A stretch of 64,000 bases of DNA from Ginglymostoma cirratum (taxonomy: Eukaryota). Positions 1 through 64,000 of this stretch are shown piece by piece; positions within the stretch are counted from its first letter, which is position 1; each line of letters begins with the position of its first letter. The DNA lies in the NCBI GenBank assembly GCA_024137785.1, contig JAHRHZ010000009.1, positions 23,718,601-23,782,600 of the forward strand. The letters run 5' to 3'. A model generated the notes under the pieces. The model was not told where the DNA came from. It was given only the letters and a program-made list of their open reading frames with translations, and made no database searches. The position numbers and the translations under genes were made by a program.

Positions 1-130
1 TTTCGGGCCTAGGTTTAGGCCCGAAACGTCAAGTTTTCCTGCTCCTATGATGCTGCTTGACCTGCTGTGTCCATCCAGCCCCATGCTTGTTATCTCGGAT
101 TCTCCAGCATCTGCAGTACCTTTTACCTCC
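1..130 (+). mobile_element. Penelope-like element terminal repeat (subfamily B) with the 3' half of a hammerhead motif; centre of a palindrome
   Basis: GGCCCGAAACGTC followed by ...CCTGCTCCTATGATGCTGC...CCAGCATCTGCAGTACC. Bases 1-11 are the reverse complement of 16-26. Nearly identical to the reverse complement of 60516-60627. Confidence 0.8.
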
Positions 131-969
131 TACACAGCTGCAAGTTTGCTTTTTGCTATGGACAGATATATAATAAGTGGAATAGATTAGGCAACTCACC
201 TTTAGATTTCCAGCATTTTTACTGCGTTGTTGTTATAAAGAGTTGTCTTGGTTCCTTTTTGATATTTATTATTTTTAAAGGAATATGGAAAGAGGAAGAT
301 GCACCAAGCAATTAGAGTATGGATGATTATTCATGCTTTACAATCAGGGACAAGTAGCATAAAACTGAATACCTAATAGAGCATGCATGCTTCAATGAAT
401 TGGCTAAAGAAAAGTCAATTGATCTTCTAATTGTAACTATAAAATGTATCCCTACTTCCTGACTGTTCCTTCACTCAACTGGCTTCTAGCTATGGTGGAA
501 GTATTTTGTTTGTATTCCTTGCATCACACAGATCCAGCAAATGCTAGAATCACATGACATTCGTGGCTGAGAACGTAGATGTGCAGCACCCTCCAAAACC
601 TAAAAGAGTAAAGGAAGAGCAAATGCTGCAAAAGTCTCAAACAAAAACACACTGATGGAAATGGGCAGCAGACCAATGGCATAGGGAAACAGAATAAATA
701 GATTGTTGAAGATTTAGATGTGTTTGTTTTCAGGATACATACTAATTTATATATGCTGAATGATCTACCATGTTGAAAGCATTTTGGCTTTCATCCAAAG
801 AGTTGTATTGATATAGTTTCATATGTGATGACTTGGAGGGGTAAAAGAGGAATGTCAGTTAATTTTATTCCCAATGTTGCTTCATATGGTCCATATGATG
901 TGGTATAACTTGGATTTGTAATTCAGTGTGTGTGTCTGGAGCAATCATAAACATGAATCTGTCCCCAAC

Positions 970-1300
970 AACAGAAACATCTGCTTACTTAGCACCTATA
1001 AAGTAGCAAAATATTTCAAGGCACTTCACAGCAGCAATTATCAAACAAAATCTTACACCAAGAAACATAAGTAGCTATTAGGGCTGATGACCAAATGTTT
1101 AGTAAAATGGTAACTTTTAAAGGAGGAAAGAGAAAAGTGTTGAATGGTGGAAAGACTCAAGGATGATATTCCAGTGTTTAGAGCCTGTGCTGAAAGAACA
1201 GTCTCAAGGAGATGTTCGTGAAGTGTGATGGGGCAGAAGGAACTTATTGAGGTAAAAGACATGCTCTGCCACAGATGGGGCAGGTGATGGGTACAGAATT
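970..1300 (-). mobile_element. L2-clade LINE 3' end remnant
   Basis: Degenerate match, by eye, to the shark L2 3' tail (TTTCAAGGCACTTCACAG...GATGACCAAATG...ATTCCAGTGTTTAGAGCC on the plus strand). Confidence 0.5.
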
Positions 1301-1329
1301 GTGTGGGTAGGATGCTCAAATTTTCCAAC

Positions 1330-2400
1330 ACTCTTTCCTCTGGGGTTTATGCTTGGCCTCCACCTGGATCTGAGAGGGATGCTTGACATGCTTGACACCT
1401 TGAGAGATGCTTTGTCTCCAGTTTGGTCTTGAGCAAGAGGTTCCCACTGGTGAGTGGGGATGTTGCATTCTTTTCCTGACAACTTGAAGTATATCCTTAA
1501 AGCATTTCTTCTGGTAACCACTTGCTGTAAAGAAGTGCAGAATAGGAAACTTGTTTTGGGGGCCTTACATTGGACAGACAACCTGGCCTGCCCAACGGAG
1601 CTGATTGACCATGACCAATGCATTCTCATTGGAGATGTTGCCCTGGGAGCAGACACTAATATTGGAGAGCCTGTTCTGCTATTGGATGGTCAGGTTTTGT
1701 GGTGGCAGCAGTAGGAATATTACTCTAGGGATCCGAGATATCTATTGTACTTGTCCATAACTCTGATGCATACAGAAGGGGTGGTGGCACTGCTACAATA
1801 TAAACCAAGAGCTTACTCTAGATTACAGTTTTTTTGACCTCAAACACACTCTTCCCTAACACTGGAGGTAATGCTGAATTCAATTGTCAATGTCTGCCCT
1901 CACTGAAAGGAGGTTGTCAAGGTATGAAAATTGATTCACCTTGCCCAGTGGCTAGCCATGGATATTTGTCATCAAGGATTGTGTTGTGTGGTGGCAGCAG
2001 ACTGGTTGAGGATCTTTGTCTTCCAGATATTTAACAGAAGTCCCATTCTCACATATGCCTCAATTAATGTGTTTGAAGCTCAGCCTCTGAAAGTTTGCAC
2101 AAGTAGTGTGTGTATTACAGCAGTTCAATGGCAGAGGTTGGAGTGGTTTGGATTTGGACTGTAGGTGTAGCAGGTTGAACAGTTTTCTGCTTGACAAGTA
2201 GAGAATCTTCACTCCAGCAGGAAGCTTCGTGGATATGAGGTGGAGTGTTGCAGTGAGGAAGTTAGAGAGTTGGTGTGTTGACACAGCATTGTTTCATCCA
2301 AGTTTTGACCCACATTGCGTTTGTTGTGAATCCTTTGGTGAGGATCACAGCTTGCAAGTCGCTCAGCAGCAGATGGAGAATGGTGATGAATTTCTGCAGA
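1330..2400 (-). mobile_element. RTE-clade LINE remnant (RT domain to C-terminus)
   Basis: Frame fragments AGVKILYLSSRKLFNLLHLQSKSK (compare RTE GKLFNLRRLQAK) and KECNIPTHQWEPLAQDQ (RTE C-terminal motif), with many stops and frameshifts. Confidence 0.75.
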
Positions 2401-2414
2401 CAATCACATTTCAT

Positions 2415-2790
2415 CAGGCACCACATCTACACTCTCTAACACTCAGTAGCAGCAGTATATGGCATCTACAAGATGCAGAAAGCACCTTCTAAATCTTCAA
2501 ATACTACGATCTAGAAGGATAAAGGCAACAGATACATGGGAACTCCACCATCTGCAAGTTCCCCTCCAAGGCGCTCACCGTCCTGTCTTAGAAATATATC
2601 ACCATTCATTCAGTGTCACTGGATCACTATGCTAGAACGTTCTGCTTAATGGCATTGGAGTTGATCTTCAGCACATGGGCTGCAGTGGTTCAAGGAGGCA
2701 GGTCACAATGATCTTTTCAACAGTGAAGAGGAACAGCAGTAAATACAGGCCCAGCCAGTGACATCTATGTTCCGCAAATGAATGTGAAAC
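2415..2790 (+). mobile_element. LINE 3' end (CR1/L2 group) sharing its tail with local SINEs
   Basis: CATGGGAACTCCACCATCTGCAAGTTCCCCTCCAAG...CTGCAGTGGTTCAAGGAGGCAG...GTAAATACAGGCCCAGCCAGTGAC. Homologous to 52070-52400. Confidence 0.7.
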
Positions 2791-2884
2791 AAAGGACAGA
2801 GGCGGTCATTGGAAGGAGCACTTTGAGGCTTTCCACATTCAAGTCTCAAGACTTGATGTGAGCGTGCTCAATAACATCTCAGAG

Positions 2885-3417
2885 CATACTATCCACAACT
2901 TCATCATGAAGTTCATTCCATACGCGAACTACCATCTGCATAAAAAAGAGCCTCTTATGTATTTTTGAAATTTCTGTCCTCTCACCTTAAAAAATGTGAC
3001 CCTAATCTTGTAATGCCCCATCTTAGGAAAAAGACAACTACCATCAACTCTATCTATGTCTCTCTTTTTTTTATAAACTTCTATCAGGTCACCCCTCAAC
3101 CTCCAATGCTCCAATGAAATATGTCCCAGCCTATCCAGGCTTTCCTTATAACTCAAACCTTCCATACCTGGCAATATCCTGGTAAATCTCTTCTGACCCC
3201 TCTCCAGCTTGATAATATCCTTCTGGGTATAACTGAGTAACTAGAACTGGACACTTTTAAAAGACATTTGGATAGATATATGAATAGGAAAGGTTTGGAG
3301 GGATATTGGCCAGGAGCAGGCAGGTGGGACTAGTTTAGTTTTAGTTAATGTTCAGCATAGACTGGTTGGACCGAAGGGTCTACTTCCGTGCTGTGTGACT
3401 CTACGACTCTATGACTA
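2885..3417. mobile_element. CR1 LINE 3' fragment with an internal inversion
   Basis: 2885-3255 on the minus strand encodes MPGMEGLSYKESLDRLGHISLEHWRLRGDLIEVYK (CR1 ORF2 C-terminus). 3255-3417 is the plus-strand 3' UTR ending in GACTCTA-type repeats. Confidence 0.85.
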
Positions 3418-3569
3418 AGACTGTATCTCAGCACAGTCTAAGCCTGACGTGAGGTTGAATGGGACATTAATCAACTGAGAACCAATGATGCAGGTGATGA
3501 TATACCAAACTACTGAGATACAGCAGACAGAATGAATATGTGATCTCATTGTCCTTTTCTAGAAGGAGA

Positions 3570-3725
3570 AGACCATGCAGTGGATCTCCGAGTCACTGTG
3601 ATCAAGTGTACCTTCCAGAAAGGAGATAAGATTGACTGTGGAAACTATAGAGCTGTCTTTCTGGTGACTGCTACTGGGAAGATCAAAATTCTGCTCAATC
3701 GCTTCCTCGCAGTAGCAAACAAACT
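3570..3725 (+). mobile_element. RTE-type RT N-terminal fragment
   Basis: 3616-3708 translates QKGDKIDCGNYRAVFLVTATGKIKILLNRFL, matching the KKGD..DC.NYRGISLL...GKI...ILLNRL motif of non-LTR RTs. Confidence 0.7.
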
Positions 3726-3809
3726 ATCAGTCCTCATTCAATGAGAACTCTGCTCTTCCAGTTCTAGCTGAAATCACATCTTCTGTCTTCTGCTCTGTGG
3801 CTGCGCTGT

Positions 3810-3983
3810 ACTAATGTCCTTTAGGGAAGGAAATTGTCATCCTTACCTCATCTGGCCTACATGTGACTCCAGACTCACAGCAATGTGGTTGACTCATGAC
3901 TTCCCTCTGGGCAATTAGTGATGGGCAATAAATGCTGTCTAGCCAGCAATGCCCCCAGCTTGTTAATGAATAAAGAAAAAAAA
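3810..3983 (+). mobile_element. 5'-truncated SINE, same family as 15136-15495
   Basis: ACTAATGTCCTTTAGGGAAGGAAA...CTACATGTGACTCCAGAC...GATGGGCAATAAATGCTG plus an A-rich tail. Direct similarity to 15324-15490. Confidence 0.85.
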
Positions 3984-4061
3984 GATGCTGCTAACTCAGT
4001 TTGCCAACTCAAGTTGGACATATTTCTGGAGGTTTCATCTAATGAATCCCTTCGTTCAATC

Positions 4062-4226
4062 AAAACCAAAAGAACTGCGGATGTTGTAAATCAGGAACAA
4101 AAACAAAGTTGCTGGAAAAACTCAGCAGGTCTGGCAGCATCTGTGGAGGAGAAAACAGAGTTAATGTTTCCGGTCCGGTGACCCTTCCTCAGAACCAAGC
4201 TTTTCCAGCAACTTTGTTTTTGTTCC
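4062..4226 (-). mobile_element. Penelope-like terminal repeat (subfamily A) with a decayed hammerhead motif and a short inverted copy
   Basis: Minus strand reads CTGAGGAAGGGTCACCGGACCGGAAACATTAACTCTG. 4198-4226 is an inverted copy of 4094-4122. Homologous to 15633-15725 and 46585-46722. Confidence 0.8.
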
Positions 4227-7200
4227 TTCATTCAATCACTCCGTCTCACCTATTTGTTGCAATTATCCTCCTGACACATTCAGCCTCAACCATGCCAACA
4301 TCCCATGCCTAAATTGAAACTCAATAGGCCCATCCTTCTCCAGATGAATGATTCTCAACTGCCATTCAAGGAGTGTCCCAACCTTCTCCAATCAATTTGT
4401 GAATCATGAACAAATATCTACAAAGCAAATGAAGAAGAAACATTTTTATCTTGAGTATACTTATGTTTTCTCTACTGTGTTGGTTTCTGCAGTATCTGGG
4501 AGATTAATCTTAACTCCTGGAGATTACCAGACAATGCAGAAGGGTTGACAATCTCCTTGCCATCATCATACTTGAGGTCTACCTTGTCCCTATAAATAAC
4601 CTTTGCATTAACACATTGTGGACTTCAAACTCATTCCTTTGAATTGTGAATTCATGTGGCACATGGTAGTATCAATGTACTGTGTAATGGAACACTGAGA
4701 CACATCTTCTTTCCCTAAAGCCAATACGTTTACAAGCATGTCGGTGACATACTGTGGAGGATGAGGGGACATCATTCTGGGCAATTTCCATGCAATGCTC
4801 ACTAGCAAGTACCCTGGCAGCCCAAAATCACCCTGCTGATCAGTTGCAAATGAATGCACGTTTTGAGAAAGAAACAAAAAACAATGTTTATCTTCAGATA
4901 AAAACAAATAGGTATATCATCAGCTGAGATTGCTATTTGCAGGAGATTCAATCTGTTGCACATTTATTTGGTATCAATGTCATTTTAACTTGAACACTTT
5001 TGATTTACATTTTGAACTGATGTAATATTCATTAGTGGGCCAGGTACAAATTTGCACACACATGCAATAAAAGGTTTATTTTGTGCCTGTTCAAAATGGT
5101 GTGTTATTTAATTTTAATGCCTGAGCACCACCAGTCAGATTTGCTTTCTTTGTTAACTGACAATTTCAGCTTCAGCACAGCAATCATTTCCATATGAATT
5201 CACGAATGTTGCCATTGTCTTGCTAAGAGAAAAGAACCCGACTTCTCTATGCTCAGGTCTGTGTCTGGTCTCAGTTGTTGAGAGGTAATCTGTTGCTTCA
5301 TACAGTAATCATATTCTGCAATGCCATGTTTCCACATCAGCATTTTTAAGATCAATTGAAGTTCTGTGTAACAGATGGTTTAGAGTTTAGACTTAAAGCA
5401 GATTGATCTAAATCCCTATCTGCCCCAGGTCCAACAGTCTGTGGATAAATCTAATTCAGATCAATTTAAATCAGTTTAAGATGATAGCCAGCACTGATTT
5501 CATTTCATTTGCTCAGATGTTGTCACTTTGGGTTTTTCTCCTCGTGCTGAGGCATCGTGTTGCTCGTGTCGACTAAGTTAAAAGAACGTATGAAATCTTC
5601 AATGTTATAATGAGGAGGTTATTATTATATTTAAGAAAATGGGGTGTTGCCGATTTGTTACAAATGAGTAGCATGTTCACAACTAAACATTGCTTTCTCG
5701 TTCAAAATTTTCACTTCAAAATAACAATATGAATTTCGAGCTAGCAACAAATCCTAAGCAGCATCCTTTCCCTAAAGCCAATATATTCAGGAACTTTGTG
5801 AGCAGTCAGTTTAGTCCTCAATATCCACTTTGGAAATCTCAACTAATCGTAATGATACCAACAGTTACTAACAAAAGTTATTGAATTAATTTATAAGGAG
5901 TCTTTTTGCAAGAAAGGGGGAATTAGCCCTGTGACTTTTTGATGACTATTTTTCAAGATGTGTGATGTTTTCTGGTGTAACATACTAAACAACTTCTTCT
6001 ACATTTCTAATCCTATTGCAGAGCAGAAGAAAACTAGGGAACCATAGGATATTACCTAGTGTGTATTTCAAACAGTTGCTTCTCATTTTCATTACAGGGC
6101 AAATACACAAATGTAGGCTTAAAGTATTCATAACTATCAAAAGATAATAAAAGTCTTATTGGATAGTTACATGCTTTATTTGTAAGTTCAGGGCTTGTGA
6201 GCATCACTGGAAAAAAACAACTTATTGACAATTCCTATTTGCCCCTGAGATGTTGGCAGTGCGTTGTGTTGTTGGTCTAAAAGATCATTTAAGCTAGCAT
6301 CTTGTGTCAACGATAGCTGTGTAAGGACATTCCTTTCCTAACGAATGTTAGTGAACCAGTTGGCTTTTTACGACAATCTTATAGTTTCATTGTCTCCATT
6401 GGTAATGCTGGGGGCTGGATTTTTGCTGTATGGTGATGACTTGGGAGCCATTTATAAATTGCTCAAGGAGCATGTAATGGGAATCCAACCCCTATTCCTG
6501 GCACCAGTAGTTTTACCAGTGTGGAAAAGCGGTGCACATGGTGAGCCTGTACCCAGCAGTCCTGACTTAATCAATTCTACAGTGAAGGGTGTGCATTTCC
6601 CAGCAACCCCCAAAATTTGTTGGAACAAGGACAGCTTTTCAGTAACTTATAGTTCATAGCCCCTCAAAGGAGTCACAGATCTTAGAGACTGAATTTAAGA
6701 AACTTTGAAAGATAAATTCAAAAGATTTTACCAATGGTCCAGAACTACTTCCAAGTCCCTCATATCATCCAATGCCAATTCAATGTTGACTCATACCCCT
6801 AACCGCTCCCCATGGACCAAATTAGACTTTCAACTGTCAGTAATATTCACGTTTGGCTGAGAGCTGAAGCCAACAAAAGCATTCACTCAGCAGGGAATCA
6901 GTTTGGAAAGTGAGGTGAATTGTTGACATTGCTTGATGGGAATTTCTAAGTAATTTTAATAAGTTTCTCTTTCTGTGATCGCTTTTGTCAATGTCTTAAT
7001 GCTTATCTCACAAAATTAAGAACTGTGAAGTGTTAAAAGTCTTTGACAATTTAATGTTCTGTCAGAATGTCACTTTTATAGGATTATAGGAACAGTAGGC
7101 TTTTTTTCAAAGGCATTTTGAAATTAATATATTTGATTTTCTCCCAGCAGTTCTACACTTATCGTTCATGTTGTATGGCTTGCTGGTTATATGCATATTG

Positions 7201-10200
7201 CATGCTGGTTGAATGGTAATGCAAGGGGCATGAGTTGGTACCAAGTTGGCAAGGAGAGCTTGAGGAACCATAGACAGTATTTAAAGGTCATGAGTCAGCA
7301 CTGAGTTGAGCGTATGCAGGGCAATGAGGAGCAAGTGTGGTTAGTTATTTGATCTAAGAGTTTTTATTTTCATTGGGATAAGGTCCCAGAGAACTGAGGC
7401 TGACTTTCTAACCAGCCCACCTGGCAGTTGCCACCCGTGGCTGCCTTCCAGGGTCAATAGGCCTCAGGTTCAGTAAATTTGAATTCAACAACTACTCTGG
7501 TAATATTGAACTCACATCTCTGTCTAATTAGGCCCTGCTTGTGGACTAGTAATTTACTAACATGCTACCATATCCATGTAATGAAAATAAGGAGCAATAT
7601 CTATGTAAAATGTTGCCTTTTTGTTCCCTGGCAAATACTGAATGAATTTTTATGTATGTGAGAAGGATATTGGTGTGATTTGTTTGATGATAAAAGAACA
7701 AGATTATTAATGACCTCAAAGAAGCACTTTCTGTGCTTCATCGAGGCCCAGTGAGTTTCTCCAGTGATCAGCTGAGCCATCTAGGCCAAAAAGATCCCAT
7801 ATTTGATTCCTGAGTTAGTTTATCTCAGTTCAAGGTTTAGTGTGGATTTATAGTTGGCTACAAAATATTCTTGTTTAGGGGGGACAATTAATCAAGATGT
7901 CCGCTGCTCACTGTTATCCATGGTCTCTCCTCAAAAATGTAGAACTGTGGATGCTGTCAGTGATTGAAGTTAAGTTTATTTGTGGTGTCAGTACTCACTC
8001 CGTCCACAGATGAAAACTCTCCCAATACTTTCTATCTAACTTCACAGCAGCTTCATTTGACCTAGAACTGCTCACTGGAGAAACTCACTGGGCCAATGAT
8101 GAAGCATAGCAAATGCTTTATTCAGGGCATTAATAAGCATGTTTATTCATCAACAAACAAATCGGATCAATATCCTTCTCTAACACACAAAGCTCTGCAG
8201 AAATATTTGTTCAATATGTGTCAGGGAACAGAAGGGCAACATTTCTGCCAGAATTGATTCTGTGCTACAGTATGAAGAGGAAGACAGACAATAAAAAGTA
8301 GGCACTTGCTCTTCTATTCCCAAACTCATTTTAGTTTTGTGACACACACCCCTGAAAAATCTTCCTCTGCTCCCAATCACTTTTACACCCACCCAACCAG
8401 CCTAGGAGACACAGTGGTATGCTGACTGCAAGAAAAAAAATGACTCAACTTTGATTCAAACTCATACCCACATGCTGGGAGTTCAATATTCAACCATACA
8501 GCCACTGCCTGATAAGCTCCCTCTCTCCTCAACCAAAAGAAAACTCATTGAATGTTATATTTCTAGATATTTATGAGGCCCTGTTCTTTTCTGCACAGTT
8601 TGAACAATCCTTCTTAAGTATTAAAATGAAAAAGGGATCTCCAATGGTCATATTTAAATCTTCGTTTTCTAAGATAATATGAAATTCACAAATCATAGCT
8701 AGGACAGTGGCATACTTACTTGGGTATCAGAGAATCAATTGAAAGGAAAATTAATGTTAATTATATCACTTCTGGAATTTTGAAGGGAAGGACAAAATGT
8801 CTTGGCAGCCCTGAACGTGTTCTCCTTACTGGCTAAAGTAAATCTTTACATATTGTATCCTCTGTAGTTATATTGACAAATAAAGCTAAAGAAGTTATCT
8901 TCTTTAAAAGGAAACGCTGACTCATTTTGAAATGTCAGCATTGAAAACCATCAGTTAGAACTTGCAAGCACTGAATAAATTCAAAACCAGGCTCTCAAAC
9001 GACTGACAATCAATATATTAGTAACTTATTGAAGTTGTACTTTCACCATCACAGTAATTTTGCCTCACCCTAAACTACCAGCTGATTTATGTGATACTGG
9101 CTCTAATCAACAACTTTCTGCATTCACTGGAGCTAAGAGACCTTGTGGCCAATGACCAGAATGAGAGTGTCCTTCCCCACCCTCCAAGATGAAGCTGTCC
9201 ATCATATGGTGCTCCATCTAGTGGCCCTGTCGAGGTTTGCAAAATGTAACTGGTAAGCAAATCGAGTTTGGAAAACAGCACTGAATCTCTTAAAAAAAAC
9301 TAGACCAGTCTATTGTGAATGGCTAACAGACCATCCTTAGGAAGAAGCAGTAACTTCAATAAAAACAGAGGGGTATTACAAAAATGACACTGTCGCTTTT
9401 AAAAGATCTGAATAAGTACCAAATTCTATTTTTATCAAAAGTGAAATGTGCCAATTTTTAGATCAAGCAATTTCAACTTACATCCCACAACAAAGTTCTG
9501 AAATCTAACAGAGTTTTCTTCTAAGCTTTTGTCTCATTTGCCTTTGGAGTATGCAATTTAGCACAAATTTTGCCTCGAGCTGTCAGCCACCTGCAATGTA
9601 TTTTCATTCCCTCAACGGTTAAAGTACTTTGCACAAATCTGAATTTAATAAATCACCCTAACATCTGACAGAGTTTATCTCCAGGGGTCAGTTTGATTCC
9701 CAACATAACCCATTGACAGACAAAGCTGAATGGATAAGGCTTGAAATTTTAGTACACTGAGCAAAGAGAAAAACGACAGACAAATCGTATTTTATTCGAT
9801 CCCTTGTTTTCCAAAGCCTCAACTTCACAGATGCAAAACAAATAGAAACTCAGCCTTAGCAGTCACTCAAAATGATTCAAACAGGAATCGAGAGTTTACG
9901 GGCCTTGTAATTTTATTTCTGTGAGGAATTATACTGTTGACTAAAATTATTTTTAAATGTATACTACCCGGACAATAGTAAGCAAGGGCACAGGATTCAG
10001 TCATAACATTTCCATACACAAAAAACAAAGTCGTCTGCTAAAGTGGCTCTTGAGTTTACATTTGTAGAAGACAAATGCTCAATACTTTTAAATATCACTA
10101 GAAGACTATACTTATTTGCAGCCTCCAAGCAGTGAAATGTTTTCCTGCAGAATGACTTGTAATTATATCAGAGACCAAACATTAGATAATAGAGCACTTA

Positions 10201-12629
10201 AAAGAAAATCGTATGTATTTTAATACCAGGATAACAACTTTAGAAAACATCCATTATAAAATCTCCCATAAATATTACATCAGAGCACTCCATTTCTCAT
10301 TGTTGCTTGCTCAATGCCATTTTTCCCTGCTTTTGCTAGTGAAGCTGTTTTCATTTCAGCTGAAGAATGTATTTTCTCACATGGTATGGTACAACAGGGT
10401 TCATCATTTTCCCAAACAACTCTAGTCGTACCACAAATGGAAATTTTAAGAGTGTTACTCTTTTCTTGTGTCATGGAGAGCAACTGGGATCAAAGCATCT
10501 CCTTTACACATAAGCCTACACAACATCAGAGGAAAAGTAACTGTACACTTTACTTTCAAAGAAAACCAATTGTAGGTCAGGGCAAAAGGCTCATTTTGTC
10601 CCCGCTTGCTTCACTTATTAGATTACAATAATAAAACAACAGCCCAGTCCTTCTGGTGGGAAAGAGGTGACCCTGGAGTGATTTATAATCCTGTGTAGCC
10701 CTGTCCATTCTGCTGACCACACTTTATATAAGGGCCATATCTGTTACTTTAACTGATGTCTTCCTGCTGTGACAACACTGTGGGATGTCTGTCATCACAC
10801 AAGCATTTCTGACACACCACATTATCCACATGAATTGCTGTTATGTTAGTTCAACAGAATTTTAACTTAATACAAAAACAGAAAGACAATTATATGAGAT
10901 TTGGATTATCCAAGAGCAGATGACCACAAAGCAGAACACAGCTGGTAAATAATTATTTCAGTGAACGCCCATTCATGTTTACTCCATTATCTTGAAAAGA
11001 AATTGAGTGATAAAATGAATTGGACTTTTAAGGAAAAAAAATCATGGCAACAAACACAAGACCAAACACCTCAGATTGCAAAGTTTGTCACAAAATAAAA
11101 ACGGGCTCCACTATGAGATAAATTATGTTTTGCTGAATAAATCATCCACAGTGGTAATCGCCTGGTATAGAAAAGTACTTCTGATCTGCAGAGATATTCT
11201 AAACCAGAATCGGCATTCTGTAAATAGCTGATTTATCTAATACCAAAATGACTATTTGATTTCTCTTCCCTTTCTCAAGATAATGTGATTTTCAAGGGCA
11301 GTGATATGATTCTTAGTGAGAGATGACAGCAACAGGAATTGAAACATTTTCAATTTTCACTTCTTCAGTCAGCTAATGGTACTAGATACAGATACGAGAT
11401 GCAGATACAATACATCAACAATGCCTAAACACTCAGCCTCAGAAAAATAGTCACACTATGCTGAAACATTTTTTCCATTTCCCACACCATGATTTTTTGC
11501 TAATTGAAATGGTCCAATTGAGTCAATGCTGAATCATGAGTGGCTGTGTGTTATTGTGTATTCTTAACTGTCAGAACACAGAAAGCACAATTTTCCTCTC
11601 TTGGAGCTGGAAAGAAAGACAAATAATGGTGCAACTGGCCTTGCACAGTTAGTCACACCTTTATTACGACCTCAGCAATTAAATATTGGGTCAGTCTCAA
11701 CTCACTGAAAAGAAATGCCCTGAAGTGTTCAATTAGCAGCCACTGAATGAACTCATCTCGACCCCAGCCTGATTACCTGCCTTTCCAATAGCAGAGAAAG
11801 ATGGCTGGTCTTCCCGTTGGCCTGTCTGCCACATTGGACAGGTCATTAGCTTGTCCTAGTCTGGTACCAATTGGCTGCAGCGATGGGGGGAGCAACATGC
11901 TGACCATTGAAATCCAACATCATTGCATTTACTTCCAATCCTCTCCCCGCAATCCTACCTGGCAAAATAAGGAAAAAGACTTACCTTCTTGCTACTGGAT
12001 TTCTTGAGGCCCAGTTCTCCGACAGTGACCTCGAGGTCCCAGCAGCTGATGGCCTCCAATTGGCTGACAGCTTCTGGTGAGGCAGAACATCAATTGTGCA
12101 GGCCTATGATTCACCAAAAGGCTGGCTGTTCAGCTCTTAATAAGCTGATTATAGCTCAATTTGGTGAGCTTTATAGGAGCAGAGAGTCAGTCACCACTGA
12201 ACACACACACACTTAGGTTGGAAAGTGGAAATTCTCAGCTGCGTTGTTAATGTCTGCAGTCATTTCACTTAGGAACTTCATCCAAGAGAAAGAGGAGATG
12301 TTTGTCTTGGCCTCAGTAATATTCAATGTCAGTATGAGTTAATTGACTAGCACAGAAGCAGGCGTATCATGGTCCAAGACAATGCCCAATTCAAACCAAA
12401 ATGAAAACATCAAAATTAAAATTCCCAATATTCTGAATGGCTAAGTGAAAACTTAACACAGTTCCTGGTTTTTGTTTTATTATTTTAAAATAAATATAAA
12501 AAAATTTGCCAGAGCTCCTCTGCTCACCAGTCCCTTTTCCATTCCCTTCATTTATTCTCCTTTCCATAGCTTTTCTTTTCTCTGACCAGCCCCAGTGCCC
12601 CCTGGCCGACCTGGAGAGTGGAGTCAAGG

Positions 12630-13930
12630 AGTACTGAGAGCACGGGCTGAGTATCACAGCAGAGCGAGTACGGCCGAGTCTCACAGCAGAGAGAGCATGG
12701 GCCGAGTCTCACAGCAGAGCGAGTACAGGCTGAGTCTCACAGCAGAGCGAGCATGGGCCAAGTGTCACAGCAGAGAGAGCATGGGCCGAGTCCAGTGTCA
12801 GAGTGAGCACAGGCCGCATCTCACAGCAGAGCGAGTACAGGCTGTGTCCCGCAGCAGAGCGAGTGCGGGCTGAGTCCCGCAGCAGAGCGAGTGCGGGCTG
12901 AGTCTTACAGCAGAGACAGCACAGGCCGAGTCCAGTGGCAGAGCAAACACAGGCCGAGTCTCACAGCAGAGCAAGTACAGGCAGGGTCTCACAGCAGAGA
13001 GAGCACGGATCGAGTCTCACAGCAGAGCGAGGACAGGCCAAGTCACAGCAGAGAGAGNNNNNNNNNNGCCGAGTCTCACAGCAGAGCAAGCATGGGCCGA
13101 GTCTCACAGCAGAGCGAGCACGGGCCGAGTCTCGCAGCAGAGCGAGCATGGGCCGAGTCCAGCGGCAAGTGACTACAGGCCAATTCTTACAGCAGAGCGA
13201 GCACGGGCCGTGTCTCACAGCAGAGCGAGTACAGGCCGTGTCTCACAGCAGAGAGAGCACGGGCCGAGTCTCACAGCAGAGAGAGCACAGACCGAGTCTC
13301 ACAGCAGAGAGAGCACAGACCGATTCTCATAGCAGAGCGAGGACAGGCCAAGTCACAGCAGAGCATGCACAGGCCGAGTCCGGTGGCAAGTGATTACAGG
13401 CCGAGTCTCACAGCAGAGCGAGCACGGGCCAAGTCCAGAGGCAGAGCGAGCACAGGCCGAGTCTCACAGCAGAGCGAGTACAGGCCGAGTCCAGCGGCAG
13501 AGCAAGCACGGGCCGAGTCTCATAGCAGAGAGAGCACAGGCCAAGTCTCACAGCAGAGAGAGCACAGGCTGAGTCCAGCCGCAGAGCGAGTACGGGCCAA
13601 GTCCAGGGTCAGAGCAAGCACGGGCCGAGTCTCACAGCAGAGCGAGCATGGGCCGAGTCTCACAGGAGAGCGATTACAGGCCAAGTCATGCAGCAGAGAG
13701 TGTACAGGCTGAGTCACGCAGCAGAGCAAATACAGGCCGTGTCCCAGACCAGAGTGCGTACAGGCCAGGTCCCGCAGCGGAGCGAGTACAGGCCAGGTCC
13801 TGCAGCGGAGCGAGTACAGGGAGAATCCCGCAGCCGAGCGAGTATAGTCAGAATCCCGCAGCCGAGCGAGTGGTGGCTGAGTCCTGCAGCAGGGAGAGCG
13901 AGCGTTTCCCAGAGTGGTGGCAGAGCGAGA
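12630..13930. repeat. GC-rich 28-bp minisatellite, consensus about ACAGCAGAGCGAGCACGGGCCGAGTCTC, containing an assembly gap
   Basis: Dozens of diverged tandem units. A run of 10 N lies at 13058-13067. The repetitive ORFs (SHSRESTGRVSQQSEHGPSLTAER) come from the unit cycling through three frames. Confidence 0.95.
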
Positions 13931-14238
13931 CCTGGATGGAGGCTGGCATGTGGAGGCAGCATAGAATTGTGCTCTGGGGCCTGCAGGCACAGACTGGAAC
14001 TTAAGTACTTATGGCCACATATTATCATTCTGGACTTTTTCACTGTTTCATGCTAATTTATATTCTTTTTTTTCTGCAACAACTCTATATTTTATTACTA
14101 TGTAAGATTTGTACCTAGGTACTTGTTCCTATGATGGCACCATTAAAGGCAGCCATTGTAAAAATTTTCACTGTATTCCTGTACTTCTGTACTGGAGTAC
14201 ATGTGACAATAAAGGATGTTCTATTGTATTCTATTAAA
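13930..14238 (+). mobile_element. Probable non-autonomous retroelement 3' part attached to the minisatellite
   Basis: Ends TTTTCACTGTA...GTACATGTGACAATAAAG followed by a CTATT-type short repeat tail, a typical non-LTR 3' terminus. Confidence 0.45.
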
Positions 14239-14334
14239 AAGAATCCTTGTCGAACAAAATCATTGCTGCAATGGCTTCCCTCAACCAAGCTTCACAAATC
14301 CCATCCACCTAAATCCAATTACACACGTTTACAT

Positions 14335-14865
14335 TGGAACATAGGCAATGGGAGCAGGAGTAGCCCCTAGTTGGTCCATCAAGCCTGCTCCACCATTCAA
14401 ACAACTATTTACCTCAACATCGCATTTCAACAATCCCTATATCCTTTGATGTAATTACTATCTAAAAGTCTATCAATTTATGTCTTGAACATGTTCAATT
14501 CCAAAGATTCACTTTGACTGAAGGAGTTCCTCCTTGCCTCAATCTTAAACGGCCTGCCACTTATCTTGAGACTGTGTCCCCAGGTTTTAGACCCACTAGC
14601 AAGGGGAAACATCTTTTCTATAAGTATGTTGTTATGCCTTGAAAGAAATGTTTATGTTTCAATGAGTTCACCTCTCATTTTTTGAAACTGCGGTGTATGT
14701 AAACTCTGTTTCCTCAATATCTCCTCATAAGTAATCCTGCCATCCCAGGGATTAGTCTGGTGAACCACCCATGCATTCTCTCTATGTCAAATACATCCTT
14801 CCTTAGGTAAGGAGACAAAACTGTACACAAAAGTCTAGGGTGGTTTTAACAAGGCTCAATATTTG
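14335..14865 (-). mobile_element. CR1-group LINE 3' fragment
   Basis: Reverse complement of a CR1 tail (GGAGCAGGAGTAG...AAGCCTGCTCCACCATTCAA) continuing into decayed ORF2. Confidence 0.75.
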
Positions 14866-15135
14866 CATCAAATCAATGCATTCATGCACACATTTCTAAA
14901 GTAAACCAAAGAAATAATAATAATCCAGTTAATCTCATCTATAACTAATGGTGTGCCATACAGATCATGTGCTGGGCCCACAATTATTTACAATATATAT
15001 TAATGACTTGGATGAAGGAAGTGAATGAGGATGACGTAAAAAATAGGTGGAAAGGCAAGTGCTGATGATGACACAGAGTCTGCAGAGGGATATAGACAGT
15101 TTAAGTGAGTGAACGAAAACTTGGCAGATGGAAGT

Positions 15136-15495
15136 GGGGAGGCGATGGCCTAGTGGTACCATCACTGGACTGTTAATCTGGAGACCCAGAGTGTTCCGGA
15201 GACCCGGGTTTGAATCCCACCATGGCAGATGGTGGGATTTGAATTCAATAAAATATCTGAAATTAAGAATCTAATGATGACTATGAATCCATTGTCGATT
15301 GTCAGGAAAAACCCACCTGGTTCACTAATGTCCTTTAAGGAAGGAAACTGCCATCCCTACCTTGTCTGACCTACATGTGACTCCAGACCCTCAGCCCTGT
15401 GGTTGACTCTTAACTGCCCTCTGGGCAAATAGGGATGGGCAATAAATGCTGCCTGGCCGGTGATGCCCTCATCCCGTGAAAGAACAAAGAATAAA
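15136..15495 (+). mobile_element. Near full-length tRNA-derived SINE
   Basis: Pol III A box TGGCCTAGTGG at 15146-15156, B box GGTTTGAATCC at 15207-15217, LINE-derived tail TAGGGATGGGCAATAAATGCTG and an A-rich end. Confidence 0.85.
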
Positions 15496-15632
15496 GGCAT
15501 ATACTGTGGAGAAATGTGAGATCATGCACTTTGGCAAGAACAATAGAGGAACTAAATATTAGTTAACTGGAGAAAGACTACAGAAGATGGATTTGAGGAT
15601 CCTTGTCCATGGATCACAAAAAGCTCACATTC

Positions 15633-16434
15633 AAAGTTGCTGGAAAAGCCCAGAAGGTCCGGCAGCATCTGCGAAGGAACAAACAGAGTTAACGTTTCGG
15701 GTCCGGTGACTCTTCCTCAGAACTGATGGTGGCTTGGGAAAACATCAGTTTATATGCAGAAATAGGGAGGTGGGGGGGGTATGGAGTAAATGATAGGGTA
15801 GAGCCCAAAGAGAGAGAAAGACAATTGGGCAGACCAAGGAGTTGCTAACGATCAGGCTGGGAGGGTGAACTGTTGTTCATGTAGACTGTTAGTGACTAAC
15901 AGGGGGTGTATGTGGTAACAAGGCCTGGTGTGTGGGGTGGGGGGTTGGGAAATGGGAGAGTTTAGGCCTTAAAATTATTGAACTCAATATTGAGTCCAGA
16001 GGGCTGTAGGGTCCCCAAGCGGAAAATGAGGTGTTGTTCCTTGACCTTGCGTTGCGCTTCGCTGGAACACTGCAGCAAGCCAGAGACAGAGATGTTGGCC
16101 AGGGAGCAGGGTGCTGTGTTAGAGTGGCAGGCAACGGGTAGTTCAGGGTCTTTTTTGTGAGCAGAACGTAGATGTTCTGTGAAGCAGTCACCAAGTCTAC
16201 GCTTCATTTCTCCAATGTAGCAGAGACCACATTGTGAGCAGCGAATGCAGTGGACTAGCTTCTGGGAAGTGCAGGTGAAGTGTCGCTTCACCTGAAAGGT
16301 ATATTTGGGCCCTTGGATAGTGGGGAGGGAGGAGGTCATTTTCCTTCACAGATGCTGCCAGACCTGTTGGGCTTTTCCAGCAACTTCGTTTTTGTTCCTG
16401 ATTTACAGAATCCGCGGTCCTTTCAGTTTTTATT
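15633..16434 (-). mobile_element. 5'-truncated Penelope-like element (GIY-YIG endonuclease fragment) with an inverted terminal repeat and a TSD
   Basis: ORF 15962-16339 reads FTCTSQKLVHCIRCSQCGLCYIGEMKRRLGDCFTEHLRS...EQHLIFRLGTLQPSGLN. 16339-16430 is an inverted terminal copy. Flanks are AAGCTCACATTC (15621-15632) and AAGCTCGCATTC (16435-16446). Confidence 0.9.
15688..15725 (-). ncRNA. Putative minimal type-I hammerhead ribozyme (best-preserved copy in the window)
   Basis: Minus strand CAGUU CUGAGGA A GAGUC ACCG GACCC GAAAC GUU AACU. Intact CUGANGA and GAAA core, stem II with one mismatch, palindromic AACGUU in place of stem III, stem I AGUU/AACU. Confidence 0.65.
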
Positions 16435-18329
16435 AAGCTCGCATTCGAGTTCAGTCAGTACTAACAAAAGCAAGTGGAATACTGGCCTTCATTTTGAAGT
16501 GAATGAAATATAAAATTAGGGAGATTTTGCTAAAACTGTACAAGGTCCTAGTCAGATTACACTTGAAAACTATGAACTGTTTTGAGACCCCTAATTAAGA
16601 AAAGATATACTGGCATTGGACGCAGTCAGAGAAGATTCACTAGGTTGATACCAGGTTTGAAGAGACTGTCTTATGAGGGGATGTTGAGTAGACTGGGCCT
16701 GTACTCATTGAAATATAGAAGAATGAGAGGCGACTTTATTGAAACATACAAGACTCTGAGAGGACTTGACAGAGTAGATGGAGAAATGCTGTTTCCCCTT
16801 ATGGAAGAGTCTAGAACCACAGGACAGAATCAAGGGGCTGCACGTTTAAGACAGATATGAGAAGGAATTTCTTCAGTCAGAGTGCAGTGAATCGGTGGAA
16901 TTCTTTTCTACACAGCACAGTGAGGCTGATTTCTGAAGTATATTCAAGACCGAGATAGACAAATTTTTTTTACATGTAAGGAGTCTAGGGTTTTGCAGAA
17001 AAAGCAGGAAAATGGAGTTGAGGTTTATCAGATCAACCATGTTCTCAATGAATAACAGAGTAGACATGATGGGCTGAGTGATCTATCTCTGCTCCTATGT
17101 CTTGCAGTCCTAACCCTCAAATGCTTATAAAGAAACGTTATTGAGGCTGTAGGAAACAAAAAGGAAAATCATAAATTTACACATTATCAGGGCCCATACT
17201 AGTGTAGTATGCATTTGAACCCACGTTAAATAAAGACTGTGTTAAATACCACACAATTAGGAAAGTTAAAAGATTTGATTCTTTTTAAAAACTTTTCAAA
17301 ATGTTGTTTAATAATCCAGTTGAACCATGAGATAATAAATTGCAGATCCGAAAATGTATCTATTTACTATTGTGTACTTTAGCTATCAACAATAACTAAG
17401 AAAGCTTTAAGAAAAGGTATTTCTTCCACTGCTCTATCTCTTTTTCATTTATTTAGGTTAAAATTAACATATTTTCCACAGTGCATGAGTTGTTAGTTAA
17501 TTAATTATGCAATGGAAGTTAAAGCAAAGAAAACCAAATTCTACATATTTATAATTCTGTAATTGTTTAAAATCTTGTCTCCTTTGATCAAGCATTTGAT
17601 AACAACATGGAAGAAAGTCAATAAAAATATGTTATCATTTATAAAGTTACATCTAATAGCCTGGTAAACTTTATCAAATTGTCCTTATTTGCATATTATT
17701 GGCATTGAAAAGCTCAAATCAATATGTAATCGATGATGATTTTTCTTGGGAATATTAGTCCAGCTGTAAAGGAATTAAAACATTCGGATCTGTTGAGCCT
17801 TGGTTTTTATATTAAACACTGACTCATGCAATATAAAATCAGCTGTTGATGTCAGCTTAGCAGCAACAACGAACCAAGTATTGAGAGAAGTAGTCAAATT
17901 GTCATGTGACTATGTCACTTTTTTACTAAAACAATGAATTTGTGCTTTGCCTTTACTTAAAATCTTGTGAATGTTTCAGGATTCTGATGGCACTCTATGT
18001 TCAAGAAATATTTCCATGTCATCCACTTCAAAGTACTAATTAAACCTGACACAAATGTAGGCTCGAGTTAGAAAGCTAAGGTAAAACTGTTTAGAGCAAC
18101 ATTACAAAGTTCAGGTAAACTCAAAACAGGTGCATTGAATCACATCTGGCAAAAATCATAATATCTTGATTTTATTTAGGGTTTTACCTGCTCATACCAT
18201 TTCAAATTGTTTTAAATCATTATTTAAGTTTGCAAGCAAAAGCTGCCATTATAAAGATGAACACAGCAACCATTCTGAATGTTGAGACTCCCTCAAATTC
18301 CAATGAATAACCTTTTCTTTTCTGGAAGG

Positions 18330-18600
18330 CATTAGTTGGAGGAAAAATATTTGCTAAGAAGCCAGTTTTTTTTAAAATGGTGGTTTGGATCTTTAATGTC
18401 CACCTGAATCATCAAGATAGATAAATGTGACCTCAGTTTAACAACTAATCCACAGCATATCACCTCTGATAATGCAGTATTCCCTTGATACTGCACTACT
18501 GTGTCAGGGAGATTATAAGATCCAACTCTGTGATGAAGTTTGAAGCCACAAATTGCTGGCTTAGAGTCAAGGCATTTTGCTGAGTGACTCAAGGCTTGAA
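18330..18600 (-). mobile_element. Old tRNA-derived SINE (DeuSINE/SacSINE1-like)
   Basis: Minus strand shows a tRNA-like head, then GTGCAGTATCAAGGGAATACTGCATTATCAGAGGTG...GTTAAACTGAGGTC...CAGGTGGACATTAAAGATCC, which resembles the Deu core as I recall it. Confidence 0.6.
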
Positions 18601-20712
18601 TAAGTGTGTTTTTCTCTTAAAACGGGAAAACTGTTTACTGTATCACTTTACCATTGATTTCGACAAATGAAATAAGGATACAATGCATTGTTGGTTGATG
18701 TTTGATATACTTGAGTCACCTACAAATGCAATTGGGGTTTGTTCCCTTATACATACAGGATACAATGTTAGACTTTTAACTTGTAAACTAGGAAACTGTG
18801 AAGATTTATAAGCACTTCCTTTAATACTATAATCACAGAGAATCAAAGGGAGAAGTGCACATCCACTTCAGATTTAAAAACACAGTTACCAAATATCCAA
18901 GAAAATACATTGTAATTTTAGTCCTAACCCACTGTGTATCTAAAACCAGCCATTAAGAAAGGTTAACTGATGGCAACTTTTCAAAGCTGTTGGTAGTATA
19001 TTCAGCAACTCCAGCAAGTATAATTTTATGACAGCGCTTAGAAGCACTTGTCCTCCATCTCATTGGTATATTGGTTGCTTTCCTTTAACACTAAGAAGTT
19101 TAAAATCAACATAAAAGTTGAGGTGGGGCTCAAATGAATGTCCTCACCACTGAGAGACATATACCTCATGTTTCTTTATAGAAATTCCAAAGACTGTCCA
19201 GCATATGTTGAGGTGTCCTGGGAACCATAGACACACTGATACAGAGTGCACATTCCAGTGACCTAACTATGCATGGGGTGTGTCTTCTGAGGTCAGTAAA
19301 GAGGCCTAGACTCAGCAAAGTTTGAGAGCACTTAATGCATTTTATTTACCGTCTGTCAACTTTTATGGAGTTTTTTTAATTCTTGTGATATGTAGTCTTA
19401 GTGCTAGCTTGAGACAGTCAGGACTATTTTTAATATATTTAGAAGTCGGCTAAAAAGGAGTTCTACTGGAAAAATCTTTATGAGAGATTAAATGAAGCTA
19501 GAAGATGAGGTAAGTGGCAAGTGGATGTTTGACAAGATCAATAATTCTAAAAACTTATTCAAGAACACACTTTGATTCAGGTTGTCATTCTCTCCAAGTG
19601 TCCAACAAATATTGCTCCATACTAATTATAGGATTTCAATGCATGCTGTGGTAAGTTCCACAAGTTACCATTGTGCAATGGTTACGGCTAACAATGGATA
19701 ACGTTTTCCCAAAGTATCTAGCGCTGTACGATTGAGAAAAGTCTCTGGCCAACCTTTGTACTCTTCTGTTAATTAAAACAACTTTGTTTTGTAGGTGGGG
19801 AGGGGGTCGGACAGAGCTGTGCTTGTTTCCACTCAGCCTGTACAATTAATCAGTCAGCTTCTTAGGAACAATGAAGAGTGACTGCTTTGAGGCCCTGTTG
19901 TTGAGGCAGTCAGCAAGCAAAATGTACATTTCCTATTGCGCATAGCCAACAGAAATTAATTTGCCAGTTTTCCCATGTCAGGTAACATGAATAAGCATTA
20001 CTGCCACATGGAGACAAGTTTCCCTTTTGTTGCTTGGGATCTCTGTTTAATGGTGGCAAAACAATCCCTTATTTATGTAACTGATTTTTGATTTATTTAT
20101 AAATCAGTAATACCTTTTCAGTAAATATTTATATATATATATATAGTCTTGGGCTCAGTAATTCATTTTATCCAATATTTACTCTGATGGATTTTTTATA
20201 TTCACATTATTTAAACACCAACTAAAAGTTAGCATTCATAACAGAAGTCAGATGCCATCTTTGTTATGTAGCTTTCATAAAACAATCAAAGAAACAGGAA
20301 CAATTTTCTTTTGACTAGATATGCCTACAGGCTGTGAAGAGTAACCTACTTCTATACAAAGCGTTTAACACAGTACAGGTCCCAAAGCCTTTACTGATTG
20401 GGCAGTCACCAAGCCATTGTAAAAGGGCTATGGAAATACCTGGGGGCGAAAGAATGGGAGGAGAGTACATCAGTAAGTGAAGAGAGAGAGTGTTCCAGCT
20501 GAATTTATATGAATTACCTTGTGTGACTGTTGTGGTGAAGTGGTAGCACTCTTCCCTGAGTCATGAGATTCTGGATTAAAGTCCCATTCTAGGTTTGCGG
20601 CACAAAAATCAAGCCTGAGGTGCCAATATAATTTTAAGAGAGTGTAGTGGGGTTGGGAGCAGTCATGAACTGAATGTCCTATTGACCCTCTTGGATGGAA
20701 GCCAAGAATCCT

Positions 20713-21590
20713 GGATGACACCAAAATTGGAGGTGTAGTGGACAGTGAAGAAGGTTACCTCAGAATACAATGGGATTTTGATCAGATGGGCCAATGGACC
20801 GAGGAGTGGCAGATGCAGTTTAATTTAGATAAATGTGAGATGCTGCATTTTGGAAAGGCAAAGCAGGGACTTATACACTTAATCATAAGTTCCTGGGAAG
20901 TGTTGCTAAACAAAGATGCCTTGGAATACAGGTTCATAGTTCCTTAAAAGTGGCGTCACAGGTAGATAGGATAGTGAAGAAGGCATTTGGTATGATTGCC
21001 TTTATTGGTCAGGGCATTGAGCAAGGGTTGAGAGGTCACATTGCAGTTACACAAAACATTGGTTAGGCCACTTTTGGAACACTGCATGCAATTCTGGTCT
21101 CTCTGGTATAGGAAGGATGTTGTGAAACTTGAAAGTGTTCAGAAAAGATTTGCAGGGATATTGCCAGGATTGGAAGGATTGAGCTATAAGGAGAGGCTGA
21201 AGAGATTGGGTCTATTTTCCCTGGAGCATCGGAGGCTGAGGGGTGGCCTTATAGAGGGTTATAACATCATGAGAGGCATGGATAGGGTAAATAGACAGGG
21301 TCTTTTCCCCGGGTTGGGGCAGTCCAAAACTAGAGGGCAAAGGTTTAAAAGGGACATGAGGGGCAACTTGTTCATGCAGAGGGTAATGCATGTATGGAAT
21401 AAGCTGCCAGAGGCAGTGGTGAAGGCTGGTACAATCACAACATTTAAAAGGCATCTGGATGGGAAGGATTTAGAGGGATATGGGCCAAATGCTGGCAAAT
21501 GGGTCTAGATTTATTTTGGCTATCTGGTCAGCATGGACAAGTTGGAAGGGAAGGGTCTGCTTCTGTGCTGTACATCTCTATAACTCTAAT
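20713..21590 (+). mobile_element. CR1 LINE 3' fragment
   Basis: DDTKIGGVVDSEEGYLRIQ...EWQMQFNLDKCEMLHFG and LVRPLLEHCMQFWS...LFSLEHRRLRG, ending in CTCTATAACTCTA. Confidence 0.92.
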
Positions 21591-21624
21591 CCCATGGCAC
21601 TGGTTCAACTCTTTCTTTTTAAAA

Positions 21625-21755
21625 AAATGTGTTTCCAGATATTGTTGAATCAACCTATTCCCAGGTGCTTTTCCACATTTCTGGAACAGATGCGACGTGA
21701 ATGTAGGTCTCCTGGTCCAGAAGTAGGGGCAGAACTGGTGCAACACGGGAGCCCT
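21625..21755 (-). mobile_element. Short degenerate tRNA-derived SINE
   Basis: Minus strand GGCTCCCGTGTTGC...CCCCTACTTCTGGACCAGGAGACC...AGGTTGATT. A similar remnant lies at about 57795-57915. Confidence 0.5.
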
Positions 21756-24700
21756 TCCAGGACTGGACAGGGATCTTTAAAACGATCCCAACTGAACTAT
21801 TTAGGCCAAGCATGTTTGGGCCAAAACGTAGCGGAAGAGTTGGTATCCTGTTTAATATTTACCCCTCAATTCAAGTCAGATTAACTGGTCATTATCACAA
21901 TACCATTTGTGGGAGTTTGTATATGACTTGGCTGCCCGGGGTCCCAGCAACAGTGGCTAACCGCCGGAAAAGTGCAAATTAAATATGATTTTTTTCTTCC
22001 TTTCACTATCTAAGTACTATTTTGGGAAACAGAATACCACAAGCTATCTGTAGCCGACATAAATTCAAAGAGGTCTAACAACTCTCTTTAAACATAAATC
22101 CAAAGTTCGCTTTAGTCTGTAATAAGCGCTTTTTGATCTCCAGAGCTTCTAAAGGGCGAGCTCCTTTCCAATTCCAAGAGCAAAATTATAAGGTCTTTGT
22201 AAGATTCTTTGATTGCGCGAATACCAGGAAGTCGCCAAAAATGACTGAAAAAAAAATTACAAGGGAAACGAAACTTTATCTGCGGGAGGGTCGGTTTTGC
22301 TTCTCCGTCAGTGTACTTCACGTATCTGCTCCAGCGCACGAGAGCTCAGTGATCACATTGATTGTTGGATTCAAGTCGATCACTGAGCAATCTTAAGAAC
22401 TGTTCAGATGATTCACAAATCTGTTTTGAGCCCTCTCCCCCCAAAAAAGTGACCTTATTGTGTTCTGTTGCAGCGGTTTGGCACTGAGACTGTATTATGT
22501 GGAAGCTGACAGTAGCAACAACATTGTTGATATGAGACACCCCACATAGTAAAAAGGGAACATGCCAATCCGCTGTATCCATGTGTTTACGCCTAACGCC
22601 AGTCTCCTAGTCTTGCCATTCTATACATTACTGCCGGTTGCCCTTACCAAAAACAAAAGCTAATGTTAACTTGTGTACGGGTTCTTCTGTCATTAAATTA
22701 CGCTTTTCTAGGGCGTTTGGGAAGCAATCTTGCAGGATGATAACCTTGCAGCACGTTTTCATTTAAGGTCCGGCTGGGATTGATTGTAGCTCCATGGAGT
22801 GAAAATCCCCACCCCAAATCGACCCCAAGTCACTGGGAACCCCCTCGGAAGTGTACGAGCTGCATTAAGCCTGTGCAATACTTTTTTTTGTTTCAAAAGG
22901 AAAATGTAACGGAAAAAGTAATGTCTCAATTCTTTTTGAGGCATGAAAATCGTTTGTGTTCTCCTCCAAAGAACTAGGTCATCTGCTCATAATTGCAAAT
23001 CATGCAATAAATCATTGGGCCCCAAAGATGAATTCCGCTCCAATAATGAAACAATGCTTATTGGCATGCCATGTCAGCTCAATTTAACTCACTCTCCATT
23101 CAGAATAACCAATCCACAATCTGCAATCCGAGGACGACACCAGATAAATCACTTGACTAAATGATGGCCTTGAAGGATCATGTGAACCTCTTTAAACTTC
23201 TGCTGTTGATTTCCCAGCGATACATTTCACATTATATTTACCACGCTGGGATTGAAATCTCCGAAGGGACAGCATTAAGCCTAGCAGCAAGTCCATCTAA
23301 GCAGCTCTCCCGTGCACTGGGGAATAATGACTGGAGACCTTTTATTTATCATGTTTTATTTTTGCTATTCCCACTGCACTTTGCAAAAGATTGCTTAAGC
23401 ATTTTTCTTCGATTCGCATTCGTTTTGACAGATTAAACGATTTGATGTCAAGCTTTGGTTTCTAACTTGCTGAGTATTAAAAGAAAATCTTATCCAGGCC
23501 GTCTATCACGTCATTAAACCACTTTTTTTTCTTTTTCATTTATGGTTATTAATGTTGCTAAAATATTGGTCCCCCACCTTTCTCTCTCAGGTCATCATCA
23601 CACTTTCCAAACTTCAGAAAACTTCGTGCCCGCCCCCGGCTACTACACTGAACTTCATTAATAAACGCACTAGTGTTTTCGCAGTTTAGTGGAGTAGAAG
23701 CTACAGCTCTTGTGTGTATTACACATTCAGGCTCCATGCAAATTTATTGTACAAGCAGGACTGTTCATTTGCAAGTAATTGTCGGTGGGAAATATGATGG
23801 CTATTCTAATATACACAAATAAAACAACCAATTAGATAGTGGGTTCTTGCAGATGCTGAAATTAATCAGTATAGTACAACTTATTTGATCACCGTTGTTC
23901 TCTTACTAAATCTAAGCAGTGTGTTATAATTACAGTGGCCTTCTGATCAACGCTGCCAAGATCGCACTTTTCTTAAAGGAACAATAGCGTTAAGGAATTC
24001 TAAATTATGAAATGGCATTTTATCGAACACGTTCTGCGTTCATGTACACCCAGCATTTGACCCTCTCTCCCACTATCAGAGTTTTGGAAGAGTTCCAAAG
24101 CTCGCACCTAAACGATAGGCTGCACCTTAGAAATTCCCCCGCCCCAATCATGTATTGGTGGCTTTGAGCTCAGGAAAGCATTTCATTCCCCTTCACCACC
24201 CCCCGCCCCCACAACGCTACTAACACCTGAAAAACTGACGCCATCTTTCTGATAAGCCAATTTGGGAGATCGTTCCACCCTTCTGTACAGCAGCCTGACA
24301 ACTGTGTGGTTGATTGTCAAAACAACTGGATGGTCTGAGCCAATAGAATAAAAGCGTACCGATGATCCAAGTTTTCCAAATCATTCTGTGAGCTGCTATG
24401 GAAATAGCCCACTGGCAAAAGACAGTCGAGCTGTTTAGCTCGAAAACTAACCGAAATATCAACTCATCTGATTTACTTCCGATTCCCTGGCTAATGAAAG
24501 TACTTTTTCGTGATTTGTTTTTGGGGGTGACGATATAAAACAAGTCTGATGTGCGCTCGCGCCTGCTGGGTGTTTCAAAAATGACCAAATCACATTCTCC
24601 TGATTCCATTATGAGTGATTATTTCAGCCACTTGCAGCTCTACTGAATGAAATGTTTGTACAGCTTTCACCTTATACCACTAATCACGGCGTTTATTGTG

Positions 24701-27700
24701 CTAACCATATGGAGGTTCTGTTTATACAAGCGGGGAAAGCAGCAAGCAGACAGGCAAACCTCCCTAGTTTGTCATACTTTAGCAAATTGTAAATGCAACA
24801 AATATATTCACACCACTATCTTTCTCGGTATGCTGAAGTTTCTGATGCGCTAAATGGGAGTATTGAACACTCAGCCAGGAGCCAAGTCTCTCTCTCTTGC
24901 CCGGACAATAGCCACAACCTCCCCCTTTTATCTCGAGATATTCTCAGATCTACTCCAGATTGCAGATTACAAACTTCAAAGTAACCGCGGTTGGAGGCGA
25001 TCTATCCAGCAGCGAATGGGACAACGAAGTACTATTGCCAAATGCTGGCTGTGGAAGTCAACTAAACAGGCCGGCTGATAGTCAAAATAACCACTTGAAG
25101 ATCTCCTCTGACGCGATCCTCTGTTGCTTGCACGTCTCAGATGAAGGGTTAACACTGGGGTCGAAGCGTTGCTCAATCCCGCTGTCGCTCTTCCAAACCC
25201 AATCAGTTAGGGGCCACGCTTTACCTTCCCAGGGCTGAGTCTTTACATGTGAAAGCGAGCGCGGAGCTGTGTCTGTAATCGCTGCTGAAAACTCGTTGAC
25301 TGTGTCTGTCTTTCCTCCCCCAGCAAGACAGTCAGACAAAAGCTGAAATGTATAAAACAAGGCAATCCATCACCCCGCAGATGGGAAGCAGGAACGGCGC
25401 GGAGCTGGAAAATGACTTGCCTACCCACTTTAACAATGGGCGAGAGCAGTGAAAGGTCACTGGGATGTTCCTTCCTGTAGCTATCTTACACCACTCAAGT
25501 TTGCAAAAGAGTCGGACGATACTTTCTTAAATTCTAGCCCTGTCATTTCCAATTTAATGCTTTTTGGTCATGCTTGTATTTAGATTCAGCAACAGCTACC
25601 CAGCATATCAATCCTAATTAGAGGATCTGGGGCTGCAAAGGACGGGCGATGGACGATTTGCATAATCTAATCATAAATACGCAGTGATACATATTTCCAA
25701 ATGCGTTTGTACAATTATCTTTCCATCCTTGGGGCAATCGTATTAATATGATTAGGCAATATTTCTGAAAATAAAAACAGGCAAGTATGCACTCTTTTTA
25801 ACCGCAGCTTAGGGCGATATGAAAAATTAATTAATTTCTGAAGAAAATCAATTTCTGTACGTGATCATATTAAAACCGAAGCCTAACCAAGACCCAAGTC
25901 CTGTTTCCTTCAAGTCTTCTCGGGGGGTTGTCAGCTCTGTGGAGGTAAACATTGTGATTGGTTTGGTGACAATGGGTAGTGTGGATTTATAATATTGGGA
26001 GGTGGGGGTGGAACGGGAAGACAACAAATCCAGATCAATTCTACACATTTCTCGAATTTGCTCCCCCCCCCAATTGAAGCAAGTCTTGATACACCAGCAG
26101 ATGTGCCTTCAGCCATTGTAATTGATTATTCACTGATTCACTCCCCAGCGGTAATACATTCAGGAAAAAAATGACAGCAATATTACAATGCAATTAGCAG
26201 TCACTTTTCCCCCTCCTTTTGAAATATTATTCCACAGCACATCAAGTGAATCGTTAAACACACTGCATTGGACATTTCGAGAAGGTCGCTGCATGATAAA
26301 AAGGGGCTGGTGATGCAGTTTGGATTATTCATAGCCTTGAAATGCAGTCTAAATAGAATGGAGGAGGAAGGGTTGTCGTGAAGCACCGCTGTCTCTTTAA
26401 GGGCAGCCCAGACCATTGAAGCACCGCGTTAGCAGCGGCTTTGTGAACCTGCGAACACATGGTGGTAAGTGTTAACCCATTAACTGCTGACCACCGTACG
26501 CTGCTGAGCCCTTAAAAGAATAAAGTTGAAGGTTGTTAGGGTCTCCGTTCCATTTACTTAAAAAAAATTGTATTTGCAAATATGCACTGAATCAGTGTGT
26601 CCCTGTCTCTAAAAACTCCAAGGCAGTTAAAACAGTAACAGGAGCACACTAAAAGATTCCACGGAGATTTTTTTTAAAATAAGTACAGCTGTCTGCTAAA
26701 GAGGTCGATCTCAAAAGGAGATGATTTGAAAAATGATTTTATTGGATCAGAATGCGCCATTTTGACTTAATTGGCATTAAGGCCACTTGAGTGAATTCTG
26801 CACTGTCTCATTTTTCAAGCAGTTTGGTTCCCACCCTGATCAGCCGTATGTCGTTCCTTTTTGAAGTTATTATTATCCCAATTCCCGCTTGGATGCGGTT
26901 GCTGGGTGACTGGTATCTTAGCACCCATTTCCACTCGATATGATCTGAATCTGATCCAGCAATTCCCCAATGAGCGACATAAAAAAAAGAGACCGCACAG
27001 CTTCCCTCATAAAAGAAACATCTGCATGGATCAGGCGCAGTGAGAGAAAAAAAAGTTGCCTTTTTTCATCCGACTGATCTTTCCCTCACGTAGACACAGC
27101 AGTCTCAACTGTACCGTCGATGTGAAATACTCATGACAAACACATAATGTCTTCTCCAGAAACTATAAATGTCGTTAGACCAGGAGTCTAGTTAAAACCC
27201 GCATGTTGCCAAAGTGAAACAGAACAGGCAAATGCAACAATATCATATAGTCACAGTGATATCATTCCAGATCATTCCTCACTAAACATCTCACACTTGC
27301 TCTGTGAACACTGGCATCTTAGTATTGAGATCTCATTTACTTCCAGAAAATCAAGCAGAAAAGTTTTGGCGTGGCTTAAAGCAAAGTTAGAGTGGGTTTG
27401 TTTCACTTTACGTTCCGGCAAAGAACATCAATTCCAGTTTGCTGTCGATTTATGATAATATCATTGGACTTCATGAAAAGATGGGCTGGGAAAGAAGGAC
27501 AAATGATGCTTTGATCACGGGGAGACCTTGACAGTAACAACAGTTCGATCGTTCTTGTTTTATTAAAATTTAATTGAAGTGATTTCTCATTGCCAGCGGT
27601 GGGAAATATTTCCAGGTTTGAAAGCTCAGTTTGCAAACAAGGTTGGCATTTTGACCCACGTGTTACTTTGTGATTCACGGTATTTAAAATAACCTACTGG

Positions 27701-30700
27701 TTAATAATACGATAATGGCATTTTTGTTTAAGTTTTGGTAGTTTGGAATGGTACCTTGCATATAACAGCCGAAGGGATACGGCCCATTTAATCTAGTCTT
27801 TTCAAAGAGATTTGATTGAAATACCGCTTAGAAACCATGACCTTTTGATGACACTTCTTGGCAGCAGGCGCATCTCACTGTCAAGCTATCGGATGACACC
27901 AAATGGCATCACAAACAACAAATGAGTTAGCAGCCCCACTGTAAAAGAAATGGCCAGCTAAAAGATGTTATAGTGCGAGGATCCAGTCTGCTCACTGTCT
28001 GATGGAAGATGCCTTTAATTCCGATTATGTGGACGCTTGCATTTTCAGCAATGATGCAATGCTTCCTGAAATAGTTCAGAGCGATTGTGAAAGTGATTGA
28101 TTTTAATCTTCACAGCCACTACCAGGTGCTTTGAAAGGCAATTATAAGCCTGTGTGTTCCAGTATTATCCAAGCACCTCGCTGCTATTAAACTCCCATGT
28201 ATCACTGCATTAAAGAACGGCCAGCCCACCCCCACATACACATACGCAGAATTTTATTGCAGGTATTATGTCAAAATTACAGTTCCCTTATTACTCAATA
28301 GCTAATTATTGTTCCAGTACTGATTCTAATCTAAATGTACTTAACTTTGAAATGTTCAGACTTTGGAAGTACGTGCATAAAGTTGTGCTGGTTGATTAAT
28401 CTTTTGTAATATCAAATATGTGGCCCTTGAGCCTTTTAGTTTATTCAACAACAGAGCCTTTATTAGGGTGTGTAAGATATATGTTTATTCAACAATCTGA
28501 AATTATGTAATGAAAGCAACATTTAAGGGACGTTAGTTGTCCATCAACATGGGGTAACAACTTCCTGTCATCTTGACAACTGAGCTAATGTCTCAGAAAT
28601 CCTTTACTCTTAATGATCCTGTCTGCACCTCTCCAATTAATAACTATATTTTCTAAGATGATTCTCTAACCATGTCACATCAATTGTGAAGCCCATTCTG
28701 CTAAATTACTGAAAGAAACAATAATTGTTCAAAGAACAATTGTTCTTCGAAAGGACAATTGTTCTTCCAAAGGACTCAAAGCTAGTCATTTGACATTAAA
28801 GTCATCCAGCATGCTTTCTGGGAACAATTGCTTTCTTTAGACTCAAAAGAAATAAAACAGATTATTTCAGAAATCACAGACAAGTTTAAGGGTAATTACA
28901 GAAAACATTATTAAGAAAAAGTCCTTACTATACAAGGCAATCCTTCAAACTGCTTGAATATTTGTTGGCATGATAAGCATTTGTATCAAAAGGGTACCAT
29001 AGTTTTCATTAACAAACTATAGCTGTTCATAACCTGTATGGTCCACAGGTTCAGAGTTTAGTTACAGTAAGTTTTGTTTACCAAGAAATTTCAACTTTCC
29101 AAATTGTCATTTTACTTAAACCTTTAAAAAGTATGTATTTTCCTTATCCAACTGTCGCTATCAGACTCCAGTGCATAGAATTAAGCAGTAATTCAAACTT
29201 ATGACATAATTGCTTCCCAATGTCAGTTGTGGCTTTTTTTTGTACAAACGGATCTTCTCTTCTGATATCTATTTCGTAAAAAAACCCATTTCTGCCACAT
29301 TCAAATGACAATATAAAATATAGCATCTCCTTTCAATAATGCTGCCATTATTATCACACTGTCCTCTTCCTATTCTTTTTTTCCCTCACTGTGAGACCCT
29401 GGACTGAGAACAAGTTACCTATGGGGAACAGAGTTACGTCAGTAGAAAAATGTTGCATATTCTCACTCACATCTGTTCTAGCCTATTGCCTCAATCACCT
29501 CCATTATAAACTAGTTTGTCGGCATGAAATAGTTACACACTTCAGGATTCTTTTACAGATGTCACAAATAGAATGTATTTGTATTTCTCCCTTGTACAAA
29601 GACTAATCTTAACAATGCAATGAATCACAAAGATCACAAATTACAAGATATACCTGTAAAACTTCAGATAATTACAATGCAAAGCCTCTTCTTTTCAATC
29701 TTCCACTGAATTTCTGATGGAAATGCTTCTTGTACCATGAACCGTTTGATGGGGAACTCCTACACTCATGTCAACTTAGACTTTGGCACCATGAAATGGA
29801 CATTTTGCTGTTGTCATTGAGACTTGATTTTCACTAAAATTGTTCAACTTTTCCCTTACAGAGCAGTTGTTGAAAACCTTTTAAAGGAGGCAAAAAAGTA
29901 CACATTTGAAAAGTAGATTTGGAATTGGTGTATCTCTGTTCAAAATATGCAACACTATTTTTGTAAGTGATACACCATGCATGGGTTTATCATGTGGAAT
30001 ATGATAATGGATAGCAGTAGTATTTATTTAATTGCAAAACATGATGTGGAACTAATCTTTATTTGTCAGTCAATCTGGATAGTTCCTGAAAATTTGCAAT
30101 TTCCTCAGTAATATGAGTCATTGAAGAGTTTCGGATGTCACATTTGGAAATTTAAAGTTGTACACAGAATCCAAGTCTTGGACTTATAAATAGAAATAGG
30201 AGAGAAAAATCAGTGGATACATCCTTGGCTTCCTTAAGTTTACTGTATATAGCAGGAGTATGTTGAGATAATTTTCAACAAAAAATATCGTAGTTCTAAT
30301 TAAATATTTTAATGAAAATGTGTGTATTGGAGTTAAGCACTAATAATAACAACATAGTGACCGAAGAAATCATTCCAGTATTATCAAGAAAACTAGCATG
30401 GTATATACACTGTACACACTAAAGAAAGTACCATTGCTGAACATAGTGAATATATTGCTAATGTATAGCTTACTTCACTCGTGAAATAACATATTATGCA
30501 TTCTGCTCAAGCTCAAGTACATGATCCAAGAATATTGATACTTTTGATTATGCATTCATCTATTCAAGTAATGTGCACAGAATACTGGATTTGAACAATG
30601 GTGTAATGTATTTTCATAGAACAAGATTCATGAAGTAGAATCTTGCCTCTTCTGTTAAATGTTATAGCCTGTTTATTAAAAAAAACTGATTAAAAGTGAT

Positions 30701-33129
30701 TTTGTATGTTAATTATGTAACAGACAATAATAGTATGTATTAAAATATTAAGCAGACTAATTCCATATTGAAAAGGTACTTGAGCACAGTACTAAAAATT
30801 GTGCACAGCTAGTCCACTGTCCAAAGATTTAATGATCTCCAAGACAAAACTTCTGCTTTTATAAAATATTTGCTTGAAAATTTACAGCAATAGTTGAATA
30901 GTTTCAGATTTGCATAAATCACTTATATATTTGCCAGTGCAATACATGTCATGTCACATCCCATATTACTGAATTGAGGAAAAGCTTGTCCTACTACACA
31001 GTAATGCATGCAGCAATTGTGCAGTGTATAAAGACTCTCCATTCAGTCAGTAAATATTTTATGCTCCATCACAGGATTAAACTGTGATGAAAGAAACTAA
31101 AATCACACATCTAACAAAAATAAACACTTGTCAATAGGAGGTGGGGGTAAAGTTATGATTTTCAAAACAGTGTATCCCTGCTCCATGGTATACTATGAAG
31201 TCACTTTCATCATTGCACTGTGTTAACGCTTTGATTATCTGAAGGGTAAATTGATTCAATACCTCTTTATGCACCAATGAGCATTAAGTGACAGTGATGG
31301 CTGATCAAGAGCCATAACTTTGGGTATAAGCTCAATGATTTGATAAGATTCTTAAACAGGATAACAACATTTTCTTTCCAAAAAGAATATTTATATTCAC
31401 ATTCTAAATACCTGTGGAACCATACTCCAGCAGCTACAGATCATTGTGAACTTCTCAACAAAATAGGCTAAGGATCATCTATTTAACCTTACTTATAACA
31501 AAGCTATGATATTTTTCAACAAGGAGTTATCAAGGTAATATATTTTAAAGCAGCTATTCCATGGGATGAGATCATACATCTGAATACCAGACTACACTGT
31601 GTCGGAAAAAGGCACCAACATGTTCCAATTTACTATTAAGTTCTTCAGATGAAAAAAAATCAGGTTCAGTGATAATAGGCAATAGATAGAAAAGTATCAT
31701 TTTTAATGCTAATTTTCCTTTAAACTCTGAAAGTTGGCTTATATTTTTAAAAGAAAACATGGATACTGTTTAATTACTTTAGATCAACAGAAACTTGATG
31801 AGGGCAAAGAGATAGTTATCAATGTGGATGCTGTGAATGTTGCCCTTGCAACATGTGATATAGCCAGAACTCTCTTTAAAATTGATATGGATCATTAAAG
31901 AGCACATTGTACATAAGAACTCAGTGATATGCCATATATTCTAAAGCAAAAAAAAGATCAAAGTAAAACTATTAATGGGTGGTGTAAAAGCACAATTGTT
32001 GGCAGCCATCTGGTACAGCTTGTTATTTTATAACACATCATGCAAGTGAGGGTACACTCAATGGCTTTTTATTAGTTTAAGCATTTATTCATGGAAGCCT
32101 CTTACTGTTGGTGAACAAAAGGTATTGCCAATTACATCTTATCTCCTTTGAAACTGATGTTACTTGTAATCGTGCAAGCATTAGGTAAACACAATCCTTT
32201 TGTAAGGTTCAACTTTAGGAGGACAAGAGAAAATATAGAGAACATTACAGGAAACATTTCAACGCTTATTATTGCAAAACGCACGACTGCGACTCGCGAG
32301 TTTTCCTCCAACAAGTACGTTCTTAAAAGTTAATGCTGCCTGTTCTTAAAGGGGAAGAAAGTTGCAAACACATATACCCTCTCGAAGAAACTGTTCGGAA
32401 ATTTGTTTTGGGATACGTAAGAGATACTATAAAGCGTTAGCTTAAAGCTCTGTTTACAGAACAAAATAGGGACAGACGTTGTCATTTGCTTTTAAACTCG
32501 ATACAAATTGATAGAAAGGGAAAACATTGCAAAGCTCCAGAACAGAGTGCAATTAACATGTCCTACGTACAACAGTTTTTTTTGCCGAAGCATTCTCTTC
32601 TATCGGAAGATTATCTCTTTCAGCGCCAGTTTGAGGTTTTCAGAAAACCCACTCAGGTGGATCCCACTCCGAAACCTGTGGCCCGAATGAACTTTCTGAT
32701 CAGACCAAAGGCATGGGCGCTGTTTTAATGGGATTGGCTGTGATCACCTCACTTTAGGGCAAAGCTGTCCGATCGGATCAGCAGGTGGGATTAGAAAGGG
32801 GAGGTGCGCGGGCTCCAGTTGATGATTTATATAATCAGAATAAAGAAACTAGGTTTTCATATGTATACACACACACACACACGTCAGTAAGGGTACTTTA
32901 GCCATCAGCACAGGTTACTGGCGACCAGGAACATGGGGATACCGAACAGGTGGCGCGTTACCAATGAATTGCTTGAACCGTTGGGTGTTTGTGGTATTTC
33001 GTACAGTTTGGGAGAATTTGCCCGAAAGCTGTTCAGTTGGTTGGGACTTGCGAGAACTCACCTTTGGAAACCTGCCACTTCAAACTGAAACCATCCGGTT
33101 GGAGTTTTAAGTGAGTTAACCGGGTAAGG

Positions 33130-33420
33130 GCATACGTGAGTGAAGGGGTGTGGGATGGGGAAAGGAGTTGTAAGGCTATGGGAGTGTAAGGGTAGAGGGC
33201 CAGGGAAGGGGGAGGATGATCAGGGAAAGAGGGCGGTGAGATGGGGGAGATGAAGAGGGAGGAGAGGGTGAGATAAGGGAAGATGAAGAGGGAGGCGATG
33301 AGGAGGAGAAATAAGGAGGAGGAGATGGGGAGAGATGAGGGGGAGATAAGGAAGGAAGGATGGGGAGGGATGAGGAAGGGAATGAGGAGAAGTGAGATGA
33401 GGTGGAAGATGGGGGAACAA
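33130..33420. repeat. Polypurine (G/A-rich) low-complexity tract at the start of intron 1
   Basis: About 290 bp made almost entirely of G and A on the plus strand (GGAGATGAAGAGGGAGG-type motifs). It generates several spurious ORFs. Confidence 0.85.
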
Positions 33421-33791
33421 CTCATCTTTAACCTTTATAACTGGGCACAAGGAGCTGTTACTTCTTTCAGCGTTTCAAAAAAAATCTCGCTTTTCTCTTT
33501 AACCGAACTTAAATTTCTGCTGCTAAGGAACGTAAGAGTTAAACTTTTGTTTGCTGCGGAGGGCGAGAGAGTTACCAGGGAAGCCAAGTTGCGGGGAGTT
33601 GCTGGAGTGAGAGCTCACTGTTCCCTATCCCTGAGCCCGAATTCTGCCCTGGATGGCCGTGTTGGTCTCTCTCTGGTCACTAGGAGCCTCTCTGTCAACC
33701 TCCCCCCAACCCCCATCCCCTCCTCCCCGCCTGAATGACCATTGCCCGCTCAGATGATAGCGTGGCCCGGGACACACTCTCTCTCTCTTAC

Positions 33792-34324
33792 CTGGCGTTG
33801 GTACAGTCGTTGTAGAGGATTTCGAAATCCTTCCTGGAGATGAGTTTACAGCGGTTGACCCCGGGCTGGATGGCGCCCAGGCCCCGCAGGATGCGCACTT
33901 GCTCCACATTGCAGACCACGGGCGTTATATCCAGCCTCTTCAACTTGGTGTAGACGGTGTGCAGCCCGCCGACCAGGTGCTTGAGGAAGAGGTCGAAGGC
34001 CTGGGGCAGGCAGATCAGCTCGTGTCCGTCCACGGTGAACGAGGCCACCTTGGCCCCCCGCAGCTCCACCATCCTGCACTCGTTGTTCTGCGGCGTGTTC
34101 TCGACCGGAGACGGCGTGGAATAAACCGGTTTCGTGCCGCCGTCCGCCCGGAATAAACTCTGTGCTGTCCCCGCTGTCCCTGGCCCTGCTCCCGCTGTAG
34201 CTCCGGCCGTCGAGGAAGTGATTGCAGGAGAAGATGAAGAGGAGGAAGATGAGGAGGATGAAGGGGTCGAGATTGGAGTCTGATTCACCGGAGCTGGTGG
34301 GATCAGTGCAACCGGAACAGCCAT
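33792..34324 (-). CDS. DACH1: Dachshund homolog 1, first coding exon (N-terminus plus the DD1/Box-N SKI-SNO-DAC domain); the gene continues beyond the left edge of the window
   Basis: Translation MAVPVALIPP...KPVYSTPSPVENTPQNNECRMVELRGAKVASFTVDGHELICLPQAFDLFLKHLVGGLHTVYTKLKRLDITPVVCNVEQVRILRGLGAIQPGVNRCKLISRKDFEILYNDCTNA. The MAVPxALIPP start and KPVYSTPSPVENTPQNNEC fit DACH1 rather than DACH2. Strong Kozak context GCAACCATGG. The exon ends AAC GCC AG|GTAAGA, a phase-2 donor. The ORF-track TTG start at 34405 is not the likely start. Confidence 0.96.
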
Positions 34325-35000
34325 GGTTGCTGGAACATAGAAAAATTGGGGGAAAAGGGAAAAAAAGACAAAAAAAATCCCCACTGTATTTCTCCTCTTG
34401 AACAAGAACCGGAATCAACACACGTTCATTTAAAAGAAAAGGTGGGTTTTGTGACTGATCAAAGTTGCTCTCGGCTCCTCCACTCGGCTGTTGAAGTTGT
34501 TATTATTGTTATTTTTTTGTAGAGAGAAGCGGAGAGAAGGCGAAAGACTGTCGGACAAACACACACACACACACACATAACACACACATAAACATCAAAA
34601 GGAGGAATGACATGTCACACGGTATCCCGGGGGCGGAGCAATTAACTTTCCAGCCAGGAATAAATCAAATAGCACCCTATCCACTCGCACCGAGAGAGAG
34701 AGAGAGAGACAAGCGAGCAGCTTCTTCTGGCTCCGCACAGCCAAGGAGAGAGCGAGTTGCAGAGCCGAGCCGGGCCGAGTTTACAAATAAATCACTTCTC
34801 GGATCTGTTAATTGCAATTTCGTGGAAACACAGAGGGATCAACTCGCCAAGTAGCAATCACTTGGGGCAGCAGAAATCCACCCACCGCTGAACATGATAA
34901 CCAGGCAGTACCACGATTAACCTGCCCCCACTTTTAAAAAAACATACCAATCAAACTGAAAACGCCCCCTCGCACACACAATAAATTAATGCAAGTCCAT
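34325..35000 (-). promoter_or_regulatory. DACH1 5' UTR and proximal promoter
   Basis: CpG-rich sequence directly upstream of the ATG. GC box GGGGCGGAG at 34630-34638, TCF/LEF-like ATCAAAG at 34458-34464, FOX-like GTTTAC at 34779-34784, ATAAATCA at 34660-34667 and 34787-34794, (CA)n near 34560-34590 and (GA)n near 34693-34709. The TSS cannot be determined from sequence. Confidence 0.6.
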
Positions 35001-38000
35001 CCTTCAGTACATTGTCAGCATCATTGTTCAAAGTCAAGAGATCAACTTTGCAGCTACATCAGATTCCACACACAACGTGCCTCCCTCTATACAGCAAAGG
35101 AGTCTTTTATGTGGGTCCCTACAGAGACCTATCAGACATCCTGCACTCTAGCCACTTCCAAACCACCAATATGTATCGGTCAGATGATTTTACCCATTCA
35201 GCTCCATCGACTCTTTGTTTTTGGTAATAGGGTAATCAATTTTGTTGATTACATCTGCAATTGGAAAAATCTGCGTTCAGACCCGGAGAGAAAACAGTGC
35301 ACAGCCCCCGAGCCCTCTGTAATTTTATATGAAAACAACAAGAAATACCAAAGTTATTAAAAACACACCAGGGCAGAGGAACCAGGTCAGCCTTTTACAC
35401 CACTGGCTCTCCGGATGGGAAATTCTACCTTAGCAAAGGGATATTGTAACCACGAACTCACACAATCAGTTCGAGCGAACAACTACACAGGATCGATTCC
35501 CAAATCTGAATTCTATACAAAAATAGGAATCAGACAGCATAGACGCGATTAGCAGCAGCGGGGTCGAATTTATAACATCCATTGTGCGGGTCCGCTCTCT
35601 GATCTTGCTAAGATTACTCGACTAAAACACTATGATTGAGTGCGCCAAAGTTGCTTGAAATCCTTACAGGGGAAGAAAAGACGTTGGGTAGGGGAAGTTT
35701 TAAGAAGCAAACGAAACGACAAACTAACTAAATGAGACACATGGGTGCCTTTTTCCTTTATATTGTTTCTCCTTCAAAAAATTCACAAAGATTAAGGAGA
35801 CATGTAAAGTGTTGGTGTTCCTAGGTGCATGGGAACAATTATTACTCCTGGCGCAAAGATTAACACATCAAATGAAAGATAGTTACCCACCTCCCCATTT
35901 TATTTAAAAGGTTGACACCGTTGAAATTTGACATAAAGAACGATCAGCCTTTAAGTGCGGAAGCGGCAGATCGTGATGCAAAGCAGATCAATAAGATCAT
36001 TTCAAATTCAGAGGCCCTGAAACAACGGCTTCAATTTGTCCTTTTGTTATCGTCCTTTTACACATCCTGAGTTCTAATCACAGTTTCTCATCTCTATGGG
36101 GGCAGCGGGAGGAACGCGCAAACAGCTGATTTGTAAAATTTGTGTATATAATGTGGGGGTTTGCGGTGGGGGAGGCGAGTGCACATTCTCCGAGGTCTGG
36201 AGAAATTGCTTATTCAACATTCTCACAATTTAAGGTATTGGGAACCCTCATTTCCATTAGTGAAGAAAAGACTAGCAGAATTGGGCTTCACGCTTGAGGT
36301 ACTGATGTGACCGTGAGCAGAGTTGCACATATCCCCCTTTTCCAACAAGTCTCTGCTCCGGTCCACACACTTCCAGAAACCGTCTTTTAATAACGGCATG
36401 TTTGGTTGCTTGGGGGAGAGTTTGTTTATATTTATTCCATTAAAAACGATTGTGTTTGATCTTAGATACAGGGCTACATATGTGAGATTAGGAGCTGTGA
36501 ATAAACAGGGCTTAGCTCCCAATACAGCTGACAGTCAAACTTGAAATTCATTTAAATAGCGACTAGCAGGATCTCATGATTAATAGATGCAAGTGTCGAA
36601 CTTGTATTCCAGGCACGACCCAGTGTAATTGTGTTTGCTTTTAATTGAAGTCAGGGCGCTTCAAGAACTTGCATTTCAATTCATATGGAAGGGATATTAA
36701 AAAGAAGCAGCCGCTTTGACCGCAGATATATGTAGATGAAGACTGAAGCAGGTCTGACAAACAGGCAACGTTTCACAATCTGCAGTAGCAGTAAATAAAA
36801 CGAAAATCGCGCACAATTAACCCGCAAAATCTAACAAATCATCCGGCTTTTTCCTGCTCAGCCGTGGCCAATTCTCAGGTTGCGGAATTATTCTGTCTGT
36901 AAATTGTTACAGAATCAGAAACCGTTTTAAGAATATGAGTTCAGACGCGGCGAGAAATTGGAAAGACGCGGCTTGGAGAGAGAAGCCAAAGTGTGCAGAA
37001 AGATCGCAGACTTGTTTGGAGTTGTCCCGCCAACACAAATACACACACTTCTCCAGTGAGACGGCATTGTGCGGGCTGAGCCCGCTGCCGTTTGCTACTG
37101 CTGTCGTCTCTCTCTCTCTCCCTCTCTCACTAATTTGACTAGGATTACGTGATCTCAAATTCAGATTTATTGGGTTACCGTAAAAGGTACCACGCACATC
37201 AGGTTGACTGCACGGTCTTAATGCTGACTCGGATAAGAACTCAGGAAGGAGGTTAAGTCAGCAGAGGAAGTCAAATATTTTGTAAACACTCGTACTGACA
37301 CCTACAGTATACACGGTTGAGTCCGGGTTGATGCGCGCTTACTGAACAGCTACTGTAAACTGCCCGAAACTTGAATTCACACCACAAGCTCCTCCTAATG
37401 GAGGTTCTATCGCACTTTTATTGCTGAAACAGGAATTCCAGTTCTAACATATTCTCCATCCTTTAAGTCACGCTGCGCAAGAATTTTCGGTCAATAAATC
37501 CCTTTCATCTTTAATTAATAAGTAAATCACAGCTATCTATTGGCCCATGTAAGACAATATTTTGGTCATCTCTTGAGATCAAAATGTATTCACGAACCAT
37601 TGACCAAGTACAGCATTTGTTAACAATCTTTGTAGCCATTATATATGGGACAGAACAGGCAATAAACATTAACCAATCACGTTGCGAGTATGTGGCTCAG
37701 TGTATTAAACACTGGATAATAAATCGCTAAATTGATCAATGAGTCACGGAAACAGTGCAAACTTCAAATAACCAATAACCCGTAATGCACACTAAGAGTG
37801 ATTTAAAAGTGATTGCTCCAAAGGCACCAGACAGAAACTGAATGGAAGCGACTGGAGTAAAAGAACATGTTAATTCGCCCCTCTCCAGCATTGTGGCAGA
37901 TCAGCGAGCAAACAAATAAAAAAAGGCACATTTTGTGAGCAGGTCCATCTTGTCTCGACACGTCCCTGAAGAATCTGGTCGCTGCTTGTCAGTTTCATCA

Positions 38001-39693
38001 GCATGCATCAGCTGCTTGGGTAGCAGATATGTTCAAATTTACCGCAACTCCCTGAACAGCTATAATTCATAGCTGACACACACACACACTGGCAAAGAGG
38101 AGAAACGAGGAATTAAACGAAATGCGGAAAATGTATCGTGCGCTTTGATTATTATTTAAAAAGGGAGGATTTATTTAATTCCAATGTAAATGTGATGCAT
38201 GATCATTTTGAGCTAATTGCATACGCGGACTGTTACCTATTTGTTTTCCAATCCTATTTACGCAGCTCTGTGATGTTGTCCCTGTGATGTCGGTTCCTGG
38301 ATGCAACTGATTTAATCCTGGAGTCGGCTGATAACCGGGACAGATCGTTCGAACTAAACGGATAGAAGTTTTCAAAAGAAACTTTTTTTTTAAAAAATCG
38401 GTGCTTTCTGAGGTTGATTGCAGCCCCCTGGCAGGGACATTCAAGGATGGAAAGGTTTTAATTTGCATTTGAATAGCTGGAACGACCCGTAAACACTTCC
38501 AGGAACGATTTTTACAATATGCGCTAAAGATTTCTGAACATTTCAGCCAATTTTCATAATCTTAATCAGTCTGATTTCAAGTGGCGCGGGATAAAAATGA
38601 CCTTTGTTGAACACACTACTGAACTGTTTCTTCATTGGCCAAATACAGGCTCTAAAGATCAAGGTCCGTATATTTGAGTTATAAAGCTGGACAGCAGAGT
38701 GCAATCGAATTAATGCTGACTCGTTCTTTATGCAAAGGGAACAATGCGCATATTAATAGGGACAGTTTTGCAAGTGACAGGAACATTGCTAAACTGTAAT
38801 GATTTAAACAAAAAATGTATTCAATGTATACTGAGAGTCTCGCTTTCGCAGCCTTCAGAGTCCAAACGCTCCGTCTTAGTGTTTTGTGAAAGGAAGTGAG
38901 ACACTTCCAAGCACTATCCAAATGCATTAAAACAGTAAACAAACATGAGAGAGTTTATCGATTTTGCTTTCGTTTTATCGTCTTGCAACAAAGCGACCTT
39001 TCTGGAGAATTAATCATACTAAACACAGCTCTGCTGCATTTGAAATCACCTCCCAGCCTTTCGACAATACCTTCTTGATTTTACAAAGTCCTTCTTTTAT
39101 TCATTCGTCAGTGCGCATTTATTAGAAAAGTCCATCTACTTTTAACACAGTAACATTGATCCATTTCTTTTCGTTGGAGGAGGCAAAGGTATCACTTTGT
39201 GTTAATCTGTTACATGTTTGTTGAAGAAAATTGTCTGCGTTTCAATATTCTCATTATGAAAACATTCTTACGTTTACCAGACCTCAACTTTAAAGATTTA
39301 AATTCCTGTTAGACTTTCCGGTTTATAATCAATTGGAAAAAATTTTTTAATGAAAGATGTTATTACTTTTTGCCCATTTTTACCTTTTATTACTTTTTAA
39401 CAACTTATTTTTTAACAGAAAACGATAATAAACTTTTGAAACGAATATCATTTAGGAGACGCGCTTTTCTAAAATAATCGATTCGGGATATTTTTGCTAT
39501 CCGTCTGTTTTCTGAAATCAGACTGCAACAAAATAATGAGATAAAAGCGACCTCTATAGGACAAAGGCAATAATTGTTCTTTTTACCAAATAATTTACAA
39601 AAAACGTGTATCCAAAATCGTTCAAGTGCTTTCAATTCTATTTGCACGCAAGTTACATTAGCAGTTGTTTTCTTTAGAAAAGGGAAGTACAGA

Positions 39694-39776
39694 TCTAGGC
39701 CCGAAACGTCAGCTTTCCTGCTCCTATGATGCTGCTTGGCCTGCTGTGTTTATCCAGCTCTACACCTTGTTATCTT
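39694..39776 (+). mobile_element. Penelope-like terminal repeat fragment (subfamily B)
   Basis: TCTAGGCCCGAAACGTCAGCTTTCCTGCTCCTATGATGCTGC...CCTTGTTATCT, homologous to 16-95. Confidence 0.8.
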
Positions 39777-40179
39777 AGTACATAAAATTGGTTTGGTGAA
39801 TGACGGTTCTTCCTTCGATGATTTCATTTGAGGTTTAGCCAGTTGGTTGAATTAAAATGAAATGTACGTCGGACAATTATTTGTTTCTTCTTGGATGGAC
39901 CAAGCACAAAGTAACAATCCCGATTTTTCACCAGGTTCCTGCTAGTTTATGATTAAATCCAAGATTTTCACTGCCAATGTCCCGAATCAAAGACTTAATT
40001 TTTCCAAAAGCTCATCACTTTGTGAGTCATGAAACTATCTGTAAAATGTCCTTAGTTTAGCCTCCACTAATTTTAACTAATTGTTCCTTGTTTTATTATT
40101 GTACAACACTTTGAAACATTCCTCTGGTTTTGCCTGATCTGCTGTTCATCTCCCAACCCATCTGTGTAAGTGTTAGTAC

Positions 40180-40510
40180 AGGTGTTGTTCACTCATCATA
40201 CTTGTTCTCATTGACCTTTAATTACTTAAGTTCGAGCAATGCCTAAATTTTAAAATTCTACTCCTAGTTTTCAAATCCATTCGTAGTCTCACCACTCCAT
40301 ACCTCTGTAATCACTTTCAGCCTTGGCCTCTTCGTGATCTCCCTGTGTGTCCGGCTGTAGTCTTTTGTACTTCCCCAATTTATTCAACTTCAACTCCACC
40401 ATTGCTATCTGATCCTTCAGCTACCCAGGTCCTAAATTCAGAAAAAAATCTCTCACTAAATCTGTCCACCTTTCTTCATTTAGATACTCCTTAAAATTTA
40501 CCTCATTAAA
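40180..40510 (+). mobile_element. L2 LINE 3' fragment
   Basis: Decayed L2 C-terminal motif FKILLLVFKSIRSLTTPYL (compare FKILLLVFKALHGLAPPYL). Confidence 0.7.
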
Positions 40511-40519
40511 TTTTTTTAG

Positions 40520-40805
40520 ATCCATAGAAGCTAGGACCAGGAGTAGATCATTTGGCCCTTTAAGGCTACTCAATCATTCAATATGATCATGACTGATTCT
40601 GTATCTTGATGCCATTTTCTCATGTTCTCCCCATTCCCCCTGATTCCTTTAACATCTAAAAAATAATCTATCTCTTTCTTGAATATATTCAGTGACTTGG
40701 CCTCCACAGTATTCTATGATAGAGAATTTCAAGGTTCATTACCCTCATGGCCATTAATGGCCTATCCCATATCCTAAGACTGTGAACCCTGGTTCTTGGA
40801 CTCTT
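40520..40805 (-). mobile_element. CR1-group LINE 3' end
   Basis: CATAGAAGCTAGGACCAGGAGTAGATCATTTGGCCC...CATTCAATATGATCATG on the plus strand, related to the tail at 14335. Confidence 0.7.
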
Positions 40806-41067
40806 AATGTTTCCTCATATTGACTGTAGTCAAATTGTGTGCGGTAACCATTCCTATGTATATCTTGAGATGTTTTATCACGTTAAATGTGGACAAAATT
40901 TTATTTTATCTGTAAAATTCAATAGCATGCAGATTTTCAAGCAGTTTTCTCTCAGTTGTCTCTTGCCAAAGCTAATGTTGCCTTGCACTGTAATCCTTTG
41001 ATATTAGGGCTCAGCCTTATTTCACCTCTGCTTTGTTTGCATGCTTCTGCATTGCCGTTTGATTTGC

Positions 41068-42402
41068 ATGTGAATATAGGAGGCATGGCTAGTAAATTTG
41101 CAGATGATACCAAAATAGGTGCTATTGTGGACAGCGAAGAAGATTATCTCAGAGTACAACGGGATTAGATGGGCTAATGGGCTGAGGAGTGGCAGATGGA
41201 GTTTAATTTAGATGAAGGTGAGGTGTTGCAATCTGGTAAGGCAAACCAGAGCAAGACTTATACAGTTAATGGTAGTGCCCTGTGGAGTGTTGCTGAAAAA
41301 AGCGACTTAGGGGATGTAGATGCATAGTTGGGATTTCATGTTGCAGCTGTACAGGACATTGGTGAGGCCACTCTTGGAATACTGCATACTATTGTGGCTG
41401 TCCTTCTATTGGAAAGATGTTGCTAAAACTGGGAGGGTTCAGAAAGGATTTACAACAATGTTGCCAGGACTGGAGGTTCTGTGCTGTATGAAGAGGCTGA
41501 ATGGTCTGACGATAACACTGTGTGGAGCTGGAACAACACAGCAGGCCAGGCAGCATCAGAGGAGCAGGAAAATTGATGTTTTGGGCCCGGACCCATCTTC
41601 AGAAATGGCAGGGGGCTAGGAGCTCAGAGTAAATAGAGAGAGAAGGGGTGGGGCTGGGGAAGGTAGGTGGGATGGTGATAGGTGAGTGCAGTTAGGGAAT
41701 GGTGGGGATTGGTCAGTGAGATGGGAGGAGCAGATAGGTGGGAGCGAAGATGGACAGGTTGCGCTCTGTCCACAACAAATGACCACGCCTTCCGGTCACG
41801 AACCGTTTCAACTCCACCACTCACTCCCTGGGTGACATGTCCATTCTGGGCCTCCTCCAGTGTCACAATGATGCCACCCAGAAACTGGAGGAGCAGCACC
41901 TCATATTTCACCTTGGGACCCTACAGCCCAATGGCCTAAATGTGGATTTTACAATTGACACAACTTGTCCAACATCTCTTCCACTACTTGCTCCTCCCAC
42001 CTCACTGACCAATCCCTACCACTCGCTATCTGCACTCATCTGTTACCATCCCACCTACCTTCCCCTGTCCCAACCCTTTTCTCTCTACTTCTGAGCTCCC
42101 TTCCCCCCCATTTCTGAGGAAGAGAGATAGGTTTAAGGTGAGAGGGGAAAGACTTACAAAGGACCTGAGGGGTAACTTTTTCACACAGAGGATGGTGCGT
42201 ATATGGAGTGAGTTGCCTTTGGAAGTGGTAGAGGTGAGTACAATTACAAGATTTAAAAGGCATCTGAATGGGTATATGAATAGGAAGGGTTTAGAGGGAT
42301 ATGGACCAAATGCTGGCAAATGGGGCTAGGTCAAATTGGGATGTCTGGTTGGCACAGATGAGCTGGACCAAAGGATCTGTCTTTCTGCTGTATGACTCTA
42401 TA
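41068..42402 (+). mobile_element. CR1 LINE fragment interrupted by a Penelope-like element
   Basis: SKFADDTKIGAIVDSEEDYLRVQRD and LYRTLVRPLLEYC, resuming at 42123 with RGERLTKDLRGNFFTQRMVRIW and the 3' tail. Confidence 0.9.
41510..42122 (+). mobile_element. Penelope-like element fragment with a long inverted repeat
   Basis: GIY-YIG C-terminal segment SILGLLQCHNDATQKLEEQHLIFHLGTLQPNGLNVDF at 41837-41950. 41598-41740 is an inverted copy of about 41983-42122. Decayed hammerhead motif at 41572-41605 (minus strand). Confidence 0.85.
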
Positions 42403-45400
42403 AATTTGAGACAGCCTTGTGGAAGCTGAGTAGGGCGCCTTCCAACTTATAGTCAAGTGATCTAGTTAAATAATTAATCATTCCATTCACTTTCTGGTTC
42501 ATAGTTTTATGCCATGCTAAGTGTCAGAATTATTGTTATCTCCAGAACCTGATAATAATAACTATTGGTTATTGCTACATCATTAGGTCATTATAATGAT
42601 TTTAGCTTACTCCTTTTGGATTTATTTACTGGTGATTTTGATCCACCTTGTCTGTCATATCTCTTCCTTTAAACCTCCTTCAGAATACTGGCCATTGAGG
42701 TGCACAATAATGTTTCTATGTCCATTATCTGAACACTTATTCACTATAAACTCTTCATGTTACTTTTGACTTTGGAATTTATGATCAGGAACCCCAATGC
42801 CCAATAGCAAACATAAATGACTCTTTCAAAGAACAGAACCGAATGAAATATGAGGAGCCTGTCCAACGCGTGCCTTTTAAGGCTGTCCCTTGCAAATATG
42901 GCACTGGCATTTAATTGATATATTCATGTTCTGCACCCTGCCTTGTGTGATTCATGTCTCCTAAACAGGTGGGGAGAATCAGGTGGTGTATGAATATTCA
43001 ATACCCCTGGAGGATTCACATTGTACCTGTTGATCAACGTGCAGTCAATGTGTCGTATGAGGTACAGGCATCAAAGAAGGATTGGCTCTTGAGATGTTCA
43101 GGTAGATGTGAAGAAGCATGTCAAAGTAAGTCTTGGGTTTGGTTTGTTTAAATAGAGTCAAACTCCAATGTTTACTTGTTTATTTGACATGCTACTGTAC
43201 AGAACTGAACTGCGTTTGTGACTATGTATATGTGTAAGGATATCTTTTCTGAGTAAAGAATATTTTGAAATAAACAAACGTTGTTATTGATGTGGCCACA
43301 ACACCTCATGAGTAATTATACCTACCCTTTGTAGCAACTTCCTGCTTCTTCGAATTAGCATTGCATTGAAATTCTCCCCGCTCCAAAGAACCTTCATTCT
43401 CATTTCTTCAGAAGTGCAAAGTTTTCGCTAGCGGCAATTGGGAATAAATTTGTAATGTATTGCTGGAAAACAAATTACAAAAACTGAGCAACAGTAGACC
43501 AAAATTAGTGCATGGAACATAATGTAGTAGAGGGTACATACACATGAAAACTATCCACACCAAAAGAAATGCTTGTCACAACCTTTTCAAGGGCAACTAG
43601 AGACAAGCAGTAAATGCTGACCAGCCAGCGATGCCCACATCCCATAAGACAATAAAAAAAGCTGTGTTATAATGAAGTTACAATACATGGACTATTAATC
43701 TTTAATCTCATTGACTGATTTAATATCTAGGATTTTAATTTGAAAGAAGACCATTTTAAATAAAACAGGACAATGTTTTCAAATTGCTTCAGAGTTCTCC
43801 TGACCCACAAGACAACCAAATTTCTAAAAACCTGCAATATGGATAAATAGAATACACATCTGGAAAATCCCCATAGAATTGTATGTTATCATTGTTTGAA
43901 CTATCTGGTTAAAGAGAAAGGGCAGTAAAGCAGCAGTCACCTAGTCTGCAGAAACTACCGGAGATGAAAGAAATCTACCAGAATATATTATACAAAAGAA
44001 CGCTGAAGAATCCCCAATCTGTTTGAATGGTATCTTGATAGTTATGACAAAAGGAGATTGGATCTCCTTCATTAGCATGGCTAGTCCCTATTTTGGGCCA
44101 TCAGTCAGCAATCAGATGACCAAAACTTCCCTTGTCTGTCTGTTGGTGACAGAAGGACGTTCAAGAAGGCCTGCAGGATGGAATCACAGTGTTTTTCAAG
44201 CTCGGACCCTATCTCTGTTACAAGTTGGAATACATCACAGAGATAGATGATTTAAAAATAGCACTCTTATTAGCATATAGAATAGAATAATACCATAGCA
44301 GTCATTCAGGAAGATGATAGACTGCAATTTTAAAGAGATTGCCTCCAGAAGAACAAGCATTCAGCTTAGCCACAACCATTGGGCTTTAAGACCACAAAAA
44401 ATCTTTTAAATGTATTATTAATTTGCTTATAGGTTTTAACTTCTTCAACACTCTTCCCTCATGCACGATAGTGTGTCTGTATGTCACAGGATTGGGAGCA
44501 GGTTTTTTTTAGTAAGTTTTATACTTCATTTGAGTGATTTTATAGTAAAACAAGCTCCTTGTGGTTACCTGCGTGGTTTATTTCTTCATAAATCTTTTAA
44601 AATGAATGAGTAGAAATTGTATTGAAAACACAACTGTTAAAAAACACAAGCATGATTGTAAATGATGTCAGAAGTGAAAAGCAGGAAATTTATTCACTCT
44701 CCCTGGTTTTCATTGCAACAGAAATTTGGGATACTGAGAGAATCCCAGGAAAGAGAGAGAGCAAGAAAGTTTTAAAAGGGCTCACTCCATATGATCCATC
44801 TATAAGTTTGACATCTTATAAATCTGTTACACATGGCCAAGGAGCTTATTTCTCAGCCCAAACATCCTGGCAATGTTGTAAGTCTTAAAGGTCAAATTTC
44901 TACTGTGTCTTAAAAAGGTAACTTCTATAAGACTGTAATTTTTTTTCCTTGCAGGCATTGAGGGAAAAAAAAAGAGTTGCACTGCAGCCACAAAATAATT
45001 GGCAGCTAGCTCAAATGGTGTTGGTAGGGGGTTGCCAACCTTCTGGGATTGTCCTGGACTTCTCGGGGATTAATCTCCAGTTTATACGCACAATTTACGT
45101 TTACATTTGATAAGCTTAAGCAGCCTCATAAAAAAAGTAAGTGCACTCAAGATAAAAAGTGTTTACTCATCATTTGCTTTGAAGACCTTTGTTCATGAAT
45201 TGCAAAATTGTTAGACAAAGTAGGATGCTATATGAATGACAGTTGAGAATCACTCCAATAGGGAATTATAGGCCTGTTGGCTTTCCACTTAGGTACAGGA
45301 AGTTGAAGTGGTTAATGTGGTGAATGCAGAAGATGGCCAGCTACACCATCGGGGGATTAGTATCAGTGTGCCTTTTTCATTTTCTTTCGAACAAATTTCA

Positions 45401-46309
45401 ATTACTCATTACACAAGTGTTGCAGATGGGGAATAAAGGGTTGATGGCATCATCATGGAGAATCCAATCAGAAATCAAAGTACCTGTTTGCTTTGCAATT
45501 GATGTGGGAAAGCAGACTACCTTAAATATTGACCAATGGTAAGCCTTTGAGGTCAGTTTAAGGCTCTGGAATTACCACAGTGTAGACTTTTGCAAACACA
45601 GGAAGTACATAATTCATCCTCTTGAAATGGTTTACCCTGGACTCAGACATTTGACCACCAACCTAGTATTATGTCAGCAGAGAGTTAAAACAATTACTAG
45701 CAATAGCATACAGTTTATGACGTTCTTGCGGAGTACGTTAATATTTCTAGCTTCTTGACCCCCTTTGCTGTGGTAACATTGCACTGACCACTCAGAGATC
45801 CTGAGATACATAAGGCAAATTATAACTTTAAGACCCCTTTTAAAAGATGTGACTGCCATAAGAAACCTCAGCGTGGGAATGCATATGGGTCCCAAACACC
45901 AGTTAGCAAACTTACACTGCCGGCAGAAAATTTGGTTTCACGGAGCAATTGTTTTTTTTTAAAGAAAAGGCTCAGCCTAAATTTACAGAGTGCCCAGGAG
46001 GTATAACTAACCCGTTGAACAATTTGATTAACCTGGTTTGATACTGCAATTAGAAGCATCCTGTATGTGATATTAAGCCCAAGTGATTAGAGACAGCTTT
46101 TCTGACCGGACCTCATTCTATTCCATTTCTGATTAACATCAAGATTCACTCTGGATTTCTAGCATCATATTTCTACCACCAATCTACTTTGCACCAATGC
46201 GGAAATGCAAGCAAATTGCACCAGTTGAGACTTCAGGTTATAAATATTTTTGTTTTTGACTCTTGAAATACTGCAAAACATCTACCTATTAGACACACTT
46301 CCTTGCAAT

Positions 46310-46580
46310 CAAGTCATACAGCTTGGAAACAGGCCCCTTTAGCCCACCATATCTAAGACAACCAATAAACACCAAATTACACTAATCTCATTTCCCTGCA
46401 TTTGGTCCATAGCTGGCATTTTAAGTGTTCATCCAGATGCTTTTTAAATGTTGTGAGAGTACCTGCCTCCACCAACTTCTCAGACAGCACTTTTCATGCT
46501 TCTACTCCCCTCTGGGTGAAACTTTGTTTTTAGATCTCCTCTAAACCACTTATTCCTCAAAATAAACTAGTGTCTTCTGG
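46310..46580 (-). mobile_element. CR1 LINE 3' end
   Basis: AGTCATACAGCTTGGAAACAGGCCCCTT...GCATTTGGTCCATAG...TTTTAAATGTTGTGAGAGTACCTGCCTCCACC, the reverse complement of the CR1 tail. Confidence 0.8.
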
Positions 46581-46584
46581 TAAA

Positions 46585-48190
46585 TAAAAACCAAAAGAAC
46601 TGTGGATGCTGTAAATCAGGATCCAAAACAGAAGTTACTGGAAAAGCTCAGTAGGTCTGGCAGCATCAGTGAAGAAAAATCAGAGTTAACGTTTTGTGTC
46701 TAGGGACCCTTCCTCAGACTGATGGTTACCCTGAAAATGTCAGTTTGTATGCAGAAGATAGAGTGGAGGGAGGGGGTAAGAAATAAACAATAGGTGGAGA
46801 TAGACCTCAAAGAGAGGGAAGAACAATTGGATAGACAAAGGAGTTGATAATCATCTGTCTATGAAGGTGAATAACCGTTATAAGAACTGTTAGTGACTGA
46901 CAATAGGTAGTGTGTAATGGCAGGCTATTTGATAATAAGGCCTGGTGTGTGGGGTAGGGACTAAAGCATGGGAGAGTTTAAACCCTAAGATTAATGAACT
47001 CAATATTCAGTCCAGAGGGCTGCAGGGTCCCCAAGTGGAAAATGAGGTGTTATTCTTCCAGCTTGTGTTGAGCTTCACTGCAATACTGCAGCAAGCCTGA
47101 GACAGAGATGTTGGCCAGGGAACAGGGTGGTGTGTTGAAGTGGCAGGCTGATGGAAGCTCAGGGTCTTTTTTGTGAGCAGAACATAGATGTTCTGTGAAA
47201 CGGCCACCCAGTCTGCGATTTGTTTCCCCAATGTAGAGGAGACCACATTGTCAGCAGTGAATGCAGTAGACTAAATTCTGGGAAGAGCATGTGCAGTGCT
47301 GCTTCACCTTGAAGGTATGCTTGGGCCCTTGGATATTGAGGAGGGAGGAGGTAAATAGGCAGGTGTTACACCTTCCTTGGTTTCAGGGGAAGGTACCGTG
47401 GGGCTGTGGGGGTGTGTTGGGAGTGAAGGAAGAGTGGACCAGGGTGTCCCAGAGGGAATGGTCCCTGCAGAAGGTGGATAAGGCAGGGGAGGTGAATATA
47501 TGTCTAGTGGTGGCATTTATCTTGCCAGAGGTGGCGGAAATGGCATCTGATGATCTGGATGTGGATCATGGGGGGATGTTAAGTAACGACAAGGGGAACC
47601 CTATTGCTGTTGCGGAAGGGAAGAGAAGAGGGTGAGGGTGGAAGTGTTGAAGATGGGTCGGACCCGGTTGAGGGCCCTGTTGACAATGGTGCTGGGGAAT
47701 CCTTGGTTGAGGAAGAAGGTGAACATTTTGGAGGCTGTCTTGTTGAAGTTGGCCTCATCTGAACATATGCAACGGAGACGGAGGAAATGAGAGAATGGGA
47801 TGGAGTCTTTACAGGAAGTGGGCTGTGAGGATTTATAGTCCAGGTAGCTGTGGGAGTTGGTGAGTTTATAGTGGATATTAGTGTCCAGTCCATCCCCAGA
47901 AATGGAAACAGAGATGTTGAGGAAGGGAAGGGAGGATTCAGATATAGACCAGGTGAAAGTGAGGACAGGGTGGAAATTGGAAGCGAAATCAATGAACATT
48001 TCCAATTTCGGAAAAGAGAGGGAAGCAGCACCGATGATATCATTGATATATCGGAGAAACAGTTCTGGGTGAGAGCCAGGATAAGATTGGAACAAGGAAT
48101 GTTCCACATACCCACGAAGAGACAGTCATAACTGGGGTCCATGTGGGTAATGACCACGAAGTGCAATCCCATGGTGGTCCAAGTACATCA
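46585..48190 (-). mobile_element. Penelope-like retroelement remnant (RT, GIY-YIG and terminal repeat), pseudogenised
   Basis: MDPSYDCLFVG, LFLRYINDI (decayed YIDD), LPFLNISVSI, HSYLDYKSSQPTSCKDSIPFSHFLRLRCICSD. 46630-47350 is colinear with 15633-16335. Frameshifted. Confidence 0.92.
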
Positions 48191-48504
48191 ATTGCAAATA
48201 TATGTTTTCCTTTAAAATGCTGAACAGTGTTCAATGGAAATCATTGGAAATCAGTAAAAGAGAAAGCGAGCTGAAATAAAAGCTTGATCAGCCAGAGGCC
48301 ATTGAGAGAAGGAAAACTCAGAGATCAAATGTGTCCAATCCCATCCGCAAGCTCTCATTGTTTAACAAGAAAAAGAATAACTCATATTTTTCTAAGTCCC
48401 AGTTAAGGTAAACAAATAAACAGTGACCATTGTTGTGTTATTGGTTTCATACTGGTTATTATGATTGCCATAATTAGTTAATATAATATGATATTGTATT
48501 GTTA

Positions 48505-48830
48505 TGGTCCTCCTCTCCTACTCACTTTCTCCTCTCTCTCTACCTTCTCCCTTTCCCTGTTCCTCATCTCCTTTCCAGTTCCCTCCTCTCCAACCTACCC
48601 AATTCCAGTATGCTCTCCTTTTTCGTTCCTACTTTGCACTCTTCAACATTCTGCATCCCCTGGTTCACTGCTCTCCACCTCACTTCCTCCAGCATTCCAC
48701 CCCCTTTGTCCTCCTAGCTTTCTCTCCTTGCCCCCAGTTCATGTCTTCCTTCACCAACCCCCCCAACTCTCCACGCATCTGTTACTTTCCATTTTCCTCT
48801 TCCTCATTCCATACCTTCAGTTTAGTTTTC
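48505..48830. repeat. Polypyrimidine low-complexity tract
   Basis: C/T-dominated plus strand that gives three overlapping low-complexity ORFs. Confidence 0.75.
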
Positions 48831-49558
48831 CAACTTTTTTTTACTCTGAGCTTACATATGTTCTTCTAAACAGACGGTTGAAACTTTTATAAACTTAAGT
48901 TAGTGGTCAAGCAACCACAAGCCTAAAGTTGGATATTCTAAATTAAAGCACAGCCAGAGAAATCCGGCCTGGCAGAAAACTGACCAAACTAAATTAAGCA
49001 GGAGCTAACAGTTGTCAGCCACAGAGAAAAGTGGAAACCAAGGTCAAAGAGGTTACAAAGGTTCAAGGTGATCCAGTTACAACCAGCCTGAGAGTTGTAT
49101 ATTAGAGAAGTCTGACTTTCTGGCATGTTGACTGCCTGAGTATGTGTACTTTACACCCCATGCATGACAACAGTGAAGAGTGTTGGTGCAATCCCATTGG
49201 ATGATTTGAAACCACCTCATGACCCCATTGGCCAAAGGACAAAGAACATTCTGGAAGGTCAGGGTGAGGGGCATAAACACCACCCTCTCAGCAAAGACTC
49301 ACAGAGAAGATTCACAACAAAATTCATTGCAGAAGACTGTTTGACAACTCAAGAAGACACAGGAGAAGCTCTGCTCTGACCTGTGAAACCTATCTTTGTG
49401 AAAGATAGTCAACCCTACATCAGAGAGGAAGGAGATTCCAATGGCCAACTGAAAACATGTGGATCGTGTGGGGAACATTGATTCTTAGATGGAGAGAGCT
49501 AGATAAAGAGTCGGTATTGTAGGAATTTGGGAAATGATCACATAGTGCTTTTAATAAG

Positions 49559-50204
49559 TGTGATAATATGTGCCTTTATGAGGGATTTGACTGACTTGGT
49601 TCTCTTGAAGGTGGGTGTTGTAAACTAGGTGCCAAGATGTCTGCTCCATTGAAAGCAGAGTAAACAGCTTTTTTTTAAAAATTAGACAAAAGCAGCATGA
49701 GTGGGTAGACTGAGGCTCACACAGGCCCAGAGTTTTAGTTTTGCTTTCAGTTGTTGAAATTGGGGTTTTGGAGTTGAAGCTGCTAGATTGAGCTCTCTCT
49801 CTGCTGCTGCAAAAGCTTGAGTTCTCTCACTGCTGCTGGATTCATTCTGTCAGTGTTCCGTCTCCTGGACTGGAGGAGATAGCAAGTCCGGGAAAATCTG
49901 TTTTACTTAATTTGCCTTTGCCAAGCGTGTGTTTATAGGATGGAGCCATATTGGAAGAGTTGATGAGTAGGAATTAAATAATATATTATTTTGTTAAGTA
50001 TTTCAGTGGCTTTAAAGTTATGCCAATTCTTCTTTGTTTCTTTGTATTTTAATTGTGGTGTCAGAATAAAATGTGTTTTGCTTAAAACCTAGTAATTTGA
50101 CCAACCTGGAATGCAGCATCTTACATTTGCCGTTAAATAAGATGAGTTAGGGTGTAGACTATCTCATTGATATATTTTGAGGGGCGTTGGTCTGGTCCAT
50201 AACA
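49559..50204 (+). mobile_element. Solo LTR (646 bp) with a 4-bp TSD
   Basis: Termini TGTGAT...ATAACA, flanked by TAAG at 49555-49558 and 50205-50208. AATAAA at 50065-50070. Confidence 0.7.
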
Positions 50205-52069
50205 TAAGAAATATGTTGTTAATAAAATTGGGTTGAGCCACAGGCTGAATTTAGTGTCCTGTTGTCAACTTCACTGACAACAGGACTTAGGTAAAGCATT
50301 TTTAATACAGTGTCCAAACACAGACAAGTTATCACCATCAGTTTTTTTCCCCCTGTAACATGTTCTGGGCATAGAATCTCTATGACTCTAATCTTCAAGT
50401 AATTAACTGGAATAAATTAGTTAACCCAGAGCTTTTTTCTCTGCATCACAAATAGCTTCTGTAGTCTCTTGTTGATATTGTGCTGCATGCACTTAGCTCT
50501 CAGTTTACTACAAAAGATTGCAAACCTCCAGACAGCAATAAACAGTACCTTGAAAAGGTCTATCTTTTGTCAGCCTCTATTTTATGCTGCCATCATCAAT
50601 GGAGGGATACTTCATTCAGAAGCATACTGGCAACAGGCTAAAAATATCAGTGGCTGATATGAAACTTGTCAACAGTTACCTTGCTATACTAAATGGTATA
50701 ATTGGATATGGCTGGACTTGAGGAAAAAGTTTCAGAATGTAGGCTGCAACACTTTTTCAATAATAAAGGTCCAGTGGATCTTTGTCAAACCACCAAAGTC
50801 TACTCACAGGATTGTCTCCTAGCTCCACTAAAGCACATTCCAGCAACCGTACTGTACTGGATGGTTGTGAAACTTGTATCTGAATCTCTTGCAGCAAGGA
50901 ACAGAGCTCAAACTTAAAAATGCTATCTATGGGGGAGACGACATACAATGATTTGCTGCTGGTAGTTCCAAGTGGACTTTCTGAAGAAATGTAGAATGCT
51001 AAAGTCTAAACAGATCCTGTGTTTTACAAATACAAACATGAAAATGCAGCTATTGGTGATTAATAAACTTGACTCTGATATTCTGGGGAACTGACTACCT
51101 GCAACCGTTTTTACAAATGTTTTCTCCATCCCCTTTACTGCACACCGTTCCTAAAGTTTGGTACTCAGAATTGGACTCAATATTCCAATTGAGAATGAAT
51201 CAGGATTTTATAAAGATTCATTATAGTGTGGTGTCCGATCTCCCTCCTGCTTTACTAAGATTTTGGCATCAAGTTCTTCCTTGATGAAAATGGATCAGAA
51301 GTACTTACTGAGTTTATAAGCCATGAATTTTGGCTCCATGCATAAATCCAATTTTTCAACTACAGTCCTTTGCAGAAAAGATTGAGTATTTGATTGTGCT
51401 TGTAGAATGCTCAAAACAGTGGTAGGCATCAATGGATATCAAAATGGTGCAATTTGGAATGAGTCCTGATTCTAAATGGTTATGGTCAAGCAGCCACTTG
51501 TTTGAAAATGGTCACAGCTTGTTAACATTTGTGGAAGTGAACAAGAATAGTTGAAAACAATCACATCTTATGAAATCTGTGCATGCAGGCATCTAAGCAG
51601 CAAAAAAAGCTTCCAACAAGTCATAATATAAACAAAACTAAACAAATTTCAGCGTGTATTTTTAATGTTTTTCCTGAGAGCTTCCCTCATTTCTTCCATT
51701 TCCAGTGGCCATAACAGCCTTCCTTCTCATCATTCTCTCATGCCTCTGTGATGATTCCGTCAGGGTGACCCCTTGTGCCTACTCCACCAAGGAGATCAGT
51801 GTGCAACCCACCAGGGTGATCTCTGTAAAGGTGATCTGAGACTTCTGTGCCCACTCTGCCAGGCTCAACTATTTGCCTTCGGCAGAAGGACCAAAATTGA
51901 GGAAAAATCAAGGGATGTTCCATTGGTGCTGAAAGGGCGGTGGGTGGGTGGGGTGAGCTGTGGGTGGGGATGATAAACAATTAGTAAATGTTACATCAAT
52001 GAAAGAAATAAGTGTGCAGTGGAATTAAATTTTGAAGCTTAGAATGAAAAATAACTAGCAACTCATCAA

Positions 52070-52400
52070 CTCCCAAGGCTTCTTCAACAGTATCTCCCAA
52101 CCTTCTGACTCCACCACTTAGAAGAACATGGGCAGCAGATATGTGGGAATACCATCACCTACAAGTACACCTCCAAGTCTTTCACCATGTTGACTTTGAA
52201 ATATGTTGGTGTTCCTTCACTGTTGCTTTGTCAAAATCTTGGAACTCCCTTTCTAATGGCACCATGGTGTGTGTCCCTACACAAAACAGCTGCAACAGTT
52301 CAAGAAGGCACCTCATCACCACCTTCTCAACGGCAACTTGCGATCAACAGTAAATCCCTGGCCCAGGCAGCAGTACCCACATCTTATGAAAGAACATTTA
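52070..52400 (+). mobile_element. LINE 3' end (same family as 2415-2790)
   Basis: GGGAATACCATCACCTACAAG...CTTGGAACTCCCTTTCTAATGGCAC...GTTCAAGAAGGCACCTCATCACCACCTTCTCAA...GTAAAT. Confidence 0.75.
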
Positions 52401-53034
52401 AAAATGTCACCTATAAAATTTGAAATGAAGCTCTGTGTACTCTAGTGCAGGCCATCAACATTTATCAAAAGATACATATTAGTTGAAGTATAGTAGGTTA
52501 GCGCACTACCCTGACCGGTTCAGACTGATAAATATGTCATTTAAATACAGCTCTTGTTCATAAAATATTCCCTTAATTTCTCTCAGGTTTATCCATCTTT
52601 AATCAAAATTATTTAGGTACTTTCCATCCAGTTCATAGAATTCAGAAAACAGGTTTACAACAGAAAGCCGTTCACCATTCAACTCAAGTTTAGTCTAATG
52701 TGGTAACTCAGAATTTGTGTTCTTGATGTAGAGGTTCACTCAACAGCAGAATATAATACACCTGATTTTCCACATTAAATTCAATTGGCAGAAATTCCAG
52801 TATTCTTGATCTTCAATATTATTGGATAAACCTTTGTGCTGGAAATCCAAATTGATGAACTTGGCAACTCAGTCAGGGAGAAACTATAACATTAACTAGA
52901 ACTGAAGTGAAGGGAATGCACACTGCTCCCAATGTGCCTTAACCCTACTCTGCTGAGAAAAGAATGAAAGTACATTTTATTGGAATGGTTGAGGGAGTTT
53001 TACTCTGCTTTTGTATTCAGTTTTTCCATTTTTA

Positions 53035-53690
53035 AACCATCAATACAGGAATGTGTGTGGCGTCACTGGCTGTGCAATTATTATTGCTCATCCCTTAGTT
53101 GCCCTTGAGAAGGTGGTGCTTAGCTGCCTCGAACCACATGGACTGCACCATGACCCCAACATTATATTGGAGGGAAGGTTTTTGATAAAGTAGCTGAAGA
53201 TGGTTGAGCCTGGGACATTTTCCTGAGAAGCCACTGCAAAGATGTCCTGTGGCAGAGATTTTTGCCCTCCAACAAACACAGCCACTTGCTTTATAACTCA
53301 GAGATATGCAGTTTTGCACAACCCTAACCAGCAGAGACTTTTCTCATGATTCCCATTGACTCTAATTTTGCAGGGGTTCCTTGATGCCACAATCAGACAG
53401 CACAATCATCCATGATGTCAAATGCAGTCACCCTCATTTTTCCTGGAGTTTATTTCTTTTGTCCATGTTTGGACAAAGGCATTAATGAGGCCAGGAGCTA
53501 ACTGGGCCTGGAAGTAGTAAAACTGAACACCAGTAAGCAAGTTATTGTTAAGTAACTGCTACATGATAGCACCATCAATGACAACATCATAATATTGATG
53601 ATTGCGAATAGACTGACAGGCAGTAACTGACTGGTTGGATTTGTCGTGCTTTTTTAAACGGGACATACCTTGGCAAATATCCATACTGTT
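53035..53690 (-). mobile_element. LINE remnant of the same family, internally deleted
   Basis: GCAATTATTATTGCTCATCCCTTAGTTGCCCTTGAGAAGGTGGTG is the reverse complement of the shared tail, followed by decayed ORF2 pieces. Confidence 0.7.
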
Positions 53691-55089
53691 GGGTATCAGT
53701 TTTATAAGAATCCACTGATTGTTCCTCATGCTGTTAGCATAAAGCCTGTGGATGTAGTTAAAGAAAAAAAACAGACTGAAATTAAATTGGATGCTTATGG
53801 CAGCAAACATGACTAAAATGTTTATGCAGCAAAGTCCTGGTCACGCAAGCTACCCAGTGTGTGTCTTCACTGCATATTTCTGAGTCATGAAACACAGTAC
53901 AGGTCATATTGCAACTAATCTGGGCATTGTTTGTTCCCAAAGGAGGACAAACCATTCAATAGTCGGAAACAAATTGACATGAAAAGTAATGACAATTTAG
54001 TGTTTGCCAGTCAGATCCAGAGTCCTGTACTGGAATCATTCATCAGGTTTAACAAAAATCTGTCATTAGCATGCATGGAATCACATTTAAAAAACCCGTC
54101 CTTCAGACACAATGGCAAGGAACAGAAAGACCTTCACTGCTTCCATTACAATTTTTGTTGGCAACATTCACCAATCAATGATAACAATTGCTTTTCTTTC
54201 TACAACCTTTAGGGTGTCCTTATAGCCTGGATATGTGTGTTATGAGAATACGAACTGGTTTGTTTTTACTTCCCGTTGTTTTTGAATTACGTGGGTAGCA
54301 AATTAAAACAGCCCTTGCTACTGTTAGTTTATTGTATAGACCATGACAGAGGAATATTTTACTTTGTAATGACTATTCATCCTATCAGTTTGTAAGAAAG
54401 AAATGCAAGTAATTTATTCAAAGGCATTTCTTCTAAAAGAAACAACAATTTTAATTTTAATTTTGCACTTATAAACATTCCTGCCGTGGTGAAAGTAAGT
54501 ATGGGACCGGGTTGAGGACAGTTACAATCCATTCCAAACTTGGCAGCATGAAAGGTGGATGATGCTAACTCCTCCATGTGATTGGCATGTCCCTGGTAAG
54601 CCATTGGCTCAAGTCCATGGGAAGTGACAGCTGGCCGGTGGGCACAAGTAGAATGTCAAGTGAAAGGACGCCACAAGAGAGGGCTAAAGAAACAGTTCCC
54701 AGCACTTGGGTACATTGTGGGAGACAGTTTCTGGATTATATGTGACTGGGGCGGGGGTGGCCTTAACAAGTGGTCCCTCAAACAAAGTGAAAAAATTAAA
54801 AATGTATTTCTTTAAGCCTCTTCTGGTTTCTCTTCCTGTGAGCTGAATGACAATAACTTCAACAATTATTGCCTGCACCCAAGTACTTTTTAAGCATAAT
54901 TTCTAAGGTCTATCAAAATACATTTCCCCTTGGAAGTGGAAAAGCATGTTTATGAAGAATTAGATTTTTGTTTGAACTTCTGTTGATTTTTTTAATGTGC
55001 ATATCATCTTGGCATTACCATCTTAACTTCATAGTGCCATGGCCCTGACTTGTATCCTTGGTATTTCTTACAATGCTGAAGGTTAAAGA

Positions 55090-55460
55090 AAGATTCAGTT
55101 GGGGTTTTCTAAAGTATAAGGGGCGTTAACAAGCTGAAGAGGTAAATTAGAGTGGACAAACTGGGGAGAAACTATTTCCACTGTTGGGAGAATTGGTAAA
55201 CTGGGGCTCAGATTTTAAAATGATTGTTTAAAAATGTCAGGCATGAGGAGGTAAGGAGAAGAATTTTTACTCAGTCAGCTGTCGCAGTGCCTGAAAGCAG
55301 CTCAACAGTAAGCTTCAGAAGCCAATCTGGTGAACAGCTAAAAGGAAACTAACTGCAGTCTAACAGGAATTGATCTGATATTCCTATGAACAGGGGGCAG
55401 AAAAATTAGATAACTCTTTCAAAGAAATGGCTTGCCTGTAATGGCCACAAGGTTTCATGC
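55090..55460 (+). mobile_element. Ancient CR1 3' remnant
   Basis: GGAGAAACTATTTCCACTG...GGGGCTCAGATTTTAAAATGATTG...GAATTTTTACTCAG, a highly diverged CR1 tail. Confidence 0.5.
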
Positions 55461-57497
55461 TGTGCTTTCATATTCAGCATTAGCTGAAATAATGATCTTT
55501 GAAGATTGTTAATTCTAAGATCATTCTTGCATTGCGAATTGCATTCCCTCTAAATATTCCCAGTTTGTCGTTCCAATTTGTTCAGTCGTCTTTCAAACAA
55601 GTTTACTAATCGAGGTGGTAGATTTTACCAAAAGATTAGATGTGAATTGGATTGAACAATTATCCATAACTAGGAATCTTTGTGTGTCTTTCTTTCACTG
55701 TGGACAATAGCTAAGACTTTTATATTGTCAGGTTTAATGCCTTCATTAGTCAACATGTCACCCACAAATGTCAGCTCAGTGACTCCAAATGCACATTTGT
55801 CTTTTTAAAATTTCAGGTTGAATCTTCCAGTAACTTCGAGTTCTTTATGAAGTCTATTGTCATGTTCTTCTTTGGATGAATTCTACGCTATTATATCATC
55901 AATCAATGTGTCTACACCATAATTCTGCTCATCTATCATACAGTTTTGTGATATACTTTCAGAGCTGAATCAATGCCAAAGGGAAGCCATTGAAATTTGC
56001 ATCTTCCATGAAGAGTATTGAACTTTCATAAGTTTGAACTTGCTTATTCAGTTTCAGTTGTCAGAAATTAAATCGGGATCCAATTTCGAAAATACTATTA
56101 ACCAGCAAAAAAACACATAATTTCTTCATAAGTTGAAAGATTGAAATAATATCCTTTAATGGGACTGTTTAGATCTTTGAACTCTGAGTTTTCTAATTTA
56201 AGTTTAATGTCAAGTATGACATCTTATCTTGTTCAATTATAGCAACACCGTTTTAACATGCTTCTCTGTGTCAGATGACAAAGTATATGTATTAAACAAG
56301 AGTTAGAGGCCTATTTTGAAGAAGAGTTGGATTCTGTATGATAAATTTGTTCCTCTCTCCAAAGATGCTGCCAGACCTGAAGAGTTCTTTCAGCATTTTC
56401 TTTTATTGGAGGCATGACATGTTGTTTCATGAGCATAGCCAACACAGATGGATTAAGAATGCATCTTGTCATAGCTACAGGGGATCAATTCCATATGATA
56501 TATTGCGGATGGAACTAATGTAATGTCATGTCATTGTAGAAGGGTCTAGTTGTACATGAGATTAGACAATTCGATAAGTTTAGATAAAATCCATTAAATC
56601 AGAAATTTTCATAGGAGTGAATCCACTCGATGATCGGCCATGCAGACATTTTGGGTGATTTTGTTTTGATTGTGTGTTCTTGCACAAAGAGATCAACCAA
56701 TTGGAGTTTACATCTCCATGATTTCCCAAACATGAGTGCTTGTGTCAATCACATTTTAAGGGATTGGACACATAATTGCTTGCACCATACAGATTCTTCT
56801 TTGTAAATAATTACAATTCATCTATACGTCCTCCAACGATTAGACCAGCAAGGACTTGATACATGCCTTCTCCTATTGGTTAACCAAGGATTTCATGTGC
56901 CCCCATCACTTCTATAAAGGCTGCCAACGTTCAGAAATTTACCTTTGCCAAAGTACCCTTTAAGCCTGACTGACATTCATACCCCTCACCAGATTATCAA
57001 AAAACTGAAATTATGGCAAAAATATGTACAAAATAACCATAAACAATGGCAAAAATAGCATACTGCATACTGACAGCATCTTTCATTTTCCTTGTATATC
57101 TAATCAATGGCTTCAATGAAATTGAAATTGAATAGGTTTATAATGAATGAACAATCACTTCTGCCAGATGACCAACTACTTATACTGTGATGACTATGAT
57201 TCAAAAATTAGAAGCATAGGGCTGATAATGTGCTCAGCACTTCTAGCAGTATAATTTCATCTTGCTGAGGCTGACTGACGGCTCACTTCAAGGTTTCAGG
57301 CTTATTTAGTGCCCCATGAGTGCTGTACCTGTCAATGCAAGCAGCCAGCACATTGAATTCAGGCATAACCGAGAGCGGTGCTCATGTTACAGAGCACTCA
57401 GCATGTCCAAATTGCGTGATGATATGAATTTCCACATGCACCTTGCAGTCTGGAAACATGGACAATGATAGTTAAGGCTGTAATGTTCTTTTCACTA

Positions 57498-57727
57498 CAG
57501 GTATTTCTGCTGGAACACGAATTGGCTGTAATATGATTGATGAATAGTGGATGCTGTTTGAATAACACAAACTTTCTGCTGTACAGGTATAGCGATTTTC
57601 TACAGCAATTTTCCTGTAATGCAATTTCCCTGTAATGCAACTTTCTATGGTGATTTTCAATAATGCAATTTTCTGTAGCGCGAGGTTACACAAGATCGCA
57701 ACTATCGTGTTAAAGGAAAAATATCTG
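57498..57727. mobile_element. Tc1/mariner-pogo-type MITE (230 bp) with TA flanks
   Basis: ta|CAGGTATTTCTGCTGGAACACGA ... TCGTGTTAAAGGAAAATATCTG|ta, imperfect TIRs of about 22 bp, with internal GCAATTTTCCTGTAAT-like repeats. Confidence 0.7.
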
Positions 57728-60515
57728 TACATGGTGACCAGGAATCTTTCTCGTTCTTACCATTTTCTATTGGCGCATTGCAAAGACTTGCAGGTTGTTA
57801 ACCCAACCTGTTTGACCATAGTTGATCAAGCCTTCCTGACCACCATGCCTGGGGTAGACTCAAACCTAGAGCTTCTGACTGACGGATAGTGAGACACTAT
57901 GCCAAAAGGCACAAACCTTACAAAAAACCTTAGTATGTGAAATTTTGTGCCAAATCAGGGAGTATTCTATAATGAAGCTGGAAAGAAGCCCCTTAAGACA
58001 TTTCAGATTTAAGTCCCAGAGGGCCCTTTCCTTTTGCTTTGACCGCTTTGTTTGCTGGTCCTCTTCGTTAGAGCCTCCATTAGTCAATTTGTCAATATTG
58101 TGGTGGTTTAGCTGTGGTCCCACTGCTGGTACCCAGCATTCCACTCAACCAATGAAGACAGCCTTACACAATAATGTGAAGTGTACACATTTAAAGTTAT
58201 CTGTGGCATCACATCTTTCGCTGTGTGTCGAGTGATACCAAAGTGATAGTGAAATGAACTGATCTTATTATCATGCCAGTAGCAAATAATGCCTTAGGAC
58301 CCACCAGCACTATTTTGGAGTCATATTGTCAGCCCATAAATATTCCATTACCTTCAGGGAAATAAAATCTCTTCATACATAGGTTGCTTTTCTATCTAAA
58401 CAATGGTGTTTATTTTATTTTATGGTCTGATTGCAGCATTGATAGGACTTAAGATGAAAGATCATTAACCATTGTCTCTCTGTAATTTGATATTGTTAAT
58501 TAAATGATTCATTACCATTTTGCATGTGCTCCTCAGAGGTGACCCGAGATGCGTTCTTCAACACATACTCTACACAGCTTTCAGATTATGTGGGACATTT
58601 GGTGAAGCAGAAGACAGCTGAGCGAGAGATTCATTTGGACTCAGACTGCGCAGAAGGTTCTGGGACTTCAAGCAATTCATTGTGATTAAACTATTAGCTG
58701 CAGTATGATTAAGCTCAGTAGTTCACTGAAGTGTGATTAAAAATGTTAATTTCAATGAATAAAAATGATAATTATAGCTTAAATAATAATATTAATTGCA
58801 GTAAGACTGAAACTAATACTTCTGTGAGTGATTTACGGCAGGAGATAAAATAAAACAGCAATTCAGATGTAAGTCTATCTCACTAAGTTTCTAGTGCAGT
58901 CAAGCATATTCTTCCATTCAACTCCCGCCCTCTCCAACTAATGATCGTTAAGCTGTCCTGGAAAAAGTGAAGACTACGTTGCTACCTCACTGATGCACTT
59001 GGTCTCAGAGCATTTCCCAGTTCATGTACAGAACCCAAATCATATGCTAGCTTCTGTACTGAGCCCCGAAAGGTATCCCAACTCTGACACTGAACTCCAA
59101 ACCATAATGTCGAATGTGTTATCTGAAAAAGAGTGTGAAATGTAAATGTTTCAATTGATTTATCATTGAGAATGATTTAATTTTTAATTCAAACAATACT
59201 ACAAAGCAGATGCTGAATCTGAAATAATAGTTGCGCGCAGGTGGGCTAAATTCTTAGCAGAAACTATTGTTTCATACAGAGTGGGATTGAAGTCTGAAAA
59301 ACTCTTATTTTAATAGTTAAGCTGTCTACAATTAAAAACTAATTATTTTGTCCTGAAAACCCATCTCCAAACTAGTGGCTGTACCCAAAGCATCATCATG
59401 AGATCATAATGCCCCAGCCACAGAGGCTAATTGATGATAGACTGCAAAATGTTTGCCAATGAACCAAATACAGAGATTGATTTATTTTGTATGTGACGGA
59501 ATGTCATTGAGCAAAACTTTCATGTCCTAACATCTGGCAAAGTATCAATTTTTGTTGATAACGCTTTTGGGAAGTACCCTCAGGAACTCTACTTCATTAA
59601 AAGAGCAACAGGAATGCAAGTGAATTTTTGCGTCTCTTGGCCCATATTGTTGGTCAACTTTGAGTAATTTACAATTGGCATGATTATCTCAGAATGGATG
59701 CAGAAATGCTGTTGCCTTAGATTCATAAATCTAAGTGGACTGCTGCAGTTAATTTGACCAGAAACATGGCTTAATTGTGTGCAACTAAATATTTGTGTCA
59801 TTGCCCAACTTCTCCATACTATATACAGAAATGTATAAAATCATTTTTTCCTGGTTTCCACTGAGGAACTCAGATTTTTCTGGAGTTGGTGGATTGCTAA
59901 AAGTTGACTTTAGCCTCTTTGATTGAAGATTGAAGAATTCTCTTGCAACACAATGAATCTGAAGCTCAGTACTTATGATGGCCTTTCACAGATTGCATGA
60001 CAGTACCTGATATTTCATACGGCTTCAACTCTTTGTGTGTTCATACAACAAATGGTAACTGACAGGGAATGAGATGGATACTCAATGAGGTGTGACCTTG
60101 CTGGTAGACATACGCGAGAAACCATGTGCTCAGCAGGAGGAATGCTCCCTGTAACATTAGCTTAATATGATCACATCCTGCAGACCAGCTTCTACCTTGA
60201 AATTCCTGAGGGGAAACAGTTTGATATATGCCATACAGCAACAGGAGAACAAATAGGAGTTATTGATCCTGTTGAGTAACCTCAAAAAACTATCAAAAAT
60301 GTTCAAGTAGAAATGGATTTAATAACTGAGTATCTCAAATGCGCACACTGTGTCTACTAATCACTGACGTGAGACAGTAGACATAGAAGTTCTAAATTGC
60401 ATGTAAATAGTTGCATAGGGACAAAGGCACATTGTGCTTTCAACGTTTATGTGACCTCAAGGACCACAATAAAGTATAATGCATCAGATCTACTAGGCTA
60501 CTTAGGCTATTTGTT

Positions 60516-60640
60516 GGAGATAAAAGGTACTGCAGATGCTGGAGAATCCGAGATAACAAGCGTGGGCCTGGATGAACACAGCAGGTCAAGCAGCATCATA
60601 GGAGCAGGAAAACTTGACGTTTCGGGCCCAGACCCTTCAT
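60516..60640 (-). mobile_element. Penelope-like terminal repeat (subfamily B), young copy
   Basis: Minus strand ATGAAGGGTCTGGGCCCGAAACGTCAAG..., about 4 differences over roughly 110 bp from the copy at 20-130. Confidence 0.85.
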
Positions 60641-60949
60641 GTCTTTTTAAATATGGTGGGGGTGTCTCAACCTTGAGCTTCACTAGCTCAATTTAAAGAC
60701 AACCAGACAATCTTAAAGTAAAACTGCATACAGCTGTAGTCAATAACAATAACATCAATTTATATTTAGTTTTTAATGTACTCAGATGTATTTAGGAAAG
60801 CGAAAAGACTAAAGAGGGATTTGAAAACAAGACTGGGAAATTTAAAAAAAGAACTGAAATGATATGAGGCTAACTGTCCATTTGCTTCCCTATTATCTGC
60901 TGAACTTGGATGCTAGCTTTTTGTGATTTATGCACAAAATACCTTGAAG

Positions 60950-61795
60950 CCTCTTTATGCTGTAACTATATACATTCTTCCTTCACTTAAATAATATTCA
61001 GAATCTGTATTCTTCCTGCCCAAGTACAGAAGCTCGCATTTTCCCCTATTAGGTTCCATCTGCCAAGTTTTTGTCCACTCATTTAATCTATCCATTTTCC
61101 ATCTTTGTCTAATTCTCACCACTAGCCTTCCAGTCTACTTTTTTGTGTCATCTGCATGCTTGGCCATAGTACATTCACTTCCTTCATCCAAATCATTAAC
61201 ATACATTTTAAATAACTGTGGCCCTAGCACTGATCTCTGTGGCGCTCCATTAGTTACAAGTAGTCATCCTGAAAGTGTCCCCGTTATCCTAACTCTCTGT
61301 TTTCTATTAGGTAGTCAATCCTCTTTCCATGCTAATATACCATCCCCAACACCAAGAGCCCTTATTATATTAAATAGCCTAACATGCAGCACCTTAATGA
61401 ACTCCATTTGTTAATTAAATATATTACTTCCGCTGGTTCTCCTTCATCTATTCTCCTCAAATTATTCTAGTAAATTTGCCAGGAATGATTTCCCCCTCAC
61501 CAAGCCATGTTGACTCTTATTGATCATATTATGTATTTCTAAATGGTCTGTTATTATATCTTTTATAATAGACTCTAAAATTTTCCCAATGACAGATATT
61601 AAGATAACTGCTATATTGGTCTCTGTTCTTTTTTCTCTTCTTCCCTTTTTAAATGTTATATTACCTACTTTGCAATCATCTACGGCTTTTCCAGAATCAA
61701 AGGATTCTAGGAAGGTTATTACAGTCCACCCCCTATCTCTGTAATCACCTTCTTTAATATCCTAGGATGAAATCCATCAGGTTCAGGGGAATTAT
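60950..61795 (-). mobile_element. CR1 LINE internal RT fragment
   Basis: CTTCCTTCATCCAAATCATTAACATACATTTTAAATAACTGTGGCCCTAGCACTGATC is the reverse complement of [17 protein letters not shown], homologous to 14962-15025. Confidence 0.8.
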
Positions 61796-62909
61796 GGTTG
61801 CAATGTAAGATGAAATTCAATGATCTCACAAGACTTTCCAAGACAAGAGCCTTATTTCACCTTAATTACTCTCTTCTCCACTTGCAGTAGTTGCAACTAC
61901 GTTACTCACAATGCTCACTTCCCAGATTTCCATTAATTATCAGTGTAGCAGTCTCCTGGCTGCTAAAACACAATTGCCAACTTGGCCAAACAGCAAGGGT
62001 TGCTGGGTACATTGGCCAAGTGTAACTCTGAAAGCACAAAACCCACACACCAGACACAATGCAAACATAGCAGCCAGGTGCTAACTGCATTAACATAATG
62101 TAAGAGGCAACAGTTAGTCTGCACAGACACCCCCAACAATTTATCCATTAAACAAAGAGCAGCCCAGACAGAAAGGCACCAGTCCTGCTACAGAAAGACA
62201 CTTGACAGCAGCATGCCATCAAAATGATTGATTCCTGTTTCAAACTATTAAGTGTATCTCCCTGATTGGTCAGAACTACAGAAAGTTCCAGAAGACCATC
62301 TAAAAGGTATAAAAACAGAGTTCACCTGCAGACCTCTCTCTTGGTACAGCTCTTGGAATCATCTGAGGTCTTCTGTGGAGACCAGCATGACAAGGGGCAG
62401 AGACCAGTTGACAATTCAGGGAGAGAGAAGGAGAAAGCAGCTTTGTCGACCCAGAGACAGAGCCACAGAAAGATCAACTGTGTAAATTTACAAGAAATTC
62501 AATAAGTATTGTAACCGCAAACGGCTAAATAGGATTAGGGACAGTCTGTTTAGTATTAAAAATTATTGTAATTTTGTTCCTAGTAAAGTAGGAATGTTTT
62601 GCTTCGGTACTGGCTTGTGTTCATATTGATATGGTTGCTTTGATATTGTGGGACACCTGGGCAAATTCATTCATAACATTCTGATCAGAGTTGCCTGCAA
62701 ATTGTTCAAAGAGGAACTAGACAACATCAGTGTAACACACAATTAGTTTAACTCATTCTCCTCCGACTTTGACTATCTACCTTTCTATTCTTGTCATCAT
62801 TGCAGGTCACACTTTTCCAAATCTTACACATCTCACATCTTCCATTCACCATATAACTTATTCAACTCTCAGGCACATTCTCAAAGCACCTGTGAATCAT
62901 TAAAGCTAA

Positions 62910-63090
62910 GTTTTCTTGCCATTTACTCATTCCTGCTCGTGAGACCTTGCTATGCAAAAATCAACAGTGACATTTTCTATTTTACAGAAGTGATAACACA
63001 TCAAAAAGTACTTCATTAGCTGCAAAATACTTCAGAATGTCCTGAGATTCTGAAAGGCACTATATTAAACAGAAGATCATTTTCCTTTCT
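62910..63090 (+). mobile_element. DeuSINE-like 3' portion
   Basis: AAAAGTACTTCATTAGCTGCAAAATACTTCAGAATGTCCTGAGATTCTGAAAGGCACTATATTAAA. Confidence 0.6.
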
Positions 63091-63104
63091 TTTACCAGTC
63101 TTTA

Positions 63105-63560
63105 TTCTTTCTTACTCATTCATTGGTCGTAAGCATCATTGACATATCCAGAATTTGTTGTCCCTCCTTAATTGACCTTGCAAAACTAGTGATGGGACGC
63201 TTTCTTGAATCACTACAGTCCACGTGGTGCAGATAACAGTGCAGAACAATGGGGAGGTGAGGTCCAGGACATTTTTTTTGACTCAATGACAGTGAAGGAA
63301 TGAAAATACAATTCCAAAGAAGGCTGATATCTGGTTTGGAGCAGAAGCCACAGGTCTTCATGTGCCTTCTGCACATATTTTATAAGATGGTAAAAGTCCT
63401 GGATGGAATATTGTAAAAAACATGATAGGAAAAGAAACTAGCCAAATTGAACTAGTTGCAATATTACACACCCTTCTTTCTTGCTGGAGAAAACATGCCA
63501 GCAAGTTAGACCAAAGAATTTCAATCCAATCTAATACTAGTGCCACTTATGTAGGATGAT
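63105..63560 (-). mobile_element. LINE 3' end remnant (shared-tail family)
   Basis: TCATTCATTGG...CATTGAC...TTTGTTGTCCCTCCTTAATTGACCTTG...CTTTCTTGAATCACTACAGTCC, the reverse complement of the tail seen at 2415-2790. Confidence 0.6.
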
Positions 63561-64000
63561 TCAAAGGGAATGTTTCCCTGAATGTTGTTCCATCATTTTA
63601 TTTATAAAGATTATATGTTGGCTGCACTCTAAGACATACGAGCTGGTGGACAATAACCGAAGAAAGCAATATATCAGTGTTCACTTATCACAGGAATTGG
63701 GGTAAATTTAATAGAATTAATTTACCAAGTAAGCTTGCAATGCAATCAAAGTGGAATTGGCATTTTTAAAAGAAGGGTAAAATATTCCAAAGTGGGCATT
63801 GGTGGAAAGTTGGGAGAATTGTGTGAGACAGACAGTATGGGGATGCCTGAGCAAAAGGTTTTATTTTCTAACCAAGTGTTGAAATGCAAGGCAAGATATA
63901 GTAGTGGTTGATAGCACCATCATCACCATGAATAATACTTGGTGGGATGTAAATCCAGCATTCTAATCAATCCTATTGGATCTCCACCAAGGGAATTGGT

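Follow-up and report, generated by a model that had tools for sequence, protein, structure and literature searches.

The hammerhead motif in intron 1 of a DACH1-type gene of Ginglymostoma cirratum is most probably (about 0.88 by our estimate) a standard end-of-element ribozyme of a Penelope-like element (PLE), likely a decaying passenger that seldom, if ever, cuts the nascent RNA. It lies in a 64,000-nt stretch of contig JAHRHZ010000009.1, hereafter the window, and its parts, read from the sequence, are as follows.

15687..15724, minus strand: minimal type I hammerhead motif without a stem III loop (sequence, descriptor scan, family copies)
15724-15721 (AGUU) with 15690-15687 (AACU), minus strand: stem I, 4 bp
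15720-15714, minus strand: core segment CUGAGGA
15713, minus strand: extra A between positions 9 and 10.1
15699..15712, minus strand: stem II, 5 bp with a 4-nt loop and one A-C mismatch (15711/15700)
15698-15695, minus strand: core GAAA
15691..15696, minus strand: palindrome AACGUU, ending in the GUU triplet (self-duplex -5.5 kcal/mol)

The cut site, which we take from standard hammerhead numbering to be 15691|15690 on the minus strand, belongs to a motif whose core (CUGANGA ... GAAA ... UH) is complete and whose core bases, CpG-containing palindrome and stem I are all intact. The closing pair of stem II, G10.1-C11.1 (G15712-C15699), is present; the mismatch is pair 10.2-11.2, and four of the five stem II pairs are possible. 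The first-pass annotation had described a complete core, an extra A after A9, a 4-bp stem I and AACGUU replacing a stem III hairpin, all of which we confirm; the motif reads as it was written there, with true limits one base lower than the 15688..15725 given. The palindrome would make stem III only between two copies, as in the dimer model of palindrome pairing for minimal hammerheads (PMC4209133).

A hammerhead descriptor scan, as had been suggested for this motif, gave two loose matches on both strands of the window, of which 15687-15724 is the better; the strict form of the descriptor matched only once across 40 simulated 64-kb sequences. An Rfam search of 14000-18000 returned seven matches at E<=10, with no hammerhead among them, which we take as a limit of the models and not as counter-evidence.

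Cervera and De la Pena (2014; PMC4209133) defined the minimal hammerheads (min-HHR) of metazoan PLEs, for which they report no cleavage as monomers and low cleavage as dimers. The shark motif resembles this class in its type I topology, 4-bp stem I, extra base 9/10.1 and G10.1-C11.1 pair, in its palindromic 15.2-16.2 positions without a stem III loop, and in its location in a terminal repeat of an element dispersed mostly as single truncated copies. It departs from the Schistosoma examples, with a stem II of 5 bp instead of 7-8 bp, and the DACH1-intron copy has a mismatch adjoining its closing pair. Judged on core, palindrome, extra base and element context, 15687-15724 is a member of the PLE minimal type I hammerheads, and its earlier assignment as such is borne out. 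No shark is named in the sections of PMC4209133 consulted, and our literature search for shark PLE hammerheads found no example, although supplements may list some.

The host gene is defined by its first exon, on the same strand as the motif.

33792..34324, minus strand: coding part of exon 1 of the DACH1-type gene (Pfam Ski_Sno_DHD, E 4e-43)
33791, minus strand: donor of intron 1

The 33792-34324 frame is 95-99% identical to carpet-shark dachshund proteins, named dachshund c, dachshund d and dachshund homolog 1-like; we presume the label DACH1 from these names and from resemblance to the DACH1 N-terminus. Exon 2 is found at C9:23573646, with further exons downstream on C9, so that with the donor at 33791 intron 1 spans about 179 kb. 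The motif lies about 18 kb into it in the same sense as the gene, which establishes the sense position in DACH1 intron 1 claimed earlier. A second dachshund paralogue, 78% identical, is on C267. Intron 1 also holds a tandem array with a 28-nt period (window 12598-13978).

The motif is embedded in an insertion of recognizable structure.

15632..16336, minus strand: 5'-truncated Penelope-like element fragment, 705 nt, 82-90% identical to other copies
15962..16336, minus strand: open C-terminal part of a GIY-YIG endonuclease frame, about 124 codons plus stop (from translation)
16339..16437, plus strand: inverted second copy of the tail, without a ribozyme (inverted repeat with 15634-15679; alignment with sister tails)

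Many genomic copies align across the full fragment, whose order is ORF end, 3' UTR, hammerhead and a tail of about 59 nt beyond the cut site. The hammerhead thus ends the fragment, and its annotation as a Penelope-like element terminus holds. The 15962..16336 frame of the DACH1-intron copy has no match in a Pfam search; it is homologous to that of a sister copy (L003) with a weak GIY-YIG match (E 4e-4, 21 bits, just below the 22.6 cut-off). Longer sister copies extend 5' of the fragment. A mini-element with a shared 5' end at 16336 was considered and rejected, as 11 of 13 listed sister copies extend 5' in register; of the other two, one extends 5' after a deletion and one becomes an inverted piece. 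Sister copies L008 and L003 carry a CX4CxxC linker before the endonuclease, and the DACH1-intron copy is truncated just after the position of this linker. A CX2-5CxxC linker is assigned to Neptune, Nematis and Naiad elements in PMC8557442, and the linker in the sisters points to an element of Neptune/Nematis type rather than Poseidon.

The inverted tail starts about 10 nt past the cut-site position. The 15632-16437 insertion combines 5' truncation, an inverted piece alongside and a tail on one side, a layout described in PMC8557442. No clear target-site duplication was found at the insertion, the best matches being 5-6 nt. The inverted tails (15632-15681 and 16339-16386) could pair into a helix some 46 bp long (-88.7 kcal/mol by prediction) that would close a 660-nt loop in the pre-mRNA and end a few bases from stem I. 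To the left of the element, a 172-nt repeat at 15324-15495 recurs at 3810-3981 (83% alike), each near a ribozyme-bearing copy; it is probably another common repeat.

Contigs from two related species seem to span the right junction of the insertion (34 differences over 358 nt and 9 over 160 nt). This shared junction suggests that the insertion is older than those splits; among the related-species contigs listed, none spans the left flank into the motif.

Vertebrate non-LTR retrozymes, reported in one cartilaginous fish, carry a type I hammerhead that goes back to the terminal repeats of PLEs (bioRxiv 10.64898/2026.07.22.740005). According to that preprint they consist of tandem units, each with its own ribozyme. 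The shark insertion, with its coding remnants and inverted tail, stands alone; it contains one ribozyme, and the next copy is 11.5 kb away. We also looked through 19 RT-bearing loci and their 1.5-kb flanks for a complete element preceded by a direct repeat. One of the 19 (L123) has a same-strand upstream ribozyme; its two same-strand ribozymes, at L123:502-577 and 2924-3019, lie 2.4 kb apart around RT sequence and make it a candidate partial tandem. Upstream of DACH1, a longer 5'-truncated copy of the same family (window 46583-48150, minus strand) retains RT remnants and a broken ribozyme.

The family is large. Exact pattern counts over the 4.36-Gb assembly, with reversed-pattern controls that all gave 0, found 10,004 copies in which the whole core and GUY-AAC are intact. 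The exact A-C variant, identical to 15687-15724, occurs in 63 copies and the G-C form in 2,196; an A-C share of 2.8% is what recurrent G-to-A decay would give. These genome-wide counts give no support to the idea that the A-C form is a subfamily: it does make up 9 of the 27 nearest copies, because the DACH1-intron copy itself was the search query. Position 15711 is G in most family copies, and the stem II mismatch is evidently a decay from the G-C state.

Set against a family majority taken column by column from up to 27 copies (from 29 loci), the DACH1-intron copy differs at 50 of 705 sites. Of the 38 motif sites, that of the stem II base alone departs from the family; the probability of no more than one such change is P=0.24, and at the same divergence a 15-nt core would survive whole with probability 0.33. 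The ribozyme hence shows, in this comparison within the genome, no excess of conservation over the rest of the element. Possible weakness had been attributed to the stem II mismatch and to the GUU triplet together. The mismatch stands, as the sole departure from the family; the triplet does not, since all 27 of the 27 aligned family copies have T at U17. Nor is the extra A a sign of damage: it is the family norm, the extra base being A in 29 of 31 near-intact motifs of two dachshund genes, and PMC4209133 gives an additional base between 9 and 10.1 among the traits of minimal hammerheads.

Folding models, which leave out protein help and tertiary contacts, give stem II pair probabilities of at most 0.10 in the DACH1-intron copy at three window sizes, compared with at least 0.99 in a G-C copy; the predicted stem II hairpin has -1.5 kcal/mol with A-C and -8.4 with G-C. 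Stem II is thus predicted to be mostly not formed in this copy, and the suggestion that its ribozyme is weak or dead is supported as probable. The predicted homodimer pairs the palindromes without forming the hammerhead stems.

Where family copies begin bears on the RNA from which they were made. Among 171 tail-bearing loci, 141 are at least 80% alike to a reference, and of these 48 start 30-37 nt 5' of the cut site, at the 5' edge of the ribozyme, against 4 within 3 nt of the cut site. We therefore rejected the proposal that copies start at the cut site, as from cleaved RNA. In a sample of 30 consecutive family copies from one contig (C1), chosen for reaching the 5' edge of the core, upstream sequence of the element is missing from 26, and in 24 of these the match extends just 2-6 bases 5' of the core. 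A pattern with upstream bases is matched by 2,447 copies across the genome and one without them by 17,050, the two patterns differing in length, and mixed flanks at the 15721-15725 equivalent appear in four runs from related species. That most copies start just 5' of the ribozyme, not at the cut, suggests copying from uncut RNA; on the simplest reading, reverse transcriptase would run off the 5' end of an uncut RNA starting at the ribozyme edge.

The boundary at the 15721-15726 equivalent may be the transcription start of the element; if so, a capped leader some 34 nt long would be lost on cleavage. The bases TCAGTT at the boundary presumably resemble an initiator, and they also end a splice-acceptor-like stretch. 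There are two stretches that we take to be splice-acceptor-like on the minus strand, 15723-15750 and 15662-15692, each with a branch-point-like motif, a pyrimidine tract and CAG; the former ends within the 5' arm of stem I, and the branch-point-like bases of the latter fall on the cut site, its end being closely followed by an ATG. A cap-derived extra G as a mark of the 5' boundary was discarded, G being present in 8 of 25 truncated copies with no clear excess in 26 more. In one of the four related-species runs, the matches of 122 contigs break off at 15690 and give way to mixed flanks, which hints at cutting of some family RNAs in vivo; the palindrome could be another source of these stops. 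Our literature search found no paper titles on a start site at the PLE ribozyme edge.

A close parallel is Poseidon of Anolis carolinensis (PAc), whose ribozyme is described by Frangieh et al. (PMC11167929) as cutting only with the element's protein, with unprocessed RNA as the main template for insertion and no RNA-seq reads ending at the ribozyme cut site. Like PAc, the shark element is an endonuclease-bearing vertebrate PLE with its ribozyme just 5' of a tail, of about 100 nt in PAc. The PAc ORF, according to the same paper, starts at stem II, unlike in the shark motif, where N7 is G and the core consequently has no ATG.

We accordingly read the DACH1-intron copy as a passenger with the following history. 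It would have been reverse-transcribed from RNA uncut, or re-joined, at the cut site, because its DNA runs through that position, and after insertion it would have drifted about 7% from its family. Cleavage would then need a second copy, pairing through only 4 + 4 base pairs. Even a slow cut in the intron would be unlikely to stop splicing, as introns cut by a slow hammerhead still get spliced in published work (PMC2995048). What speaks against a passenger is that core bases, palindrome and stem I are intact; a dimer could also use the DACH1-intron copy as the cut strand, which does not call on its own stem II.

Partner copies were sought with this in mind in the surrounding gene.

4104..4195, minus strand: nearest same-family sense copy, a stub starting at the ribozyme, with C11.1 and G16.2 changed

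This stub lies 11.5 kb further into the intron than 15687-15724, and the next intact-core sense copy of the family is 166 kb off with a damaged stem I arm; a matching intact partner is evidently absent nearby. A profile search gave 135 matches from several families in 664 kb. The ACGU palindrome is common to all families found, and the core holds its place in several diverged families despite different stems. One other-family hammerhead, at L068:2224-2267 on the plus strand, differs in its stem I pairs and in having a longer stem II that is fully re-paired; it lies antisense in a later DACH1 intron.

Among the alternatives, the one that fares best, though we hold it to be unlikely, is low-level cutting of the DACH1-intron copy as a substrate strand by an intact family copy, in trans or from further along the pre-mRNA. 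Pairing would go through stems I and III, perhaps with help from the Penelope protein, and the mature mRNA would be unaffected. The strand bearing the cleavage site is identical to the family majority and thousands of perfect copies exist in the genome, yet just 8 bp would join the two strands. All families found share the palindrome, but the other-family sense copies in intron 1 fit stem I poorly, and the predicted homodimer pairs the palindromes without the hammerhead stems. Protein-assisted cleavage has been shown for the anole element (PMC11167929); in the shark, however, 39 of 39 other scored family copies are 86-89% alike to the query and none appears young and protein-coding.

A bolder version is decidedly less probable still. 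Thousands of minimal hammerheads sharing ACGU would pair at a distance or between RNAs and cut host transcripts co-transcriptionally, and the DACH1-intron copy would be the cut strand, tuning DACH1 output 18 kb into the intron. If this were true, shark pre-mRNAs from all over the genome, that of a developmental regulator among them, would be broken by intronic PLE ribozymes.

We give very little credence to co-option of the ribozyme for regulating DACH1, in which a cut in the nascent transcript would alter splicing or termination in the manner of the conserved intronic hammerheads of amniotes. Such motifs have been domesticated in introns of RECK and other amniote genes (PMC6155905), and the shark copy is likewise intronic, sense to the pre-mRNA and, as is thought of them, derived from a retroelement. 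That it is sense, lies early in a very long first intron, has an intact core and belongs to an old insertion would be in keeping with a host function. The amniote hammerheads described there are, however, deeply conserved and canonical-like, with tertiary contacts, whereas the shark motif is minimal, multi-copy and still within a decaying element. Canonical motifs have a stem I of 6 bp against 4 bp here, and the stem III hairpin of RECK-type motifs is missing. Conservation within the genome is not above neutral (1/38 compared with 50/705), the single change in the motif is destabilizing, and chance alone would leave the core intact in a third of copies of such age.

Other motifs in the dachshund genes also weigh against a host role. 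A strand survey of the two genes (834 kb, of which 34 kb read N) yielded 45 descriptor matches, of which 31 were kept for having the CG, no more than one mismatch in stem II and two pairs in stem I. Sense orientation is seen in 17 of these 31 near-intact motifs (p=0.72), and in 10 of 17 within DACH1; there is no strand bias, a weak result given the low power of 31 motifs. DACH1 has 11 strict-core sense copies. Intron 1 accounts for five, three of which are predicted to form stem II at a probability of at least 0.8. Intron 1 thus holds four other intact-core sense copies, three of which are predicted to fold better than 15687-15724. Given the 10,004 intact-core copies, the four other sense copies in intron 1 and the absence of strand bias, we see no reason to suspect a host role.

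The covariation set comprised 35 sequences, the DACH1-intron copy and 34 distinct descriptor matches, with one row misaligned and G10.1-C11.1 fixed by the selection rule. Paired cells amounted to 84.5% compared with 81.3% after shuffling, and the covariation score was 0.238 compared with 0.199; neither was reached in any of 500 shuffles, a result inflated by relatedness. Two-sided changes occur in all four stem I pairs and in no stem II pair, a count of four that 84 of 500 shuffles reached. Covariation thus lends modest support to the families as structured RNAs, and not to the DACH1-intron copy itself. That the motif is a chance match, or mere shared sequence without RNA structure, is scarcely credible: the missing Rfam match, the lack of two-sided change in stem II and the count of four two-sided pairs that 84 of 500 shuffles reached would fit it, but not the rarity of strict matches in simulated windows, the core kept in place by diverged families with different stems, the scores that no shuffle reached, or an architecture that fits the consensus published in PMC4209133.

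The DACH1-intron copy in itself matters little: the motif was described in 2014, and this is one worn example of it. The family to which it belongs is of modest value as a natural record for the role of PLE hammerheads, with its roughly 10,000 intact-core copies and their sharp 5' boundary.
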